Positions 1-64,000 of a stretch of DNA of 64,000 bases are shown in pieces. The stretch comes from an uncultured Candidatus Saccharibacteria bacterium (lineage in GTDB: Bacteria > Patescibacteriota > Saccharimonadia > Saccharimonadales > JALRHH01), in NCBI GenBank assembly GCA_964559915.1, contig CAZLJP010000002.1:66423-130422 (forward strand), read 5' to 3'. The notes below the pieces were generated by a model. The model worked only from the letters and a program-made list of their open reading frames with translations, did no database searches and was not told where the DNA came from. How positions within the stretch are numbered: the first letter of the stretch is position 1; every line of letters starts with the position of its first letter. Made by a program: the position numbers and the translations under genes.

Positions 1-139
1 GCAGCCGTAGCTATAAACGTTGGATTTTTGAGTGCTTTCATGGCTTTATTCTAACCCACCGACACAATCAGATGATAGCAGCACCAGCACGGCTACTCAT
101 TTAACAGCGTAAGTGTTACCATAAGCTCAGTAATCCATC

Positions 140-1681
140 ATGAAAATAAAACTATTGCTGAGCTGTTTGATAGTTGCGCTAGGCTGCACACTCGTAGCAC
201 CCGTAGCCGCTCGCGCTGACTCAAATAACGCGACCGTTGATACCGGTTGCGATGCAGATGACTCACCATCCTACACTGGAACGCTATCAGTACCAGACGG
301 AACGTATGATGCGTATGCTCGCTTATCTAAACGAGGTGAGCAAGCTACCGTTCGTGCGTATGCGCAAACCGCGAGTGGCGAATACGGTATCTGCCAGAAA
401 CTCGGTGAAGTTGCCGCGAGTGGCGACAGCTGGACGAAATTAGGAGAGCTTACTGCAGCTGGTGACAAAGAATACACACTGCAACTATCGTCAATTGCAC
501 TCGGGGGGTTGCCTGATGCCAACCGTCCAGCCATCCTGTTGGTACCTCATGATAATCCAATCTGCGTCCCTCGAATTGAGTGTGAACTCACAGTCAATGG
601 CCAAGCAGGCTTCGTGAGGCCCACGGGTACACTCTTAAACGAAGATTCGTTGCATGTGCTGCTGGTGACTAATCCCGATGCCAGCACCATTGCAGGCGTC
701 CGCTATTACGTTGACAACAAGTTGGCTTACGAAACATCGCAGCTGAAACCATTTGACTTGCGCTACGTATCGTATCCCAAACAGAAACTGGCACGTGCGG
801 TTATCTACACATCAGGACAACAAATTATCCTTCCGGGGGAAGTGCCCAGCAATTATCAAGACAGTTTTGGTAACCTCATGTTTCGGCTCGGCAAGCAGTA
901 CCCAAATATCATAACTATCGCCCTTGTACTGCTCGGTGTGATACTACTACTATCTAGTATCCTGGCAATTACGCATGCTGTCTGGCATCACCGTAACTGG
1001 CAATATAACCATGGCATTGCGCGCAAAACAGCTCATCAACTGACAAACGGCGAAAAGATACTACTACAAAAACGTGAGGGTATCATACGCATATCCAAAC
1101 TCACCCTGCTAGGTACGGGTATTACTACTGTGACTATTGCGAGCATTTTGCTGGCAAACACGTACCTAGCGCAGATATTTACCGTAGACGGCCGCAGTAT
1201 GCGAGACACGATGTTCACCGGCGAAAAGGTGCTGATTAATAAAATTCCTTCGTCTTTGGCCAGCCTCAATAACAGGGAATACATACCAAACCGCGGCGAT
1301 GTAGTGGTGGCACGTGCTGTATTTGGAGCCGTAGGACTTGATACTGACACCAGCAGTCAAATCTACATCATTAAGCGAGTAATCGGATTACCTGGTGAGC
1401 GAATAGTCGTAAAAGACGGCACTCTGACGGTATACAACAAAGAGCACCCTGATGGATTCCAACCTGACAAGGGTAGTCACTGGGAGCACACCATGGTCCC
1501 AAATGAAAGAACGGAGCAACTTGATGTACAGCTCAGCCAAAGCGAGCTGTTCTTGAGCGGCGACAATCGGCCAGAATCAATTGATAGTCGTTTTAATGGT
1601 CCTATTACTACCAATGAAATTGTGGGTCGGGCAAGTAAAATATGGCCACCATTCGGACACAGTCACCCCGCAGACGAATAA
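140..1681 (+). CDS. lepB: Signal peptidase I (S26) with ~330-aa N-terminal extension
   Basis: 513-aa ORF. The C-terminal third carries S26 motifs GRSMRDTM (Ser box), IIKRVIGLPGE (Lys box) and SGDNRPESIDSR. The N-terminus looks like a signal peptide (MKIKLLLSCLIVALGCTLVAPVAARA). It is followed by a Cys-containing domain and two hydrophobic segments. Confidence 0.8.
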   Translation: MKIKLLLSCLIVALGCTLVAPVAARADSNNATVDTGCDADDSPSYTGTLSVPDGTYDAYARLSKRGEQATVRAYAQTASGEYGICQKLGEVAASGDSWTKLGELTAAGDKEYTLQLSSIALGGLPDANRPAILLVPHDNPICVPRIECELTVNGQAGFVRPTGTLLNEDSLHVLLVTNPDASTIAGVRYYVDNKLAYETSQLKPFDLRYVSYPKQKLARAVIYTSGQQIILPGEVPSNYQDSFGNLMFRLGKQYPNIITIALVLLGVILLLSSILAITHAVWHHRNWQYNHGIARKTAHQLTNGEKILLQKREGIIRISKLTLLGTGITTVTIASILLANTYLAQIFTVDGRSMRDTMFTGEKVLINKIPSSLASLNNREYIPNRGDVVVARAVFGAVGLDTDTSSQIYIIKRVIGLPGERIVVKDGTLTVYNKEHPDGFQPDKGSHWEHTMVPNERTEQLDVQLSQSELFLSGDNRPESIDSRFNGPITTNEIVGRASKIWPPFGHSHPADE

Positions 1682-1749
1682 ACGTAAGATATTTCATAGT
1701 CCTAATCATGTAGAAAAAGAGATAATATCTGACAAGAAAGGGAGGTTTT

Positions 1750-1890
1750 ATGTCAGCCAATACGCACGTTGTCCCCGTATCGTATCGGTCCATTGTGTCG
1801 GATAACCAAAAGGTCACTTACGAGGAGATCAGAGAGATTGTCAGGCGTCGCCACGACATGAGTGCTCTAGGTGATAGCGATACGATGTAG
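1750..1890 (+). CDS. Hypothetical small protein (46 aa)
   Basis: ATG lies 4 nt after AAGGGAGG. Product MSANTHVVPVSYRSIVSDNQKVTYEEIREIVRRRHDMSALGDSDTM. It is below the ORF-track length cutoff and I recognise no family. Confidence 0.3.
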   Translation: MSANTHVVPVSYRSIVSDNQKVTYEEIREIVRRRHDMSALGDSDTM

Positions 1891-2019
1891 GTTGCATCAG
1901 CTTTAGCACAGGTAGCCTGGGTATGCTTGTGATGTTGCTCCGCGTCATGGCGGACCTGGTAGCCCTCTTGACGGGGCTAATCAACCAACCGACCAATAGC
2001 ATACGTCCCACCTGCAACA

Positions 2020-2054
2020 AACACACCAGCCACCCTCCGGTTGGTGTGTTTTCA
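2020..2054 (+). terminator. Intrinsic terminator-like hairpin
   Basis: AACACACCA (2020-2028) pairs with TGGTGTGTT (2042-2050) around a 13-nt loop and runs into a T-tract. It lies between lepB and the response-regulator gene. Confidence 0.6.
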
Positions 2055-2088
2055 GCTTTATTTCAGGTAGGCGGTACAATATAGGGGT

Positions 2089-2769
2089 ATGAGAATACTT
2101 ATTGTCGAAGACGAACACAAAATTGCCAATGCTATAAAGCGGGGCTTAATGCAGCAATCGTATGCCGTAGATGTAGCATATGATGGTGATGATGGCTTGG
2201 CTATGGCCAGCACAGAACCGTATGACCTGATTATCTTGGACAGGATGTTACCGGGGAGTATTGATGGTATCGGTATCGTCCGTAAGCTACGAGCCGAACG
2301 TGTTCAGACGCCAGTATTACTACTGACAGCTAAAGACCGTATTCTAGACAAGGCTGAGGGGCTTAATGCTGGAGCTGACGATTACTTAGTAAAACCATTC
2401 GCATTCGTAGAACTAATTGCTCGGGTACGGGCCCTGCTGCGTCGCTCACCAAGCACCGATGACACAGTACTGCAGTATCAGGACCTATCCCTCGACCCTC
2501 AGAATATGGTTGTCAAACGCGGCGACAAAGATATTAAAATTACCGCCAAAGAGTTCGCGCTGCTTGAATACTTACTACGTAATCCACAACAAATCCTGAG
2601 TAAAGACACCTTAATTCAGCATGTCTGGGATTATGATGCAGACATTTTACCAAACACTGTAGAGGTCTACATTGGTTATCTACGTAACAAGATTGACAAA
2701 CCATTCAAGCAACCAGAGCTTATCCATACCCGTCGCGGCTTTGGATATTATTTTGGGGTTATGAAGTGA
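2089..2769 (+). CDS. OmpR/PhoB-family response regulator
   Basis: 226 aa. Receiver motifs are MRILIVEDEH, DLIILDRMLPG, LLLTAKD and VKPF. The C-terminal winged-helix output contains ITAKEFALLEYLLRNP and RRGFGY. GTGA overlap with the downstream kinase gene. Confidence 0.93.
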   Translation: MRILIVEDEHKIANAIKRGLMQQSYAVDVAYDGDDGLAMASTEPYDLIILDRMLPGSIDGIGIVRKLRAERVQTPVLLLTAKDRILDKAEGLNAGADDYLVKPFAFVELIARVRALLRRSPSTDDTVLQYQDLSLDPQNMVVKRGDKDIKITAKEFALLEYLLRNPQQILSKDTLIQHVWDYDADILPNTVEVYIGYLRNKIDKPFKQPELIHTRRGFGYYFGVMK

Positions 2770-3779
2770 AGCTACACCCCGGGTCACTCAGACTAGCAGG
2801 ACTCTATCTAGGCGTACTGATGGTTATCAGCCTATTCTTCAGTGCGACCTTGTACCAGACCTCACTACGTGAGCTAGACCGTGGCCTACGCGGCCCAACC
2901 ACCGTCATTAATGGTCCGATTGGACCAGGCTTTTCTGAGAATATTCGTACCCAAATTATTAATGAGCGCGGTTTGCGGTACGAGGAGGCCCGCAGTAATA
3001 TTCTAAAAAACTTAGTAGCAGTTAACTTTGTCATCCTAATTGGTGGTGGGGCACTGTGCTATTACCTGGCACTGCGTACACTCAAACCAATTGAGGAAAG
3101 CCACGAAGCTCAGAGCCGGTTTACCGCAGATGCCAGCCACGAACTGCGCACCCCAATTACTGCAATACGCACCGAAAACGAGGTAGCTCTGATGGACCCC
3201 AAATTATCACTCAAAGATGCTAAGGTACAGCTCCAAAGTAATATCGATGAATTAGAAAAATTAACTACATTGTCAGAAGGGTTACTACGGTTAGCGCAGA
3301 TAGATAATAATCATCTAGAAAAAGAACCAATTAGCGCAAAACAGATTGCAGAATCAGCCGTTGAACGCATGGCTCCTATGGCAAAACACAAATCAATCAC
3401 CATCAAAACCAAGATTGATACGGATAGTTTAGTGATAGGCGACACCAGTAGCTTAACGGAAGCATTAGTTACCATTCTGGACAATGCTATTAAATACTCA
3501 CCTAAATCCTCCGAAATACAGCTTGCCTTATTACAATCACAACGGCATGTTGAATTCCGTGTCACAGATAGTGGTGTCGGCATTAAGGCCAGTGAACTAC
3601 CTCATATCTTTGACCGATTCTATCGAGCTGATTCTTCGCGCACCAAACAACAAGTTAGCGGCTACGGCCTCGGCCTGGCAATCGCCAAGAATATTATAAC
3701 TGCGCATGATGGCAAGATAACGGCTATCAGTACGCCCGGCAGCGGTAGTACGTTCATCATCAGCCTGCTCTCAGCTTAA
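2766..3779 (+). CDS. Sensor histidine kinase
   Basis: 337 aa. Two N-terminal hydrophobic segments. H-box FTADASHELRTPITAI. ATPase boxes DNAIKYSP, DSGVGI and GYGLGLAIAK. Confidence 0.9.
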   Translation: MKLHPGSLRLAGLYLGVLMVISLFFSATLYQTSLRELDRGLRGPTTVINGPIGPGFSENIRTQIINERGLRYEEARSNILKNLVAVNFVILIGGGALCYYLALRTLKPIEESHEAQSRFTADASHELRTPITAIRTENEVALMDPKLSLKDAKVQLQSNIDELEKLTTLSEGLLRLAQIDNNHLEKEPISAKQIAESAVERMAPMAKHKSITIKTKIDTDSLVIGDTSSLTEALVTILDNAIKYSPKSSEIQLALLQSQRHVEFRVTDSGVGIKASELPHIFDRFYRADSSRTKQQVSGYGLGLAIAKNIITAHDGKITAISTPGSGSTFIISLLSA

Positions 3780-3821
3780 CTGATTAGGATAGTAGTATCG
3801 TCCACTAATATAAGGAACACT

Positions 3822-5243
3822 ATGAACACATTAACGCGCGGCTTCCGGAATGCATTTCGCAATAGTATCCGGAGCTTTTCTATTATTGTTATTTTGGGTC
3901 TAAGTATTGGCCTGGCATTGGCTATGTTAGTAGCCCGCAGTGCCGTACAAGATAAAATAACGAGTGTTAAATCATCAATTGGCAACACCATAACTATTAG
4001 CCCGGCCGGAGCACGCGGCTTCCAGGGTGGAGGTGAAGCACTCACTAATGATGAACTCAGTAAAGTCCGCTCAGTGGCACATGTTACTGGCACGCTAGAA
4101 ACACTCAGTGACCGCCTAACGTCAGAGAATACTAATCTACAGTCAGCCGTAGAGGCAGGCACACTCGGCCAACGTAATGGCGCGAACTCGGGTGTTGGGT
4201 TCCAGACAGCACCCCGCATGGAATCACGCAGTTTTAGCTCATCTGATGGCAGTACCCAAGTCACACGCACATTTACGCCCCCGGTTATCGTGACAGGTAC
4301 GAACAATGTCACTACGGAAAGTGTCTATGGTGGTAGTAGTGTCACGATTACAAGCGGCAAAACAATTGACCCAACTGCCGACAAGGACGAAGCGGTAATC
4401 GGCAAGGCGTTGGCAGAGAAGAATAGTCTGCAAGCTGGCTCCACTTTTACCGCCTGGGGCAAAACAATCACCGCAACGGGTATCTATGATGCAGGTAACT
4501 CATTTGCGAATGCCGGTCTTGTAATGTCACTAGCCAGCGTACAACGTTTATCAGGCCAAACCAGTGCTATAACAAGTGCGGTTGTAACGGTAGATTCCAT
4601 TGATAACCTTGAGTCAGCAACCAACGCGGTCACATCTGCACTCGGCGATAAAGCAGATGTTGTCAGCAACCAAGATAGTGCCAAAGAAGCCGTGGCGCCG
4701 CTTGAAAGCGTCAAAACTATTTCTACTTTTAGCTTGCTTGGCGCAGTGGCAGCTGGTGCGGTTATTATCTTGCTAACCATGGTCATGATTGTAAGGGAGC
4801 GTCGTCGTGAAATTGGCGTCTTCAAGGCAATTGGCGCTAGTAATGTCAAAATCGTGACACAGTTCATGTCGGAAGCTGTCACACTCACCTTGATTGCTAT
4901 GATTGCAGGTATTATCATCGGCAGTGTTGCAGCAAACCCGATTACCAAAGTCCTCATCAACAATAGCACTCAGTCATCTCAAACTAGCCAATCTCCTGAA
5001 GGACCGCAGACAGCTTCCAGTAATGGCCGACAAGCTGGACCAATACTGCGCGTTGGGAATCCAGGCCTCAGAAGCTTTGGCAATAATACCTTATCCAATG
5101 CCCGTAATATTCAGGCATCAGTCGGCTGGAGTATTCTGGGCTACGGTTTTGCCGCCGCCCTAGCAATTGCCATACTTGGCAGTGCCATACCGGCATTCTT
5201 GATTAGCAAAATCCGCCCAGCGGAAGTAATGAGAGCAGAATAG
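3822..5243 (+). CDS. ABC transporter permease, MacB/FtsX-like
   Basis: 473 aa. N-terminal TM, large extracytoplasmic domain and a C-terminal FtsX-type TM bundle (RRREIGVFKAIGAS...). The partner ATPase gene starts 10 nt downstream. Confidence 0.85.
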   Translation: MNTLTRGFRNAFRNSIRSFSIIVILGLSIGLALAMLVARSAVQDKITSVKSSIGNTITISPAGARGFQGGGEALTNDELSKVRSVAHVTGTLETLSDRLTSENTNLQSAVEAGTLGQRNGANSGVGFQTAPRMESRSFSSSDGSTQVTRTFTPPVIVTGTNNVTTESVYGGSSVTITSGKTIDPTADKDEAVIGKALAEKNSLQAGSTFTAWGKTITATGIYDAGNSFANAGLVMSLASVQRLSGQTSAITSAVVTVDSIDNLESATNAVTSALGDKADVVSNQDSAKEAVAPLESVKTISTFSLLGAVAAGAVIILLTMVMIVRERRREIGVFKAIGASNVKIVTQFMSEAVTLTLIAMIAGIIIGSVAANPITKVLINNSTQSSQTSQSPEGPQTASSNGRQAGPILRVGNPGLRSFGNNTLSNARNIQASVGWSILGYGFAAALAIAILGSAIPAFLISKIRPAEVMRAE

Positions 5244-5252
5244 GAGTCAATC

Positions 5253-5936
5253 ATGTTAACCGTATCAAATCTTTCTAAGACATTTAATAGCGCCGGTGGA
5301 CAAGTAAGCGCAGTCAAAGATATTAGTTTTAGTGTTCCTCAGGGTGAGTTTGCCTCAATCATAGGTAAAAGTGGTGCAGGCAAGAGTACATTACTGTCAC
5401 TTCTCGGGGCGCTTGATAAGCCGACGGCCGGGAGTATTGAGGTGGCCGGCAAAGATATTACCAAGTTACATGACCGGGAACTTATCAAATATCGAGGTAA
5501 AGAAATTGGCTTTGTCTTTCAGAACTATAATTTGGTACCAAACCTAACAGCACTTGAAAATGTCATGTTGCCTATGGAATTTGCTGGGCTCAAAAAAGTA
5601 AAACGCAAAGAAAGAGCCCAGGAATTATTAGAACAAGTTGGTTTGGATGATGCCAAGCAGGGGCGCAAACCAGGACGTTTATCTGGAGGCGAGCAACAGC
5701 GCGTAGCAATAGCCCGGGCACTGGCTAACAAACCGCATCTTATCTTGGCAGACGAACCCACGGGCAATCTTGATACTCAGACGGGTAAGATGATTTTTGA
5801 GCTGCTACACAGCCTGGCAAAATCGCAGGAAACTACTATTATTGCTGTAACCCACGATTTAACTATCGCGGGCAAGACAGACATGAGTTTTACGCTGAGT
5901 GATGGTACCATCAAACAGACCAAAGGCAATAAATAG
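5253..5936 (+). CDS. ABC transporter ATP-binding protein (MacB/LolD-like)
   Basis: Walker [10 protein letters not shown], signature [15 protein letters not shown], Walker [13 protein letters not shown]. Confidence 0.95.
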
Positions 5937-5941
5937 ATAAT

Positions 5942-6400
5942 CTATATATGGTGATAGGGGTGGCCCTGGATAACCATATAGGTCCTATACAACTGCTCAA
6001 GTAGCATTACGCGCACTAACTCATGAGGGAATACCAATGGCGACAAAGACCAAACCAATTGAGCTCGACTACGTAGCTCATCACTCACGCCATATGCACC
6101 ACCAATAATAAAGACAATCTGGCCATGCTGCCCAGATAATGTCTGATACGCATCCGTAAATGCGGTATTCGTCAGTAGCTTACCCCGTTCGTCCAACAAT
6201 ATCACCGTATCCGTTGATTTTAACCCCACGAGTAGACGTGTACTTTCGTCTGCGCGTGCCGCATCATCAGCCAATCGAGATGGTGCAACAAGCTGCCAAT
6301 CCACACCTGCATGCGGCGATAACCGCTTCTGATAGTTGTCTGCAATAGTTTGCAGCTCACGGCCCAATCGCTTACCAACAGCAATAATACGTATGTTCAT
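5942..6400 (-). CDS. rlmH: 23S rRNA (pseudouridine1915-N3)-methyltransferase RlmH
   Basis: 152 aa with a SPOUT RlmH pattern: MNIRIIAVGK, IVFIIGGAYG and C-terminal HELVRVMLLEQLYRTYMVIQGHPYHH. Confidence 0.88.
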   Translation of the reverse strand: MNIRIIAVGKRLGRELQTIADNYQKRLSPHAGVDWQLVAPSRLADDAARADESTRLLVGLKSTDTVILLDERGKLLTNTAFTDAYQTLSGQHGQIVFIIGGAYGVSDELRSRAQLVWSLSPLVFPHELVRVMLLEQLYRTYMVIQGHPYHHI

Positions 6401-6517
6401 CTGCCAGTATTGTAACAGCCCGTCAGGACGCTAGCCGAAAGCGTGTTACATTTCTTACTGTTGCTGGACATCAGGTTAGGTACACTGATACTACCTAAAT
6501 CAGAAGGAGACTGTATT

Positions 6518-6787
6518 ATGCTAGATATTGTTGCATGGGTTATATTTGGCGCGTTGGTAGGATGGATTGCATCCATGATTGTTGGCACAAATGAACAGCA
6601 GGGTGCGATTGGTAATATTGTAGTCGGTATCATTGGGGCGTTTATTGGCGGGTTTATTATGCGCTCAGTTGGCGAAGAGGTAAGCGGTATTAATCTTGCG
6701 AGCCTCATTGTGGCGGTAATTGGTGCCGTAATCTTACTACTCGTTATTCGTATACTTGGTCACGGTGGTAACAGCACCGAGCATTAA
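6518..6787 (+). CDS. GlsB/YeaQ/YmgE-family small membrane protein
   Basis: ATG preceded by GAAGGAGA. 89 aa with Gly-rich TM repeats GALVGWIASMIVG and GNIVVGIIGAFIGGFI. The track start at 6443 is an unsupported upstream extension. Confidence 0.8.
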   Translation: MLDIVAWVIFGALVGWIASMIVGTNEQQGAIGNIVVGIIGAFIGGFIMRSVGEEVSGINLASLIVAVIGAVILLLVIRILGHGGNSTEH

Positions 6788-6808
6788 TCAATTGAGAGGG
6801 GGTAATTT

Positions 6809-6982
6809 GTGGGCGAATATGGTCCCAAAGCAACCAGGAAAATTGAACAAGTCATGCATGAATTTGAAGCTGGTACGCTAAAAAGCAGCACTGGGCAAAA
6901 GGTAACAGACCGTAGCCAAGCAGTTGCCATTAGCATAGCAGAGGCCCGCAAGGCGGGCTACAAAGTTCCGAAAGAGTCTTAG
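6809..6982 (+). CDS. Small basic protein, DUF6496-like
   Basis: GTG start after GAGAGGGGG. 57 aa: VGEYGPKATRKIEQVMHEFEAGTLKSSTGQKVTDRSQAVAISIAEARKAGYKVPKES. The pattern (HEF..G.LKS..G.KV..R.QA.AI..SEARK.G.KVP) matches my recollection of that family. Below the ORF-track cutoff. Confidence 0.6.
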   Translation: MGEYGPKATRKIEQVMHEFEAGTLKSSTGQKVTDRSQAVAISIAEARKAGYKVPKES

Positions 6983-7002
6983 CCCCAGTCATGTTCCTGG
7001 GC

Positions 7003-7034
7003 AAATGACCCGCCGAATTGGTGCGGGTCATTTT
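7003..7034. terminator. Bidirectional terminator hairpin between convergent genes
   Basis: AAATGACCCGC (7003-7013) pairs with GCGGGTCATTT (7023-7033). There is an A-tract on one side and a T-tract on the other. Confidence 0.7.
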
Positions 7035-7039
7035 ATATA

Positions 7040-8266
7040 CTAACGCTGGCGCAAAGCTTCGATAGGGTCTTTGTGAGCTGCCTTAAGCGCAGGTGCAACG
7101 CCAAAGATAATACCCACTAGTACTGATACACCTACCGCCAGAACCACCACAGGTAGTGTCAAAACAGGTTCTATATCAGTTGCTATACTAAGTATGCCAT
7201 TAATAAGAAGTGACAATGCCACACCGACTACGCCACCCATAGAACTAATTACCGCCGCTTCAATCACAAACTGGCCCAATATCTGATTGTTTGTTGCACC
7301 GACGGCTTTTCTGATGCCAATTTCATGAGTTCGTTCGGTTACAGATACTAACATTACATTCATAATGCCAATACCACCGACCAGCAACGATATGGCCGCA
7401 ATACCACTGATTAAACGAGTTAATAGTGAGAGCACTGAGTCTGCTATAGCCAAGCTATCCTCTTGTTGCAGTACGCTCACGTCGTCCTGACCAGCATGTG
7501 CAGTTCGCAACTTTGATTCTAGTTCTTTGGCTACGGTAGCAGTTTGCTGCTGGTCCAGCGGCTTGACCAATATCTGTTGGATATTAGGGCTACCCCCTGC
7601 GAGGCGCTTAGCAATACCACTCGGTATAAAAATAGCGTTGTCATAATCTGTCAGGGGGTTCAGTGGTGAGGCTTCAAAATCTTCGAACACACCAACAATC
7701 ACAAAACTCTGGCCACGTATTTGCAGACTACGGCCAATCGGTACTTGCTCTTCGAGTAAATTCTCGGCCACACCACGGCCAACTACGGCCACCGCTTTAT
7801 TGGTATCATCACCAAAGAATGCACCGTATTCAACTTTTTGATTCAGCATCTGCGGCAAAGCACTGGAGGTTGCCACCAACAAAGTACCTGGTAATGACTT
7901 GTTATCTACCTCTGGCACAGCCGATACAAAGCCTAGTGGCACTGCCTGGCCAACACCCGGCGTTGTAGCGACCGTATTCAAATCCGTCTCGCTCAGAGTA
8001 CCTCCGGCAAAAGCGCTCAATAGGTTAACGCTGGATACCTGGCCCTGGCTATCACGGGTAACGGCCTTACCTGGACGGACAGTTATCAAGTCGGAACCAA
8101 AGTGATCAATCTGGTCTGTAATCTGGTGCTTGACGCCTTCGCCGATACTGACAATTGTCACCACGCTGACCACGCCAATAATAACGCCAGACATGGTTAG
8201 TAAGCTGCGCCAACGTGCGGTGCGAATAGAATCGAGTGCGATTTTGACATTACCGGTTGCAATCAT
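7040..8266 (-). CDS. ABC transporter permease, MacB/FtsX-like
   Basis: 408 aa. N-terminal TM, periplasmic MacB-type domain and a C-terminal FtsX bundle (ERTHEIGIRKAVGAT...). 4-nt overlap with the upstream ATPase gene. Confidence 0.9.
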   Translation of the reverse strand: MIATGNVKIALDSIRTARWRSLLTMSGVIIGVVSVVTIVSIGEGVKHQITDQIDHFGSDLITVRPGKAVTRDSQGQVSSVNLLSAFAGGTLSETDLNTVATTPGVGQAVPLGFVSAVPEVDNKSLPGTLLVATSSALPQMLNQKVEYGAFFGDDTNKAVAVVGRGVAENLLEEQVPIGRSLQIRGQSFVIVGVFEDFEASPLNPLTDYDNAIFIPSGIAKRLAGGSPNIQQILVKPLDQQQTATVAKELESKLRTAHAGQDDVSVLQQEDSLAIADSVLSLLTRLISGIAAISLLVGGIGIMNVMLVSVTERTHEIGIRKAVGATNNQILGQFVIEAAVISSMGGVVGVALSLLINGILSIATDIEPVLTLPVVVLAVGVSVLVGIIFGVAPALKAAHKDPIEALRQR

Positions 8267-9144
8267 TTGCTCGTGGGCCCTTTCTTCTTGCGCGAAGAAT
8301 AGCGTCGCTTTGGCTTCTTAGTTGCAGGTTTGGGTTCCTTGGCCGCTTCTTCTTTTTCGGGCATTGTCTTCATCAACTCTGAAACGCCCTGCAGGTCATC
8401 GTCTACGGTCTTTTTGGGCATAAAGTACATACTACGGCGCAATGTTTCGGGGATTTCACCTAAGCTGGTGTGCTCATCGGCTACAATACGACCATCGTGC
8501 ATAAACACCACACGTGAAGCGTAGCGAGTCAGAGAAGGGTTGTGAGTAACCATCAGTATGGTATTGCCGGCCTTATGAAGGTCAGCCAATAATTCCATGA
8601 CCAGCCGACTACTTGTGCTATCCAAATTACCGGTTGGCTCATCAGCAATGATAATCTGTGGCTCATTTATCAGCGCACGGGCAATTGCAGCGCGCTGGGC
8701 CTGGCCACCACTGATTTGGCGAGGATAAAAGTATTCGCGATCATTCAAGCCCAAACGCTCTAAAATCGCAGAGGCCTTTTTCAAACGCTTGGTCTGTAGC
8801 ACCCCCTTGTAAGCAAGTGGTAGGGCTACATTTTCGAGTACTGTCAGACGAGGCAGCAGATTAAATGATTGAAAGATAAAGCCAACATTATCGCGGCGCA
8901 CACGAGCCCGTTGATGCTGACGTAAGCGTGCCACATGTTTGTCGTCTAGTACATATTTGCCGTGAGTAGGCCGGTCCAGCAAACCAATAACGTTCATGAG
9001 CGTAGATTTACCAGAACCACTGGGGCCCATTACTGCCACAAACTCACCACGCTCCACGCTCAAATTAACTTCGTCGAGAGCCACCGTTGTGGCATCGCCG
9101 AAGCCGTACAGCTTGTGAACGTCTTCTAACAAGATTATGGGCAT
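8263..9144 (-). CDS. ABC transporter ATP-binding protein with Lys-rich C-terminal tail
   Basis: Walker A GPSGSGKST, signature ISGGQAQRAAIARAL, Walker [13 protein letters not shown]. The last ~60 aa are basic and low-complexity (KEPKPATKKPKRRYSSRKKKGPTSK). Confidence 0.93.
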   Translation of the reverse strand: MPIILLEDVHKLYGFGDATTVALDEVNLSVERGEFVAVMGPSGSGKSTLMNVIGLLDRPTHGKYVLDDKHVARLRQHQRARVRRDNVGFIFQSFNLLPRLTVLENVALPLAYKGVLQTKRLKKASAILERLGLNDREYFYPRQISGGQAQRAAIARALINEPQIIIADEPTGNLDSTSSRLVMELLADLHKAGNTILMVTHNPSLTRYASRVVFMHDGRIVADEHTSLGEIPETLRRSMYFMPKKTVDDDLQGVSELMKTMPEKEEAAKEPKPATKKPKRRYSSRKKKGPTSK

Positions 9145-9230
9145 GCTGTCCTATAGTGTACCCCGTAAATAAGACCGGGTTCAAGGTGTAAAATTACGTT
9201 TTTTTGGCTATACTAGACAAGTTGCATTAA

Positions 9231-9320
9231 GGAGAGGTGTCCGAGTGGCTGAAGGAGCACGCTTGGAAAGCGTGTGTGCAGGCGACTGTACCGCGGGTTC
9301 GAATCCCGCTCTCTCCGCCA
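9231..9320 (+). tRNA. tRNA-Ser (anticodon GGA), CCA encoded
   Basis: Acceptor GGAGAGG/TCTCTCC. Anticodon arm CACGC-TTGGAAA-GCGTG. Long variable arm. T arm GCGGG-TTCGAAT-CCCGC. Ends GCCA. Confidence 0.92.
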
Positions 9321-9387
9321 AATTGATTTATTAACTTGACTTCAATACTAATTTGCTTAAACCTATTAATGTAAGGAGACATTATTT

Positions 9388-9601
9388 TATGAAAGTTCAA
9401 AAACAGGATGATGATACATATATTCTAACAATGGATGGTAGCGATGCAGGCATGATTATGTTGCTAATCAATGAAGCAGTGAACGGCTCAGAAGCATTTT
9501 CAGATGGGGTTTGGGATATGGTTGCCGATAATCCTCAGCCTCGCTTGCTCCAAATTGCTGAAAGTATATTTGAAGCACTACCTGAACCAGAAGAAGGTTA
9601 G
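9388..9601 (+). CDS. Hypothetical acidic small protein (70 aa)
   Basis: ATG preceded by TAAGGAGAC with 7-nt spacing. MKVQKQDDDTYILTMDGSDAGMIMLLINEAVNGSEAFSDGVWDMVADNPQPRLLQIAESIFEALPEPEEG. First gene after tRNA-Ser. Confidence 0.55.
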
Positions 9602-9653
9602 TATTATTGGTGTCGAGTCCCTCTCCCTCCGCCATGAACAGATTGAGGTACTT

Positions 9654-10085
9654 ATGTGGGAAACTAATCCCCGAATTTGCGAGATTCCTTCAGAAGAGAG
9701 AACCCTAGAACTAGCACAAGAAGTTGGTAGAAATATTTTGGCTGCAACAGTATCGACCGAGCCGGAAGGTATAGCAACTGCATTAGGCTGGAAGTTCGAG
9801 ATTAAGCCTATCAAAAGTGAGGCTCTCGAGGCCCTACTTTTCCCTTTACTACGCGAGAATTGTTTGATTGTTACCATAAACAGTAACTTGGAGCCAAGTC
9901 CTACCCATACTAAATGGCTATTGTGCCATGAAATTGGCCATTCATTGTTCTGGCGTCCAGGGACTCCGCCACAGCGGGGTGTTAGATGGAAGAACCCCTC
10001 CTTTGAACGCAAAGAAGAGGAGTATGCTGACAACTTTGCAGACAAACTCCTCCCAATCCTAGAACAAGGACGATACCATGAGTAA
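9654..10085 (+). CDS. ImmA/IrrE-like zinc metallopeptidase (HEXXH)
   Basis: 143 aa from ATG 9654. WLLCHEIGHSLFW (HEXXH) is followed by EEEYADNFADKLLPIL, the usual downstream E..A..FA..LL.P pattern of COG2856 peptidases. The track start at 9504 overlaps the previous gene and is not supported. Confidence 0.65.
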   Translation: MWETNPRICEIPSEERTLELAQEVGRNILAATVSTEPEGIATALGWKFEIKPIKSEALEALLFPLLRENCLIVTINSNLEPSPTHTKWLLCHEIGHSLFWRPGTPPQRGVRWKNPSFERKEEEYADNFADKLLPILEQGRYHE

Positions 10086-10404
10086 CCCCGAAAATCCTGA
10101 TACAGATAATGGGCCATGGCGTGTACATGCATGCCTAGAGCTTATTGACGAAACAATAGCTATTCATAGGGGGCTTAAGCGCGCACTAGTGAACAAGCTC
10201 AACGGGCTTAACCCGCTGGCATACGATCAGGATTCATCTTTCTATTTCAGCTTTGTAATCCCAGACGGAGACTCTACGGGTCATGAATTTGCACACAAGA
10301 AACTGGCAGAACTTGCAGGTATATTACCACCGACCACTCTAGGGAAATTCGAAATATACCAGGGGCATTACCCTGAACCATTTACGCCAGATTTTAGCAA
10401 TTAG
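10078..10404 (+). CDS. Hypothetical protein (108 aa), coupled to the peptidase gene
   Basis: The ATG overlaps the end of the peptidase gene by 8 nt. No family recognised. Confidence 0.5.
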   Translation: MSNPENPDTDNGPWRVHACLELIDETIAIHRGLKRALVNKLNGLNPLAYDQDSSFYFSFVIPDGDSTGHEFAHKKLAELAGILPPTTLGKFEIYQGHYPEPFTPDFSN

Positions 10405-10422
10405 TGCTGTATTATAAGGCCA

Positions 10423-11001
10423 ATGAAACACGTCATTATATACATTCCTGGGTTAGGGGATAGCAATCTCTCGGGCCGCCGTAAGCTTTTGTCACTATGG
10501 CATTTTAGGAATCTTTCCATCGAGATTTGCTCTATGGATTGGACTATAAAAGAACCGTGGGAAGCCAAACTTGGGAGACTACTTGCTCGTATCGATGAAC
10601 TTGTAGCCGAGGGCAAGACTGTTTCGCTGATTGGTGAAAGCGCTGGTGCAAGCGCAGTAATAGTGACGCTGACTAAGCGAGAAGCAAAACTCAATCGTGT
10701 CATATTGCTCTGTGGCAAATACCAATACCCAGACAAAGTAGCTGCTTACCGTTATAAACTGAATCCAACTTTCAGGGCCGCATTGACCGAATCGCACAGC
10801 CTTGTGCCAAAACTCACCAAATCTCAAAGAGGCAAACTAATAAATCTGCATCCAATCTATGACCCAGTAGTACCCGTAGCAGAAACCAAAATTCCAAAGT
10901 TCAAAGATAACACCATGCCAATTATTGGCCACGCCACCAGCATAGTCTTTGCCAACACCCTCTGGAGCTGGCGCATCGTCCGTTTTGTAAAGTCTAGCTA
11001 A
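10423..11001 (+). CDS. Alpha/beta-fold hydrolase (putative esterase/lipase)
   Basis: 192 aa. Nucleophile elbow GESAG (GxSxG). Candidate Asp (IYDPVVP) and His (IIGHAT). Confidence 0.6.
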   Translation: MKHVIIYIPGLGDSNLSGRRKLLSLWHFRNLSIEICSMDWTIKEPWEAKLGRLLARIDELVAEGKTVSLIGESAGASAVIVTLTKREAKLNRVILLCGKYQYPDKVAAYRYKLNPTFRAALTESHSLVPKLTKSQRGKLINLHPIYDPVVPVAETKIPKFKDNTMPIIGHATSIVFANTLWSWRIVRFVKSS

Positions 11002-11701
11002 TTACTGTGCCGACGGGTTCGCCTTTGGCTACACGGGCAATATTGTCGGGCTTCATAGCGTCAAAGATAACTAGTTTCATGTGATGTTCCATGGCCAGAC
11101 CCATGGCAGCTTTATCCATAACTTTGATGTCATCATCGCTAACGGCTTGCTGGTAGGCAACAGTATCTAGCTTGGTAGCATCTGAATGCTTAGCTGGGTC
11201 TTTGTCGTACACGCCATCTACCTTAGTAGCCTTGAGCACTACGTCGCAGTCGAGTTCCAATGCCAGAGAAACAGCTGCAGTATCAGTGGTTAAATAAGGA
11301 CGGCCAATACCGCCCGCCACGATAATAACGCGGCCTTTTTCGAAGTGTTTGTGCGCCAAGCGATGTACAAACTTTTCGGCCACTTGTTCCGCAAATATAT
11401 TAGACAGGCAGCGCGTTGCCACCCCGTTGTGCTCAAAAATATCTGTCAGGGCCAGGGCATTAATCATGGTAGCAAGCATGCCCATGTGGTCGCCCGTCAC
11501 GCGCTGGATGCCGTGGCCGGCAATCTGTGCACCGCGCATAAAGTTACCACCACCGACCATAATCACCACTTGCGTGCCATCATCGGCAACTTTTTTGACC
11601 TCTTGTGCCAGCCAGCTAGCAGTCTCTGGATCAATACCATTCTCAAACTTACCAGACAGCTGTTCACCTGAAAGTTTGAGTAAAATTCGCTTATACGCCA
11701 T
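10994..11701 (-). CDS. pyrH: UMP kinase
   Basis: Starts MAYKRILLKLSGEQL. Contains VIMVGGGNFMRG and TTDTAAVSLALEL. The 294-aa track ORF extends upstream across the divergent xth gene, so the start is set at ATG 11701. Confidence 0.93.
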   Translation of the reverse strand: MAYKRILLKLSGEQLSGKFENGIDPETASWLAQEVKKVADDGTQVVIMVGGGNFMRGAQIAGHGIQRVTGDHMGMLATMINALALTDIFEHNGVATRCLSNIFAEQVAEKFVHRLAHKHFEKGRVIIVAGGIGRPYLTTDTAAVSLALELDCDVVLKATKVDGVYDKDPAKHSDATKLDTVAYQQAVSDDDIKVMDKAAMGLAMEHHMKLVIFDAMKPDNIARVAKGEPVGTVIS

Positions 11702-11749
11702 TGATTTACAGTCTAGCAGATATGGGGTACGGTCGCTATACTTGTAGCT

Positions 11750-12550
11750 ATGAAGATTTATAGTTGGAACGTAAATGGGATTCGCGCTGTTGTTAAGAAG
11801 GGCGAATTTCAAAAGTTTATGGCCGAACATCAGCCAGATATTCTGTGCCTGCAAGAAACTAAGGCAGAGCAGGGCCAAGCAGAAGTAGATATCACCGGCT
11901 ACGAAGAGTATTGGAATTCATCCCAAAACAAAAAGGGCTACAGTGGCACGGCTATTTTTACCAAGATTAAGCCGATAGCCATCATTAACGATATCCCCGA
12001 AAAGTTTGCACACGATGCCGGACTAGATGCCGACGGCTATGGGAACGCAAACCAAGAGGGCCGCGTTATAGCAGCAGAGTTTGATGAGTTTTATGTTGTT
12101 GGCTGCTACACCCCCAATGCAAAAGATGGTTTAGCACGTATTGATTTGCGCCAAAAATGGGATGCTGCCGTGACTGCATACTGTGCAGACCTGCAGACTA
12201 AGAAACCAGTTATATACTGTGGTGACATGAATGTAGCCCACACCGAAGATGACCTAGCAAACCCAAAGCCAAACATTGGCAAAAAGGGTTTTAGTGATGA
12301 AGAACGCAGCGGTTTTGATAACTGGCTTGCAGCCGGCTTTGTAGACACCTTCCGGTTGTTCACTCAAGGCAATGGTCACTACAGCTGGTGGAGCCATTTT
12401 GCTAATGCCCGTGCTCGTAATGTAGGTTGGCGCATCGATTATTTTCTCGTTTCAGAGAGCATCAAAAACAGAATCACAAAGGCTGAAATCCACGCACAGC
12501 AAATGGGTTCTGATCACTGTCCAGTTAGCATAGAAATCGCCTCTACATAG
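11750..12550 (+). CDS. xth: Exodeoxyribonuclease III
   Basis: 266 aa. MKIYSWNVNGIRA, LCLQETK, DYFLVS and C-terminal GSDHCPV. Confidence 0.93.
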   Translation: MKIYSWNVNGIRAVVKKGEFQKFMAEHQPDILCLQETKAEQGQAEVDITGYEEYWNSSQNKKGYSGTAIFTKIKPIAIINDIPEKFAHDAGLDADGYGNANQEGRVIAAEFDEFYVVGCYTPNAKDGLARIDLRQKWDAAVTAYCADLQTKKPVIYCGDMNVAHTEDDLANPKPNIGKKGFSDEERSGFDNWLAAGFVDTFRLFTQGNGHYSWWSHFANARARNVGWRIDYFLVSESIKNRITKAEIHAQQMGSDHCPVSIEIAST

Positions 12551-12587
12551 AACAAACCAATCAGTACACTTTACTAGATTAGTCAGG

Positions 12588-13007
12588 GTGTATACTGAAG
12601 GTATGAAGCCCGAAAATGTAACTCAAAATCCCCTCAAACAACCATCAACTAAGCCATCTATTGCAGGTGGCATTTTGTCTATCTTGGCATTACTTTCTGC
12701 AGGTATTGCGCACTTTCTCACTCATTCTGAATCACGCTCAACTACAGAGGTAACTACGGCAGTAGGCAAAGTTAAGAGCGGGCCCGTTGCCGATGCGGCA
12801 TCAAACACCGTAACCGGCATACTGAGCATGCCATTCAGCGTGGTTGCAATATTGTTGGGTGGACTAGCCCTATTATTCACCGCTTTGCGCTTGCGCAAGG
12901 TCAGGGTATCGGGCTGGGTATGGAGCATTATCTGGATTTTGATTAGTATATGGGCAATCTCAATAGCAATTGGTGCGATAAGTCTACTTAAGGCAGACCC
13001 GGCGTAG
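12588..13007 (+). CDS. Hypothetical membrane protein
   Basis: 139 aa with about four hydrophobic segments. The start is uncertain; ATG at 12603 is an alternative. Confidence 0.5.
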   Translation: MYTEGMKPENVTQNPLKQPSTKPSIAGGILSILALLSAGIAHFLTHSESRSTTEVTTAVGKVKSGPVADAASNTVTGILSMPFSVVAILLGGLALLFTALRLRKVRVSGWVWSIIWILISIWAISIAIGAISLLKADPA

Positions 13008-13015
13008 CAGCAACC

Positions 13016-13507
13016 ATGCCAAAAGAAACACATCCAGATATTCGCCGCACACTTCTGTTCTTGGTAGACGAAAATAATATGATTCTGCTAGCTATGAAAA
13101 AGCGAGGCTTTGGCGCAGGCAAGTGGAACGGCGTAGGCGGCAAGATAGAAGCAGGTGAGAGCATTGAAGACGCTCTGGTTCGTGAGTGTGAAGAAGAAGT
13201 AGGTGTGACACCGCTATCCTGGGAAAAGGTCGCTGAACTAGACTTCGTGCAGGATTCTAGCTCCGAACCATGGCACATGTATGTACATGCGTACCTCTCA
13301 CGCGAGTGGAAGAACGAACCTACAGAGAGCGAAGAAATGCGGCCGCAGTGGTATGACATACAACACATTCCATACAGCGAGATGTGGGATGACGATAAGC
13401 TCTGGCTACCACTGGTACTCAGTGGTAGCAAGGTGTATGGTCAATTTGCTTTCGACGAGAACGATAAGATGCTTAAACACACCATTCGCCCTACGGAAAG
13501 TTTCTAG
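13016..13507 (+). CDS. NUDIX hydrolase (MutT-like)
   Basis: Nudix box GGKIEAGESIEDALVRECEEEVGV. Confidence 0.88.
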   Translation: MPKETHPDIRRTLLFLVDENNMILLAMKKRGFGAGKWNGVGGKIEAGESIEDALVRECEEEVGVTPLSWEKVAELDFVQDSSSEPWHMYVHAYLSREWKNEPTESEEMRPQWYDIQHIPYSEMWDDDKLWLPLVLSGSKVYGQFAFDENDKMLKHTIRPTESF

Positions 13508-13509
13508 CC

Positions 13510-14289
13510 ATGCAGTCGGACTACTGGCTACGCCAAACCAAAGATAAGCCACTATTTCCTGACATGCTCTGGAGCAGGCCAGAGAATAAGCGGCACGCTG
13601 GCAAATTAGCAATTATTGGCGGCAATCTACACGGCTTCGCGGCTCCAGCTACTGCATTTACTGCGGCTCAGTCTGCGGGTATAGGACATGCAGCCGTAGT
13701 ACTGCCAAATGCTATTCAAAAATTAGTTGGTGGGTTTTTACCCGAAGCACGGTTTACACCCAGCACACCAAGTGGTAGCTTTGGCAGCCAGAGTCTCGCG
13801 GAATTACTGGACTCAGCCAATTGGGCTGATGGCGTGCTACTGGCGGGTGACTTAGGCAAAAACAGCGAAACAACCGTACTAATCGAAGCGTTCTTAGACA
13901 AGTATCGCGGCCAGCTTACCATTACTCAAGACACGCTAGATTTACTCACCGCAACACCGCAAACTCTACTCAGCCGACAAAATACTACGATAGTAACTAG
14001 CTTTAACCAGCTGCAAAAACTTGCCAAACAAGCAAGATTTACGACAGCATTTACCTCTGATATGGGGCTCGTACGATTGGTAGAGGCATTACACGAACTA
14101 ACGCAGCAATATACGGCAAATGTAGTCGTAGCATACGAAAATCAAATTGTCATAGCAGTAGATGGACGGGTAAGTAGCACGGGGCTTTTGGCCGAACTAC
14201 CAATCATAGCAGCTCATGCCAGTGTCTGGTGGCTACAACATCCCAATCAGCCGTTTGAGGCATCGACAACATCCCTCGTATCTATATAG
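13510..14289 (+). CDS. YjeF C-terminal / carbohydrate-kinase-like protein (NAD(P)HX dehydratase family, tentative)
   Basis: 259 aa. GKLAIIGGNLHGFAAPATAFTAAQSAGIGHAAVV and DGVLLAGDLG...TITQDTLDLL resemble the family pattern by eye. Confidence 0.45.
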   Translation: MQSDYWLRQTKDKPLFPDMLWSRPENKRHAGKLAIIGGNLHGFAAPATAFTAAQSAGIGHAAVVLPNAIQKLVGGFLPEARFTPSTPSGSFGSQSLAELLDSANWADGVLLAGDLGKNSETTVLIEAFLDKYRGQLTITQDTLDLLTATPQTLLSRQNTTIVTSFNQLQKLAKQARFTTAFTSDMGLVRLVEALHELTQQYTANVVVAYENQIVIAVDGRVSSTGLLAELPIIAAHASVWWLQHPNQPFEASTTSLVSI

Positions 14290-14307
14290 GATAGACAAAC
14301 ATACTTA

Positions 14308-15105
14308 TTGTGTCATAATATTCGCACTATGGCCGTTGAGTTACTGTCTACAGAAGAAGTTTGGGATAGAGACACTAGTCCCTTCATCAATAACCTCAAT
14401 ACCGAACAGCAGGCCGACCAGCTGATTCGTTGGGGAGCTTTTTCTGATGCTCAAAAAATATTAGACGAAGGTATCCACGACCCAGCTAGTAGTGTGGTTA
14501 GGGCAGGAAGATTGTTACTTAAACGCTGTACATTACCACTTTTAGAGCTGGATTGGCGCAACAACAACCGTACCGCAACCGATCCAGAACTCGTAGCCAG
14601 TGCCGAAAGTGTACACAGCGAGCTGGGGATACTTATGGAAATTGGTCTTGATTACATCAGGCATGCATCGTGGCGCTACAGCCGTGATTCCAAGAAAAAT
14701 ATGATAGGTATCGTAAGTGAAGCTACGTTGCTTGCAGTTGGGGCAAGATACTTTAACCAAACAGGTGAGTCATACATTATTCCCGGAACATATGATGAAG
14801 ACAGGAATGGTGGCGCATTTGCGACTGATATGCGCCTAGTACACGCTGACAGACATCAGCCAACACGCCGCATTCAGGCCAAAACAACGCGCATCGATGA
14901 CCACAGCGAAAAGTATAACCACAGAGTTGCAGTTATTGGCGTCAACGACCTCGACCCAACGGGATACACCAGGCACCGTAACCCTAACTCTATTTATCGT
15001 ACGATTATTCGTGAGCTTGAGGGCGGAAGTACAGAAGAAGATATTGAGCTGCTCGATGGTGCGATGGATACTATATTCAAATTAACGGCAACTGAGCCAA
15101 ATTAA
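14308..15105 (+). CDS. Hypothetical protein
   Basis: 265-aa ORF; ATG 14329 is an alternative start. The segment ATDMRLVH...RIQAKTT is faintly reminiscent of a PD-(D/E)xK core, which is speculative. Confidence 0.5.
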   Translation: MCHNIRTMAVELLSTEEVWDRDTSPFINNLNTEQQADQLIRWGAFSDAQKILDEGIHDPASSVVRAGRLLLKRCTLPLLELDWRNNNRTATDPELVASAESVHSELGILMEIGLDYIRHASWRYSRDSKKNMIGIVSEATLLAVGARYFNQTGESYIIPGTYDEDRNGGAFATDMRLVHADRHQPTRRIQAKTTRIDDHSEKYNHRVAVIGVNDLDPTGYTRHRNPNSIYRTIIRELEGGSTEEDIELLDGAMDTIFKLTATEPN

Positions 15106-15132
15106 AAACTCCCTCGTAACGAGGGAGTTTTT
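15105..15132. terminator. Bidirectional terminator hairpin
   Basis: AAAAACTCCCTCG-TAA-CGAGGGAGTTTTT lies between the + strand ORF and the minus-strand tRNA-Leu. Confidence 0.8.
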
Positions 15133-15154
15133 GAAAGCAATTTTTCTTTGCATA

Positions 15155-15239
15155 TGGTGCCGGAGGAGGGACTCGAACCCTCAAGGATTGCTCCACGCGA
15201 TTTTGAGTCGCGCGCGTATACCAATTCCGCCACTCCGGC
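15155..15239 (-). tRNA. tRNA-Leu (anticodon CAA), CCA encoded
   Basis: The reverse complement reads GCCGGAG-TG-GCGGAATTGGTATACGC-G-CGCGA-CTCAAAA-TCGCG-long variable arm-GAGGG-TTCGAGT-CCCTC-CTCCGGC-ACCA. Confidence 0.92.
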
Positions 15240-15379
15240 TCCAAATGTAAAGAAAGTCTACCAATTCCGTTCGCCGTCGGCTCTGCTCTAACGGGGCTAT
15301 TTTACTACAGGAGTGACATAATCCCAAGGTAATACGGTCTAACTATTAGCGGTTTCAGGTATAATTACATTAAGAAGTT

Positions 15380-16567
15380 ATGGACCCACAGAACCCAATC
15401 CAGCAACCCAACCCAATAAGCCCACAATCAGAGGGGGCTAATCCCGCAGTAGACCTCATCCGCAAGAAGCTAGAGTATTTGTATGCAGACGAGCCAAAGG
15501 CCAAGACAGAGATTACAGAAGTCCAGCACATGCAACATCGCTCCAAGCACCAGGAATTCATGTACCAATTAAGCACCTCTGGCAAATCGTTGGCCGAAAT
15601 CCAAACGCAGTGGCACAAATATTACACAGAACTTCCAGACAACGAAAAACATCAGGTCTGGCAAGAATTCTATGTCAATTACAACAAACAAGACAGTGCA
15701 CCAGCACACAGCCCAGACCCGCACCAGAATGTGAAACCCCTGGCCGCTCATCCTGCCCACCACACAACCAGCCGTAAAGCAGAAAACCGGACTATAACCG
15801 AGCTTAAAAAGCAGCTTTTAGGCACCGTCGGCAGTCGTGCCCAGCTGCAGCGTAAGGAACATCTCAAGTCACTCGGTTTTGGGCTGAGTATGGGGCTGCT
15901 GGCCATGCTAATATTCCTGTTTGGTTTCTTTAACGAGCGCTTTATTGCACCGTTTATTACGCCGAGCCGTACTGTCAGTTCAACATCTATTATCATTGAC
16001 CCGGGCACCAGTGCCGTGGGACCAGAATCAAAAGTCATAATCCCCAAAATCAATGTTGAAATCCCTGTGGTGTACGATGAGCCCACGATTGATGAAAAAG
16101 CCATCCAGAACGCGCTAGAGAAGGGTGTAGTACACTATCCAACCACTCCGAACCCCGGCGAAATAGGCAACGGGGTAATATTTGGCCACTCGGCTAACAA
16201 TATCCTCAACAAGGGCAAGTATAAATTTGCATTTGTGTTATTGAAGAAATTAGAAGCAGGGGACATATTCTACATTCAAAAAGATGGCAAACGCTATGCC
16301 TATAAAGTCTTTGATAAAAAAATCGTGCCGCCAACCGAAGTATCTGTACTGTATCCAAGCTTTACAGACAAACCTAGCACCTTTACCTTGATTACTTGTG
16401 ATCCACCAGGCACTAGTCTGAACCGACTGGTTGTATACGGTGAGCAAATTGCACCAGACCCAGCTGCTAATGTTGCCAGTACCGCCAAGCAGGTAAATGC
16501 ACCTCAAACCCTGCCAAGCAATTCACCAACCCTGTGGTACCGCATCACCCATTGGCTCGGTGAGTAA
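15380..16567 (+). CDS. Sortase-family transpeptidase with long N-terminal region
   Basis: 395 aa. The C-terminal sortase motifs are VIFGHS (His), TLITCDPPG (Cys) and NRLVVYGE (Arg). The N-terminal ~170 aa are Pro/Gln/His-rich and are followed by one TM. Confidence 0.85.
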   Translation: MDPQNPIQQPNPISPQSEGANPAVDLIRKKLEYLYADEPKAKTEITEVQHMQHRSKHQEFMYQLSTSGKSLAEIQTQWHKYYTELPDNEKHQVWQEFYVNYNKQDSAPAHSPDPHQNVKPLAAHPAHHTTSRKAENRTITELKKQLLGTVGSRAQLQRKEHLKSLGFGLSMGLLAMLIFLFGFFNERFIAPFITPSRTVSSTSIIIDPGTSAVGPESKVIIPKINVEIPVVYDEPTIDEKAIQNALEKGVVHYPTTPNPGEIGNGVIFGHSANNILNKGKYKFAFVLLKKLEAGDIFYIQKDGKRYAYKVFDKKIVPPTEVSVLYPSFTDKPSTFTLITCDPPGTSLNRLVVYGEQIAPDPAANVASTAKQVNAPQTLPSNSPTLWYRITHWLGE

Positions 16568-16583
16568 ATTACGCTGAAGACAA

Positions 16584-16603
16584 AAGCCGCCTTTTGGCGG
16601 CTT
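16584..16603. terminator. Hairpin between convergent genes
   Basis: AAGCCGCC-TTTT-GGCGGCTT. A T-tract follows on the minus strand, downstream of the 491-aa gene. Confidence 0.6.
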
Positions 16604-16609
16604 GCAAAA

Positions 16610-18085
16610 CTATTCTTTGCCGAGGTTTAGGTCTGTGCGAACCAGTCCAAGCTGGCTGGCATCGGACACGCGAGGACTCACCGTAAACAGCTGGTTGTAG
16701 TCACGATCAAATAGCGGCGTAAAACCAGCACTCGTGCCGAGTAGGGTTTGGCGATTGATACCGTCATAATCAAACACCACCATTTTGCCGTCACTCACCA
16801 GCATCAGGCGGTGGCCGTCCATCCAGGTAGCTTTCTCGCCGGCAGCAAGACTCAACCCCGTATCGTAGCTGTAGGGCCGTTCGGTTTCCAAATCATAAAC
16901 AGAAAAGCGGCTGCCGCCCTGCACGCTAATGAAGCGAGCATTGGCAGAAAACGCCAGATACTGAGCACCATTCACGCGCATAATCAGGTTTTGGATTAAC
17001 GGTCTCTTGGTGTCTTGTTTAAGTGTATCTATGGGGTTCTTGTAGACATAGACTTTACCATCTGCGGTAGAACCACTCACGACAAAAGTATCACCGTCAA
17101 ATTCTGCCATATTAAGCAGATATGCACTGCCACGAGTCACCTGGCGAATATCGTAGGTCACCTGACCATCCTTCAGCTTGATAAGTGTTTTGTCCTCAGG
17201 CGCTGTGGCATTCGTAGCGTATAAGATGGTGCTCGATTTGTATGGCCAGAAGTCCAGCACATTGCTTGCCACTGCAGTTACGACCTTGTCCTTAGAACTA
17301 GCTGCCTGTAGTACGCCGCCCTCTGCGCTATATACATAGAACTCATCCGCCGATTTATCTCGCAACGTTACCTTGGTAAAGCTCCGGCTAAAGACCTGTG
17401 ATAAATTAATGCTTTTATCGGGTTGTTCGCGGTCAAACACAATATAGTCATAGCCGCCATCATAGCTATATTTGATAAGCAGGTGGCGATTGTCGGTGGA
17501 CCACTCAGCTGCTTCCATTCGCAGATTACCAGTACGAGACGCCAACACACTGGCTGGGATACTCGCCGTAGTTGTTTTGAGCTCTTTAGTATTGGTGCTA
17601 ATTACCTGGAAATCACGTGGTGCAGCGGCGTTATGCGCCACAATCCAGTTACGGTCTGGTGAGGCACTGGCAATATCTGGCGCACTAGCAAATGGTAATA
17701 CATCTCGGCTATCAAGCTTGCTCGGAAAGAGGAAGGGGTACACCAGACGTACAATCACGCCACCATCCAGCGTAAAATCACGCTTCCAGCTGCGGTAACC
17801 ATCACGCTGTAACTCCAATGTATAATGGCCGGCCTCTAGCACAAAGCGACCATCCGTTCCGCCCTTATCTTGACCATTGATATACATCTCGGCCTGTTGC
17901 GGGTGAGCATCAACAAATACCAAGCCATTCTGAATCACCTCACCGGTAGTACCCTTAAGAGTGTAGCCAAACGCCGCGAGTAGCAGTAGCGTCGAAGCCA
18001 ACAGCAGTGCGATGGCTACAAGTACATAACCAATGTAGAGGCGTATTCGGTGGGCGCGTTTTTTGTTGGGATCAAGAAAATCCAT
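16610..18085 (-). CDS. PEGA-domain membrane-anchored protein
   Basis: 491 aa. N-terminal TM and a PEGA-like segment AEMYINGQDKGGTDGRFVLEAGHYTLELQRDGYRSW. The long remainder is beta-rich. Confidence 0.6.
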   Translation of the reverse strand: MDFLDPNKKRAHRIRLYIGYVLVAIALLLASTLLLLAAFGYTLKGTTGEVIQNGLVFVDAHPQQAEMYINGQDKGGTDGRFVLEAGHYTLELQRDGYRSWKRDFTLDGGVIVRLVYPFLFPSKLDSRDVLPFASAPDIASASPDRNWIVAHNAAAPRDFQVISTNTKELKTTTASIPASVLASRTGNLRMEAAEWSTDNRHLLIKYSYDGGYDYIVFDREQPDKSINLSQVFSRSFTKVTLRDKSADEFYVYSAEGGVLQAASSKDKVVTAVASNVLDFWPYKSSTILYATNATAPEDKTLIKLKDGQVTYDIRQVTRGSAYLLNMAEFDGDTFVVSGSTADGKVYVYKNPIDTLKQDTKRPLIQNLIMRVNGAQYLAFSANARFISVQGGSRFSVYDLETERPYSYDTGLSLAAGEKATWMDGHRLMLVSDGKMVVFDYDGINRQTLLGTSAGFTPLFDRDYNQLFTVSPRVSDASQLGLVRTDLNLGKE

Positions 18086-18183
18086 CGCTATGAATTATAT
18101 ACGAGTTAGGCAACCGACGACATGGTTTTCTATCCCAGTTTGGTAATTTAGGTTGCAATAGGCGGTCATTCGGCGGTACTATA

Positions 18184-19275
18184 GTGCTACAAGATAAAAC
18201 GCTTAAGGTAGAGATTACAAAACTAATGTCAAAACATACCGTAGAGGTCAACGGGCAACGATACGATGCCATAACCGGCGAACCTGTTGCTATTTCATCT
18301 ACCAAGCACAAATCAAGCGCTCCAGCCAAGAACCTTGACGGCTTCACTCGCCGCCCTAATAGCGCACCAAACACTGCCCAAACACGCACCGAGAAGTCCA
18401 GGACACTGATGCGCTCTGGCGTACATAAGCCGGCCGTTAGCCCCAAAATCCACGCCGCCACCAAAGCTGCTGCCACAAGCACCCCAGCTCAGCCAGACCA
18501 ACCACGCATTGCACCAATTTCTGCTGGCCGCGCCATCCGCGCCAAACATATCGCCAAAAGTGACCTTATCAGCAAGTTTGGCAAATCCGCGCCAAACCTC
18601 AAACTGGCCGTCGTACCCGTAAAAGAGCCACACAAAACAGTAGAAAGTGTCGCTGAACCAAAACCAGTTTCACACCCCGCTGTTCACCACCAGGCTGCTC
18701 ACACACCAGCCAAGGCTGCTAACCCATTCCAAACTGCAATAGAACAAGCTGATAGTCATACTCAGCCAAGACTCAAAAAAGCTAAAGTGCACCACCGTGT
18801 TGCTAAGAAATTACATGTCAGCCCACGCTTGGTTAGCTTTGCTGCCGTCACGCTGATGGTACTTGGTGTTGGCGGCGTGTTGGCTTATCAAAATTATCCA
18901 GAATTATCTATGCGCGTCGCCGCTACTAGGGCAGGCTTTGGGGCTAGTTTGCCCTCATATCAGCCTGCTGGCTTTGCCATGGCCGGCGCTATCAAATACG
19001 CACCAGGCGAAGTAACGCTCAACTACAAGTCACATACCGACGAGCGCAGTTTTGATGTTATTCAAAAGAACTCCGGCTGGGACAGTGCAGCGTTGCTCGA
19101 AAATTATGTGGTACCAACCGGTAAGCCATACCAGACATTCCAATCTGGTGGTCGCACTATTTACATCTATGATAGCAATAAAGCCACCTGGGTAGATGGC
19201 GGCGTCTGGTACAACATCGACGGCAAAACCAACCTCAGTAGCGACCAGCTACTTCGCATCGCCAACAGTCTATAG
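18184..19275 (+). CDS. Hypothetical membrane-anchored protein (DUF4367-like C-terminus, tentative)
   Basis: 363 aa. Basic, Pro/Ala-rich N-terminal half, one TM (LVSFAAVTLMVLGVGGVLAY) and a C-terminal globular domain. The start is uncertain (alternative ATG 18226). Confidence 0.5.
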   Translation: MLQDKTLKVEITKLMSKHTVEVNGQRYDAITGEPVAISSTKHKSSAPAKNLDGFTRRPNSAPNTAQTRTEKSRTLMRSGVHKPAVSPKIHAATKAAATSTPAQPDQPRIAPISAGRAIRAKHIAKSDLISKFGKSAPNLKLAVVPVKEPHKTVESVAEPKPVSHPAVHHQAAHTPAKAANPFQTAIEQADSHTQPRLKKAKVHHRVAKKLHVSPRLVSFAAVTLMVLGVGGVLAYQNYPELSMRVAATRAGFGASLPSYQPAGFAMAGAIKYAPGEVTLNYKSHTDERSFDVIQKNSGWDSAALLENYVVPTGKPYQTFQSGGRTIYIYDSNKATWVDGGVWYNIDGKTNLSSDQLLRIANSL

Positions 19276-19375
19276 AATTAATTGTTTGCAATATATCCAC
19301 ATTGTGGTATTATTTTACTTGCTAAATCTTGAGAGATTTTTGCACCTTGCAGACGTTTTATACAACCCCAAGACT

Positions 19376-19443
19376 GACCGGTCGATAGTAGTAGCATGCT
19401 CAATGCTCCCAACATAAGTAATGTCACCTACTATCGACCGGTC
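19376..19443. repeat. 16-bp perfect inverted repeat (long hairpin) in the gltX upstream region
   Basis: GACCGGTCGATAGTAG (19376-19391) is the exact reverse complement of CTACTATCGACCGGTC (19428-19443), with a 36-nt loop. Confidence 0.85.
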
Positions 19444-19755
19444 GCCAAACCGAGAATCTGGATTGAGACGCCTCGCGTCACTCCTATTCTCCTTAAGCCC
19501 GGTGCGGGTGAGCGCAGTTACTCTTCTGAGACTCTAGTGTAATGCTAGCCGCGAAGAAGCTTTTCTGCCTCACCCGTATTGGGACCAACTTGGCTGACTA
19601 ATTGGTCGAGAAACATTGTCTAAGAGCCTTCGCTCCAATAATTTCTCCCAACACCCCGTATATAACGTCTGCCTTTCCACCAGAACCCACAAATCATTGT
19701 GGATTGTGCAGGAGAGCATGGTCATAACAGAGGTAGTCTGCTAGACTATGAGGTA

Positions 19756-21183
19756 ATGAAACAAGTCCGTACCAGGTTTGCACCATCACCGACAGGCTTT
19801 TTGCATGTTGGCGGTATTCGCACTGCGCTATTTGCGTGGCTCGTTGCGCGCCAGGCAAACGGCCAGTTTATCTTGCGTTTTGAGGATACTGATAAAAAAC
19901 GAGAAGTCGAAGGTGCCCGCGAACACCTCATTAAAAGTCTGCAACAATTAGGCCTACAGTACGACGAAGGTCCTGACATTGGTGGCGCATATGGCCCATA
20001 CGTCCAGAGCGAACGACTCGATATTTACAAAACTTGGGCACAGAAGCTGATTGATGCAGGCAGAGCATACGCCGATCCGTACACACCAGAAGAAGTCCAA
20101 GCTTTCCGCGAACAAGCACAGGCTGCCAAAAAACCATTCTTATACCGCAACCACCGCCCAGAGAATCCACCCGCATGGGACGGCAGTACGCCACTACGCT
20201 TTAAATCAGAGCCCAAAGCGTATCAGTGGACCGACGCCGTCATGGGCGATTTGTCGACTGGTCCAGAAGTTATCGACGATTTTATTCTTATAAAATCCGA
20301 TGGCTATCCAACCTACAATTTCGCCCACATTATTGACGATGCGGAGATGCAGATTAGCCATGTAATTCGTGGTCAAGAGTTTTTGGCCAGCACCCCAAAC
20401 TATCTGAACCTCTACGAAGCCCTCGATATAGAACGACCAATTTTAGCGACCATGCCACATATCCTCAACGAGCAGGGTAACAAAAAGTTATCCAAACGTG
20501 ACGGTGCAAAAGACGTTTTAGATTATATTCGTGACGGCTACCTACCAGAGGCGCTACGTAGTTTTATCGCCACACTGGGCTGGAATGATGGCACTGAACA
20601 AGAAATATTTACCACCGATGAGCTCATAGAAAAGTTCTCCTTGCAGCGCGTCGGCCGTAGCGGAGCGCACTTTGATGAGCGTCGGCTTGCCTGGGTCAAC
20701 GGTGCTTTTATCAGAAATCTTGACATCAGCGATATATACACCCGCTGTCAAGATTATTGGCCACCAGAGGCAAAGGACGCCAGCGAAGAATACAAGCAAC
20801 AAGTGCTTGGCCTAGTACAAGAGCGTCTCAAATTCCTGGCAGAATTGCCGGAACTCACACGCTTTTTCTTCATTGATTTACCAATTAGCTCAGCATTAAT
20901 TACCGGTAACAAACAGCTCAAGAAGCTAGACAACACAGAACTTACATCACTATTAGAACAAGCCAAAACAACCATCGAACAAAGTGATTTTAGCGTAGAA
21001 GACCTTACTACTAAACTGAACGAACTACTCGAAACAACCGGCCAGAAGCCTGGTATTTTGTTTAGCCTGATTCGCATTGCCACCACGCAAGCACCAGCCA
21101 GCCCCGGACTAGCAGACACGCTCGCCGTACTAGGCAAGGACATAGCCCTTCGCCGCATCAATGCCCAAATAGCTTCGCTATAA
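19756..21183 (+). CDS. gltX: Glutamate--tRNA ligase
   Basis: Starts MKQVRTRFAPSPTGFLHVGG (HIGH-type motif). KMSKS-type motif KLSKRDG. The upstream part of the track ORF (from 19699) has no support. Confidence 0.93.
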   Translation: MKQVRTRFAPSPTGFLHVGGIRTALFAWLVARQANGQFILRFEDTDKKREVEGAREHLIKSLQQLGLQYDEGPDIGGAYGPYVQSERLDIYKTWAQKLIDAGRAYADPYTPEEVQAFREQAQAAKKPFLYRNHRPENPPAWDGSTPLRFKSEPKAYQWTDAVMGDLSTGPEVIDDFILIKSDGYPTYNFAHIIDDAEMQISHVIRGQEFLASTPNYLNLYEALDIERPILATMPHILNEQGNKKLSKRDGAKDVLDYIRDGYLPEALRSFIATLGWNDGTEQEIFTTDELIEKFSLQRVGRSGAHFDERRLAWVNGAFIRNLDISDIYTRCQDYWPPEAKDASEEYKQQVLGLVQERLKFLAELPELTRFFFIDLPISSALITGNKQLKKLDNTELTSLLEQAKTTIEQSDFSVEDLTTKLNELLETTGQKPGILFSLIRIATTQAPASPGLADTLAVLGKDIALRRINAQIASL

Positions 21184-21252
21184 AACATATAGCAATGTGA
21201 GCGATTAGTTGCTAGTATTGATACAAATACTTACTTTGGAGGGTCAACAAAC

Positions 21253-22713
21253 GTGGTTAAAAAGGTACTACATAAGAATTACATCCTGCTGATTGTAGCT
21301 GTTGCACAGTTTATGGTGGTCTTGGATGTGGCAATCGTCAATGTGGCGTTGCCATCTATTTACAAAGAGCTGGGCTACAGTAGTGCCAGCAACTTACAGT
21401 GGATTGTCACAGCCTATACTTTGGCATTTGGTGGCTTCTTGCTACTGGGCGGGCGCGCAGCCGATTTGTTTGGGCGCAAACGTATCTTCCTGAGTGCTGT
21501 CGCTGCGTTTAGTGTTATGTCTCTTATTTGTGGACTTGCTAAAAACCCGTTGATGCTTGATGCCACACGAGCCTTACAGGGCCTCGCGGCAGCCTTTATG
21601 TCACCAGCTGCGCTGTCTATTGTCATTACCACCTTCAGGGAAGGCAAAGAGCGCAACAAGGCGCTGAGTATCTGGGGCGGCGTGTCAGCTGCTGGTGCGG
21701 CTGCGGGCGTGCTCATTGGTGGTATCTTGACTCAGTATCTAGACTGGCGCTGGAATTTCTTCGTGAATGTGCCTGTTGGTATTGCGGTCTGGTTCGCTGC
21801 CTATCACTACGTGCCAGAGAGTAATGCTGGTCTCAAGCACAACAAACTTGACCTACCAGGCGCCGTGAGCGTTACGACTGGTCTTATCGCATTGGTATAT
21901 GCAATTAGCCAAGCCCCCCAGGCAGGCTGGCTCAGTAACCAAACTGTCGGCTTCCTTAGCGCGGCGGTTGCACTACTGGCGTTCTTTATCTGGAACGAAT
22001 CACGCAGCAAGCATGCATTGATGCCGCTGAGTATCTTCAAGGTGGGTAATGTTGCATCAGCTAACGTGGCCATGTTCCCAATGGTTGCCGCTATGTTCTC
22101 TTTGTTTTTCTTTATCTCACTGTATACACAGACCGTCCTTGGATTTACTCCGTTACAAACAGGTTTGAGCTTCTTGCCGATGCCAATTGTTATCGGCATT
22201 ATGTCTGGGATTATGTCTAAGGTTGTGGGGAAGATTGGCTACAAGAAACCTCTCGTTGTTGGTCCACTGTTAGTTGCTACAGCACTGTTCTACCTATCAC
22301 ATATATCTGTAGGTGGTAGCTACTGGGTGGATGTTCTTCCTGGCCTTATTCTGATGGCAACCGGTATGGGTATGGTGTTTATCTCTGTCACTCTTGCGGC
22401 TACCGCAGGTGTGCCTCACCACTCAGCTGGTCTGGCATCGGGTCTGCTTAATACTTCGCAGCAGCTTGGCGGTGCGCTGGGACTCGCTATTCTATCTGGC
22501 GTAGCAGCTAGTGGAGTTAGCGCATTTATTACGACGCATCACGCATTGGCAAGTCAACCACAACTACTGGCAGCCAACGCGCAGGTGCATGGCTATAGTG
22601 ATGCACTACAAGTGGCAATGTTCTTCCCACTTATTACTTCGTTAGTTGCGTTCTTCTTTGTCAAAGTCTATAAGTTCGACGAAAAAGAACTTATGGCGCA
22701 CGCTGCTGCCTAA
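21253..22713 (+). CDS. MFS transporter (DHA2/EmrB-like, 14-TM type)
   Basis: 486 aa and highly hydrophobic. MFS motif GGRAADLFGRKRIF after TM2. Confidence 0.88.
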   Translation: MVKKVLHKNYILLIVAVAQFMVVLDVAIVNVALPSIYKELGYSSASNLQWIVTAYTLAFGGFLLLGGRAADLFGRKRIFLSAVAAFSVMSLICGLAKNPLMLDATRALQGLAAAFMSPAALSIVITTFREGKERNKALSIWGGVSAAGAAAGVLIGGILTQYLDWRWNFFVNVPVGIAVWFAAYHYVPESNAGLKHNKLDLPGAVSVTTGLIALVYAISQAPQAGWLSNQTVGFLSAAVALLAFFIWNESRSKHALMPLSIFKVGNVASANVAMFPMVAAMFSLFFFISLYTQTVLGFTPLQTGLSFLPMPIVIGIMSGIMSKVVGKIGYKKPLVVGPLLVATALFYLSHISVGGSYWVDVLPGLILMATGMGMVFISVTLAATAGVPHHSAGLASGLLNTSQQLGGALGLAILSGVAASGVSAFITTHHALASQPQLLAANAQVHGYSDALQVAMFFPLITSLVAFFFVKVYKFDEKELMAHAAA

Positions 22714-22720
22714 GATTCTT

Positions 22721-22909
22721 CTATTCGATTCCTAGTTCACGCCGTCTAGCAAAATCGTCTTGATACTCTATATGGTCTTTAACTAGCTCAGCGACTGCTT
22801 TAGCTGTTTCCAAAATACGAAATTCAAGCAATTCAATGCCTGATTCAACATTAGTAAATGTATCCTCTAGAACGATCTCTGAAGCGTTAGTTCGTTTTGA
22901 ATTTGTCAT
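22721..22909 (-). CDS. Hypothetical small protein (62 aa)
   Basis: ATG preceded by GAAAGG. Acidic, helical-looking product with no family recognised. Confidence 0.4.
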   Translation of the reverse strand: MTNSKRTNASEIVLEDTFTNVESGIELLEFRILETAKAVAELVKDHIEYQDDFARRRELGIE

Positions 22910-23102
22910 AAAACCTTTCGTTCTTTTGAACTCGTCAGTACAAACTCACATTTGTAGAGGTTAATGCAGGGGAGTAGTGTTCAGAAAGAAAGGATTCGCA
23001 TGCGCGATTCAATTCAGTCTTACTGACCACTCACCCTACATGCTCGGAATTTCCGAGGCTCTATTTGGTTACGGTCCAAACTACCATTCCTACAAGCGCC
23101 TG

Positions 23103-23285
23103 TTAGGCGACGTTCTTGGCCTGGGCGTCGGCGGGCATGTCGTTGGCGATGAGGCCGACGATGTGCTTGCGAAGCTCGTGGCGATGGGCAACATGCCTGA
23201 GCATCTCGGGTGTCAACCCAAATTCTTCGAGTTCTTCGATGAGCGCAAGCGCCTTGGAAGCGGCCATGGGGCTGGGACGAGCCAC
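23103..23285 (-). CDS. Orphan small protein, G/C-ending codon usage (locus E)
   Basis: GTG start 7 nt after GAGAGGA; 60 codons. By hand count, 46/60 codons end in G or C. Product VARPSPMAASKALALIEELEEFGLTPEMLRHVAHRHELRKHIVGLIANDMPADAQAKNVA. Confidence 0.55.
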   Translation of the reverse strand: MARPSPMAASKALALIEELEEFGLTPEMLRHVAHRHELRKHIVGLIANDMPADAQAKNVA

Positions 23286-23348
23286 GGGGGTTCCTCTCGT
23301 TGTAGGTTTCTTCCAAAGGAAGATATTCTGCGGAAACAGAATAAACAT

Positions 23349-23377
23349 ATTATACTAGTTTATATGTATAAAGTCAA
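23349..23377 (-). promoter_or_regulatory. Near-consensus sigma70-type promoter (TTGACT-17-TATAAT)
   Basis: On the minus strand, TTGACT is at 23377-23372 and TATAAT at 23354-23349 with a 17-nt spacer. It lies immediately after the stop of the 832-aa gene. Confidence 0.6.
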
Positions 23378-23378
23378 T

Positions 23379-25877
23379 TTATCTCAGGTCTACTGTTACC
23401 GAATCATTGTCAGTAGTTGTCTGTTGTGACTGTGTGGCAGACTTCTTGCGGCGAGTACGCGTACGTTTGCGTTTAGGCTTATCTGATTTGACTGGGCTAG
23501 CCGGTTCAGTAGTAACCACATCAATATCTTTGAGCATTTCTGGTGAAACCTTTTGACTTGGCTGAGGCTTAGGCTGCTTTGGCTTGCTAGAAGGAACGGC
23601 TTGCGCCGCGTAACGACCATGCATGAATTCTTCTATTTCGCCCCGTAGTACTGCGTAATTCTGGCGGGAATGAGCCACAATATAGGCGCTATAGTCTGGT
23701 GGAGGGGGCGGGATTGGCATAGTGGTAGCAGAGAATGCCTGTGCTTTTTCGCCTTCGATGGTCATGCTAATCACAAAGTGGCGGTTGTGCATATGCACCA
23801 TGTCATGTTCCTCAAACTTCGGCTCAAAATATTTGAGCATCACGCGTGCATCATCCGCGCTGGTACGGAACGATACAATCGAACCAACGTTACCAAACAC
23901 CGCGTCTTTTACCTCTACGGACATCTGGGAAATATACTGGTTTGCCACCGTCAGATTGAGTGCATATTTACGTGCTTCAGACAAAATAACCGCAAAGCTA
24001 TCAGTGGCAAAGTTTTGGAACTCATCCACGTAGAGATAGAAGGGTATACGCTCTTCCTGTGGTGTATCAGCGCGGGACATGGCACCAAGTTGAATTTTGG
24101 TGACGAGTAGCGCACCCAGCAAAGATGCGTTGTCTTCGCCGATTAAGCCACGGCTGAGGTTCACAATCAAAATCTTGCGCTCGTCCATAATCTGACGAAT
24201 ATTAAAGCTACTCTTTGGCTGACCAATGATGTTACGCACAATTGGGTTAGCCGTAAAGGCACCCACTTTGTTAAGCACTGGGGCTACGGCTTCGGCTGCA
24301 AACTTGTCATTCCAGCTGGCAAACTCTACCGTCCAGAAATTGCGTACTACCGGGTCTTCTACATATGTCAGCACTTCGTCACGGAATTTCTTCTCGGTCA
24401 GGATACGTGTAATGTCCAACATTGTGGCGTTTGGATAATCTAACAGTGCGAGCAGGCTGTAACGCAAGATATATTCCAGGCGTGGCCCCCATGATTCAAA
24501 CATACGCTTAAGCACACCAATTAGTTCCGAACAGGTGTGTGTCTTGAGCTTGGGGTCCAGTACTTCCATAGGGTTGAAAGCAATCGGGAAGTCGGTGTCA
24601 GCCGGGTTGAAATAAATCACATCCTGAGCCCGGTGCTCTGGTATACGCTTGAGGATGCTCAGCGCATAGTCGCCGTGTGGATCAATAACCGCAAACCCAT
24701 ACGGGCTATAAATATCAGAAATAGTAAGCAGCTCCAGCATGCCGGACTTACCAACACCAGTTTGCCCAATGATGTACATATGACGGCCGCGGTCTACGCG
24801 GGGCATACCAAATAGCGTATTATGACCCCGGAAATTGGTGATTGCGATGGGGCTTATCTCGTGCTGATTGGCTTGGGTAGCTAACGGCAGCGTAGCTGGG
24901 GGCTCGGCCGTCTTGGCGTTGGCCCAGAGAATGTTCGGCGTCTCCACATTGGTGTGAGGCAAGTGATACAAACTAGCGACTTCTTCAATATTAAGTACGA
25001 AGCCTTTCTTGGCAAATGCACGGGCCCGGTACTGTTCCACATCAAATTCGCTACCAGTAAAGGGCCGCTGGGCAAACCCATTTAGATAGGTAGTATTAAA
25101 CTGTTTGAAGCTAGAGGTAATGGCCTGCAGGCGCATACGGGCCTGCGGCTGGCTGGTGCCGCGGTAGACGATACGTACAGTTACTTCATAGGCCAGTTTG
25201 TGTGACTTTTCCTCAGCCGCATTGGCACGAGCAGATTCGTACTCGGCCAGTTTGGGTGTGTCGGTACGTGCCTCCGGAGGAGCCCACAAGGCACTGACAA
25301 GACCAGTGGTATTAGTCTTGGTCGCACCACGAATCCGGCCCGCATATTGCTCACTTTTTTTGTACCAGGTATCAACGGCTGGGCGTACCACCACCTGCAT
25401 CCAGGCTTCTTCATCTGTCTCGAACTGAGCCAGGGTGGCAGTGATAGCTGCTAGTGGGTCAACCTCAAAGCTTGGAAACGTTTTAATGGGGAGTGCCTCG
25501 TGCGCAATGAGTTTTAGCTCAGTACTGAGTGTCGCGTTCTGGGTATTTACATTAGTGATGGTATAGTCGGGGACTTCACTGATATGTACCGTAGGATATT
25601 GAGCGTAAATCTGCTCTTCAACAAAGCTCTTGAGATATTGTGGTACCCATACGTAGAAGCCAATCCGCTTTGCCTTGACGGCAATCTCAAAACTGATGCG
25701 CTCACGGCGAGTTTTGGTGCCAAATAAGGCAGCCTGAGTGCTAATAAGCAAGCCGTGGAGACTGGCCAGCATCTGTTCGGCGGCGAGTTCTTTCTTTTCG
25801 TTAGTGCGGGGCACCTGGAGGAGCAGGACAGCACCGCTGTCATCTGTTGTCTCCGGTGATTGTTGCCTAAAAACCAT
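23379..25877 (-). CDS. FtsK/HerA-superfamily P-loop ATPase, type IV coupling protein (TraD/TraG/VirD4)-like
   Basis: 832 aa. Walker A GQTGVGKSG, Walker B-like FYLYVDEFQNF, and SEARKYALNLTVANQYISQ (TraD/TraG C-terminal type). No N-terminal TM. Basic tail KPKRKRTRTRRKK. Confidence 0.7.
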   Translation of the reverse strand: MVFRQQSPETTDDSGAVLLLQVPRTNEKKELAAEQMLASLHGLLISTQAALFGTKTRRERISFEIAVKAKRIGFYVWVPQYLKSFVEEQIYAQYPTVHISEVPDYTITNVNTQNATLSTELKLIAHEALPIKTFPSFEVDPLAAITATLAQFETDEEAWMQVVVRPAVDTWYKKSEQYAGRIRGATKTNTTGLVSALWAPPEARTDTPKLAEYESARANAAEEKSHKLAYEVTVRIVYRGTSQPQARMRLQAITSSFKQFNTTYLNGFAQRPFTGSEFDVEQYRARAFAKKGFVLNIEEVASLYHLPHTNVETPNILWANAKTAEPPATLPLATQANQHEISPIAITNFRGHNTLFGMPRVDRGRHMYIIGQTGVGKSGMLELLTISDIYSPYGFAVIDPHGDYALSILKRIPEHRAQDVIYFNPADTDFPIAFNPMEVLDPKLKTHTCSELIGVLKRMFESWGPRLEYILRYSLLALLDYPNATMLDITRILTEKKFRDEVLTYVEDPVVRNFWTVEFASWNDKFAAEAVAPVLNKVGAFTANPIVRNIIGQPKSSFNIRQIMDERKILIVNLSRGLIGEDNASLLGALLVTKIQLGAMSRADTPQEERIPFYLYVDEFQNFATDSFAVILSEARKYALNLTVANQYISQMSVEVKDAVFGNVGSIVSFRTSADDARVMLKYFEPKFEEHDMVHMHNRHFVISMTIEGEKAQAFSATTMPIPPPPPDYSAYIVAHSRQNYAVLRGEIEEFMHGRYAAQAVPSSKPKQPKPQPSQKVSPEMLKDIDVVTTEPASPVKSDKPKRKRTRTRRKKSATQSQQTTTDNDSVTVDLR

Positions 25878-25988
25878 ACCCCGTTAGTATACGCCTAAAC
25901 AGAGGTGATTCGCAATAACAAGCATAAAAGGGATGAGGGTCAAAGGATAAGCTTGTATGGCTTGAGCGATGTCGGTACAATACTGCTT

Positions 25989-27224
25989 ATGACTGATGGA
26001 TTTAAGCCGCCTAAGCGGCCAACTACTGCTGGTGTTTCATCAAATGATGAACCGGCATTCAAAACGCCAAACGAAATAGCAAAACTCGAAACCACCGAAC
26101 CGGTGGCGACAGAGAAGCCGCAGGGGCCTGGTTTTACGACCAAGCCGCAGGCAAAATCCCGTAACCCACTGCTATGGTTCAAGGGCCTTAGCCGCAAGCA
26201 AAAAATCATTGTTGCTGGCGCGGTTGTTGTTGGGCTAATTGTAAGCGGAGTTGGCATCTGGGCTCTGACCAAATCAGAACCTCAGCCCCCAGCCCCCAAA
26301 GTAGTAGAGCAAAAGAAAGAAGAACCTAAAGCGACGCCTATTTATTCACCACTAACTGGTATTCCTGTTACTAAAGAGCAAAGTGAGCTACCTGTAACAG
26401 GGATTATGATAGAGAACAGCCCTGATGCACGCCCACAATCTGGCCTCAATCAGGCTGGCGTCGTGTTTGAAGCCATCGCCGAAGGCGGTATCACACGGTT
26501 CCTCACACTGTGGCAAGAAGCCCAAGCCGATTATGTCGGGCCGGTTCGCTCAGTTCGCCCATACTACGTTGATTGGCTCGAAGGCTTTGATGCTGCCGTT
26601 GCTCACGTTGGTGGCAGCCCTGAGGCCCTCAACAAGATTAAGTCAGATGGAGTTAAAGATTTAGACCAGTTCTATAATCCCGGACCTTACAATCGTGTCA
26701 GCAATCGCTATGCACCACATAATGTCTACACCAGCCTAGCCGGATTAATTGACCTGCAAAAAGGCAAGGGCTGGACCAGTAGCAAATTCACCGGCTTCCC
26801 GCGTAAGGCAGAGCAGCCCAGCGCGGCACCAACCGCGCGTAGCGTCGACATCACCATTTCGGGCGCTCTCTACAATGTGCACTATGATTACGACCCCGCT
26901 AGCAATAGCTACAAGCGCGTACTCGCCGGCAAACCACATCTCGACGAACGTTCCAAGGCACAAATCGCGCCTAAGGTAGTGGTTGCGCTGGTTATCCCAT
27001 ACAGCATCCACGGCGATGGCATCCACTCGGTGTATCAGACAATTGGCAGTGGCAAAGCCTATATTTTCCAAGATGGCGTGGCTACCGAGGGCACCTGGGA
27101 GAAAGCCAGCAGCAAGACCCAAATTATATTCAAAGATGCCACGGGCAAGCCGGTACCATTTAATGCGGGGCAAACCTGGCTGACCGCCACGAGCATCGCC
27201 AACAACGTGGTATATAAACCGTAG
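25989..27224 (+). CDS. DUF3048-domain protein
   Basis: TM anchor, then GIMIENSPDARPQSGLNQAGVVFEAIAEGGITRFLTLW and VGPVRSVRPYYVDW, which are typical of DUF3048. The start is set at ATG 25989, which lies 7 nt after a TACAAT box. Confidence 0.75.
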   Translation: MTDGFKPPKRPTTAGVSSNDEPAFKTPNEIAKLETTEPVATEKPQGPGFTTKPQAKSRNPLLWFKGLSRKQKIIVAGAVVVGLIVSGVGIWALTKSEPQPPAPKVVEQKKEEPKATPIYSPLTGIPVTKEQSELPVTGIMIENSPDARPQSGLNQAGVVFEAIAEGGITRFLTLWQEAQADYVGPVRSVRPYYVDWLEGFDAAVAHVGGSPEALNKIKSDGVKDLDQFYNPGPYNRVSNRYAPHNVYTSLAGLIDLQKGKGWTSSKFTGFPRKAEQPSAAPTARSVDITISGALYNVHYDYDPASNSYKRVLAGKPHLDERSKAQIAPKVVVALVIPYSIHGDGIHSVYQTIGSGKAYIFQDGVATEGTWEKASSKTQIIFKDATGKPVPFNAGQTWLTATSIANNVVYKP

Positions 27225-27246
27225 CCTAAGGCGAGGAAATTATAGG

Positions 27247-28782
27247 GTGGAGCAATTTCCTAAGCTAGAAAAACAAATCCGGATTCGACTATTCTTTGGG
27301 ATACTCGCGGTTGCTTCCATCATGCTTGGGCTGTTCTACGTAGGCATACTGCTTGATATGGGCGACACGGTGGCCGCCATAATGGCATTGCTACTGGGTG
27401 TGCTACTGAGCTTTTTTGTGACTGACATGATATCTAATGATGTATTGGGGCCTATCAAAACTTTGCAACGTGCGGTTCTGCACGTTGACCCAGCCCACCA
27501 GGGCACACCTGCGCCTAGTCTCGACAGCTTACGCGTCGGCCGCGAGCTCGTAACAGACACGGTGCTCCGGATTTATCAATTTGCCAGCCAGCAAGACAGC
27601 AAAGACCTAATTGAGCATCGTCGCAGCATTATCCAGGCAGCAAACGTAGTTGAACACATGCCACTGCCATTATTTGTTATCAACAAAGAGCTCCTCGTTA
27701 CCAGTGCCAGCAAGACAGCTTTGGGGTACTGCGAAATAGACAGCGCCCAGCTGCTTGGCAAGCCCTTATTTGATGGGCTGCACATGGAGTTCCGTGATGA
27801 GCACACGCTAGATGACTGGGTGGCCGACTGTCAGGCCAACAAGGTGACCGACACGGCTTATTGGGAACGCGTTCACGTACTATCGCGTGAGACAAATGAG
27901 GTTATTAGGCAGTGTGACATTGCCGCCTACTACAACAAAGACAACCCTAGCGGTACAGAGTTTATCATCACTTTATTTGACCGTACGGATAGATACGATG
28001 AAGATGATGATTCACTTAGCTTTGTAGCGCTGGCTGTACACGAACTACGAACGCCCATCACTATGCTACGGGGCTATATAGAAGTCTTTGAGGAAGAGCT
28101 GGAGGGCAAACTGGACCCCGAGCTGGCAAACTACATGCTCAAGCTCGATACCGCCGCCAAACGATTGAGCAGCTTTGTGACCAATATTCTTGATGTTGTA
28201 CGTGTTGACCAAAACCAGCTGACGCTCCATCTCAGCGAGGCAGACTGGCCAACAACAATCAAGGCCACCATGGTAGACATGGAGCAACTGGCCAGCCTTC
28301 AGGGTATAGCAATTGAATACAATGTTGCGCCTGCCTTGCCAACAGTGGCAGTAGACAGTACGGCCATTGCGGAAGTTATCGTCAATATTGTAGAAAACGC
28401 TCTCAAATACAGCGGCCAAAGTAAGCGCATTGTTATTAACACAGGGCTCAACAAAGAAGGCTTAGTCGAGACTACTATCCAGGACTTCGGTGTAGGTATC
28501 CCCGAAAGCGTGTTACCAGACTTGTTCGAGAAATTCTCGCGTAATCACCGCACCCGTGATGCGGTGAAGGGCACTGGACTCGGCCTCTATCTCTGCAAAG
28601 CAATTGTCAGTGCCCACAACGGGCAAATCTGGGCCTCGTCTAAGGCAGACCAGGGTAGTACTTTTGGCTTCACACTACATTCATATGCCGCAGTCAGTAA
28701 CGAGCTCAAAGATAGCACTAACAAAGAAATTACGCGCCATGCACACGGCTGGATTAAAAACCATTCCTTGTACAAGCGCTAG
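27247..28782 (+). CDS. Sensor histidine kinase (PAS-containing)
   Basis: 511 aa with a GTG start. H-box FVALAVHELRTPITML. ATPase boxes ENALKYSG, QDFGVGI and GTGLGLYLCKAIV. Confidence 0.9.
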   Translation: MEQFPKLEKQIRIRLFFGILAVASIMLGLFYVGILLDMGDTVAAIMALLLGVLLSFFVTDMISNDVLGPIKTLQRAVLHVDPAHQGTPAPSLDSLRVGRELVTDTVLRIYQFASQQDSKDLIEHRRSIIQAANVVEHMPLPLFVINKELLVTSASKTALGYCEIDSAQLLGKPLFDGLHMEFRDEHTLDDWVADCQANKVTDTAYWERVHVLSRETNEVIRQCDIAAYYNKDNPSGTEFIITLFDRTDRYDEDDDSLSFVALAVHELRTPITMLRGYIEVFEEELEGKLDPELANYMLKLDTAAKRLSSFVTNILDVVRVDQNQLTLHLSEADWPTTIKATMVDMEQLASLQGIAIEYNVAPALPTVAVDSTAIAEVIVNIVENALKYSGQSKRIVINTGLNKEGLVETTIQDFGVGIPESVLPDLFEKFSRNHRTRDAVKGTGLGLYLCKAIVSAHNGQIWASSKADQGSTFGFTLHSYAAVSNELKDSTNKEITRHAHGWIKNHSLYKR

Positions 28783-28959
28783 AGCTACCTTAGGGACAAT
28801 GTTAGATGAGTCAGCGATAAGATTTTTGTGCGAAATACTTGAAGCGAGAGAAGACATACAGGCGTACGTCGCCGAGCGCTGAGAGTATTGCAGCCAAAAA
28901 TATATCGTTGAGTTGCTAACCATTATTCCTAAGGTAGTTCTGTGGTAGGATAGAACCAT

Positions 28960-29352
28960 ATGCCTGAAGCAACCCAAGTCAAAGTCCTATGCATAGAAGA
29001 CGAGCATTTTATTAGCGAGCTCTACGTCAGGGCACTCACCAAGGCAAACTATGATGTGACAGTGATTGTAGACGGCCAAGAAGGGCTCGAAGCCGCTCAG
29101 ACTAACCAATACGATATTATCTTGCTGGATATCATGCTTCCCACCATCACCGGCCTGGCAATATTGGATACATTACGGGCTACTGATGCCAAGCCCCTCA
29201 AAGCCAAGATTATTATTGCGACTAATTTAGAACAGGGCGAAGAAGGCCGCGCCGCAGTAGAGCAAAAGGCCGACGGCTACATCATCAAGGCCGAAATCAC
29301 ACCACGACAGCTGGTAGAATTCTTCGACCAGCTCAAGCTTAGTTCTCAGTAA
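28960..29352 (+). CDS. Stand-alone receiver-domain response regulator (CheY-like)
   Basis: 130 aa. LCIEDEH, DIILLDIMLP, IIIATN and GYIIKAE. No output domain. Confidence 0.88.
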   Translation: MPEATQVKVLCIEDEHFISELYVRALTKANYDVTVIVDGQEGLEAAQTNQYDIILLDIMLPTITGLAILDTLRATDAKPLKAKIIIATNLEQGEEGRAAVEQKADGYIIKAEITPRQLVEFFDQLKLSSQ

Positions 29353-29476
29353 CCCGAAACTACAAAATAGTTATAATCTCAGGGAACTGCTGGGAAAGAT
29401 AAAAGAAATGACGTGTGGTGGTATGCAAATGCATGCCAAACGTATTTCAATTACCTCTCCCAGAAGCCCTCTGTTG

Positions 29477-29875
29477 CTAGACGTCAGCCCAGCCGCGATT
29501 TTCCTTATTGGACATGTCTTCGCGACCGGAGTTGTTGGCGGTAAAGCCAAGGTCGCCGGGGCGTTCCGTGAAATTCCGACCGAAGCCGAAGTTTTGGAAA
29601 GCCGGACGATCAGCACGAACACGGTTCATGTGACGACCTCCAGAGACAAACCTCCGAAATCGACTCCGAGCTGCCTCCGCGCCAATCTGATGGTTGATGC
29701 GCCGCAAACGGATCTTGATGAAGACCAGCTGCAGTACTGCAATCAGCGCGATGACGGTCCACAGGATCTGCGGGCCATCCATCTTGGCGAACGTGTTGAC
29801 GTAGAACTCCAGCCAGATCTGCCACAGGGTAGCAGCCAGCCAGCCAATCCAGTTGAGCGGGTTGAGCGGATTCAT
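29477..29875 (-). CDS. Orphan small membrane protein, G/C-ending codon usage (locus A)
   Basis: ATG preceded by CAGAGGAGAAAGA; 132 aa. Two hydrophobic helices (LNWIGWLAATLWQIWLEFYV and ILWTVIALIAVLQLVFIKI) precede a basic tail. By hand count, 54 of the first 65 codons end in G/C. Confidence 0.6.
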   Translation of the reverse strand: MNPLNPLNWIGWLAATLWQIWLEFYVNTFAKMDGPQILWTVIALIAVLQLVFIKIRLRRINHQIGAEAARSRFRRFVSGGRHMNRVRADRPAFQNFGFGRNFTERPGDLGFTANNSGREDMSNKENRGWADV

Positions 29876-30007
29876 TCTTTCTCCTCTGTTTTTTGTTGGG
29901 ATACAAATATCCATAGTAGGGTACTTATATCCCAGCAAAATCAGGAGACGTTCTAGCAATAGAGAGCTTAATGTACAGGGGAGATAGTATCTCAACCCCA
30001 TCCTTTC

Positions 30008-30036
30008 ATTATAGCATAAACACGTTATAATGTCAA
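30008..30036 (-). promoter_or_regulatory. Consensus sigma70-type promoter (TTGACA-17-TATAAT)
   Basis: On the minus strand, TTGACA is at 30036-30031 and TATAAT at 30013-30008 with an exact 17-nt spacer. It lies ~125 nt upstream of the locus A start codon. Confidence 0.7.
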
Positions 30037-30178
30037 TATGCTATACTGGGGTCAGCCATGTGGGTATGCGAGTCGCATCCACTCACAGACTTCTAAAACT
30101 ATTCATCGTTACCAAACGATTCTAGCCTCACATAAATCCTTGCAAACCCTTTATTTTGTACCGAAAGGATAGTTTTAG

Positions 30179-30523
30179 ATGTACCACGATAGTTTGCCCG
30201 AACGGGGTGTAGCGATTCACACGGGGTTCCCAAACCCCGCCATCGACGCTGCACTCAAAGACCTAGATCTCAACACCTTATTAATCAGCCACAGCGCAGC
30301 CACATACTTCATGGAAGTAGCAGGGAACGATTGGCGGGCCCTAGGCATTTTTGCAGGCGATATTGCCATTATCGACCGTGCCATTACTGCACATAAAAAC
30401 GATATTGTAGCCTGGTGGCAACACGACAGCTTTGTGCTGAGCCACCTGCATCAGGTGCCCAAAAACGCTCAAGTCTTTGGCACCATCACCTCCACCATCC
30501 ACCGCTTCAAGGAGGTCAACTAA
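30179..30523 (+). CDS. UmuD-like S24-fold protein lacking the Ser/Lys dyad
   Basis: 114 aa. It aligns by eye to E. coli UmuD from GFPSPAADY onward (GFPNPAIDA...LLISHSAATYFMEVAGNDW...GDIAIIDRAITAHKNDIV). AGNDW replaces SGDSM and FVLSHL replaces FTVKKL. Confidence 0.75.
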   Translation: MYHDSLPERGVAIHTGFPNPAIDAALKDLDLNTLLISHSAATYFMEVAGNDWRALGIFAGDIAIIDRAITAHKNDIVAWWQHDSFVLSHLHQVPKNAQVFGTITSTIHRFKEVN

Positions 30524-30807
30524 TGCGTAATAAAACGTTCGAGTGTGGCCCGTGCATCAGAAAAACAGATGAGTCCACTCGGCTCATTGCCGAATCAAGC
30601 AGCCAGCATGTCTCGGCTTTTCCTACTAAAAGCCAGCCGAGACCGCTTGCGTTCTGGCTGCACGGCAATGAGGTGGTCGTGGAGTCAACCCAGTTTTTCT
30701 GCGCACAAGTTTCTTTGCTTCGTTTCTTGGCGATCCAAGAAATGAAGGTGGTGAAGGCTTTAGCCTTCAATGCAACACAAAATAATGGATTAGGTTACGG
30801 CCCATGA
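30523..30807 (+). CDS. Hypothetical 94-aa protein inserted between the umuD-like gene and umuC
   Basis: The ATG overlaps the umuD-like stop (TAATG) and lies 7 nt after AAGGAGG. The stop overlaps the umuC start (ATGA). Product MRNKTFECGPCIRKTDESTRLIAESSSQHVSAFPTKSQPRPLAFWLHGNEVVVESTQFFCAQVSLLRFLAIQEMKVVKALAFNATQNNGLGYGP. Confidence 0.6.
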   Translation: MRNKTFECGPCIRKTDESTRLIAESSSQHVSAFPTKSQPRPLAFWLHGNEVVVESTQFFCAQVSLLRFLAIQEMKVVKALAFNATQNNGLGYGP

Positions 30808-32090
30808 AACGAGCACCTGTATTTGCACTGATTGATTGCAATAATTTCTTCGTCAGTTGTGAGCGGCTATTCCGCCCGGACTTAGAAGATAAGCCAGTCG
30901 TCGTGCTCAGCAGCAATGACGGCTGCGCCGTCTCACGCAGCGCCGAAGCCAAGCTGCTGGGCATCCCTATGGGCGCGCCAGCTTTTAAATACCGGCAAAT
31001 CTTTGAACGCCACCAGGTAGCCAAATTTAGCGCTAATTTTGAGCTATACGGCAACATCTCACGTCGTATCACGGCACTGCTCACATCAATTACACCCAAC
31101 ATTGAGATTTATTCGATTGATGAGTCATTTCTTGACCTCAGCAGTCTACCGATTACCGACTACGAAGCTTGGGGCAAGGCAATTCGTCAACACATTCTGG
31201 ACTGGGTTGGTATACCCGTATCGGTTGGCATTGCACCCACCAAAACTCTGGCCAAACTTGCTAATTTGCAAGCCAAAAAACGGCTTGAACTTGGCGGCGT
31301 CTTGGCTCTTGATAACAATAATATAGATTTCAATCTCAAAGCTACGGCTGTAAGCGATATCTGGGGGATTGGCTGGCGACTGACACCGCGGCTACGAGCC
31401 GAGGGCCTGAGCACTGCCCAGCACATCGCTGCGCTCACGCCCAAACGAGCAGGGCAGCTTATGGGCGTGCATGGCAGGCAGCTGGTAGCAGAACTCAACG
31501 GCACGAGCTGCCATGGCCTCGAGCTAGAAGGCAGGTTGCCGCAATCTATTGCTGCCACGCGAACCTTCGGCGAGGATACCAGCGATATATACGCAATCGA
31601 AGCAGCGCTGGCTACTTTTGTGGCTACGGCTAGCTACAAACTCCGCCGCAGTGGGCAACTGACACGCCAAATCAGCCTATTTGCCACCACCAATCGTCAC
31701 AAACCAGGCTATCGCTCATGGTACCGCCAGATTCAACTGCCACAACCCACAGCCGACCCCGGTGTACTACTACAAGCTATCCGTAGTAGTTTGGACGAGT
31801 TTTATAAGCCCCAGATAAGCTACCACCGCGCCGGCATTACACTGTATGACTTCGCACCAGATAGTCAGCTGCAGACCGATTTGCTTGGTGGCGTTGATGT
31901 GCAGCAGCATAGCAAATCCAAAGAACGGATGGCCGCATTTGATACCATCAATAATCGCTATGGCCGCCGCAGTATTCGCATGGCCGCCGAACTACTAGGC
32001 AACCAGTGGAAACCCAAATATCTATTGCGCAGCCCACGCTACGTTAGCCGCTGGGATGAGCTGCCGAGGCTAAAGGCTATGGGTGAATGA
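30804..32090 (+). CDS. umuC: Y-family DNA polymerase, UmuC-like
   Basis: 428 aa. FALIDCNNFFVSCERLFRPDL, PVVVLSSNDGCAVSRS and SIDESFLDL. Confidence 0.92.
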   Translation: MKRAPVFALIDCNNFFVSCERLFRPDLEDKPVVVLSSNDGCAVSRSAEAKLLGIPMGAPAFKYRQIFERHQVAKFSANFELYGNISRRITALLTSITPNIEIYSIDESFLDLSSLPITDYEAWGKAIRQHILDWVGIPVSVGIAPTKTLAKLANLQAKKRLELGGVLALDNNNIDFNLKATAVSDIWGIGWRLTPRLRAEGLSTAQHIAALTPKRAGQLMGVHGRQLVAELNGTSCHGLELEGRLPQSIAATRTFGEDTSDIYAIEAALATFVATASYKLRRSGQLTRQISLFATTNRHKPGYRSWYRQIQLPQPTADPGVLLQAIRSSLDEFYKPQISYHRAGITLYDFAPDSQLQTDLLGGVDVQQHSKSKERMAAFDTINNRYGRRSIRMAAELLGNQWKPKYLLRSPRYVSRWDELPRLKAMGE

Positions 32091-32559
32091 TGTGAAGAAC
32101 TAGTAATACACCTGCTAATAACGTACCAATTAAATAGGTAGTTACTTGTGCCCATAAAAATATGAGTGTTGAACCCTTTGGTTCTGATGAGGTTGTTTTC
32201 AGCAAGTATTCACGTATCCTATTCTCATCGGCCAATAATTCTGCATCCTGATATTTTCTTACTGACTCTTTTGTAGCATCTTTCCAAAAATAGAAATCAA
32301 CTACCATATGCGCTACTGAAAAGCATACAGAGGCAAACAACGTCACAACACTTGAGATAAGAGTCAATTTACCAATACTTGATAAATCACTAAGAAGAGA
32401 CGCCGAAGTGGCAAAGGTTCCTACAATAACTAGAGTAAACCCAGATAAAGTCATTATTTGCTTCATTAGCGTTTGCTCAGATTTATTTGCATGGCCTGTG
32501 TACTTGTTCGCTTGTTCAGCGAGAAGTTGTATTGTGTTTTTTATTTCAGCCATAATCAT
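32077..32559 (-). CDS. Hypothetical membrane protein (A/T-rich gene)
   Basis: 160 aa with about four hydrophobic segments. It is visibly A/T-richer than its neighbours. Convergent 14-nt overlap with umuC. Confidence 0.5.
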   Translation of the reverse strand: MIMAEIKNTIQLLAEQANKYTGHANKSEQTLMKQIMTLSGFTLVIVGTFATSASLLSDLSSIGKLTLISSVVTLFASVCFSVAHMVVDFYFWKDATKESVRKYQDAELLADENRIREYLLKTTSSEPKGSTLIFLWAQVTTYLIGTLLAGVLLVLHIIHP

Positions 32560-32629
32560 CCCTTCAAATTACCTATAAAAATTATATGAGGTATCTTTTT
32601 GTTAACCATGAGCTTTATGAAAGGATTGA

Positions 32630-32645
32630 GTGACCGCACGGGGAA
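32630..32645 (-). repeat. Direct repeat of the tRNA-Glu 3' end (16 nt)
   Basis: GTGACCGCACGGGGAA at 32630-32645 is identical to 32777-32792, which lies inside tRNA-Glu. Confidence 0.85.
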
Positions 32646-32740
32646 AGCGCACGACTACAGCCATGCTCGGAGTAAACTCCTGCGCGTGGCTTTGCCGACC
32701 GAACCCCTGCAGGCTTCGTGTTCACTATGCGAACTAACCA

Positions 32741-32769
32741 AAACAAAGACCCCAGACTAGCTGGGGCTC
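32741..32769 (-). terminator. Intrinsic terminator after tRNA-Glu
   Basis: The minus strand reads CCCCAG-CTAGT-CTGGGG followed by TCTTTGTTTT. Confidence 0.7.
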
Positions 32770-32774
32770 TTGTT

Positions 32775-32849
32775 TGGTGACCGCACGGGGAATCGAACCC
32801 CGATTACCAGGATGAGAACCTGGTGTCCTAACCGTTAGACGATGTGGCC
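32775..32849 (-). tRNA. tRNA-Glu (anticodon CTC), CCA encoded
   Basis: The reverse complement reads GGCCACA-TC-GTCTAACGGTTAGGAC-A-CCAGG-TTCTCAT-CCTGG-TAAT-CGGGG-TTCGATT-CCCCG-TGCGGTC-A-CCA. The acceptor stem has one A-C mismatch and one G-U pair. Confidence 0.85.
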
Positions 32850-32985
32850 GTCAAATTGCATCAAAAAGACCGTAAAATACTACCACAACAGAGAGAAAAC
32901 GTCTAGTTTTAGAGATACTAATGACGTATACTAAAGCATAAGTACATTTCTCCTACGGGTGGGAGCCGTACCCTAAAAGACTTAC

Positions 32986-34434
32986 ATGCAAACGCTCAAA
33001 AAAGATTGGTATTCAATAGTCAGGTGGATTATCGCGGTGGCGGCGATTCTTTGTTTGGTGGCTTTTGGTCTGCTGACCCTGTTGCCGCGCGTCGCGCCAG
33101 CGCTGACCATACCAGCTATTAAGCCTGTTAATTTTCTGGTCGCCGAGGCGGTACTGGTTATTCTTGCACTGACGCAGTTCGCTTGGCGTCGCATATATGT
33201 GACAAACAACAATGCTGCTGTGGCCGAATTATCAGGCGAGCTTAAAACTAAAGAGCGGCAATCCGAAATCCTAGTACAGTCGCTGTCTGACGGTGTTTTG
33301 CTAATAGATTCAAACAACACCGTGACATTATTGAACCCCGCCGCAGCCACCATGAGCGGCTGGACCGTAGAAGATGCAACAGGCAGCGATTGCAAACTCG
33401 TTCTGTCGCTCAAAAACGAAGATGGCACCGACCTAGAGACCCAAGATAACCCCTTGGAAACCCTGGCGACGAATGCCGCTGGCAGCACTAAAACCGTTCA
33501 GCTCGTCAGTCGCGGCGGCAAACAGCTCATCGTATCAGTTGCAACTTCTCCTGTGCTGGATACAAAAACCCAGCAGCACATTGGTGCAGTGATTGTGCTG
33601 CGGGACATCAGTGCTTCCTATCAATCCGAGAAACAGCGAGCAGAGTTTATCAGCACCGCCAGCCACGAGATGCGTACGCCAGTGGCAGCCATTGAAGGCT
33701 ACTTGCAATTGGCACTCAACGAAAAGGTATCCAAAATTGACCCCAAGGCCCGCGAATTCCTAACCAAAGCGCTTGATTCAACTCATCATCTGGGTAAACT
33801 ATTCCAAGATTTACTGATGAGCGCCAAGGCCGAAGACGGCCGTATTACGAGCCATCCCGTTGTCATTGAGCTTGGTAGTTATATCGAACAGCTGGCTGAA
33901 TCGTTCAAATTCTCGGCAGAGAAGAGGGGCCTACTGACCGATTTCATCCTGGGCCAAAGCCAGGGCGAGACAAGTGCCGGGCAGCACACGATACGACCAC
34001 TTTATTATGTACAGGCCGACCCAGACCGCCTGCGCGAGGTTATTACGAATCTATTCGATAATGCAGTTAAATACACGCCTTCGGGCAAGATATCAGTTGG
34101 GCTGACTGGCAATGCACAGGTGGTGCAACTATTTGTACGCGATACAGGGCCGGGCATCCCCGCAACGGACCTGCCACATCTCTTTCAAAAATTCTACCGC
34201 GTTGATAATTCCGCCACCCGTACAATTGGTGGTACTGGACTGGGGCTGTTCATCTGTAAACAGATTATTACGCTGTACCAGGGCCGTATTTGGGTAGAGA
34301 GCGAAGTTGGCAAGGGCAGCACCTTCTACATCAACCTACCGCGGCTTGATACGGCGCGTGCTGAACAGCTCAAAACTACCGAGAAACAGTCGGCTGGTCA
34401 AACACCCATTAATTCGCTTACCACCCCGTTATAG
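32986..34434 (+). CDS. PAS-domain sensor histidine kinase (WalK/PhoR-like)
   Basis: 482 aa. Two N-terminal TMs and a PAS-like segment. H-box FISTASHEMRTPVAAI. ATPase boxes DNAVKYTP, RDTGPGI and GTGLGLFICKQII. Confidence 0.9.
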   Translation: MQTLKKDWYSIVRWIIAVAAILCLVAFGLLTLLPRVAPALTIPAIKPVNFLVAEAVLVILALTQFAWRRIYVTNNNAAVAELSGELKTKERQSEILVQSLSDGVLLIDSNNTVTLLNPAAATMSGWTVEDATGSDCKLVLSLKNEDGTDLETQDNPLETLATNAAGSTKTVQLVSRGGKQLIVSVATSPVLDTKTQQHIGAVIVLRDISASYQSEKQRAEFISTASHEMRTPVAAIEGYLQLALNEKVSKIDPKAREFLTKALDSTHHLGKLFQDLLMSAKAEDGRITSHPVVIELGSYIEQLAESFKFSAEKRGLLTDFILGQSQGETSAGQHTIRPLYYVQADPDRLREVITNLFDNAVKYTPSGKISVGLTGNAQVVQLFVRDTGPGIPATDLPHLFQKFYRVDNSATRTIGGTGLGLFICKQIITLYQGRIWVESEVGKGSTFYINLPRLDTARAEQLKTTEKQSAGQTPINSLTTPL

Positions 34435-34508
34435 GCAATTTGATTTGATGGAGAACATGGTACAATGACAAGCATAAGAATAAATAAACCTAACAGAGGG
34501 CACACCAC

Positions 34509-35597
34509 ATGGCAAAAATAATGCTCGTCGAGGACGACAATAACCTACGCGAAATTTATGAAGCACGGCTGTTGGCCGAAGGCTACGAAATTGTGGCTGC
34601 CAAAGATGGTGAAGAAGCGCTCGCTCTGGCTGTCAAGGAACGTCCTGATTTAATTATTTCTGATGTTATGATGCCAAAAATCAGCGGCTTTGACATGCTC
34701 GACATTCTGCGAAGCACCCCAGAGACCAAAGACACCAAAGTTATTATGATGACTGCGCTCAGCCAGGCAGAAGACAAGACCCGTGCCGACAAGCTTGGTG
34801 CCGACCGCTACCTTGTAAAATCACAGGTCACACTTGAGGATGTTGCCAAAGTTGCACACGATGTACTCACTGGCGAGAACAGTGCTGCAACACCACCAAT
34901 GGATTTGACGCCAGCTGCAGAGCAGCCAACAGTGACTCCTGCTGATGTAGTCACAGAACCGGCCGCACCAACAGAGCCTATTGCTACTGAGCCTGCTGCA
35001 GCACCGATTACAGACACCCCAGCACAAGATACATCAACACCAGCTGAGCCCACACCCATTGCAGTGACCGTAGATGAGCCAACCACACCTGTTGTAGCTG
35101 CTATTAACGATAATTTGAGCCAACCGATTGCCTCCGAAGAGGCAGAGGTTGCGTCACAGATTAATGCCGCTCTCGCATCCGATGATACAGCTACCGCAGA
35201 TGTACCTACTGAGACGCCAGCCGTTACACCTACTCCAAATGAAACAGCCACAGAGACTGCAATACCCGTATCAGTCGAAACAGAAGCACCAGCTGCGTCC
35301 GCCGAAGAACCAGCAGTAGTAGAACCGAGCGCTACACCAGAACCAGAATCGGTAGCAACGCCAGCCGCTGAACCCGTACCAGCAGCCCCCCAGGGCGACA
35401 AAAGAGTTATCCAGCCTATTAACGACGTTAAGGGACCGGATATCAACGAGTTACTCAAGCAAGAAGAAGCCAAGGAAGCCGCACCAGCTGCAGCTCCTGG
35501 CCAGCCATTGGACCCAGCTAAAGCCCATCAAGAAGAGCCAGCAGCTCCACCTGCTGCCCCTGGCACCAACATATCTCCGAACGATATTTCTCTCTAG
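34509..35597 (+). CDS. Response regulator receiver fused to a ~240-aa Pro/Ala/Thr/Glu-rich low-complexity tail
   Basis: The receiver contains MAKIMLVEDDNN, DLIISDVMMP, IMMTALS and YLVKS. The remainder is repetitive (TEPAAP, PTEPIATEPAAAP, ...). No recognisable DNA-binding output. Confidence 0.85.
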   Translation: MAKIMLVEDDNNLREIYEARLLAEGYEIVAAKDGEEALALAVKERPDLIISDVMMPKISGFDMLDILRSTPETKDTKVIMMTALSQAEDKTRADKLGADRYLVKSQVTLEDVAKVAHDVLTGENSAATPPMDLTPAAEQPTVTPADVVTEPAAPTEPIATEPAAAPITDTPAQDTSTPAEPTPIAVTVDEPTTPVVAAINDNLSQPIASEEAEVASQINAALASDDTATADVPTETPAVTPTPNETATETAIPVSVETEAPAASAEEPAVVEPSATPEPESVATPAAEPVPAAPQGDKRVIQPINDVKGPDINELLKQEEAKEAAPAAAPGQPLDPAKAHQEEPAAPPAAPGTNISPNDISL

Positions 35598-35615
35598 CCG
35601 TTATACTAGTAGCCA

Positions 35616-36278
35616 GTGAGACTCAATAAATTCATCGCTTTATCTACTGGTCTAAGCCGTCGGGCAGCCGATACGGCTATTGCTGATGGCCGCGTGCTGG
35701 TAAATGGCACTATTCCGACTACTGGGCATGCCGTTAGAGAAAGTGACACAGTGACCCTTGACGGCAGCGCCATTACACCCGCCGTCAAGACAACCATTAT
35801 GTTCAACAAACCTGCTGGCTATATAGTCAGCCGCGACGGGCAAGGGAATAAGACGATTTACGACCTCCTACCAGAGCAATATCACCACCTCAAGCCCGTT
35901 GGCAGACTTGATAAGTATTCTTCTGGATTATTGCTACTTACCAACGATGGCACACTCGCCAATGACCTGACGCATCCCAGCAAGGGCAAGTTCAAGCTTT
36001 ACGAGGTCAGACTCAATCATAGTCTCCAGCCGCTGCATCGACAGATGATTAGTGACCATGGCGTGCAGTTGGAAGACGGCCCCAGTAAATTTGAGCTAGA
36101 ACGCCTCAAAGATGGCAACGATAGCGATTGGATGGTGCGCATGAGCGAAGGCCGCAACCGCCAAATCAGGCGCACCTTTGATTCTTTGGGCTACTCTGTA
36201 GTAAAGCTGCACCGCATACAATTTGGCAGCCATACCATCGGTCAGCTTGCACCCGGCAAATTCAAAATCATTCCTTAG
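35616..36278 (+). CDS. Pseudouridine synthase, RsuA/RluB family
   Basis: GTG start. S4-like N-terminus MRLNKFIALSTGLSRRAAD. Catalytic motif GRLDKYSSGLLLLTNDG. Confidence 0.88.
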   Translation: MRLNKFIALSTGLSRRAADTAIADGRVLVNGTIPTTGHAVRESDTVTLDGSAITPAVKTTIMFNKPAGYIVSRDGQGNKTIYDLLPEQYHHLKPVGRLDKYSSGLLLLTNDGTLANDLTHPSKGKFKLYEVRLNHSLQPLHRQMISDHGVQLEDGPSKFELERLKDGNDSDWMVRMSEGRNRQIRRTFDSLGYSVVKLHRIQFGSHTIGQLAPGKFKIIP

Positions 36279-36411
36279 CCAAAAAATTCAAAATCTTGAA
36301 TGCTTTGGGAAAGTACAGAGAGGTTTGGTGGAGTAGAGCGGGAGGCGTGAGGAGTAAAAAAGCGTGTAGCTTCACCAGACAATTGTCTGTCTCCTCACGG
36401 CCGCCCCGATC

Positions 36412-36645
36412 TCACACCGTGCTGTGCTGCGTGGCCAAGGCCAACTGAGCTTCGAACGAGCGCGCCTGAGCGTTGTGCAACTCGGTGTCGGCCTGGGTCT
36501 GCTCAATCTTGAGCTGCTTCATCTTGACGCGACGGTCATGGATGTCATCAGCAATGAGCCACATGTAGGCGAAGAAGGCGGTAACAGCGCCACCAAACAA
36601 GTAGCCGATGCTCTTCACGATTGTGTCAATCAATTCCAGATTCAT
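36412..36645 (-). CDS. Orphan small membrane protein, G/C-ending codon usage (locus B)
   Basis: 77 aa from ATG 36645. One TM (SIGYLFGGAVTAFFAYMWLIA) is followed by a coiled-coil-like tail. About 60/77 codons end in G/C by hand count. Confidence 0.55.
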   Translation of the reverse strand: MNLELIDTIVKSIGYLFGGAVTAFFAYMWLIADDIHDRRVKMKQLKIEQTQADTELHNAQARSFEAQLALATQHSTV

Positions 36646-36696
36646 CCCGAGAACCTCTCTGTAGAAGTGCGAAAATCCGATTGGAAATTCATGCAT

Positions 36697-36725
36697 ACTA
36701 TACAACTTTTAGATTATTATTTCAA
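36697..36725 (-). promoter_or_regulatory. sigma70-type promoter (TTGAAA-17-TATAGT) for locus B
   Basis: On the minus strand, the -35 box is at 36725-36720 and the -10 box at 36702-36697. Confidence 0.5.
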
Positions 36726-36877
36726 CAAACAAAAACTCCCACTGCTGGCGGGAGTTTACTTTCTGGATAAAAGAGAAAGAGTGGCGTGATGGTGGGTATG
36801 GGTGCGTAAAACGCGGGAGGGGTGGAACACTCAAGTGTTACTGTGTGCTCAACACCCCTCGTACCACCGCCAAGCAG

Positions 36878-37096
36878 TCATGTTTGATGCAAATCACGAA
36901 GCAAATCATGCCAGCCGCCGACCAGAGCGTCGATGATTACGTAGGCCCAGCCTAGCGGGAACAGAAACGTCATCACTCTGCGAGCCCTGTCGCTCAAAGC
37001 AACCTCCACGTTCCTCAGCATGAGCCAGGGACAAATGTAGGCAACCGAAAGTGCAACAGCACATTCGACGGGATACTGTGCAATGTATTCGAACAT
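36878..37096 (-). CDS. Orphan small membrane protein (locus C)
   Basis: 72 aa with two hydrophobic helices. Codon usage is ordinary (about 60% G/C-ending by hand count). The upstream AGAGTGAG resembles the sequence upstream of locus D. Confidence 0.5.
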   Translation of the reverse strand: MFEYIAQYPVECAVALSVAYICPWLMLRNVEVALSDRARRVMTFLFPLGWAYVIIDALVGGWHDLLRDLHQT

Positions 37097-37146
37097 CGCT
37101 CACTCTTTCTCTAGAGTTGAAATCGTACAGTACGAAATCAAGTATT

Positions 37147-37175
37147 GTTATACCAGATTTATATAACTTTAGCAA
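37147..37175 (-). promoter_or_regulatory. sigma70-type promoter (TTGCTA-17-TATAAC) for locus C
   Basis: On the minus strand, the -35 box is at 37175-37170 and the -10 box at 37152-37147. Confidence 0.4.
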
Positions 37176-37354
37176 TGTTGGGTTTAGAAACAAAAAAGAC
37201 TCCTGCAAAAGCACAGAAGCCCGGATACATACATGGATAATAACAGAGTGAGGGAAGTGTGGAGGAGAAAAGTAGAGGCAAGCCTCGATACGTTTCTGCC
37301 GCCAGGCAAGGGGTGCGAGCACACTGCGTAAGCTATGCTCACACCCCTTGGAGC

Positions 37355-37603
37355 CTACGCGCGGCGGTATGCAGCCAGGTAGTTCGGGTTGATAGCGCAG
37401 CGCGCAATCACCAAGAAACCAACCGGCCACAACAGTGCCTGAACCACGCGGCGATGCCATTTCATTGTGGGGAGTGTCATCTTCAGCAGAATCAGCATCA
37501 GGAGCGTCAACGACGTCCAGACGAAGTGGTCTACGACGAACTCGCCGACGTAGAGCAACGCATCAATGACATTCAGCAACATATGGATGGGGAAGGATTC
37601 CAT
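37355..37603 (-). CDS. Orphan small membrane protein, G/C-ending codon usage (locus D)
   Basis: 82 aa from ATG 37603 with two to three hydrophobic helices. About 63/82 codons end in G/C by hand count. It is followed by a 14/15-bp hairpin at 37307-37350. Confidence 0.55.
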   Translation of the reverse strand: MESFPIHMLLNVIDALLYVGEFVVDHFVWTSLTLLMLILLKMTLPTMKWHRRVVQALLWPVGFLVIARCAINPNYLAAYRRA

Positions 37604-37657
37604 GTCACTCACTCTCACTCTGTTAATAGAATCTCCAATCTGGAAACTCAGTATATT

Positions 37658-37686
37658 ATTATAGCAAAAAACTGTGCTCTTGTCAA
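37658..37686 (-). promoter_or_regulatory. Consensus sigma70-type promoter (TTGACA-17-TATAAT) for locus D
   Basis: On the minus strand, TTGACA is at 37686-37681 and TATAAT at 37663-37658. Confidence 0.7.
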
Positions 37687-37708
37687 TATCTACTACCTCT
37701 GTTATACT
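37680..37708 (+). promoter_or_regulatory. der promoter (TTGTCA-17-TATACT), -35 overlapping the divergent locus D -35
   Basis: TTGTCA is at 37680-37685 and TATACT at 37703-37708. The der ATG lies only 7 nt after the -10 box. Confidence 0.6.
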
Positions 37709-37715
37709 AGAGGCA

Positions 37716-39131
37716 ATGAGTAAGAAATTACCAATAGTTGCAATTGTCGGTAGAGCAAACGTCGGCAAGTCCAGCCTGTTCAACGAAATTCTCGGTGAAC
37801 GGGAAGCTATCGTGGCCCGCGAAGCTGGTACCACGCGTGATTCGCTGTGGGCCAGGGCAGAGCACAACGAACAGCAGTTCTGGCTGATAGATACCGCTGG
37901 CATGAAGGACGCTGAAGACGATTTCGAGCTTACAATTCAGGAGCAGATTGGAGAGGCCGCAGACGCTGCAGATGTTATTTGGGTCGTGGTTGAGGCTGAT
38001 ATACCAATCACCGAAGAAGATCGCCGTGTGGCAACTATGGCGCTCAAAACTCGTAAGCCTGTCATGCTGGTGGTCAACAAGGCCGATAAAGCCAAGCGAG
38101 CAAAAACTGAGGACTACCAACGCCTGGGTATCAAACCCATCTTCCTGACCAGTACCACGCAGCACAGTGGTGTAATTGCGCTGCTTGATGAGCTGACAAC
38201 TATCATCCCCAAGGCTTTTGAGCATCAACCAGACAATGTCCTGCGCATTGCGCTGCTGGGCCGGCCAAATGTTGGTAAATCACATCTCTTTAACTCCTTA
38301 GCAAAGAAACAGCAGGCCATCGTCGCAGACCGCGCCGGCACCACTAGGGACGTCAATCGTACGGGCGTACGCTTTGAAAAGCAAGATATCGAGCTACTAG
38401 ACACGGCTGGTATTCGCCGTAGCGGCAAAATAGAGAAGGGCATAGAACAGTTTAGTGTTATCCGTAGCCTCGCAGCCATTGAACAGGCTGATGTCTGTTT
38501 GCTATTGATGGATGTAAATGAGCTAAACACTGGGCTGGACCAAAAAATTGCCGGCATGATTAAAGAAGCAGGCAAAGGCCTCATACTAGTAGTAAGCAAG
38601 TGGGACAGTGCCGAAAAAGACGCCTACACGCGCGATCAGCTGGCTCCGCAGATTCGCGATACCTATGACTTCGTGCCGTGGGCACCACTGATTTTTACCT
38701 CTGCAGTTACCGGCCAAAATGTAACCAAATTATTTGAGCTCGCGCTCGAGATTTATACCAGCCGCCATAAGCACGTCAAGACAACTGACCTAAATCGTTG
38801 GTTGCGTGAAATCGTTGATAAACACCCTCCTGCTGGGCTCAAAAACCGCATGCCTAAGCTCAACTACATCATGCAAGAAGAGGGTGGCGACGCGCCTAAT
38901 TTCAAGATATATGGTTCACACACCAAGCTACTGCACTGGAGCTACAAGCGCTATATGGAACGCGAACTACGCGAGAAATATGGCTTTGAAGGTACCGCAA
39001 TCAAGTTCTGGTTCTTTGAAAAACACGTTACGCACAAACACGGCGTTTCACCCACAAAGACAACCAACTCAGCCTTGCAACGCTACAACGCCAAAAAGCG
39101 CAACTGGAGCAAGCGACAGGAGGAAGTGTAG
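37716..39131 (+). CDS. der: Ribosome-associated GTPase Der (EngA)
   Basis: Two tandem GTPase domains (GRANVGKSSLFN...DTAG...NKAD and GRPNVGKSHLFN...DTAG...SKWD) and a KH-like C-terminus. Start at MSKKLPIVAIVG. Confidence 0.93.
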   Translation: MSKKLPIVAIVGRANVGKSSLFNEILGEREAIVAREAGTTRDSLWARAEHNEQQFWLIDTAGMKDAEDDFELTIQEQIGEAADAADVIWVVVEADIPITEEDRRVATMALKTRKPVMLVVNKADKAKRAKTEDYQRLGIKPIFLTSTTQHSGVIALLDELTTIIPKAFEHQPDNVLRIALLGRPNVGKSHLFNSLAKKQQAIVADRAGTTRDVNRTGVRFEKQDIELLDTAGIRRSGKIEKGIEQFSVIRSLAAIEQADVCLLLMDVNELNTGLDQKIAGMIKEAGKGLILVVSKWDSAEKDAYTRDQLAPQIRDTYDFVPWAPLIFTSAVTGQNVTKLFELALEIYTSRHKHVKTTDLNRWLREIVDKHPPAGLKNRMPKLNYIMQEEGGDAPNFKIYGSHTKLLHWSYKRYMERELREKYGFEGTAIKFWFFEKHVTHKHGVSPTKTTNSALQRYNAKKRNWSKRQEEV

Positions 39132-39763
39132 TGGCACTGTTTCAAAAACGACCAGATGCTTCTTCTTATTTGCCCGTATACAGTCTAGCCCTTACCAGGA
39201 CGCTGCTCATTGTGGGTCTGGGGAATGTTGGCAAAAAGTACGACGGCACACGGCATAATATTGGCTTTGCGGCGCTGGATGAATTGGCGCACAGGCAGAG
39301 TTTTGACCCCTGGATAGAGAAAAAGGACCTTAAATGCCTGTTTACCAGCCAAACGATTGGTGAGAGCCGCGTCATACTTATTAAACCAACTACATTTATG
39401 AATCTCAGCGGCGAAGCCGTCCAAGCCACTATGCATTTCTATAAAATTCCGCTTAACCAAGTATTGGCAGTGCACGACGATCTTGATATTCCATTTGGCC
39501 AGATTCGCACCCGTATAGGCGGTAGTAGCGCAGGGCATAACGGTATCAAATCAATCTCACAGCACCTGGGCGAAGAATACGGCCGTGTACGCATTGGTGT
39601 GGGCGCAGAAACGCCTATGGACACCAGCGACTTTGTGCTCGCCAAGTTTAGTACGGATGAAAAGGCCGAGCAATCGGCTCTACTCAAAGAAACGACCGCC
39701 ATTTTGACGGAATACATCCATGGCGGTCAGTTACTTGCGGAAACCCGCAGCTTCCTTATATAG
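39131..39763 (+). CDS. pth: Peptidyl-tRNA hydrolase
   Basis: LIVGLGNVGKKYDGTRHNIGF, VHDDLDIPFG and GHNGIKS. The GTG start overlapping the der stop is plausible but uncertain. Confidence 0.88.
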   Translation: MALFQKRPDASSYLPVYSLALTRTLLIVGLGNVGKKYDGTRHNIGFAALDELAHRQSFDPWIEKKDLKCLFTSQTIGESRVILIKPTTFMNLSGEAVQATMHFYKIPLNQVLAVHDDLDIPFGQIRTRIGGSSAGHNGIKSISQHLGEEYGRVRIGVGAETPMDTSDFVLAKFSTDEKAEQSALLKETTAILTEYIHGGQLLAETRSFLI

Positions 39764-40064
39764 TTGGCTGTGAAGCCTGTTTCATAATAAGTTCGAGGTG
39801 TTCATCTGGACACAAGTCAAAGACTCTGGTCGCAAAGCCTCCAAGACTAGCTGCTCGAATCTGACTTTTGCGAACTCTACCAATAATCTCTGCGTTATTA
39901 CCCGCAAAGGCAATCTGATGAATACTGATATCAGTTATCTTGCCAGCTACATCACTAAAAGCAACCGCAACATCTAGTGCATCGGCTACTGGTATGGCCT
40001 CGGGAACATCAAATTCTAGTCGTTCCTCTGGGCTAAATATAATTATGTCTTTATCGCGTTGCAT
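39756..40064 (-). CDS. Hypothetical protein (102 aa)
   Basis: ATG 40064 is preceded by GAAAGG. Codon usage is A/T-ending. The track start at 40127 falls inside a terminator hairpin and is rejected. Confidence 0.5.
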   Translation of the reverse strand: MQRDKDIIIFSPEERLEFDVPEAIPVADALDVAVAFSDVAGKITDISIHQIAFAGNNAEIIGRVRKSQIRAASLGGFATRVFDLCPDEHLELIMKQASQPTI

Positions 40065-40100
40065 ACAAGCCTTTCTTGTCATTTCATTATACTCTGAATG

Positions 40101-40143
40101 AAAAGAGCTCACAGAGGGGGTGGGCACCGCTGTGAGCTCTTTT
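40101..40143. terminator. Strong bidirectional terminator hairpin
   Basis: AAAAGAGCTCACAG (40101-40114) pairs perfectly with CTGTGAGCTCTTTT (40130-40143) around a 15-nt loop. Confidence 0.8.
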
Positions 40144-40420
40144 CACCCTTCAACCCACCCGAGCGAAACATCAACGTCCTATAGATTACGGACTTGTGTC
40201 TCTCGCCGAAGCAAGAACCGTCTAGGCTCGCTTTGAATTCGGGAGTTAAAGGGGTTAGTTTGTTTTAGAACGTTTATTCCCGAAGGAGTAAAGCAAGAAA
40301 TAAGTGGAGGGTAACAACTTAAGGCTCGGCGCGCTCTAAAACAATCTAACAATCCACCCAAGGGGTGAAGAGTTAAAATGGGGGTTATAAGGTGCAAAAA
40401 CGCGTATACCACGTTTACAG
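40144..40420 (-). ncRNA. Candidate non-coding RNA or cis-regulatory leader (~320 nt transcript including the terminator)
   Basis: It is bounded by a consensus promoter (40455-40427) and the terminator at 40143-40101. No credible ORF. It contains two C(UUCG)G-type hairpins and an 8-bp helix GTTTTAGA/TCTAAAAC (40262-69 with 40334-41). Confidence 0.4.
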
Positions 40421-40426
40421 GTTGCA

Positions 40427-40455
40427 ATTTTAGCAAATTTGTTGCTTTGTGTCAA
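40427..40455 (-). promoter_or_regulatory. Consensus sigma70-type promoter (TTGACA-17-TAAAAT)
   Basis: On the minus strand, TTGACA is at 40455-40450 and TAAAAT at 40432-40427. Confidence 0.65.
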
Positions 40456-40542
40456 TACTTAAACATACATTTGACTTTATTACTAATTTAAAACATTAGC
40501 GGATTGTTATCTCGGGCGGGGGACTTTACAATAGTTTGTAGT

Positions 40543-41400
40543 ATGAAGATTCAGCGTCTTAGGCCCGGCTCAGACACATTCCCGGGGTTACTCAACACTA
40601 TCGCAGACCCACCGAAGCAGTTGTTCTGCTTGGGCGACCTCTCAAAACTCATGCAGCGACCCAAATTGGCTGTGGTGGGAAGCCGCAAGGTTTCGACTTA
40701 TGGCCGCGCTGTCACGCTCAGGCTTGCCAAAGAAGCAGCCGAGCAGGGAATTGTAATAATTAGCGGCTTAGCGCTGGGTGTTGACGGTATAGCCCACCTG
40801 GCGGCTCTAGAAGCAGGTGGACAGACCATTGCCGTGTTGCCGAGCGGTTTGGACGCAATCTATCCTGCAAGCCACCGACAACTGGCAGAACGCATTCTTA
40901 CCACCTGTGGGGCATTAATTACTGAATATCCGATAGGGAGCGAACCGTATAAGACAAACTTTATTGCCCGTAATCGCTTGATATCAGGGCTGAGTGATGC
41001 TGTGCTCATTACTGAAGCCGCGGCCAAAAGCGGTAGCCTTCATACAGCTCAATTCGGGCTTGAGCAGGGCAGAACAGTCATGGCTGTACCCGGGAATATC
41101 ACCAGTGAGCTATCGGCCGGAACCAACAATCTCATCAAGATGGGCGCTACGCCAGTTACTGAGCTGCGCGACATATTGGCGGCCATGAATCTGACGCAGC
41201 AACAGAGAAAAGAAGCGCCACTTGGTTCGACCAATGAAGAAACCACCATTCTACAGCTCATACACGGCGGGATTAGTGACAGCGCAGAGCTCCATGCGCG
41301 TAGTCAACTATCACCCCAGTTATTCAACCAATCATTATCGATGCTCGAGATACAGGGCAAGGTTAGAGCACTAGGTGCTAGCCATTATGGGCTGACTTAG
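40543..41400 (+). CDS. dprA: DNA-processing protein DprA (Smf)
   Basis: GSRKVSTYGRAVTLRLAKEAAEQGIVIISGLALGVDGIAHLAALEAGGQTIAVLPSGLDAIYPASH. Start at MKIQRLRPG, with TTGTTA-17-TACAAT ending 10 nt upstream. Confidence 0.9.
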   Translation: MKIQRLRPGSDTFPGLLNTIADPPKQLFCLGDLSKLMQRPKLAVVGSRKVSTYGRAVTLRLAKEAAEQGIVIISGLALGVDGIAHLAALEAGGQTIAVLPSGLDAIYPASHRQLAERILTTCGALITEYPIGSEPYKTNFIARNRLISGLSDAVLITEAAAKSGSLHTAQFGLEQGRTVMAVPGNITSELSAGTNNLIKMGATPVTELRDILAAMNLTQQQRKEAPLGSTNEETTILQLIHGGISDSAELHARSQLSPQLFNQSLSMLEIQGKVRALGASHYGLT

Positions 41401-41415
41401 CGCTATACTATCTAT

Positions 41416-41583
41416 ATGGACAGCAAAAAACTCATATATATCGGCATAGCAGTTGGCGGGACACTGGGCGGTTGGCTGGGCAGCCTGTTGGACCACGGCA
41501 ACATATTTGGTGCGTGGGGTATCATAGTGGGCGCTCTGGGTAGCCTTTTAGGTATCTGGCTGGGCTGGCGCCTAGGTCAATAG
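41416..41583 (+). CDS. Small glycine-zipper membrane protein (55 aa)
   Basis: MDSKKLIYIGIAVGGTLGGWLGSLLDHGNIFGAWGIIVGALGSLLGIWLGWRLGQ. Below the ORF-track cutoff. Confidence 0.5.
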   Translation: MDSKKLIYIGIAVGGTLGGWLGSLLDHGNIFGAWGIIVGALGSLLGIWLGWRLGQ

Positions 41584-41646
41584 TTGCACTCAGACACGAT
41601 TGGGTGTTAGTGTAGGACGGTTATTAATGAGGTATACTTAAGCAAT

Positions 41647-43935
41647 ATGGCGAAAAACCTAGTTATTGTGGAGTCTCCGGCAAAGGCCAAGACTATCGAA
41701 AAATACCTCGGCTCCGACTTTACCGTCAAAAGTAGCTTTGGTCATATCCGCGACCTGCCCAAAAAGGGTCTTAATATTGATATTGAGCATGATTTTGCTC
41801 CAACTTACGATATTAGCCTAGATAAAAAGAAGGTTGTTAGCGAGCTCAAAACCGCCGCCAAAGGCGCTACCGTATGGCTCGCAAGCGATGAAGACCGCGA
41901 AGGAGAGGCTATTGCCTGGCACCTGGCACAGGCACTTGGGCTTGATATAGATAAAACCAAGCGTATTGTGTTCCACGAGATTACTAAAACGGCGATTGAA
42001 CATGCCGTCCAGAACCCGCGTACCATCGATAAACATCTCGTAGATGCCCAACAGGCACGCCGTATTTTAGACCGCCTTGTGGGCTACGAACTAAGTCCTG
42101 TACTCTGGAAAAAGGTCCGTCCGGGCTTGAGCGCTGGCCGTGTGCAATCCGTTGCGGTCCGTCTTATCGCAGAGCGCGAACGAGCTATTCGTGATTTTAC
42201 CGCAGAAGCAAAGTATAAAGTTGTTGGACAATTCCTGGCGGGCAAAGAGGGCTTAAGCGCTGAACTCAACACTCGTTTTGAAAGCGCAGATGAGGCCCGT
42301 AAGTTCCTAGAGGCTAATACCACCGCTACTTACGCCATTAGCGCTATTGAACAGTCACCAGCCAGCCGTAACCCAAGCGCGCCGTTCACCACCAGTAGCC
42401 TACAGCAAGAAGCCGCTCGCCGCCTGGGCTATGGCGTAAAACAAACTATGACATTGGCTCAGCGCCTATACGAAGCTGGTCATATCACCTACATGCGTAC
42501 CGATAGTACAACGTTATCTGGCTTTGCTATCAAAGCTGCTGAGGAATATATTCTCAAGGAATTTGGCAAAGACTACCACAAACTACGTCAGTTCAAGACC
42601 AAGAACGATTCCGCGCAGGAAGCTCACGAAGCAATCCGTCCCACTGATTTTAGACAGCTCAGCCAAGGTGCTGATGCTCAACAGATAAAATTATATGAGC
42701 TGATTTGGCGCCGGGCTATTGCCAGCCAGATGGCTCCAGCAGCAATCGATAAAACTGATATCAAAATTCGCATCAGCACTCGGGATGAAGTCTTCAGCGC
42801 CAAGGGCGAAGTACTGCAGTTTGATGGTTTCCTGAAAGTATACGGTGGTGGTAAAGACGACGTTATCCTGCCAGCCGTAACAGTTGGGCAGCCACTCAAT
42901 CGTGACGATATCATTGCAAGTCAGGTGTTTAGCCGGGCGCCAGCTCGCTATTCAGAAGCCAGCCTGGTTAAGGCACTCGAGGAATTAGGAATTGGGCGAC
43001 CTAGCACCTATGCGCCAACAATTAACACCATTCAGGTTCGTGAATATGTCGTTAAATCAGATTTAGAGGGCACCGAACGCCAAGTGCACAGCCTACAGCT
43101 GACCGGTGACGCCATCAGCGAAGATACCAAGACTGAAATTACCGGTGCCGACCGCAACAAACTGCTGCCTACCGCATTGGCCGACGTCACAACAGATTTT
43201 CTCGTCAAACATTTCCCAACGGTGGTAGATTATGATTTTACCGCCCGTGTGGAACAAGATTTTGACCATATTGCCGAAGGCAAGGGCACCTGGGTGGCTA
43301 TGATTAAGGAATTCTATAAAGATTTCCATCCGTTGATTGAAGCATCTGCCGATATTAGCCGCGAAGAAAGCACCCAGACCCGCCAATTGGGCGCCGACCC
43401 CAAGTCTGGCAAGCCAATCATGGCTCGTTATGGCCGGTACGGCCCTATGTTGCAACGCGGCGAGACCGAAAGTGAAGAAAAGCCAGATTTTGCCCCGATG
43501 CCTGACGGCGTACTGCTAGAGAACGTCACATTCGAGCAAGCACTTGAGATGTTCAAGCTACCACGCACGGTAGGCACTACAGAGGACGGCAAAGACATCA
43601 AAGCAAATATTGGCCGCTTTGGTCCGTACATCCAGGTAGACAAGCTATATGTGTCTATCAAGCCACATGACCCTATGAAGATTACCGAGGAAGAAGCCCG
43701 CGAGCTATACGCCAAGAAACTCGAAGTAGAGGCCAATAAGTACATTCAGATTTTTGATAAAAGTGGTATCAAAATCGTAAACGGGCCGTACGGCCCATAT
43801 GTGACCGATGGCAAGAAGAACGCCCGTATTCCTAAGGCAACCGACCCCGTCAAGATGACTGAGGCAGAAGCCAAAGAGCTGATAGACAAAGCTCCAGCCC
43901 GCAAAAAACGCGTTATCCGCCGCAAAAAGTCCTAG
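41647..43935 (+). CDS. topA: DNA topoisomerase I
   Basis: 762 aa. Toprim region LVIVESPAKAKTIEKYLG and DEDREGE. Active-site region ITYMRTDS. The C-terminal repeats carry GRYGPM, GRFGPY and GPYGPY without Cys4 motifs. Lys/Arg tail. Confidence 0.96.
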   Translation: MAKNLVIVESPAKAKTIEKYLGSDFTVKSSFGHIRDLPKKGLNIDIEHDFAPTYDISLDKKKVVSELKTAAKGATVWLASDEDREGEAIAWHLAQALGLDIDKTKRIVFHEITKTAIEHAVQNPRTIDKHLVDAQQARRILDRLVGYELSPVLWKKVRPGLSAGRVQSVAVRLIAERERAIRDFTAEAKYKVVGQFLAGKEGLSAELNTRFESADEARKFLEANTTATYAISAIEQSPASRNPSAPFTTSSLQQEAARRLGYGVKQTMTLAQRLYEAGHITYMRTDSTTLSGFAIKAAEEYILKEFGKDYHKLRQFKTKNDSAQEAHEAIRPTDFRQLSQGADAQQIKLYELIWRRAIASQMAPAAIDKTDIKIRISTRDEVFSAKGEVLQFDGFLKVYGGGKDDVILPAVTVGQPLNRDDIIASQVFSRAPARYSEASLVKALEELGIGRPSTYAPTINTIQVREYVVKSDLEGTERQVHSLQLTGDAISEDTKTEITGADRNKLLPTALADVTTDFLVKHFPTVVDYDFTARVEQDFDHIAEGKGTWVAMIKEFYKDFHPLIEASADISREESTQTRQLGADPKSGKPIMARYGRYGPMLQRGETESEEKPDFAPMPDGVLLENVTFEQALEMFKLPRTVGTTEDGKDIKANIGRFGPYIQVDKLYVSIKPHDPMKITEEEARELYAKKLEVEANKYIQIFDKSGIKIVNGPYGPYVTDGKKNARIPKATDPVKMTEAEAKELIDKAPARKKRVIRRKKS

Positions 43936-43982
43936 TAAACAATCATATTTACTTTTTTATCGTCTAGGCCTAGTATGCGCAT

Positions 43983-44246
43983 ATGACAGGTGAAAGTTCA
44001 CACGATAACCCAGAACAGGCCTCAAATACCGAGAAGCTCAACGCCCTGGCTGGGTTTGTTCTCATTGCGCAACACAATCCCAAGTCACCAGAGAGTAGGA
44101 TACTTGATGAATGGCAATACGAGGCCGCCGGTCTCCGTACCGATGAAGAGCGAAGCAACCATATGCAACAACGCTTTAATGATTGGCTGGCCAGTGATGA
44201 GCAGCTGGTTTCTTTCTACGTCATGGCTCAAGAAGATTTACGTTAA
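43983..44246 (+). CDS. Hypothetical acidic protein (87 aa)
   Basis: The ORF's ATG lies 6 nt after TAGTAT (TTTACT-17-TAGTAT). No family recognised. The overlapping frame 43990..44253 looks less protein-like. Confidence 0.4.
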   Translation: MTGESSHDNPEQASNTEKLNALAGFVLIAQHNPKSPESRILDEWQYEAAGLRTDEERSNHMQQRFNDWLASDEQLVSFYVMAQEDLR

Positions 44247-44442
44247 GCATTAGCACTTAATTTATCCACAGAGTGGCCCTCCGGGCAACTACATTTTGGG
44301 GTAATATTGGCATGCAACTATTGGGCATTAACGTCCACTTAGTGCTACAATATGAGTAATAGGTTGAGGTGGTGTTGACTTTAATAAATTATTGTTTTAA
44401 AATAATAGTAAATTCTGGATTTAACAGATAAGGATTAACGTA

Positions 44443-45486
44443 ATGACCGAAGTGGCCACCCCAGCACTGCCGATAGAAAAAATCGTCACCGACATTCTCG
44501 CAACTATAGATAGAGAGCGCGAGCGCGAGATTGTTTCTAGGCGCTTTGGTTTGTTTGATCGCAAAGAAACCTTAGAACAGATTGGTGAGCTGCTTGGTAT
44601 CACCCGCGAGCGCGTTCGTCAGCTGGAAAAAGCAGTTGTAGCTCGTCTCAAGGCTCAGGCAGGGGAGGGGCAACTACCTCATATTACAGAGGTACAGGCC
44701 GCTTTTGTTACCACTATTACCGACATGGGCAAAATTGCTCGTGTACAGGATTTGGCAGGCAAGTTCACAACAGAGAACAACCGTTTAGACCAGGCCCGTG
44801 TAGCGTTTCTGGCAGCACTGTGCCCAGAGCTATCAGTTATTGATGATAACGACCACTTCCACCACGCTGTTGGTATTACCGTTCACCATGATGAAAAGAA
44901 GATAAAAGACCTCGTCGCTAAGCTTATTGACACTATTAAGCAGCACGGCGAGCCAGCTGACATCAAGACTATTGCTGCTAAGGCTGGGCACGATGATCAC
45001 CTGCACACCCAAGCCCTAGCCAGCACCAGCAAGCACCTCGCGACCCTTAATGACCGTTGGGGACTTATCAAGTGGCCTATGGTCAACCCTAAAAATATTC
45101 GCGACAAGATTTACGTTATTCTGAAGGAACATGGCAAGCACATGCACTTCAACGAGATTTCTGATGCTATCAAGAAAAGTGATTTCAAGCGCAAGGATGT
45201 CACAACCCAGGCTATCCACAACGAACTTATCAAAGACAAGCGCTTTGTATTGATTGGCCGTGGTATCTATGCCCTCAAAGAATGGGGTTATAACAAGGGT
45301 ACCGTCGCTGATATTATCTCTGACGTCCTCAAAAAAGCTGGCGAGCCACTGCACCGCGATGAAATCGTTAAGCGCGTGCTTAAGAGCCGTTATGTCAAAG
45401 AAACGACAATCCTATTGAACCTTCAAGGCAAACAGCAGTTCAAACGCGTTGCTAAAGCCACCTACAGCCTCGCCGACGCTGAATAA
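44443..45486 (+). CDS. Sigma-70 region-4-like HTH protein with HARE-HTH-like C-terminus
   Basis: 347 aa. VSRRFGLFDRKETLEQIGELLGITRERVRQLEKAVVARLK is a region-4-type HTH. The C-terminal IISDVLKKAGEPLHRDEIVKRVLK is a HARE-HTH-like winged helix. Confidence 0.65.
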   Translation: MTEVATPALPIEKIVTDILATIDREREREIVSRRFGLFDRKETLEQIGELLGITRERVRQLEKAVVARLKAQAGEGQLPHITEVQAAFVTTITDMGKIARVQDLAGKFTTENNRLDQARVAFLAALCPELSVIDDNDHFHHAVGITVHHDEKKIKDLVAKLIDTIKQHGEPADIKTIAAKAGHDDHLHTQALASTSKHLATLNDRWGLIKWPMVNPKNIRDKIYVILKEHGKHMHFNEISDAIKKSDFKRKDVTTQAIHNELIKDKRFVLIGRGIYALKEWGYNKGTVADIISDVLKKAGEPLHRDEIVKRVLKSRYVKETTILLNLQGKQQFKRVAKATYSLADAE

Positions 45487-45759
45487 ATGCCAGAAAACAA
45501 TCTAGAACACCATTTCCATGAGGATTCCCGTACAGACGCCCTTACAGAGAGCCTAGCCAGACTCGTAGTCGCAACATGCGCTATTGACGAGGCAGATTCA
45601 GAACAGAAAGAAAAAGCACGCCTCAATCAAAGAGACGCTGCGCTTTCTACGAGAGATGAAGGTGCTACTTGGCAGCAAATCGCCTTTGCGGCTGGCTTGC
45701 AGACCGCCTCAGGAGCTCACAAGCGTTGGGCCAAGTATCTGCCCGATAACGATATCTAG
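45487..45759 (+). CDS. Hypothetical small protein with C-terminal HTH-like segment
   Basis: 90 aa. The start directly abuts the previous stop (TAAATG). ATWQQIAFAAGLQTASGAHKRW resembles a short HTH. Confidence 0.4.
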   Translation: MPENNLEHHFHEDSRTDALTESLARLVVATCAIDEADSEQKEKARLNQRDAALSTRDEGATWQQIAFAAGLQTASGAHKRWAKYLPDNDI

Positions 45760-45906
45760 AGTTGTTTCTATAAGTTATGAACATTTTACGAACATGATTT
45801 ATAGCCGTGTTTTTGATATGTAGTGTAGTAGCTGGCATCACGTATTTGATTGTATGTAGGGCGAGTGGGTGAGCATACAAACACAAAACCAACATGCAGA
45901 AGGATT

Positions 45907-46149
45907 ATGAAAATTCTTACACAGAATACGTGGCGTAGAGCACCCAATCGAGACACAGACATGATGTCGCTCAATGTATATTTTGCGACATCAATATATG
46001 ATTTACAGATGATATCACATACCACTGCTATAGGGGACTATTTGCTTATGTTTAATGATTTTGGTATTTACCTGTGCTCCATGTACTACTATTGTTGTAA
46101 CTATTTGCTACCTATACTACTTATAGCCTATGCCGGGGATGCGTTGTAA
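45907..46149 (+). CDS. Questionable small ORF (80 aa, Tyr/Cys-rich hydrophobic) in an A/T-rich gap
   Basis: ATG after AGAAGGA with short spacing. MKILTQNTWRR...YYYCCNYLLPILLIAYAGDAL. It is followed by a terminator at 46168-46207. Confidence 0.2.
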   Translation: MKILTQNTWRRAPNRDTDMMSLNVYFATSIYDLQMISHTTAIGDYLLMFNDFGIYLCSMYYYCCNYLLPILLIAYAGDAL

Positions 46150-46167
46150 TTTACGACACTACATTAA

Positions 46168-46207
46168 GTTTTCCACAGCCCGACCGTGAAAACTTTTGCT
46201 TTTTTTC
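46168..46207 (+). terminator. Intrinsic terminator
   Basis: GTTTTCCAC-loop-GTGAAAAC is followed by TTTTGCTTTTTTT. Confidence 0.65.
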
Positions 46208-46426
46208 GGTTTTGTGATTTATTATACATTCCCCTCCCTTGTCACCCTTTTACTAAAATATTTTTTGACATTTGGCATTTTTGATAGTTTTATATAGTTT
46301 TTTGTGATGTACGCATTGGTTACATGAACAAAAAGCGAACTAGCGGTGTAGTGGGATAGGGATAAGCAACCAAGAGATACGTTTTAAGAGAGCTCCCTAC
46401 CTCTTACCGCTCGTTGCTTATCTCTT

Positions 46427-47317
46427 CTATTTGTAATAAGCACGTTCATCAACACGAACGTCTATATATTCTTTAGGGACGTCTCCACTGCCCTCTAGGC
46501 GCTTCTTTACGGCCAGGAATGTGCCAGCTTGCGTTTCGGCGTGGCCAGCGGTGTTAAACCGCACCACATACGGCTGATTTTTGATACGTACATGTAGCTC
46601 GTTAGCAGATAATGGTAATACAACTGACTCTATAGGTGTCTGGGTAGCATTAAACTGCTGTAGTATGGTGCTGATGAAGGCTACCGTATCTGTTGGTAAT
46701 ATCTGTGTGCCTACAGATATAGGTAAGCCAGTCTCGTCTGTGACTGTTGGTAAGTTGGCAAGTTGGTGCTGTACATCACTGACTCGTACCAGCGGCACGC
46801 CCGTACTACTCACATAGTAGGATCCACGTTGCGTGGCCAAGACAAAGGCGGGGCTGGATACTGCAATCCGCACAACTGGCCGGTGGCCCAGGAAGGGTAC
46901 TGTCACGATAGCGGTAGCTACTTCTGGGAACTGTTTTTGTAAATCGGCGACTATTGGCTGGGCATTGAGAGTTAATTTATTTTTGTTCCAGATTGAATCC
47001 TGTAATCGATTCTGAATATACTGCTGGTACACCGCAGTAGGGCGCTGCAGAGACTTGCCGCTGCTACTGGCAGCGACCAACACGCGGGGATTAGTGTTTA
47101 ACACCGAAGTATAGAGTAACGACATAATGATTATGATGACTGCTAGCATTGTAGGCAAATGCCTAAGGCGTCCACTAGAATCGCCAGAACGGCCAGCTGG
47201 TTCATCGTAGCGTCCTCGAGCCGTCTCGGCACCCGAACGGCTTGAATGGTAGGAATAGACCGGTGCGGACTGCCGATATGCGGATGTACGTCTAGTATCT
47301 TGTTTCTTCTTAAACAT
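46427..47317 (-). CDS. ftsQ: Cell division protein FtsQ-like
   Basis: 296 aa. Basic N-terminus, one TM, and an extracytoplasmic POTRA/FtsQ-type domain. It is the last gene of the dcw cluster. Confidence 0.7.
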   Translation of the reverse strand: MFKKKQDTRRTSAYRQSAPVYSYHSSRSGAETARGRYDEPAGRSGDSSGRLRHLPTMLAVIIIIMSLLYTSVLNTNPRVLVAASSSGKSLQRPTAVYQQYIQNRLQDSIWNKNKLTLNAQPIVADLQKQFPEVATAIVTVPFLGHRPVVRIAVSSPAFVLATQRGSYYVSSTGVPLVRVSDVQHQLANLPTVTDETGLPISVGTQILPTDTVAFISTILQQFNATQTPIESVVLPLSANELHVRIKNQPYVVRFNTAGHAETQAGTFLAVKKRLEGSGDVPKEYIDVRVDERAYYK

Positions 47318-48550
47318 CTACTGCTTTACTGCGCCTATTAAGATAACTGCTAATCGAGTTGCCGCGTCTGGGATAGCCAGACCTTGCAGCTTGTCGGCAA
47401 AGTTCTGCGCCTTTAATTTGTTGGTGAGTAAGTCTTCGATGGCTGCCCGAAGTACTTGCGGATTAGTATCCATGGAGACCTCGTCTATAACTAAGGCTGC
47501 TTGCTCGGCCACAAGATACTCTGCATTTTTGAGTTGGTGGCCGCCAGCCAAAATGGGGCTAGGAACCACAATACAGGCCTTGCCTTGAACCCCGAATTCG
47601 GCAAGCGCGTTTGCCCCTGCTCTGGTAATAATCACATCCGCCGCACCACTGTAACGATACATTCCATCGACAAACTCTAGTACCGTCAAACGCTCGTGCG
47701 TATAAGTCTGATACGTACCGAGCTTGCCCTTACCTACCTGGTGAACAATATGCAAATCTGTGTAGGTCTGCAGCAGCACATCAGCAAAAGAATATACTGC
47801 TTGGTTTATCTTCTGTGCGCCTAAACTACCACCGGTAATAAACAGCACACGGGCAGTTTCAGGAATAGTTAGTTCGCGTTTGAAGGCCGCTTGGGTACTT
47901 GTATCCACTGCCCGGTATTGGCTCCCAACAAGCACTCCAACGTAGCGCACTTTATCCTTGGGATATGCATAAAATTTTGCTGGCATGCCTGTTGCATGCA
48001 CTTTGGCCCAACGGCTAATAATTCTATTGGCGAGGCCTGGCAGCACATCTGAATCATGGGTCACAATCGGGATGCGCCAGAATGCCGCAGCTAGACCAAC
48101 CGGGACGCCAACAAATCCACCCTTAAGAAAAACCACATCCGGCCGCTCTTTGCGAACTAAGCAGAGGCTCTGGAAAACACCAAGAACTACATACATTGCA
48201 TCACGAAGATTTAACAAATTAGTACGTATATCTAGTAATTTTCTCAGAGATGACTCGCCATGATAACGACGGAACTTACCCGCAAAAATGCTAAGTGTCC
48301 TATCAATATAGGGGCTGTCTGCCGTTAGATGAGCAAAGGCACTCCCCCGCTCCCCTACCGTAACCACAATAACATTTGATTGCCGCTTCTTAAGCTGCTC
48401 TGCCACCGCTAATAACGGTGTAATATGGCCACCACTGCCGCCGCCACTCATAAGGATTTTGAGAGATTTATCGTTTGGTTGAGTAGCCAAAGCTATACCT
48501 CCTGTTTGCGGCTGGTTGTACACGTGGTTGATTAGCATCTGACTGGTCAT
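47318..48550 (-). CDS. murG: UDP-N-acetylglucosamine--lipid I GlcNAc transferase MurG
   Basis: G-loop MSGGGSGGHITP and C-terminal GT-B motifs. The start is uncertain: the track start overlaps ftsW by 83 nt, and an internal TTG at 48487 or a later start is possible. Confidence 0.88.
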   Translation of the reverse strand: MTSQMLINHVYNQPQTGGIALATQPNDKSLKILMSGGGSGGHITPLLAVAEQLKKRQSNVIVVTVGERGSAFAHLTADSPYIDRTLSIFAGKFRRYHGESSLRKLLDIRTNLLNLRDAMYVVLGVFQSLCLVRKERPDVVFLKGGFVGVPVGLAAAFWRIPIVTHDSDVLPGLANRIISRWAKVHATGMPAKFYAYPKDKVRYVGVLVGSQYRAVDTSTQAAFKRELTIPETARVLFITGGSLGAQKINQAVYSFADVLLQTYTDLHIVHQVGKGKLGTYQTYTHERLTVLEFVDGMYRYSGAADVIITRAGANALAEFGVQGKACIVVPSPILAGGHQLKNAEYLVAEQAALVIDEVSMDTNPQVLRAAIEDLLTNKLKAQNFADKLQGLAIPDAATRLAVILIGAVKQ

Positions 48551-49715
48551 TCACAGCATAGGTTGTGTAGCGTGAAATATTAAATATCAGACCGATGGCC
48601 GCTGTTACAAAGATAATACTAGTACCACCATAACTAATAAACGGTAAGGTAATGCCCTTGAGCGGCAAAATACCAATCATGGCACCAATATTGATAATGG
48701 CTTGTGTACTGAGCCAAGCCAGCACACCGACTACCACTAACCGAGAAAAATCATCAGGCGCATGCTCCACTATCCGTTTCAGCCGCGTGAAAAACGCCCA
48801 GAACAGGGCCAGAAGCGCAGTGACACCCACAAAGCCAAACTTCTCTGCCACTACGGCAAAGATTGAGTCGTTGGCTGCCTCGGGCAAGTAACCATATGCC
48901 TGGACACTGTGCCCAATACCTTTACCAAACATGCCGCCAGTACCGACCGCAATCAGTGCCTGACACGCTTGATACCCTGCGGCCTGACAGTCACTTTGAG
49001 GATTCAAGAACGTCATAACACGGTCACGTCGATACGAACTGGTTGCAATTGCCATCAAGAACACCAGCGCGATAACACCAACAAATATCAATACTCGGCG
49101 CACTGTCAAGCCGGCCACAAACCACATAGCGCCTACAATAGCGATAATCACACCAGTTGATCCAAGGTCACTCTGCATTCCGGCGATTGCGACTGCTATA
49201 GCTACAAAAGCGATGCCGATTGGCTTGATTGATTTGTCGGTATGATTAACCTCACCCCTGCGTATGCGCTCCGCCAAAAAGGCCGACAACACAAAAATAA
49301 GTGCGAATTTTACCAGCTCAACAGATTGAAATGATAAGCCACCTAAGCGAATCCAACGATGCGCTGGATATAGTGGTGTAACCGGCATAACGAGCGCGAT
49401 AAGCGTAGCAACTACGGCAGCAATAATCAGTGGTTTTTGTAGTCGACGCCACGTGTCATACGGAATAGTCGCCATAATACCAAAGGTGATAAGACCCAGG
49501 GCGATGGCAATCAGCTGTTTGTTGACATAATAATTTTCTGCTACATGGCGCTGCTGTGCCAAACCGGGGCTAATTGAATAAATAACGACCAGGCCAATAG
49601 CTAGCAAGATTGCACTAATAACTAACAACCCGTAGTCAGGTCGGTGTCGGCGCTGCCCTACCCCGTCGCGCGTAACCACCGGGCGGCGGCGACCAGACGA
49701 GCTAGAAGCTATCAC
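48468..49715 (-). CDS. ftsW: SEDS-family peptidoglycan polymerase FtsW
   Basis: 415 aa with about 10 TMs. Typical segments are QSDLGST and LPLKGITLPFISYGGTS. Confidence 0.9.
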   Translation of the reverse strand: MIASSSSGRRRPVVTRDGVGQRRHRPDYGLLVISAILLAIGLVVIYSISPGLAQQRHVAENYYVNKQLIAIALGLITFGIMATIPYDTWRRLQKPLIIAAVVATLIALVMPVTPLYPAHRWIRLGGLSFQSVELVKFALIFVLSAFLAERIRRGEVNHTDKSIKPIGIAFVAIAVAIAGMQSDLGSTGVIIAIVGAMWFVAGLTVRRVLIFVGVIALVFLMAIATSSYRRDRVMTFLNPQSDCQAAGYQACQALIAVGTGGMFGKGIGHSVQAYGYLPEAANDSIFAVVAEKFGFVGVTALLALFWAFFTRLKRIVEHAPDDFSRLVVVGVLAWLSTQAIINIGAMIGILPLKGITLPFISYGGTSIIFVTAAIGLIFNISRYTTYAVNDQSDANQPRVQPAANRRYSFGYSTKR

Positions 49716-50759
49716 CTAAACTCCGCCTCCTAGGAGGAATAGAATCAAGCCGAGTACGGCAGTGACTTGGCCAATTACCCAGAAGCGCATAGTAACTTTC
49801 GTTTCCTCCCAGCCTGAGGCCTCAAAATGATGATGGATTGGTGCAATTTTAAAGATTTTTTTACCACCACGTAGTTTCTTAGAAGTAATCTGTAATAGCG
49901 TAGAGCCGGCTTCGGCTACAAATACTAAACCAATGATTGGCAGCAATAATACTGTATCGGTAATCATCGCTACTACCCCAAGTGCCGTGCCAAGAGAGAA
50001 CGAGCCAACATCACCCATGAAGAAACGCGCCGGAAATATATTGAACCATGTGTAGCTCAGTAATGCACCCACAATGGTCATACAGAATGCGGCTACACCA
50101 AAACGTTCTTGCAGGAATGCAATCAGGGCATACGATGCAAAGGCACTGGTGGCCAAGCCACCAGCCAAGCCATCCAGCCCGTCAGTCATGTTTACTGCAT
50201 TGGCTGTAGCGACCACTACCAGAACAAACAGCGGGATTACCAACCAACCGATTGATAAATCGCCATAAAACGGTATGTTGACGCCAGTGACGTCGAGCTT
50301 AAAGTAAAAGAACCAACCACCCAGTAATGCAATCAACGTGGTCAGCAGTAGTTTGAGTTTTGACGGCAAGCCTGCCACACCCTTGCCTGACCCACGAATA
50401 TTAATTACATCGTCTATAAGACCGACCAAACCAGCACCGACAAATGCTGCCAACGGCAACCAAGTTTCAGTACGTTCAAGATTAAATAGCAAGGTGACCA
50501 GTGTGACGGCAGCCACAAAAATTAACCCTGCCATAGTTGGGATGAGCCGACGGTGCTTAGCAGCATGTAGTTTAGCAAAGACTTTGGCGATTTCACCTGT
50601 CACAGTGGTTTCGCGCGGCTTTTTCCACCACTGATACTTATAGGCTAGCGTGGTGTAAATCGGGGTAACGAGCATGCTTAGTGAGAAACCAAGAAAGCCC
50701 AGTACCAAAATGCGTACCAAGGTTTCTGTCTGGACACCAATATTGATGAGTTCTGTCAT
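49716..50759 (-). CDS. mraY: Phospho-N-acetylmuramoyl-pentapeptide transferase MraY
   Basis: 347 aa. NAVNMTDGLDGLAGG and APIHHHFE. Confidence 0.94.
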   Translation of the reverse strand: MTELINIGVQTETLVRILVLGFLGFSLSMLVTPIYTTLAYKYQWWKKPRETTVTGEIAKVFAKLHAAKHRRLIPTMAGLIFVAAVTLVTLLFNLERTETWLPLAAFVGAGLVGLIDDVINIRGSGKGVAGLPSKLKLLLTTLIALLGGWFFYFKLDVTGVNIPFYGDLSIGWLVIPLFVLVVVATANAVNMTDGLDGLAGGLATSAFASYALIAFLQERFGVAAFCMTIVGALLSYTWFNIFPARFFMGDVGSFSLGTALGVVAMITDTVLLLPIIGLVFVAEAGSTLLQITSKKLRGGKKIFKIAPIHHHFEASGWEETKVTMRFWVIGQVTAVLGLILFLLGGGV

Positions 50760-50791
50760 ATCTATTTTCGCTTTCTCTACCGTATTATACT

Positions 50792-52570
50792 CTAGTTGGT
50801 CTTCGGTGTAACCCCGTAACTATCAATCATCATGTTGGCTAGTTTTACGAATATTGGTGCTGCTGCTTTTGACCCTGCATAGCCTGCAATTTTGGGTTTA
50901 TTTACACGCACCACAATGACGTATTCAGGCTTATCGCCACCAATAAAGCCAACATACATACCGTTAAAGAGGTCATCGTAGTAGCCACCCGTTGGCTTGG
51001 TTATTTGGGCAGTGCCGGTTTTGCCGCCAACTGCGTATTCACCGCGGACTGGACCAGCTCCATAGGCCGTACGGTTGGCTTGATATGTTATCTGTAACAT
51101 ATTGACTAGCTGGGCACTTATTTCTGGCCGGATAGCTTGTTTGTGCAGGATTTCTGGTTTATGTTTGGTCTGTTTGCCGGACGCATCCGTGGTGGCTTCT
51201 ATGAGTGTTGGTTTGTAATACGTACCGCCGTTTAGGATAGCGGCAAATGCCCCGGCCATCTGCAGAGGCGTGGCAGTCATACCCTGTCCAAAGGCCGTGT
51301 TGGCATAAGTAATATTCAAACCAAAGCCGTCTGTTGGGTGCGGAATAGTACCGGGCGCCTCGTAACCCTGTTCAATACCCGTAGTGGCACCGAAATTATA
51401 ATGATTAATCATATAATCATACCAACGCGTTCGTGCTTGCTCATTAATGGAGCCGCCGCCCATTTGCATAAGTAACCACGTAGCACCTGTATTGAGGGAG
51501 TATTTCAAGATATCCGTGACTGTGCGTTGCGCCGCACCACCATCTTCCTCGATATTGGTAACCTTTGCGTCATCAATCTTATAAAACCCGGGATCATAGT
51601 AACTTGTTGAGGGGTTCACCGTATTCAGATTCATCGCAGCAGCGGCAGTCAATGGCTTCATAACCGAACCAACCTCTAGGGGGTCACTGACATTAGTGTT
51701 GTTAAATGCCTCTGGCTTGGTTACCTTAAAGTATTCTGCTGGGTTATAGGTTGGTGCGCTAGCCATGGCCCGTATAGCGCCCGTGTTGGCATCCATAATC
51801 ATCGCGCTGCCTGATTCGGCTTTGGCACTTTCTAGGCCCTGCTTCAATATATCTTCCAGTTGCTGTTGGATGCTAACATCAATGGTCAGCGTCAATGTCT
51901 TGCCTGCTTCTGGTGCTATTACCACATTATCTTTATTGGCAGCTAGTGGTATGCCAGCCGCGTCAGTAATAGCCTTCAACTGGCCTGGCGTGCCTCTGAG
52001 TTCTTGGTTAAGTGCTTCCTCGAGGCCATATTTGCCGTCACCATCGTCATTTACAAATCCCAGTAGTTGGGAAGCTAGTTGGCCATCTGGGTAGGTCCTA
52101 TACTGCGCCTCACGCGTACCCACACCTTTTAGTTTCAGCGCATCAATTGCCTCATGTTGTTGCCTGGTCAGTCGCTTGGCTAGCACTGTGTAGCGTGGTG
52201 AGTCGGGGTGCTTTATTTTATCTTCGTATTGGTTAGCTTGGGCGCCTGTTGCCTTTGCTAGCTGAGAGGCTACATCACTGGCATCCTTAACATATTTTGG
52301 GTCAACAAAGAGCGTATAGAGTGTCTCGTTGAGCACGAGCGGCACCGTTTGCTCACCGCTTTTGGCCTGAATGACGCCACGGACGGCAGGAACTTCATAT
52401 TCTTTCAGCTGACTAAAAGCGGCTGCCTTCTGATAATAATCATGTCGAATCACCTGCAAATAAAACAATCGAATCACAAACAAAATACCGACGGCTATCA
52501 GAACCCCATGCCACACTCGAATGCGCGCAATGGTGCCAAATTTTATGTTTGTTTGTGGTCGCATAAGCAC
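50792..52570 (-). CDS. ftsI: Penicillin-binding protein 2/3 type transpeptidase (FtsI)
   Basis: 592 aa. N-terminal TM. SxxK (GSVMKP), SxN (YSLN) and KTG (GKTGTA). Confidence 0.93.
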   Translation of the reverse strand: MLMRPQTNIKFGTIARIRVWHGVLIAVGILFVIRLFYLQVIRHDYYQKAAAFSQLKEYEVPAVRGVIQAKSGEQTVPLVLNETLYTLFVDPKYVKDASDVASQLAKATGAQANQYEDKIKHPDSPRYTVLAKRLTRQQHEAIDALKLKGVGTREAQYRTYPDGQLASQLLGFVNDDGDGKYGLEEALNQELRGTPGQLKAITDAAGIPLAANKDNVVIAPEAGKTLTLTIDVSIQQQLEDILKQGLESAKAESGSAMIMDANTGAIRAMASAPTYNPAEYFKVTKPEAFNNTNVSDPLEVGSVMKPLTAAAAMNLNTVNPSTSYYDPGFYKIDDAKVTNIEEDGGAAQRTVTDILKYSLNTGATWLLMQMGGGSINEQARTRWYDYMINHYNFGATTGIEQGYEAPGTIPHPTDGFGLNITYANTAFGQGMTATPLQMAGAFAAILNGGTYYKPTLIEATTDASGKQTKHKPEILHKQAIRPEISAQLVNMLQITYQANRTAYGAGPVRGEYAVGGKTGTAQITKPTGGYYDDLFNGMYVGFIGGDKPEYVIVVRVNKPKIAGYAGSKAAAPIFVKLANMMIDSYGVTPKTN

Positions 52571-52621
52571 TTTTATTATACCACTTTATCCACCTATAAC
52601 AGAGTATTGAGTCCCGCGTAG

Positions 52622-52851
52622 CCAGATGTTTTGTGCTTGAGCCAGTTTTCGTTTTTATCCGACATGGTCTCCCTTTTGGCTGCAAGCGGGCTTAGCCCGC
52701 TTCACAGCAATAGGCACGATCTCGGAACGCAAGCAAGCCGTACGTTTGGTACGGTGAGTGCGTACCGTAAGGATAAAGGCGGAAAATGGTCAAGAAGGCA
52801 GCGGGCTGCGAGCTTTGCTCGTAGACAGGCTGGCTGCCACAAAACATCTGG
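52622..52851. repeat. 230-bp structured element bounded by a 14-bp perfect inverted repeat, in the ftsL-ftsI spacer
   Basis: CCAGATGTTTTGTG (52622-52635) is the exact reverse complement of CACAAAACATCTGG (52838-52851). The helix is extended by AGCCAG/CTGGCT after a small internal loop. The interior has several further stems. Confidence 0.8.
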
Positions 52852-52852
52852 G

Positions 52853-53200
52853 TTAGTTTTGAATGGTAGCGCTGGGCGCGACAGATACCATGTTCTTGGC
52901 CACATCGCTGTTCTTTACACGGTCGAGCGCCTGCAAACGGGCAGCTGATACCTGTAATTCAGCGTTTTCGTCCTTGAGCTTAGTTTGCTGTTGCTCAAGG
53001 CCATTAATCTTGTAGCCGTAGGCATTTGTTTTGGTCACCTGCGTCAGATACAGCAGGCCTAAAAGACATGCCAAAATAATCAGCATAATGGTATTACTGA
53101 CCGGGCCAAGCGTCCGTTCATTACTGCGAAAACGCGTGGTATTTTGATTGCGACCGTAGCTACGATTTCTGCTCATAGCTAGTGAGCTGGAATATGTCAT
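52853..53200 (-). CDS. ftsL: FtsL-like cell division protein
   Basis: 115 aa. Basic N-terminus, one TM, and a coiled coil (LEQQQTKLKDENAELQVSAARLQALDRV). It lies between rsmH and ftsI. Confidence 0.65.
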   Translation of the reverse strand: MTYSSSLAMSRNRSYGRNQNTTRFRSNERTLGPVSNTIMLIILACLLGLLYLTQVTKTNAYGYKINGLEQQQTKLKDENAELQVSAARLQALDRVKNSDVAKNMVSVAPSATIQN

Positions 53201-53335
53201 ATATTTTTGTGTTTGTTTTGTTGTTTGTTATAGTCCGCACCCCAGTTGCCTGGGGTACGGCAAGCGTATTTACTGTTCGATTCGAACGGTAACTTTATAC
53301 GCTCGGGAGAGGCTTTTGACCTGGATAGGCATGTC

Positions 53336-54229
53336 TCATCCCTTTCTATTTTTTATTTTCACGGCGGCCCGTAGCTTTGCGCTACGTGCTCGCGGATTGA
53401 AAACAACTTCGTCTGCCCCGCCCGAAACAGGCTGTTTCGTTAACAGCTGTAGGACGGCGTCGTAGCGATTACCAGATTGTGAAGCCAAAAACTGCTTCAC
53501 GATACGGTCCTCCAAACTATGGAAGCTGATAATCGCTATCCGCCCTCCTGGTGCCAACAGCTCAAGCCATAATGGCAGGCTGCGTTCTAGCTGTCCCAGC
53601 TCGTCATTGACCGCAATACGAATAGCCTGAAAGGTTCGTGTTGCAGGATGAACTTTGCTGTGGCCTGGCCAAGCGCGAGCGACGATTGATGCAAGTTCGT
53701 GTGTTGTAGCATACGGACGATTATCCACTATCAACTGGGCTATCTTATTAGCCCGCGGCTCCTCGCCGTACGTGCGGAGAATGCGAAGTATTTCTGTCTG
53801 CTCATAGGTATTGACTATGTCTGCAGCCGTAATAGCCTGCTGTTCATCCATACGCATATCTAGTGGTCCATCAGTCTTTATACTGAACCCACGCTGCGAA
53901 TTATCAAGGTGCGGTGACGAAACGCCCAAATCAGCCAAAATAATGTCGAACTGCTTATTCTCAGACACCAATTGCTGGCTGGCGCTCAGAAAATCCGCGT
54001 GGATGATATGAGAACCTTTGTCTGCGAACGTTGTACGCAAAAACGCCACGGCGTTCTGGTCGCGATCGACGAGAGTTGCTTGGTGAGGCTTCAAGGTGCT
54101 ATCGAGCACTTTGGCGGCGTGTCCACCGTATCCTGCCGTCAAATCGAGGTATGATTCCCCTGCTTGCGGATTAAGATAGTGGAGTACTTCGTCCAAAAGT
54201 ACTGGATGGTGTTCGTTAGATTGCTGCAT
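53336..54229 (-). CDS. rsmH: 16S rRNA (cytosine1402-N4)-methyltransferase RsmH
   Basis: HHPVLLDEV, DLTAGYGGHA, ADLGVSSPHLD and SFHSLEDRIVK. Confidence 0.94.
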   Translation of the reverse strand: MQQSNEHHPVLLDEVLHYLNPQAGESYLDLTAGYGGHAAKVLDSTLKPHQATLVDRDQNAVAFLRTTFADKGSHIIHADFLSASQQLVSENKQFDIILADLGVSSPHLDNSQRGFSIKTDGPLDMRMDEQQAITAADIVNTYEQTEILRILRTYGEEPRANKIAQLIVDNRPYATTHELASIVARAWPGHSKVHPATRTFQAIRIAVNDELGQLERSLPLWLELLAPGGRIAIISFHSLEDRIVKQFLASQSGNRYDAVLQLLTKQPVSGGADEVVFNPRARSAKLRAAVKIKNRKG

Positions 54230-54615
54230 TGCGCACTAATCTACTCGCTTTTTATTTTGGTTTTGATTTTGGTGTTTTTGTTTTAATGCTTTTTGAAAAG
54301 CTTCAAAGTCACCTAACTGATAGCCAACTTTTTGTTTTTTGGTTGTTTTTGTTTTTGTGTGTTCTTATCCGTGTATGTGAGAGTAGTTCTTTAGACTATT
54401 TTTGCCTAAAGCATTGCCTTCACTGGTTAAGAACATAAGTGTTGAGAGACTTATGTGTGAGGTGGAGTTTTGGGAGGTGTTTTGAGGTAATGTGCTAGGG
54501 TTTTTTATATGGTTACCCTCGGTCCATATGTTGACTATCAGATAGTTAACTTCGATAAGAAATCTATCTGTTTGTTGCTATCGTCGAATTGTTAAGGTAC
54601 TACAAAGTCACCAAT

Positions 54616-54975
54616 TTATGCAGCTTGGATTCGCCAGTATTTACCTGCACGGACAGCTACGACATCTCTGGTAATGCCCGCATAGTCCAGCAGATGCTGT
54701 TCTATGGTGACACGACCCTGTTTTTGGTCGAGCTCGTCGCTACTCTTACCCGCTCGGAACTGTACGTTCAGGTCTGCCGTCTTTTCGTCCAGGATATTAC
54801 CCTGAAGTTGCGGTTCGACCTCGTAGTCCCAAACATTTTTGGGGTATAAGTGCAGGTACTTCTGGAAACCTCTGGTAAGTACTACTCCGCTTTCGAACTC
54901 GGCTCGAAGCTCCGCAGGTATTGTCAACCTACGCTTGTCGTCAAGCTTTCGTTCAAAGTAGTCTACCGTGGCCAT
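54616..54975 (-). CDS. mraZ: Transcriptional regulator MraZ
   Basis: 119 aa. Two repeat motifs: KLDDKRRLTIPAELR and ELDQKQGRVTIEQHL. Confidence 0.85.
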   Translation of the reverse strand: MATVDYFERKLDDKRRLTIPAELRAEFESGVVLTRGFQKYLHLYPKNVWDYEVEPQLQGNILDEKTADLNVQFRAGKSSDELDQKQGRVTIEQHLLDYAGITRDVVAVRAGKYWRIQAA

Positions 54976-55040
54976 TGGTACCCTTATTAAATTGCAGTGG
55001 TTTTTTGTTTTTTATGGTCGGAGGTAGTCTGTTTTGGACT

Positions 55041-55093
55041 ACCCACGATTACCCACTAACGCCATCATACAACCCACTGTTACCCACGTGCAA
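55041..55093 (-). promoter_or_regulatory. mraZ promoter with four GTGGGT boxes (candidate MraZ operator)
   Basis: The minus strand reads TTGCAC-GTGGGTaacaGTGGGTtg-TATGAT-ggcgtta-GTGGGTaatcGTGGGT. The boxes lie at 55087-82, 55077-72, 55056-51 and 55046-41, spaced 10 bp apart within each pair. Confidence 0.7.
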
Positions 55094-55128
55094 TAGTTTT
55101 TTAGAGAAAGTGACCATAGTTATCCACA

Positions 55129-55155
55129 GAAAAACGCCCCGTCAATTCGGGGCGC
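55129..55155 (-). terminator. Intrinsic terminator after the LysM-like gene
   Basis: The minus strand reads CGCCCCG-AATTGA-CGGGGCG followed by TTTTT. Confidence 0.75.
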
Positions 55156-55189
55156 TATATATGGGCATATCAGTAGTATCGCAACGCTA

Positions 55190-55828
55190 TTACTTGGCTT
55201 TATCGTCTGGATATAGCTGATAGCCTGGTTCCGTGGGGTTGCCATCGCCTTCACCCGGAAGATACAGTGTATCGCCCGCAGCGATACCGCTGTGGTTATT
55301 CATATTGAGACCGCGGTCATTGTTCATCTGAATGATGGCATCGACTGCTTCTTTCGTAGTAACTTTTTGGCTTTCATCTTCTACTGAGGCGTTGATATTC
55401 TGAGCAACTTGCTCACCTGTTTCACTTAAAGTTTCACCTGGCTGTACGGTGCGGAAATCAGGGCTTGGATTTTGTAGGACAGCTGGGACTTCTTCTTTGG
55501 GAGCGTCTTTACCGTGCGTTAAGTTGCCTAACGAACTAATACCCACTACGAATGCGCCTGCGGCCACAGCTATTTTTTGAGCCAGCGAAAGCTTTTCGGG
55601 CTTTGAGTTTGCTTTGTTTATTGCCTCTTGTGAATTACTAGACTCTGCTGGCAAGGCTGCCTGGCTGATGTTTTGGTATTCCGCAGGTTTTGCTTCAGCA
55701 ACCATGTTCAGTGTCTTGTCGGTGTCAGCAACAAACTCGTCTTCTCGACTTTGCTGTAGCTTAGGCTCAATTGGTACGACGTTATTTTGTAAATTTTCTG
55801 GAGTGTTTGGGTTTTGTGTTTCTGACAT
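55190..55828 (-). CDS. Hypothetical membrane-anchored protein with LysM-like C-terminus
   Basis: 212 aa. One TM (IAVAAGAFVVGISSL). The C-terminal segment VQPGETLSETGEQVAQ...GIAAGDTLYLPG resembles LysM. Confidence 0.45.
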   Translation of the reverse strand: MSETQNPNTPENLQNNVVPIEPKLQQSREDEFVADTDKTLNMVAEAKPAEYQNISQAALPAESSNSQEAINKANSKPEKLSLAQKIAVAAGAFVVGISSLGNLTHGKDAPKEEVPAVLQNPSPDFRTVQPGETLSETGEQVAQNINASVEDESQKVTTKEAVDAIIQMNNDRGLNMNNHSGIAAGDTLYLPGEGDGNPTEPGYQLYPDDKAK

Positions 55829-55837
55829 AATATTGAC

Positions 55838-55866
55838 ATTTTAGCAAAACATTAGCTTTTTGTCAA
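55838..55866 (-). promoter_or_regulatory. Consensus sigma70-type promoter (TTGACA-17-TAAAAT), 9 nt from the start codon
   Basis: On the minus strand, TTGACA is at 55866-55861 and TAAAAT at 55843-55838. It is flanked by the 12-bp inverted repeat ATAATATTGACA/TGTCAATATTAT. Confidence 0.6.
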
Positions 55867-55876
55867 TATTATGGTT

Positions 55877-57145
55877 TTATTCGTTTATCTTGGCGATTGT
55901 TGCTGCGAACCATTTGGCACTGGGGCGAACTGTACGCTTGAGGCCGCGTTTGCGGTCGACCGCAATCAAGCCGAACCGTGGCCACCAACCATCTTGCCAT
56001 TCAAAATTATCTAATAAGCTCCAGTGGAAATAGCCACGCAGATCCACGCCTTCACTAATTGCACGCTCCATGGCCACGATTGTTTCCTCAATCCACCAGC
56101 GACGATGCACGTCCGTAGCATCTGCCAGACCGTTCTCGGTAATAAAAATCGGTGTCTTGAAACGGGCCCAGGTCCGGAGCAGCAAAGGATAGATACCTTC
56201 TGGCTCCATATACCAACCCATATCATTGAGTGGCACCTTGGGATTGGCTCGCTTGCCCAAGCCCGTAAAGTAATCGCTAAAGTAATAGTTCAGCCCTATG
56301 AAGTCTTGGTGTTTGCGGATGCGGCGCAGATACCACCAGTTCCAGAAATAGCGCATCCATTGTGTGGTTAGTTCGTCTAGATATTTATGAGGCCTTTTGG
56401 CTTGAATATTGGCAAGCTGCATGGCAACGCCAACTTGTAATGATGGTTTCTTGGCCTTGAGTATGTCATAAGCATACCTATGAGCCCTAACTAAATTCCA
56501 ATACACATTCATAAATGTCAGAGTGCTGCGCTTGCCCGGTGGGTGCTGACCCGTGAGGTAGCTAAAGCTAGCATCAACATTTGGCTCGTTTAATGTAATT
56601 ACATATTCCACATCATCGAGCAGCTCTTCGGATATCTTATCGACAAAACGCATAAAATAGGTCAGGTTTTCTGACTTTTCAAAACCGCCCTTTTCCGCAA
56701 ACCACACCGGCATTGTCCAGTGCCAAATATTAAGGAAAGGTTCGAGCTTGCGTGCACGTAGTTCTTTAATGTATTTCTTGTAATGCGCCACCGCCTGGGC
56801 ATCCCAGACACCTTCTTCCGGCTCAAGTCTGGACCATTCAATAGTAAATCTGAAGGCATTGAGGTTGAGCGATTGAGCTAAGTCAAAATCTTCTTTGTAT
56901 CTGTTAAAATGGTCAACACCTTTGCCTGAAACATAGTTTTCAGGCTCTTCGGCCTGGTCTTTAATCTCTTGCCAATTGGGTAGCCAGCTGAGCCGTTGAT
57001 GCGCCGTCTGCGCAAACTCTTTGGCGTGCTCTAGCTCCCAGACCGTCCACTGATTATACAAATCGCCTTCTACCTGGTGCGCGGCGGTACTGGCGCCCCA
57101 GAAAAAATGCTTGGGGAAATTACGGTCTGGATGTTCTTCGTTCAT
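55877..57145 (-). CDS. GH1-family beta-glucosidase
   Basis: 422 aa. FFWGASTAAHQVEG, acid/base ITLNEPN, nucleophile FITENG. Confidence 0.93.
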   Translation of the reverse strand: MNEEHPDRNFPKHFFWGASTAAHQVEGDLYNQWTVWELEHAKEFAQTAHQRLSWLPNWQEIKDQAEEPENYVSGKGVDHFNRYKEDFDLAQSLNLNAFRFTIEWSRLEPEEGVWDAQAVAHYKKYIKELRARKLEPFLNIWHWTMPVWFAEKGGFEKSENLTYFMRFVDKISEELLDDVEYVITLNEPNVDASFSYLTGQHPPGKRSTLTFMNVYWNLVRAHRYAYDILKAKKPSLQVGVAMQLANIQAKRPHKYLDELTTQWMRYFWNWWYLRRIRKHQDFIGLNYYFSDYFTGLGKRANPKVPLNDMGWYMEPEGIYPLLLRTWARFKTPIFITENGLADATDVHRRWWIEETIVAMERAISEGVDLRGYFHWSLLDNFEWQDGWWPRFGLIAVDRKRGLKRTVRPSAKWFAATIAKINE

Positions 57146-57165
57146 AGCTTATGTTTATTATAACG

Positions 57166-57297
57166 TAGGAACGGAGCTAAAGAGAAGTTTACTTATCTTT
57201 AGCGAGTACCGCCCGTTTCAGTGATACGAAGTATCACTATAACCCAGGAGCGGAGATAAGAAGAAGCTTGCTTATTCTTATCGGGCACCACCGGTTT
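57166..57297. repeat. Two tandem ~52-nt hairpin units with compensatory stem changes, plus a third hairpin between them
   Basis: Hairpin 1 is GCTAAAGA (57176-83) with TCTTTAGC (57196-203). Hairpin 2 is AGTGATAC (57220-27) with GTATCACT (57231-38). Hairpin 3 is GATAAGAA (57255-62) with TTCTTATC (57275-82). Units 1 and 3 align along their flanks and loops. Confidence 0.8.
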
Positions 57298-57889
57298 ATA
57301 CGCTATGCTGGTTGTCTTGGGCCTTTTGGCGAACCTTTTCGTCTAGATGCTCAATGAGTTCGAGCGTATCAAACATTTCGTCGCAATCATACGGTGTCAT
57401 CATATCGTCATCCATGTTGCCTGCCGTCAGAATATCCGGACGAAGAATCGTGGCATAGTATGGAAATAATGGGTCATTTGTCTCTTCAATGAAGTATTTT
57501 GTAGCCAATGTATGAAGCTGAGTATTCTTGTGCTCAACAAGTGTTTCGATTAAGAGAGAGTATTCTTGTCTAAGTGCTCCCTTGCCAAGATACCGTACGT
57601 GGTTAACGCTGAATCGAATCGTGTCGCCCAGCTCCCCGCTATACTCATCATCTTGCATCTGATACTCTTGCCTAAACATATGCCTGACGGCTTGCCCACC
57701 TCCCAAGTCTTCTTGGGAGGTGTTTGGTGCATTTTCTGGAGCATGAATAATATCATCAATTATTTCAATGAGTACGGACACACCGCCCTCAGCGCTCTGC
57801 ATCTCTTTAGTATTATATTCTTCAAGATGGTCATGGTCATGATACTCTGGAACGCCCATCCCCAACCCTAGGAAAGCTTCGTGTTGCAT
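57296..57889 (-). CDS. Hypothetical acidic protein
   Basis: 197 aa, Asp/Glu/His-rich, with no family recognised. Confidence 0.45.
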   Translation of the reverse strand: MQHEAFLGLGMGVPEYHDHDHLEEYNTKEMQSAEGGVSVLIEIIDDIIHAPENAPNTSQEDLGGGQAVRHMFRQEYQMQDDEYSGELGDTIRFSVNHVRYLGKGALRQEYSLLIETLVEHKNTQLHTLATKYFIEETNDPLFPYYATILRPDILTAGNMDDDMMTPYDCDEMFDTLELIEHLDEKVRQKAQDNQHSV

Positions 57890-57916
57890 AATAATCTACC
57901 TACATTAATTTTGAAA

Positions 57917-58342
57917 TTAGATACCAAACAGGCCAATGACCAACGCCATAGCCAGAATAGTTACCAGTTCGTGGCTGACAGTTATGAGAGTCAGCTTCTT
58001 GCGGCGATTCTCAAAGGCATCGTGCACATAGATACGGGCTGCCGTGAGGCCAAGCCACAACCAGAAGCCGGTTATCAGTGCGGTCTGCAGATAGGTGTAG
58101 TCAAAAAATACATAAGATAGGTATGTTACGTGAGCCAGTACGTAGGCCGTAACCAACGAGGCCACGAAAGTGCTGCTCAATAACCAAATCATCTCGCCCG
58201 GCTTGGGCTTGCGAGACATGTCTATTTTTGCCAGTTTGGCCCATGGGCTACCAAACACTTTTTGCGAATACCAGATACTGCCCACCACCATACTTGCAGC
58301 CGCTGCCAATAGGACTGCTAGATAATTAACACTTACGTCCAT
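57917..58342 (-). CDS. DUF1761-like membrane protein
   Basis: 141 aa with four TMs. The N-terminus MDVSVNYLAVLLAAAASMVVGSIWYSQKVFGSPW matches the DUF1761 pattern as I recall it. Confidence 0.6.
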   Translation of the reverse strand: MDVSVNYLAVLLAAAASMVVGSIWYSQKVFGSPWAKLAKIDMSRKPKPGEMIWLLSSTFVASLVTAYVLAHVTYLSYVFFDYTYLQTALITGFWLWLGLTAARIYVHDAFENRRKKLTLITVSHELVTILAMALVIGLFGI

Positions 58343-58462
58343 ATTTGTATCTCCTTATTGCTATGCGGCTGATTATGCTCTTGCTATATATAAAAATCAA
58401 TCCATCACAGCTAGCTCTCAGCAAACCACCCTACACTGTCTTTATACATAAGGAGATTCACA

Positions 58463-58732
58463 GTGGACTTTGCACAAATGATACGACAATACGGCCGGCC
58501 AATAGTAGAAAATACCGACCGACGACATGATGAATGGCTCCACGCAATTCTTACGCTACTGATTGTCCTGATAGTAGCTGGCGTGGTGGTATATCTCATT
58601 AAATCTGTTAGCCAGACTAAAAATACTCAGCTGGCTGAAAATCGTGACCCGTTCGATTATGCCAAGGAGCGTTTTGCTAAAGGCGAGATTAGCAAAGCCG
58701 AACTAGCCGACATCAAAAAAGAGCTTAAATAG
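58463..58732 (+). CDS. SHOCT-domain membrane protein
   Basis: GTG start 7 nt after AAGGAG. One TM. C-terminal AKERFAKGEISKAELADIKKEL is a SHOCT motif. Confidence 0.7.
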   Translation: MDFAQMIRQYGRPIVENTDRRHDEWLHAILTLLIVLIVAGVVVYLIKSVSQTKNTQLAENRDPFDYAKERFAKGEISKAELADIKKELK

Positions 58733-58787
58733 CTTTTCACGTTTCCTCTTTTGGTTAGACCTACGGTTGGTGGGATAATCGTGGGAT

Positions 58788-59381
58788 ATGCATACTCATG
58801 ATGGAGACACAGACCCAGGCTTACTACGGCGTATTCGCGGTATTTCCTGGGCGAATGGTTTTATTGGTGCAGCCGAAGTTACAGCCGGTATATTTACCAA
58901 TAGTTCCACCCTAACTATAGCTGGTGTACACGATGCGTCAGACAGCGTCTTGTACAAACTCAAACACAAAGCTGCTTGCGAACAGAATCCTGAACGCAAG
59001 CAACGCTTGCGCAAGTATGGTGCCATGTCACTGATTGGTGCGGCTGTGGTAATTGGCGGCTATGAAATAACTCAAGACTTAACTGACCCACATCATCAGC
59101 CAGAAATGGCTGCGATTGGGATTGCCATTGCCGCAGCTGCCGCTAATATTACTGCAGCCGGTATTATGCACAGCAAACGCCATGACCACGATGCGCAGGA
59201 TAGTTGGAAGCACGTAGCTGGTGTGGACCTGCCTGGGGCATTTATAACCTTAGCCGTCACACCCCTTTCCGTTAAATACCCAGAGCTGGATATCGTAGGC
59301 ACAGCCGCCCACATGGGCTTAGCGATAGCTGTTGGTAGTAACACCCTTCGTGGTATCAACGGCGAATTAGCTACTGATTAA
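58788..59381 (+). CDS. Membrane protein, cation-diffusion-facilitator TMD-like (tentative)
   Basis: 197 aa with five to six TMs. AAEVTAGIFTNSSTLTIAGVHDASDSV resembles the CDF TM1-TM2 region. No cytoplasmic C-terminal domain. Confidence 0.4.
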   Translation: MHTHDGDTDPGLLRRIRGISWANGFIGAAEVTAGIFTNSSTLTIAGVHDASDSVLYKLKHKAACEQNPERKQRLRKYGAMSLIGAAVVIGGYEITQDLTDPHHQPEMAAIGIAIAAAAANITAAGIMHSKRHDHDAQDSWKHVAGVDLPGAFITLAVTPLSVKYPELDIVGTAAHMGLAIAVGSNTLRGINGELATD

Positions 59382-60669
59382 TTAAATCTTCAGTTTTAAT
59401 GCGTTCTTGTTTGGTGGTGTCACGGTGTCGGATGGTTACAGTACCATCTTCGAGAGTGTCGAAGTCTATTACTACGCAGTATGGGGTGCCTATTTCGTCT
59501 TGGCGACGGTAGCGCTTGCCGATATTACCGTTGTCGTCCCACATAACAGCACCATGTTTTTGCTTGAGAGCTTTGTATACTTCCTGAGCCTTCTCAACTA
59601 GTTCTGGCTTGTTCTTAAGCAGTGGTGATACGGCGTATTTAACTGGCGCGAGGTGTTCTGGAAGTTTTAGATATACTCGTTTCTCACCATTAACTTCGTC
59701 TTCTGTATAGGCAGCTGTAAGTACAGCCATAATGGCACGCTCTAAACCAAAGCTTGGCTCAATAACGTGTGGTACAAATGGTGTACTGCCGTCTTTTGGA
59801 CGGTACTCCATGCTTTTACCAGAATCACGCTGGATATTACCTAGGTCAAAATCAGTGCGATATGCCAGGCCAAGTAGTTCTTCGCGGCCAATTGGGAAAT
59901 CAAATTCAAAGTCGATAGTACGTTTGCTGTAGTGGGCGCGGTCGCTTTCTGGAACCTCCAGCTCATGCACTGAGCTCTTTGGTAGCCCTAACGCCTCGCA
60001 CCACTCGTGTACCAGCTTAATCCACTTTTCAAATTCCGCTTCCCAATTATCGGGATGCACAAAGTATTCAATCTCCATTTGTTCGAACTCGCGGCTGCGA
60101 AACACAAAATCACGCGGACTAATCTCATTACGGAATGCCTTGCCCTGCTGACCAATACCAAACGGCAAATCAGGATAGAACGTATCAACAACATTTTTGA
60201 AATTAGTAAAAATGCCCTGGGCTGTTTCGGGCCGCAGATAGCTAATACTTGCTTCATCATCAACGGGGCCAACATTGGTCTTGAACATCATGTTGAATGC
60301 ACGGGCTTGGCCAAAGGAATCTTTTTGACCGCAAGTTGGGCATTTGTTTGGGTCGTCTAGTTTATCCGCACGGAAGCGGCCCTTGCAATTGCTACATTCA
60401 ACCAATGGGTCAGTAAATGTATCAACGTGGCCGCTGGCCTGCCAGACTTTTTGGTTCATCAAAATTGCTGCATCAACACCGTACATGTCGTCACGGTCTT
60501 CCACAAACATCTTCCACCACAACGACATCACATTGCGCTTGAGTGCCACGCCAAGTGGGCCGTAATCCCACGTACCGCTTAAACCACCATAGACTTCACT
60601 GCCCTGAAATATAAATCCACGGCGCTTACACAAACTAACTATGTCTTCTAGTGAAGTATCTTTGCTCAT
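59371..60669 (-). CDS. glyQS: Glycine--tRNA ligase (dimeric class II type)
   Basis: 432 aa. IVSLCKRRGFIFQGSEVYGGLSGTWDYGPLGVALKRNV, FRNEISPR and GLERAIMAVL. Confidence 0.93.
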   Translation of the reverse strand: MSKDTSLEDIVSLCKRRGFIFQGSEVYGGLSGTWDYGPLGVALKRNVMSLWWKMFVEDRDDMYGVDAAILMNQKVWQASGHVDTFTDPLVECSNCKGRFRADKLDDPNKCPTCGQKDSFGQARAFNMMFKTNVGPVDDEASISYLRPETAQGIFTNFKNVVDTFYPDLPFGIGQQGKAFRNEISPRDFVFRSREFEQMEIEYFVHPDNWEAEFEKWIKLVHEWCEALGLPKSSVHELEVPESDRAHYSKRTIDFEFDFPIGREELLGLAYRTDFDLGNIQRDSGKSMEYRPKDGSTPFVPHVIEPSFGLERAIMAVLTAAYTEDEVNGEKRVYLKLPEHLAPVKYAVSPLLKNKPELVEKAQEVYKALKQKHGAVMWDDNGNIGKRYRRQDEIGTPYCVVIDFDTLEDGTVTIRHRDTTKQERIKTEDLINQ

Positions 60670-60705
60670 CTTATGTCCAAGTATACCGAAGACCGATGTA
60701 AAACG

Positions 60706-61254
60706 CTATGCCTCAGGTAACCCTGGCAGCGCATTAATGTCTGATAGTACTGACACCTGAAGCTCGTGCAGCTCACGACGACGAGCAAGGCCCTGGAGCC
60801 CCAAAATTGCGCCACCAATCAGCATACTTTGCCCAGCTAATTCATAGCGCTGGTGGACCAGCTCTTCATCCCGATCTTGGTACCAATACTCGTTAGCCAT
60901 AAATAATGACTTGCTGGGCACAAAATACGCAGACTTAATTTCACCACGTGCATCAATATCCGTAGTAATAGTAAACGAGCGCACAAACGGCTCACAATCC
61001 TGGCTAATATCGTCGTAACTCATGACTTTTGGCGCTTCATCGTCCAGAAGTTTTGCGCAAGTCGTCACCTCTTGGTTGTGCTGTAGTGTTTCAGACTGGT
61101 GCGGCAGCAACGCAGACATTCCAATAAGATAGCCTGCCAACATCGTCGCTTTGGCTATTCTGGCCTGCACCTTCTCGCTGCGCAGCGTATAAAAAGCTGC
61201 GTCCAGCTTATCAATTACAATGTCTTTCCAATCTCTATATTCCGAGTAATCCAT
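60706..61254 (-). CDS. Hypothetical membrane protein
   Basis: 182 aa with two hydrophobic segments. No family recognised. Confidence 0.45.
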   Translation of the reverse strand: MDYSEYRDWKDIVIDKLDAAFYTLRSEKVQARIAKATMLAGYLIGMSALLPHQSETLQHNQEVTTCAKLLDDEAPKVMSYDDISQDCEPFVRSFTITTDIDARGEIKSAYFVPSKSLFMANEYWYQDRDEELVHQRYELAGQSMLIGGAILGLQGLARRRELHELQVSVLSDINALPGLPEA

Positions 61255-61315
61255 AGCACACCATTGTATCCCTAGAAGTAATGTTGCAGTATTATGCTGA
61301 TTCTAAGCTGGGGTG

Positions 61316-62011
61316 TCAACTGTTCGTATAGCGTTTGGCGCAACTTCTCAGTAGTGGCAACAGTGCTGAGGCATACTCACTACTACCCTGGACCCTTGCC
61401 AGCACACCGGCCGTGCTTGCGGTCTGCGCCAGGCGTAGCAAGCGAATATGATTAGCTTTGTAGGTTCCATTTGAACGTAGCGCAAAAGTCATAGCTTCGC
61501 TATCAAATGAATAGACAGCATCGGCGGCCAGTGGTGTGCCGTCTATGTCGGTTTCAGTATTTGGTGTGTGGCCCGAAACAACTAATAGTTGCACTAGAAA
61601 CCATAGCTCTGTCAGGCTACTGTCTATGCTCATATCGTTAAGGCTTATAAGTGTGGCATGTAGTAGCTCGAAGTATTCAGCATCAGCCGCATCCTCAACA
61701 AATCGATTCAAGTGCCTGATGCACTCATAGCCCATCATCGTGCGCTGAATATCAGTAGCGATATCACCATAATGCGTGTCGAGTCTACTGCTAATAAGTG
61801 TGCCCAAATCCGCCCGGCCCGGCAGGATATTGAGCGTACTGACACTAAATAGTTCTATGCCTGCCGCTAGTTTTGACTTGGGCCTACGCACACCCTTGGC
61901 CACAAAGCTCAGTTTGCCATGGTCAGGAGTAAGTACGCTCACAATCCGGTCTGCCTCACCAAAATCACGTCGTGACAAGACGATTGCTTCGGTTACAATT
62001 GCCGTTTTCAT
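61316..62011 (-). CDS. recO: DNA repair protein RecO
   Basis: 231 aa. MKTAIVTEAIVLSRRDFGEADRIVSVLTPDHGKLSFVAKGVRRPKSKLAAGIELFS (OB-fold N-terminus). Confidence 0.88.
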   Translation of the reverse strand: MKTAIVTEAIVLSRRDFGEADRIVSVLTPDHGKLSFVAKGVRRPKSKLAAGIELFSVSTLNILPGRADLGTLISSRLDTHYGDIATDIQRTMMGYECIRHLNRFVEDAADAEYFELLHATLISLNDMSIDSSLTELWFLVQLLVVSGHTPNTETDIDGTPLAADAVYSFDSEAMTFALRSNGTYKANHIRLLRLAQTASTAGVLARVQGSSEYASALLPLLRSCAKRYTNS

Positions 62012-62379
62012 AAGGTATTCTCTACTACTTGTATCAATTTCTTTAGATTCGTTTCTGGTTTGTACAGACAGGCACTAATGCCAAGCTGCCGCGAAACCGC
62101 GGTTGATAATTTGAGTGAGCTGGGCGGAACCATGCTAAGCAACACAACCGGAACATTCTGCCACTCTGAATATGACCTAAATTCATACAGAAATTCCACG
62201 CCATTGTGACCTGCTAGTTGCACCTCAAGCAACACAAGCTCGGGGTGGTTTTTGTCGGCAACATGAATTGCATCTTGGGCATGAAGTACATGCCACACCT
62301 GGTGGCCAGCGTCGCTCAACGCAGCGATATAAATATCTGCCAAATATTGGTCTGGCTCAATCAATAATATCGCCGCCAT
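62008..62379 (-). CDS. Atypical receiver-domain protein (Glu at the phospho-acceptor position)
   Basis: 123 aa. beta1 reads ILLIEPD and beta3 reads ELVLLEVQLAGHNG where D is expected. beta4 reads VVLLSM and beta5 reads LYKPE. ATGA overlap with recO. Confidence 0.7.
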   Translation of the reverse strand: MAAILLIEPDQYLADIYIAALSDAGHQVWHVLHAQDAIHVADKNHPELVLLEVQLAGHNGVEFLYEFRSYSEWQNVPVVLLSMVPPSSLKLSTAVSRQLGISACLYKPETNLKKLIQVVENTL

Positions 62380-62380
62380 G

Positions 62381-63088
62381 TTATACCAGGACTAACTGCT
62401 GGCTCGGAAGCAACGTGGCGGCCAAGCCGGCTTGATTACGGTGACGCGATGGATGTAGTGGCGCGGCCATATGGCCTAATATGGCATCAGCTACAAAAAT
62501 ACCCGCTCCTGCTGCTGGCGATAAACCAGGTAAGCTTTGCCGAGCAGTACCTAATAAGGCTTTACCCCGACGATAACTATCGGCCGTTAGTCCAGCCTGC
62601 TCACTAAAAATACCAGCCACTAACCCGTTCGAGGTACGATGTGCACCAAGTACTACTGTATGTTGCTGGCCCGCACTCGGAGCTGCCTCGATAAAGGCGT
62701 GCCCTAGTGTCTTGAAAGCCGCTTCAATTCCCTGTCGATGAGCCATAACCGGCCCGTATTTACCACCTAAATTAACTTCTAGCTGACAGTTGTATCGCTG
62801 AGCCAAGCCGTTGAGCTGATGTGCCGTCTCTTGCAGCATTGCACTTACGGATACCGGCTCAAGCTCAAGTGTTGGCTGTGCTTGCAGCTGCACGCTCAGC
62901 AAGTAACTATCCACCAAGCTCAGTGCCATATCGGCCGTGTATCCAATGGACTGCAGCGCAGCAATATCTTGTCTTTGGGCTGCTAATTCTGCTTCCCTGG
63001 CAATATGTAACAGGGGTAGCTTGAGCTGTTCGGCAAGCGCTCTTAATAAACGCTCACCCGCCCCGTCATCAAAAGCCACAGTTCCCAA
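62381..63088 (-). CDS. Degenerate histidine-kinase-like protein
   Basis: 235 aa. The H-box-like segment ALAEQLKLPLLHIA has Glu at the canonical His position. The N-box-like TLGHAFIEAA and G-box-like AAGAGIFVADAIL are degenerate. It ends 1 nt before the receiver gene. Confidence 0.5.
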   Translation of the reverse strand: MGTVAFDDGAGERLLRALAEQLKLPLLHIAREAELAAQRQDIAALQSIGYTADMALSLVDSYLLSVQLQAQPTLELEPVSVSAMLQETAHQLNGLAQRYNCQLEVNLGGKYGPVMAHRQGIEAAFKTLGHAFIEAAPSAGQQHTVVLGAHRTSNGLVAGIFSEQAGLTADSYRRGKALLGTARQSLPGLSPAAGAGIFVADAILGHMAAPLHPSRHRNQAGLAATLLPSQQLVLV

Positions 63089-63152
63089 ACGTAAAACCCT
63101 CTCGTTGTTCTGGCCTCAGTATACGCCAAGCAGTATAGATTTTCGACAGCTT

Positions 63153-63881
63153 TTAGGGGGTAAACGTCAGATTAGCCAGGACTATAGTGTCAAAGTCACT
63201 CAGGAATTGAGCCGACTCAGTTGAAATCTCAATCGTCTTATCTCGTAGTGGGAACAAAACCATACTATCTTGTTGCCCGGCGTTGATTTCACCGTCGATT
63301 CGCACACCAACAATATCATCGCCCATCTTGGGTAAGCTGTACGGCGATATGGTAACCTTGCCCGCGCTTGCCTTGGACTCGTACTGTTTTACTTCTTGGT
63401 CATAGGACTTTGATACCACTCTTACTCGTAGCGCAAAATCCGTTCCAGATTGCAGCCCCGGCACAAAGCCCGGATGCATGTATGCATCAAGTATCGTGCC
63501 ACTGGTTGTTGCTTCGTTAATGAATGCGCTCCATGTTTTGGGGAATATAACTGATAAGTTACCGGCTGACTGGCTTGCCCGGTATTCACGAAGTGGATTC
63601 TTTTCCTTTTCTGCAAATTCTTTGTCTTTGGTAGTTGCAGTAGTTTGCTGAGCCACCTTAACTGCAGCAGATACCTTGGTCTTAACATTTTGTTTATAGT
63701 CCAGTTGCGTCAGGTACGCCCAGATTGCAAAAGTTAATATGGCCACCAGTAAAACCAACGATATAATCAGGGCCAATAACAAGCCGTTTGATTTCTTTTT
63801 GGGTTGGCCAACGGGTAACCCTGCATACATTGGTTGTGGTGGTATCCCACCGTATTGCGGCTGAAATGGCTGTTGTTCCAT
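63153..63881 (-). CDS. Hypothetical membrane-anchored protein
   Basis: 242 aa. Pro/Gln-rich N-terminus, one TM (LLLALIISLVLLVAILTFAIWAYL) and an extracytoplasmic domain. Confidence 0.45.
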   Translation of the reverse strand: MEQQPFQPQYGGIPPQPMYAGLPVGQPKKKSNGLLLALIISLVLLVAILTFAIWAYLTQLDYKQNVKTKVSAAVKVAQQTTATTKDKEFAEKEKNPLREYRASQSAGNLSVIFPKTWSAFINEATTSGTILDAYMHPGFVPGLQSGTDFALRVRVVSKSYDQEVKQYESKASAGKVTISPYSLPKMGDDIVGVRIDGEINAGQQDSMVLFPLRDKTIEISTESAQFLSDFDTIVLANLTFTP

Positions 63882-64000
63882 ATCGCTTATGGTAACCGAT
63901 AGCTATGCTGACCGCAAGAGCTGAGGCAGCTATTTATAGCTATAGAGGTAGACTCCGTCTTGTTGCTTCGTGAGTTTACGATTGGGCACGGGGAATGCAT

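What the first reader, a model, noticed from the sequence alone, without database searches (positions are those of the whole stretch)
57166..57297. Tandem hairpin motif with three compensatory base-pair changes between GH1 gene and upstream gene
Two ~52-nt units align well. They are GGAACGGA-GCTAAAGA-GAAGTTTACTTA-TCTTTAGC-GAGTACCGCCCGTTT and GGAGCGGA-GATAAGAA-GAAGCTTGCTTA-TTCTTATC-GGGCACCACCGGTTT. The 8-bp stems differ at three positions, and each change is matched by the complementary change on the other arm (C:G to A:T, A:T to G:C, G:C to A:T). Pairing is therefore fully preserved while the flanks and loops stay similar. A third 8-bp hairpin (AGTGATAC-GAA-GTATCACT) sits between the units. 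None has a U-tract on either strand. Covariation between paralogous copies points to selection on structure, such as an RNA motif or a protein-binding hairpin controlling the GH1 gene or the 3' end of the upstream gene.
Basis: seen in the sequence. Interest (0 to 1): 0.55.

Follow-up and report, generated by a model that had tools for sequence, protein, structure and literature searches.

The report
Rare conserved two-hairpin element, Saccharimonadia
The tandem hairpins are real and belong to a rare, undescribed ~80-base folded element whose stems change freely but stay paired while nearly every other base stays fixed; it also sits in front of a tmRNA gene and inside a tRNA-like gene in other Saccharimonadales-type genomes, so it is not a switch for the beta-glucosidase gene, and its function is unknown.

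Summary
Window 57159-57297 holds two 60-nt direct repeats, 75% identical. Each folds into an irregular hairpin, the three stem differences are all compensatory, and an 8-bp hairpin lies between them. A pattern scan that left the stem unspecified, plus one orthologous locus, gave three more units: upstream of GH1 in the closest relative, upstream of a tmRNA gene, and as an 80-nt insertion in the T loop of a tRNA-Asp paralogue. Across the five units, 6 of 8 inner-stem pairs show double-sided changes and 98.7% of cells pair. The 34 non-stem columns are 28-34/34 identical, against 0-9/12 in the variable stem columns. The small hairpin recurs with different stems. Rfam, phage and plasmid searches and the literature gave no match. 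The element is not GH1-specific. Seven other GH1 orthologues lack it. It also lies upstream of the TATAAT box, 11 nt before the ATG, that I infer to be the promoter of a near-leaderless GH1 mRNA. At the orthologous locus it is 82% identical, while synonymous sites are saturated at 45%. My best reading is a protein-recognised folded single strand, probably RNA, with the strand unresolved. A mobile DNA hairpin element is the main rival. This is a new motif candidate of moderate interest.

The parts
57164..57216 (.). Big hairpin unit B, proximal to GH1. Outer helix GGUAC/GUUCC with a U.U mismatch, internal loop UC/UCC, 8-bp variable stem (+ strand arms 57176-57183 and 57196-57203), U.C mismatch, AAG/CUU, 4-nt loop (written for the gene-sense strand).
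   Evidence: CM hit of 79.1 bits (a training sequence). Fold. Covariation.
57220..57238 (.). Small hairpin: 8-bp stem AGTGATAC/GTATCACT with loop GAA on the + strand (UUC on the - strand).
   Evidence: Counterparts with different stems occur in L016, L017 and L002, and 5 pairs carry double-sided changes.
57243..57295 (.). Big hairpin unit A, distal. Variable stem arms at 57255-57262 and 57275-57282. It has no small hairpin of its own, and its 5' end (gene sense) abuts the stop codon of the upstream gene.
   Evidence: CM hit of 71.4 bits (a training sequence)..
57157..57162 (-). TATAAT box (box 2), 3 nt after the conserved ...CTCCGTTCCTACG and 11 nt before the GH1 ATG. Inferred -10 element of a near-leaderless GH1 promoter. 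Its complement reads TATTAT, ending 7 nt before the first G of the big hairpin on the + strand.
   Evidence: About 20 of 59 long ORFs in the window have such a box 6-11 nt before the ATG. GH1 orthologues without the element keep the box. Promoter function is inferred, not shown.
57236..57241 (-). TATAGT box (box 1), at the same distance after unit A as box 2 is after unit B. Its last two bases start the small hairpin.
   Evidence: Equivalent boxes precede the small hairpin in L016 (GGTATAAT) and L017 (GTTATAGC).
57296..57889 (-). Upstream gene: 197-aa acidic orphan protein with no Pfam, PHROG or PADLOC hit. Its stop codon at 57296-57298 touches unit A.
   Evidence: 54% identical to the protein at the same position in L017.
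55877..57145 (-). GH1 beta-glucosidase gene, downstream of the element.
   Evidence: Pfam PF00232, E = 1.3e-77.

Best explanation
This is a previously undescribed structured element of about 80 nt, restricted to a few Saccharimonadales-type (Patescibacteria) lineages.

Anatomy: it has a 43-nt irregular hairpin, a short linker and a 5-8-bp hairpin. In the window there is one full copy (small hairpin plus big hairpin B) and a second big hairpin (A) from a partial tandem duplication.

Proposed mechanism (inferred): it works as a folded single strand. The stems only need to pair. The roughly 34 invariant bases form a surface read by a trans-acting partner, most likely a protein. These bases are the outer helix, the internal loop, the single mismatch, the AAG-NNNN-CUU tip and the linker. 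I think the folded strand is most likely RNA, so the element would be an autonomous RNA module rather than a leader of GH1.

Transcription (inferred):
- On the gene-sense strand it would be the untranslated tail of the upstream transcript. It is packed between that gene's stop codon and the -10 box of the next, near-leaderless promoter.
- On the other strand it would be the first thing transcribed from the divergent face of that same symmetric -10 box (TATTAT, 7 nt, then GGAAC...).
- That second orientation is also the one in which the L002 copy is co-transcribed with tRNA-Asp.

Shown: the anatomy, the covariation, the invariance of the unpaired bases, conservation at an orthologous locus, presence at unrelated loci, and absence from most GH1 orthologues.

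Inferred: transcription, the strand, the partner, and any effect on neighbouring genes.
For: - Covariation: in 5 units, 98.7% of cells pair. 6 of 8 inner-stem pairs, plus outer pair 10-46 (A-U to G-C), change on both sides. Between 0 and 2 of 500 shuffles reach the observed values, and sliding the partners by 1-3 columns drops pairing to 41-64%.
- The small hairpin is kept with four different stems.
- Substitutions fall almost entirely in the stems. Non-stem columns are 28-34/34 identical in every pair, for example 32/34 for window unit B against L002. The 12 variable stem columns are 0-9/12 identical, and 2/12 for that same pair.
- Constraint at the orthologous locus (window against L017): the element-to-ATG region is 82% identical. 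Fourfold sites are 45% identical in GH1, 49% in the upstream gene and 37% in the downstream gene.
- It is not tied to one gene. Copies lie upstream of tmRNA in L016 and in a tRNA-like gene in L002. GH1 orthologues in L018, L019, L021, L023, L029, L031 and L032 lack it.
- It is low-copy. The model finds no other match in the 64-kb window even with filters off, and none in about 220 kb of related Saccharimonadales DNA.
- No known RNA family matches.
- The hairpins lie upstream of the inferred GH1 -10 box.
Against: - There is no expression data.
- Neither strand has a terminator after the hairpins, although canonical terminators exist in this genome (55156-55133) and in L016.
- Pairing gives no strand call. 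The consensus energies are -25.4 (gene sense) and -27.3 (antisense). Four of five big hairpins are more stable in the gene sense, but L017 and the L002 small hairpin are more stable in the other. This symmetry suits a DNA-level hairpin equally well.
- The L002 copy is a discrete 80-nt insertion relative to a paralogous tRNA-Asp, which looks like mobility.
- Only five units are known, and three of them share much ancestry, so the covariation statistics are weak in absolute terms.
- No partner protein was identified, and the neighbouring genes differ at every locus.
Confidence: 0.4

Rival explanations
1. It is a non-autonomous mobile DNA hairpin element of the REP / IS200-IS605-derived or MITE type. 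A transposase supplied in trans recognises the folded single-stranded DNA. The element inserts next to AT-rich -10-like boxes, and some copies have since been retained by the host.
For: - It is an 80-nt block present in a tRNA-like gene but absent from the adjacent paralogous tRNA-Asp.
- It sits at different loci in different genomes and is absent from seven GH1 orthologues.
- Direct repeats flank it: TATAATA on both sides in L016 and TTCGG in L002.
- A partial tandem copy is present in the window.
- Pairing shows no strand bias.
- GTAG precedes the hairpin in 3 of 5 units on the + strand, as in REPs.
- The small-hairpin loops GAA and GCA closed by C-G are the G-N-A type that forms very stable DNA mini-hairpins (my own recollection, not tested).
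Against: - It is very low-copy: one locus in 64 kb and none in about 220 kb of related DNA.
- It has no terminal inverted repeats, and the two hairpins are unlike each other.
- The flanking repeats are imperfect in the window and in L017.
- The 64-kb window encodes no transposase, integrase or HUH protein.
- The orthologous copies are 33/34 identical outside the stem, with compensatory stem changes, although synonymous sites are saturated. A selfish relic would have decayed.
Confidence: 0.25
2. It is an RNA structure on the gene-sense strand at the 3' end of the upstream transcript. It would act as a non-canonical terminator, processing site or exonuclease block that insulates the following near-leaderless promoter from read-through.
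For: - It starts at or within 45 nt of the upstream stop codon at three loci and ends 3 nt before the next -10 box.
- No canonical terminator follows the upstream gene.
- G.U pairs make 4 of 5 big hairpins more stable on this strand.
Against: - There is no U-tract, and the inner stems are AT-rich and weak.
- A terminator or exonuclease block would not need about 34 invariant unpaired bases.
- In L002 this strand is antisense to a tRNA operon.
- Most genes in the window manage without it.
Confidence: 0.15
3. It is a promoter-linked DNA element. A hairpin or cruciform occupying positions -17 to -70 would take the place of a -35 region and bind a factor that sets transcription of GH1, tmRNA and perhaps a few other genes.
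For: - The spacing between the conserved CTCCGYTCCT block and a TATA(A/G)T box is fixed in 4 of 5 units.
- The inferred GH1 promoter has no recognisable -35.
- The pairing is strand-symmetric.
Against: - The L002 copy has no -10 box on either side.
- A double-stranded operator would not need covarying arms.
- GH1 orthologues keep the same -10 box without the element.
- Stable cruciform extrusion of weak AT-rich 8-bp stems is doubtful (inference).
Confidence: 0.12
4. It is a GH1-specific leader RNA, that is a riboswitch, a tandem-hairpin sensor or a BglG/LicT-type RAT antiterminator.
For: It lies immediately upstream of a beta-glucosidase gene, and it is tandem and structured.
Against: - It lies upstream of the -10 box rather than in the leader.
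- There is no terminator to antiterminate.
- It also occurs upstream of tmRNA and in a tRNA-like gene.
- Seven GH1 orthologues lack it.
- Rfam gives no hit, even at E up to 10.
- No CAT/PRD antiterminator protein was found among the roughly 48 window proteins scanned.
Confidence: 0.03

Closest known systems
REP/BIME and ERIC-type intergenic palindromic repeats
   Same: Imperfect intergenic hairpins placed just after stop codons. Stems are kept by compensatory changes, some copies are tandem, and a GTAG-like tetranucleotide precedes the hairpin in 3 of 5 units.
   Different: REP and ERIC elements occur in tens to hundreds of copies per genome, and REPs come with RAYT genes. Here there is one locus in 64 kb, none in about 220 kb of related DNA, and no HUH protein in the window. 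The unpaired bases are far more conserved than the stems, and orthologous copies are under purifying selection.
Correia elements (Neisseria promoter-bearing MITEs)
   Same: A small structured intergenic insert whose end coincides with a TATA(A/G)T box placed to act as the -10 of the neighbouring gene. (The comparison rests on my recollection of the literature.)
   Different: Correia elements have 26-bp terminal inverted repeats, a TA duplication and hundreds of copies. This element has none of these. The GH1 -10 box also appears ancestral, because orthologues without the element keep it.
Guanidine-II (mini-ykkC) tandem-hairpin riboswitch
   Same: Two similar small hairpins in tandem, with conserved loops and covarying stems.
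   Different: mini-ykkC hairpins carry ACGR loops and sit in 5' leaders of transporter genes. Here the loops are YAAR or YUUR and the hairpins lie upstream of the -10 box. Single-unit copies exist before tmRNA, and Rfam gives no hit.
Protein-binding hairpins with fixed loop or bulge and free stems (for example the iron-responsive element or lambda boxB)
   Same: Sequence conservation is concentrated in the unpaired bases, the stems are constrained only to pair, and copies occur at unrelated genes. This is the closest analogy for how the element may work.
   Different: No binding protein is known here, the strand and molecule (RNA or DNA) are unresolved, and the conserved surface of about 34 nt is much larger.
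TIGR arrays (Tas/Nop-domain RNA-guided systems, common in Patescibacteria; PMC12045711)
   Same: Conserved 8-14-nt blocks alternate with two short variable blocks, and the host phylum is the same.
   Different: TIGR units have a period of roughly 36-40 nt. Their 9-nt spacers A and B are not complementary to each other, because they pair with adjacent stretches on opposite target strands. They form arrays of 5-15 units next to a Nop-domain gene. Here the variable blocks are complementary, the period is 79 nt, there are at most 2 units, and no Nop protein was found.
Integron attC sites
   Same: Structure-defined, sequence-variable hairpins at the 3' end of a gene.
   Different: The R''/R' boxes (RYYYAAC / GTTRRRY) are not conserved among the units, and the window encodes no integron integrase.

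Membership tests
Any Rfam 15 family | Covariance-model score at or near the family's gathering threshold | tested here: not met
   Whole window at gathering thresholds: only 3 tRNAs. Positions 57100-57340 at E up to 10: two chance-level hits of 12-13 bits. L002 1-700: only tRNA-Asp.
BglG/LicT RAT antitermination | RAT hairpin overlapping an intrinsic terminator in the 5' leader of the bgl gene | tested here: not met
   No U-tract terminator is present. The hairpins lie upstream of the inferred -10 box.
BglG/LicT RAT antitermination | Cognate CAT-PRD antiterminator protein | tested here: not met
   None found among about 48 window proteins scanned against Pfam. The rest of the genome was not available.
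Guanidine-II (mini-ykkC) | Two hairpins with ACGR tetraloops in a 5' UTR | tested here: not met
   The loops are UAAA/CAAG (gene sense) or UUUA/CUUG (antisense). There is no Rfam hit.
REP/BIME | High copy number dispersed through intergenic regions | tested here: not met
   One locus in 64 kb with filters off. None in about 220 kb of related DNA.
REP/BIME | 5' GTAG/GTGG followed by an imperfect palindrome | tested here: inconclusive
   On the + strand the hairpin is preceded by GTAG in window unit B, L016 and L017, but by CCAG in unit A and CGAG in L002.
REP/BIME | Associated RAYT (Y1 HUH transposase) gene in the genome | not testable with these tools
   None in the window.
MITE | Terminal inverted repeats | tested here: not met
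   The ends of the element share no inverted similarity (direct reading).
MITE | Target-site duplication | tested here: inconclusive
   L016 has TATAATA on both sides. L002 has TTCGG on both sides. The window has TTATAGT and TTATAAT, and L017 has TTATAGC and GTATAAT.
MITE | Filled and empty sites | tested here: met
   There is an 80-nt insertion relative to the paralogous tRNA-Asp. GH1 orthologues occur with and without the element.
IS200/IS605-derived element | Similar subterminal hairpins at both ends, and insertion 3' of a fixed 4-5-nt target | tested here: not met
   The two hairpins differ in size and sequence. The left flank is TATAAC or TATACC at three loci but GTTCG in L002.
TIGR array | Alternating edge and loop repeats with two non-complementary 9-nt spacers, multi-unit arrays, and an adjacent Nop-domain Tas gene | tested here: not met
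   The definitions come from PMC12045711. Here the variable blocks are complementary, the period is 79 nt, there are at most 2 units, and no Nop-domain protein was found.
Integron attC | Conserved R''/R' boxes (RYYYAAC...GTTRRRY) | tested here: not met
   AAAC...GTTATA occurs in the two window units but not in L016, L017 or L002.
Intrinsic terminator | G+C-rich stem followed by a U-tract | tested here: not met
   The scan reports no site in 57146-57295. The stems are AT-rich and the tails are not U-rich.
T-box leader | Stem I with a specifier loop, the T-box sequence, and a terminator/antiterminator | tested here: not met
   Only a 9-nt resemblance (GGGUGGUAC) in L017. Three of five units have CGG there. 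There is no Rfam hit.

The most novel reading that the evidence does not exclude
The element is the RNA (or single-stranded DNA) component of an undescribed Saccharimonadia-specific system. It could be a small RNP or ribozyme-like RNA present once per genome. Alternatively it could be a hairpin-recognising recombination system in which about 34 fixed bases form the recognition or catalytic core and the freely changing stem is only scaffold.
Probability: 0.3. Interest if true: 0.7.

Novelty: new variant of a known kind. Interest (0 to 1): 0.5.

Why it matters
- Almost nothing is known about non-coding elements and gene control in Patescibacteria (CPR).
- The conservation pattern is unusually clean. 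About 34 bases stay fixed while the 12 variable stem positions turn over completely but stay paired, across lineages whose synonymous sites are saturated.
- That pattern is the signature used to nominate new functional RNAs or recognition hairpins, and a covariance model now exists to find more copies.
- The work also corrects a tempting misreading. The element is not a beta-glucosidase riboswitch.
- It also shows that this genome relies widely on -10-only, near-leaderless promoters.

Tried and rejected
- Rfam, at gathering and permissive thresholds: nothing.
- blastn against plasmids and phages: nothing.
- Three viral-contig pattern scans gave 25 hits, all by chance. Their stems are unpaired, or the covariance model gives no hit.
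- Literature searches on Saccharibacteria or CPR promoters, repeats and ncRNAs found nothing relevant except the TIGR-Tas paper. TIGR was then rejected on period, spacer complementarity and the lack of a Nop gene.
- attC, T-box, RAT, mini-ykkC, k-turn, hammerhead-core, SRP RNA and a sarcin-ricin-loop resemblance were checked by eye or by Rfam and dropped. The 10-mer similarity to the sarcin-ricin loop is within chance expectation (my estimate).
- I tried to call the strand from G.U versus C.A pairs and from folding energies. The result was mixed.
- I tried to extend the source genome. One edge protein was not on record, and the other added only 4 kb.
- I looked for an empty or filled site at the TauE-tmRNA locus in a relative. 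That relative has a different gene order and no element.
- The neighbouring orphan proteins have no Pfam, PHROG or PADLOC hits.
- Cluster look-ups returned no organism names. The assignment to Saccharimonadia therefore rests on the L002 record title and on the names of GH1 and TauE homologues.

Full report
**What is there.** The region is the 150-nt gap between two minus-strand genes. One is a 197-aa orphan gene (57296-57889) and the other is a GH1 beta-glucosidase gene (55877-57145; Pfam PF00232, E = 1.3e-77).
- The repeat finder reports two 60-nt direct repeats, 57159-57218 and 57238-57297, 75% identical and 79 nt apart. Each holds a 13-nt inverted repeat, and an 8-bp hairpin with a GAA loop lies between them at 57220-57238.
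- The 8-bp stems GCTAAAGA/TCTTTAGC and GATAAGAA/TTCTTATC differ at three positions, and all three changes are compensated.
- A degenerate pattern of the unit matches twice, against 0.00 expected from shuffles.
- The region folds far better than shuffles on both strands, with z = -5.4 and -4.6.

**More copies.** Rfam finds nothing in the region, even at E up to 10, and the window has no other copy.
- I scanned public collections with patterns that fixed only the flanks and the loop and left the stem as N.
- The GTDB genome set gave one hit, L002, a Saccharimonadales MAG. The JGI metagenomes gave one hit, L016.
- Both hits have fully different stems that still pair, 7/8 plus one wobble and 8/8. 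Both also have a small hairpin next door.
- Thirteen hits to a shorter pattern in viral contigs pair at only 3-4/8, so they are chance and serve as a control.
- The closest GH1 orthologue (86% identity, L017) carries one unit plus the small hairpin at the same place.
- A covariance model built from the five units found nothing else in about 220 kb of related DNA or in further viral pattern hits.

**Structure and conservation.**
- Over five units, 98.7% of cells pair. Six of eight inner-stem pairs change on both sides.
- An outer helix GGUAC/GUUCC has an A-U to G-C exchange at columns 10-46.
- Between 0 and 2 of 500 shuffles reach the observed values, and slid partners pair at only 41-64%.
- The small hairpin has four different stems, with five pairs changed on both sides.
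- Substitutions are confined to the stems. The 34 non-stem columns are 28-34/34 identical in every pair of units, while the 12 variable stem columns are 0-9/12 identical. Window unit B against L002 gives 32/34 against 2/12.
- Five sequences, three of them closely related, are too few for a formal test. The pattern is nevertheless consistent.

**Selection at the orthologous locus.**
- Between the window and L017, fourfold-degenerate sites are 45% identical in GH1, 49% in the upstream gene and 37% in the downstream gene, so they are saturated.
- The stretch from the small hairpin to the ATG is 82% identical, and its stem differences are compensatory.
- Other promoter-bearing intergenic regions are similarly conserved. 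The element therefore behaves like functional non-coding sequence and not like a decaying insert.

**Why it is not a GH1 switch.**
- In L016 the element lies directly upstream of a tmRNA gene (Rfam RF00023, 52.8 bits). The junction ...CTCCGTTCCTACGTTATAAT is identical to the one in the window.
- In L002 it is an 80-nt insertion in the T loop of a paralogue of the adjacent tRNA-Asp, in the opposite orientation relative to its neighbours.
- GH1 orthologues at 74-83% identity (L018, L019, L021, L023, L029, L031, L032) lack it. They have only a short gap containing a TATAAT or TATACT box 9-11 nt before the ATG.
- In the window about 20 of 59 long ORFs have such a box 6-11 nt before the ATG and no Shine-Dalgarno sequence. 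I therefore infer that the TATAAT at 57162-57157 is the -10 box of a near-leaderless GH1 promoter, and that the hairpins lie upstream of that transcription start.
- There is no terminator to antiterminate, and no CAT/PRD protein in the window.

**What it might be.** The data require a folded single strand whose unpaired bases are read specifically.
- I favour RNA (confidence 0.4) for three reasons. The element is retained under selection at a host locus. It is low-copy. It sits where it must be transcribed on the gene-sense strand unless transcription terminates first.
- On the other strand it could be transcribed from the symmetric -10 box (TATTAT, 7 nt, then GGAAC). That is the same orientation in which L002 is co-transcribed with tRNA-Asp.
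- The strand is unresolved. The consensus energies are -25.4 and -27.3 kcal/mol, wobble pairs occur on both strands, and per-unit energies are mixed.
- The main rival (0.25) is a non-autonomous mobile DNA hairpin element. The L002 insertion, the scattered loci, the flanking direct repeats and the strand symmetry support it. Its low copy number, the lack of terminal repeats and of a transposase in the window, and the purifying selection argue against it.
- A read-through insulator or 3'-end structure (0.15) and a promoter-linked DNA hairpin (0.12) remain possible. A GH1 leader RNA is unlikely (0.03).

**Comparisons.**
- TIGR arrays, which are common in this phylum, were read up and rejected. 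Their spacers are not mutually complementary, their period is roughly 36-40 nt, and they need a Nop-domain gene.
- REP/ERIC elements, Correia elements, mini-ykkC, attC sites and T-box leaders each fail at least one defining feature that I tested.
- The nearest functional analogy is a protein-binding hairpin with a fixed loop and a free stem.

**Limits.**
- The taxonomic assignment rests on the L002 record title and on homologue names. Cluster look-ups gave no names.
- The public scans required exact matches at about 20 positions, so diverged members would be missed.
- I had no expression data and no complete genome.

**Verdict.** This is a real, selected and previously undescribed structured motif. 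It is a moderately interesting candidate, and the GH1-control interpretation is not supported.

Noticed in passing
window, whole (for example 2072-2088, 8263-9165, 25972-25988, 50792-52585, 59371-60690): About 20 of 59 long ORFs have a (GG)TAnAAT-like box ending 6-11 nt before the ATG and no Shine-Dalgarno sequence. This suggests that the genome relies widely on -10-only promoters and leaderless or very short-leader mRNAs.
   Followed up: partly
window 54230-54615 and 54976-55189: The 386-nt A-rich gap between mraZ and rsmH is 94% identical to L017. The mraZ upstream region, which has four GTGGG repeats, is 92% identical. Nearby genes are saturated at synonymous sites, and there is no Rfam hit. 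These regions may hold a conserved non-coding element or reflect recent recombination.
   Followed up: partly
window 52853-57889 against L017: Divergence is mosaic. Identity at fourfold sites runs 49%, 45%, 37%, 94%, 79% and 54% across six adjacent genes, which suggests recombination within the dcw-proximal block.
   Followed up: partly
window 55829-55876: A perfect 10-bp inverted repeat AATATTGACA...TGTCAATATT brackets a TTGACA-17-TAAAAT promoter immediately before the gene at 55190-55828. The right arm is not conserved in L017.
   Followed up: no
L002 165-345 (minus strand): A paralogue of the adjacent tRNA-Asp is identical to it over most of the 5' half. It has a rewritten anticodon loop (UUUUGAUC), one acceptor-stem mismatch and the 80-nt element in its T loop. 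ARAGORN does not call it. It is unclear whether it is a pseudogene or a scaffold for the inserted element.
   Followed up: partly
L016 4169-4560 (minus strand): This tmRNA gene is detected by Rfam (52.8 bits, above the gathering score) but missed by ARAGORN. A canonical intrinsic terminator follows it.
   Followed up: yes
L018-L021, L032 (region upstream of GH1): The slot upstream of GH1 is a variable hotspot among relatives. Different genomes carry KwaB (Kiwa defence), a PIF1-type helicase, NYN, RNase H or DUF1801 there. The window and L017 instead carry a fast-evolving acidic 197-aa or 187-aa orphan (54% identical) followed by the element.
   Followed up: partly
window 44443-45486: This protein combines a Sigma70 region 4 domain with a HARE-HTH domain. 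A relative's locus has a protein hitting the same two families (HARE-HTH only faintly, and the gene runs off the end of the locus). It may be a lineage-specific transcription factor.
   Followed up: no
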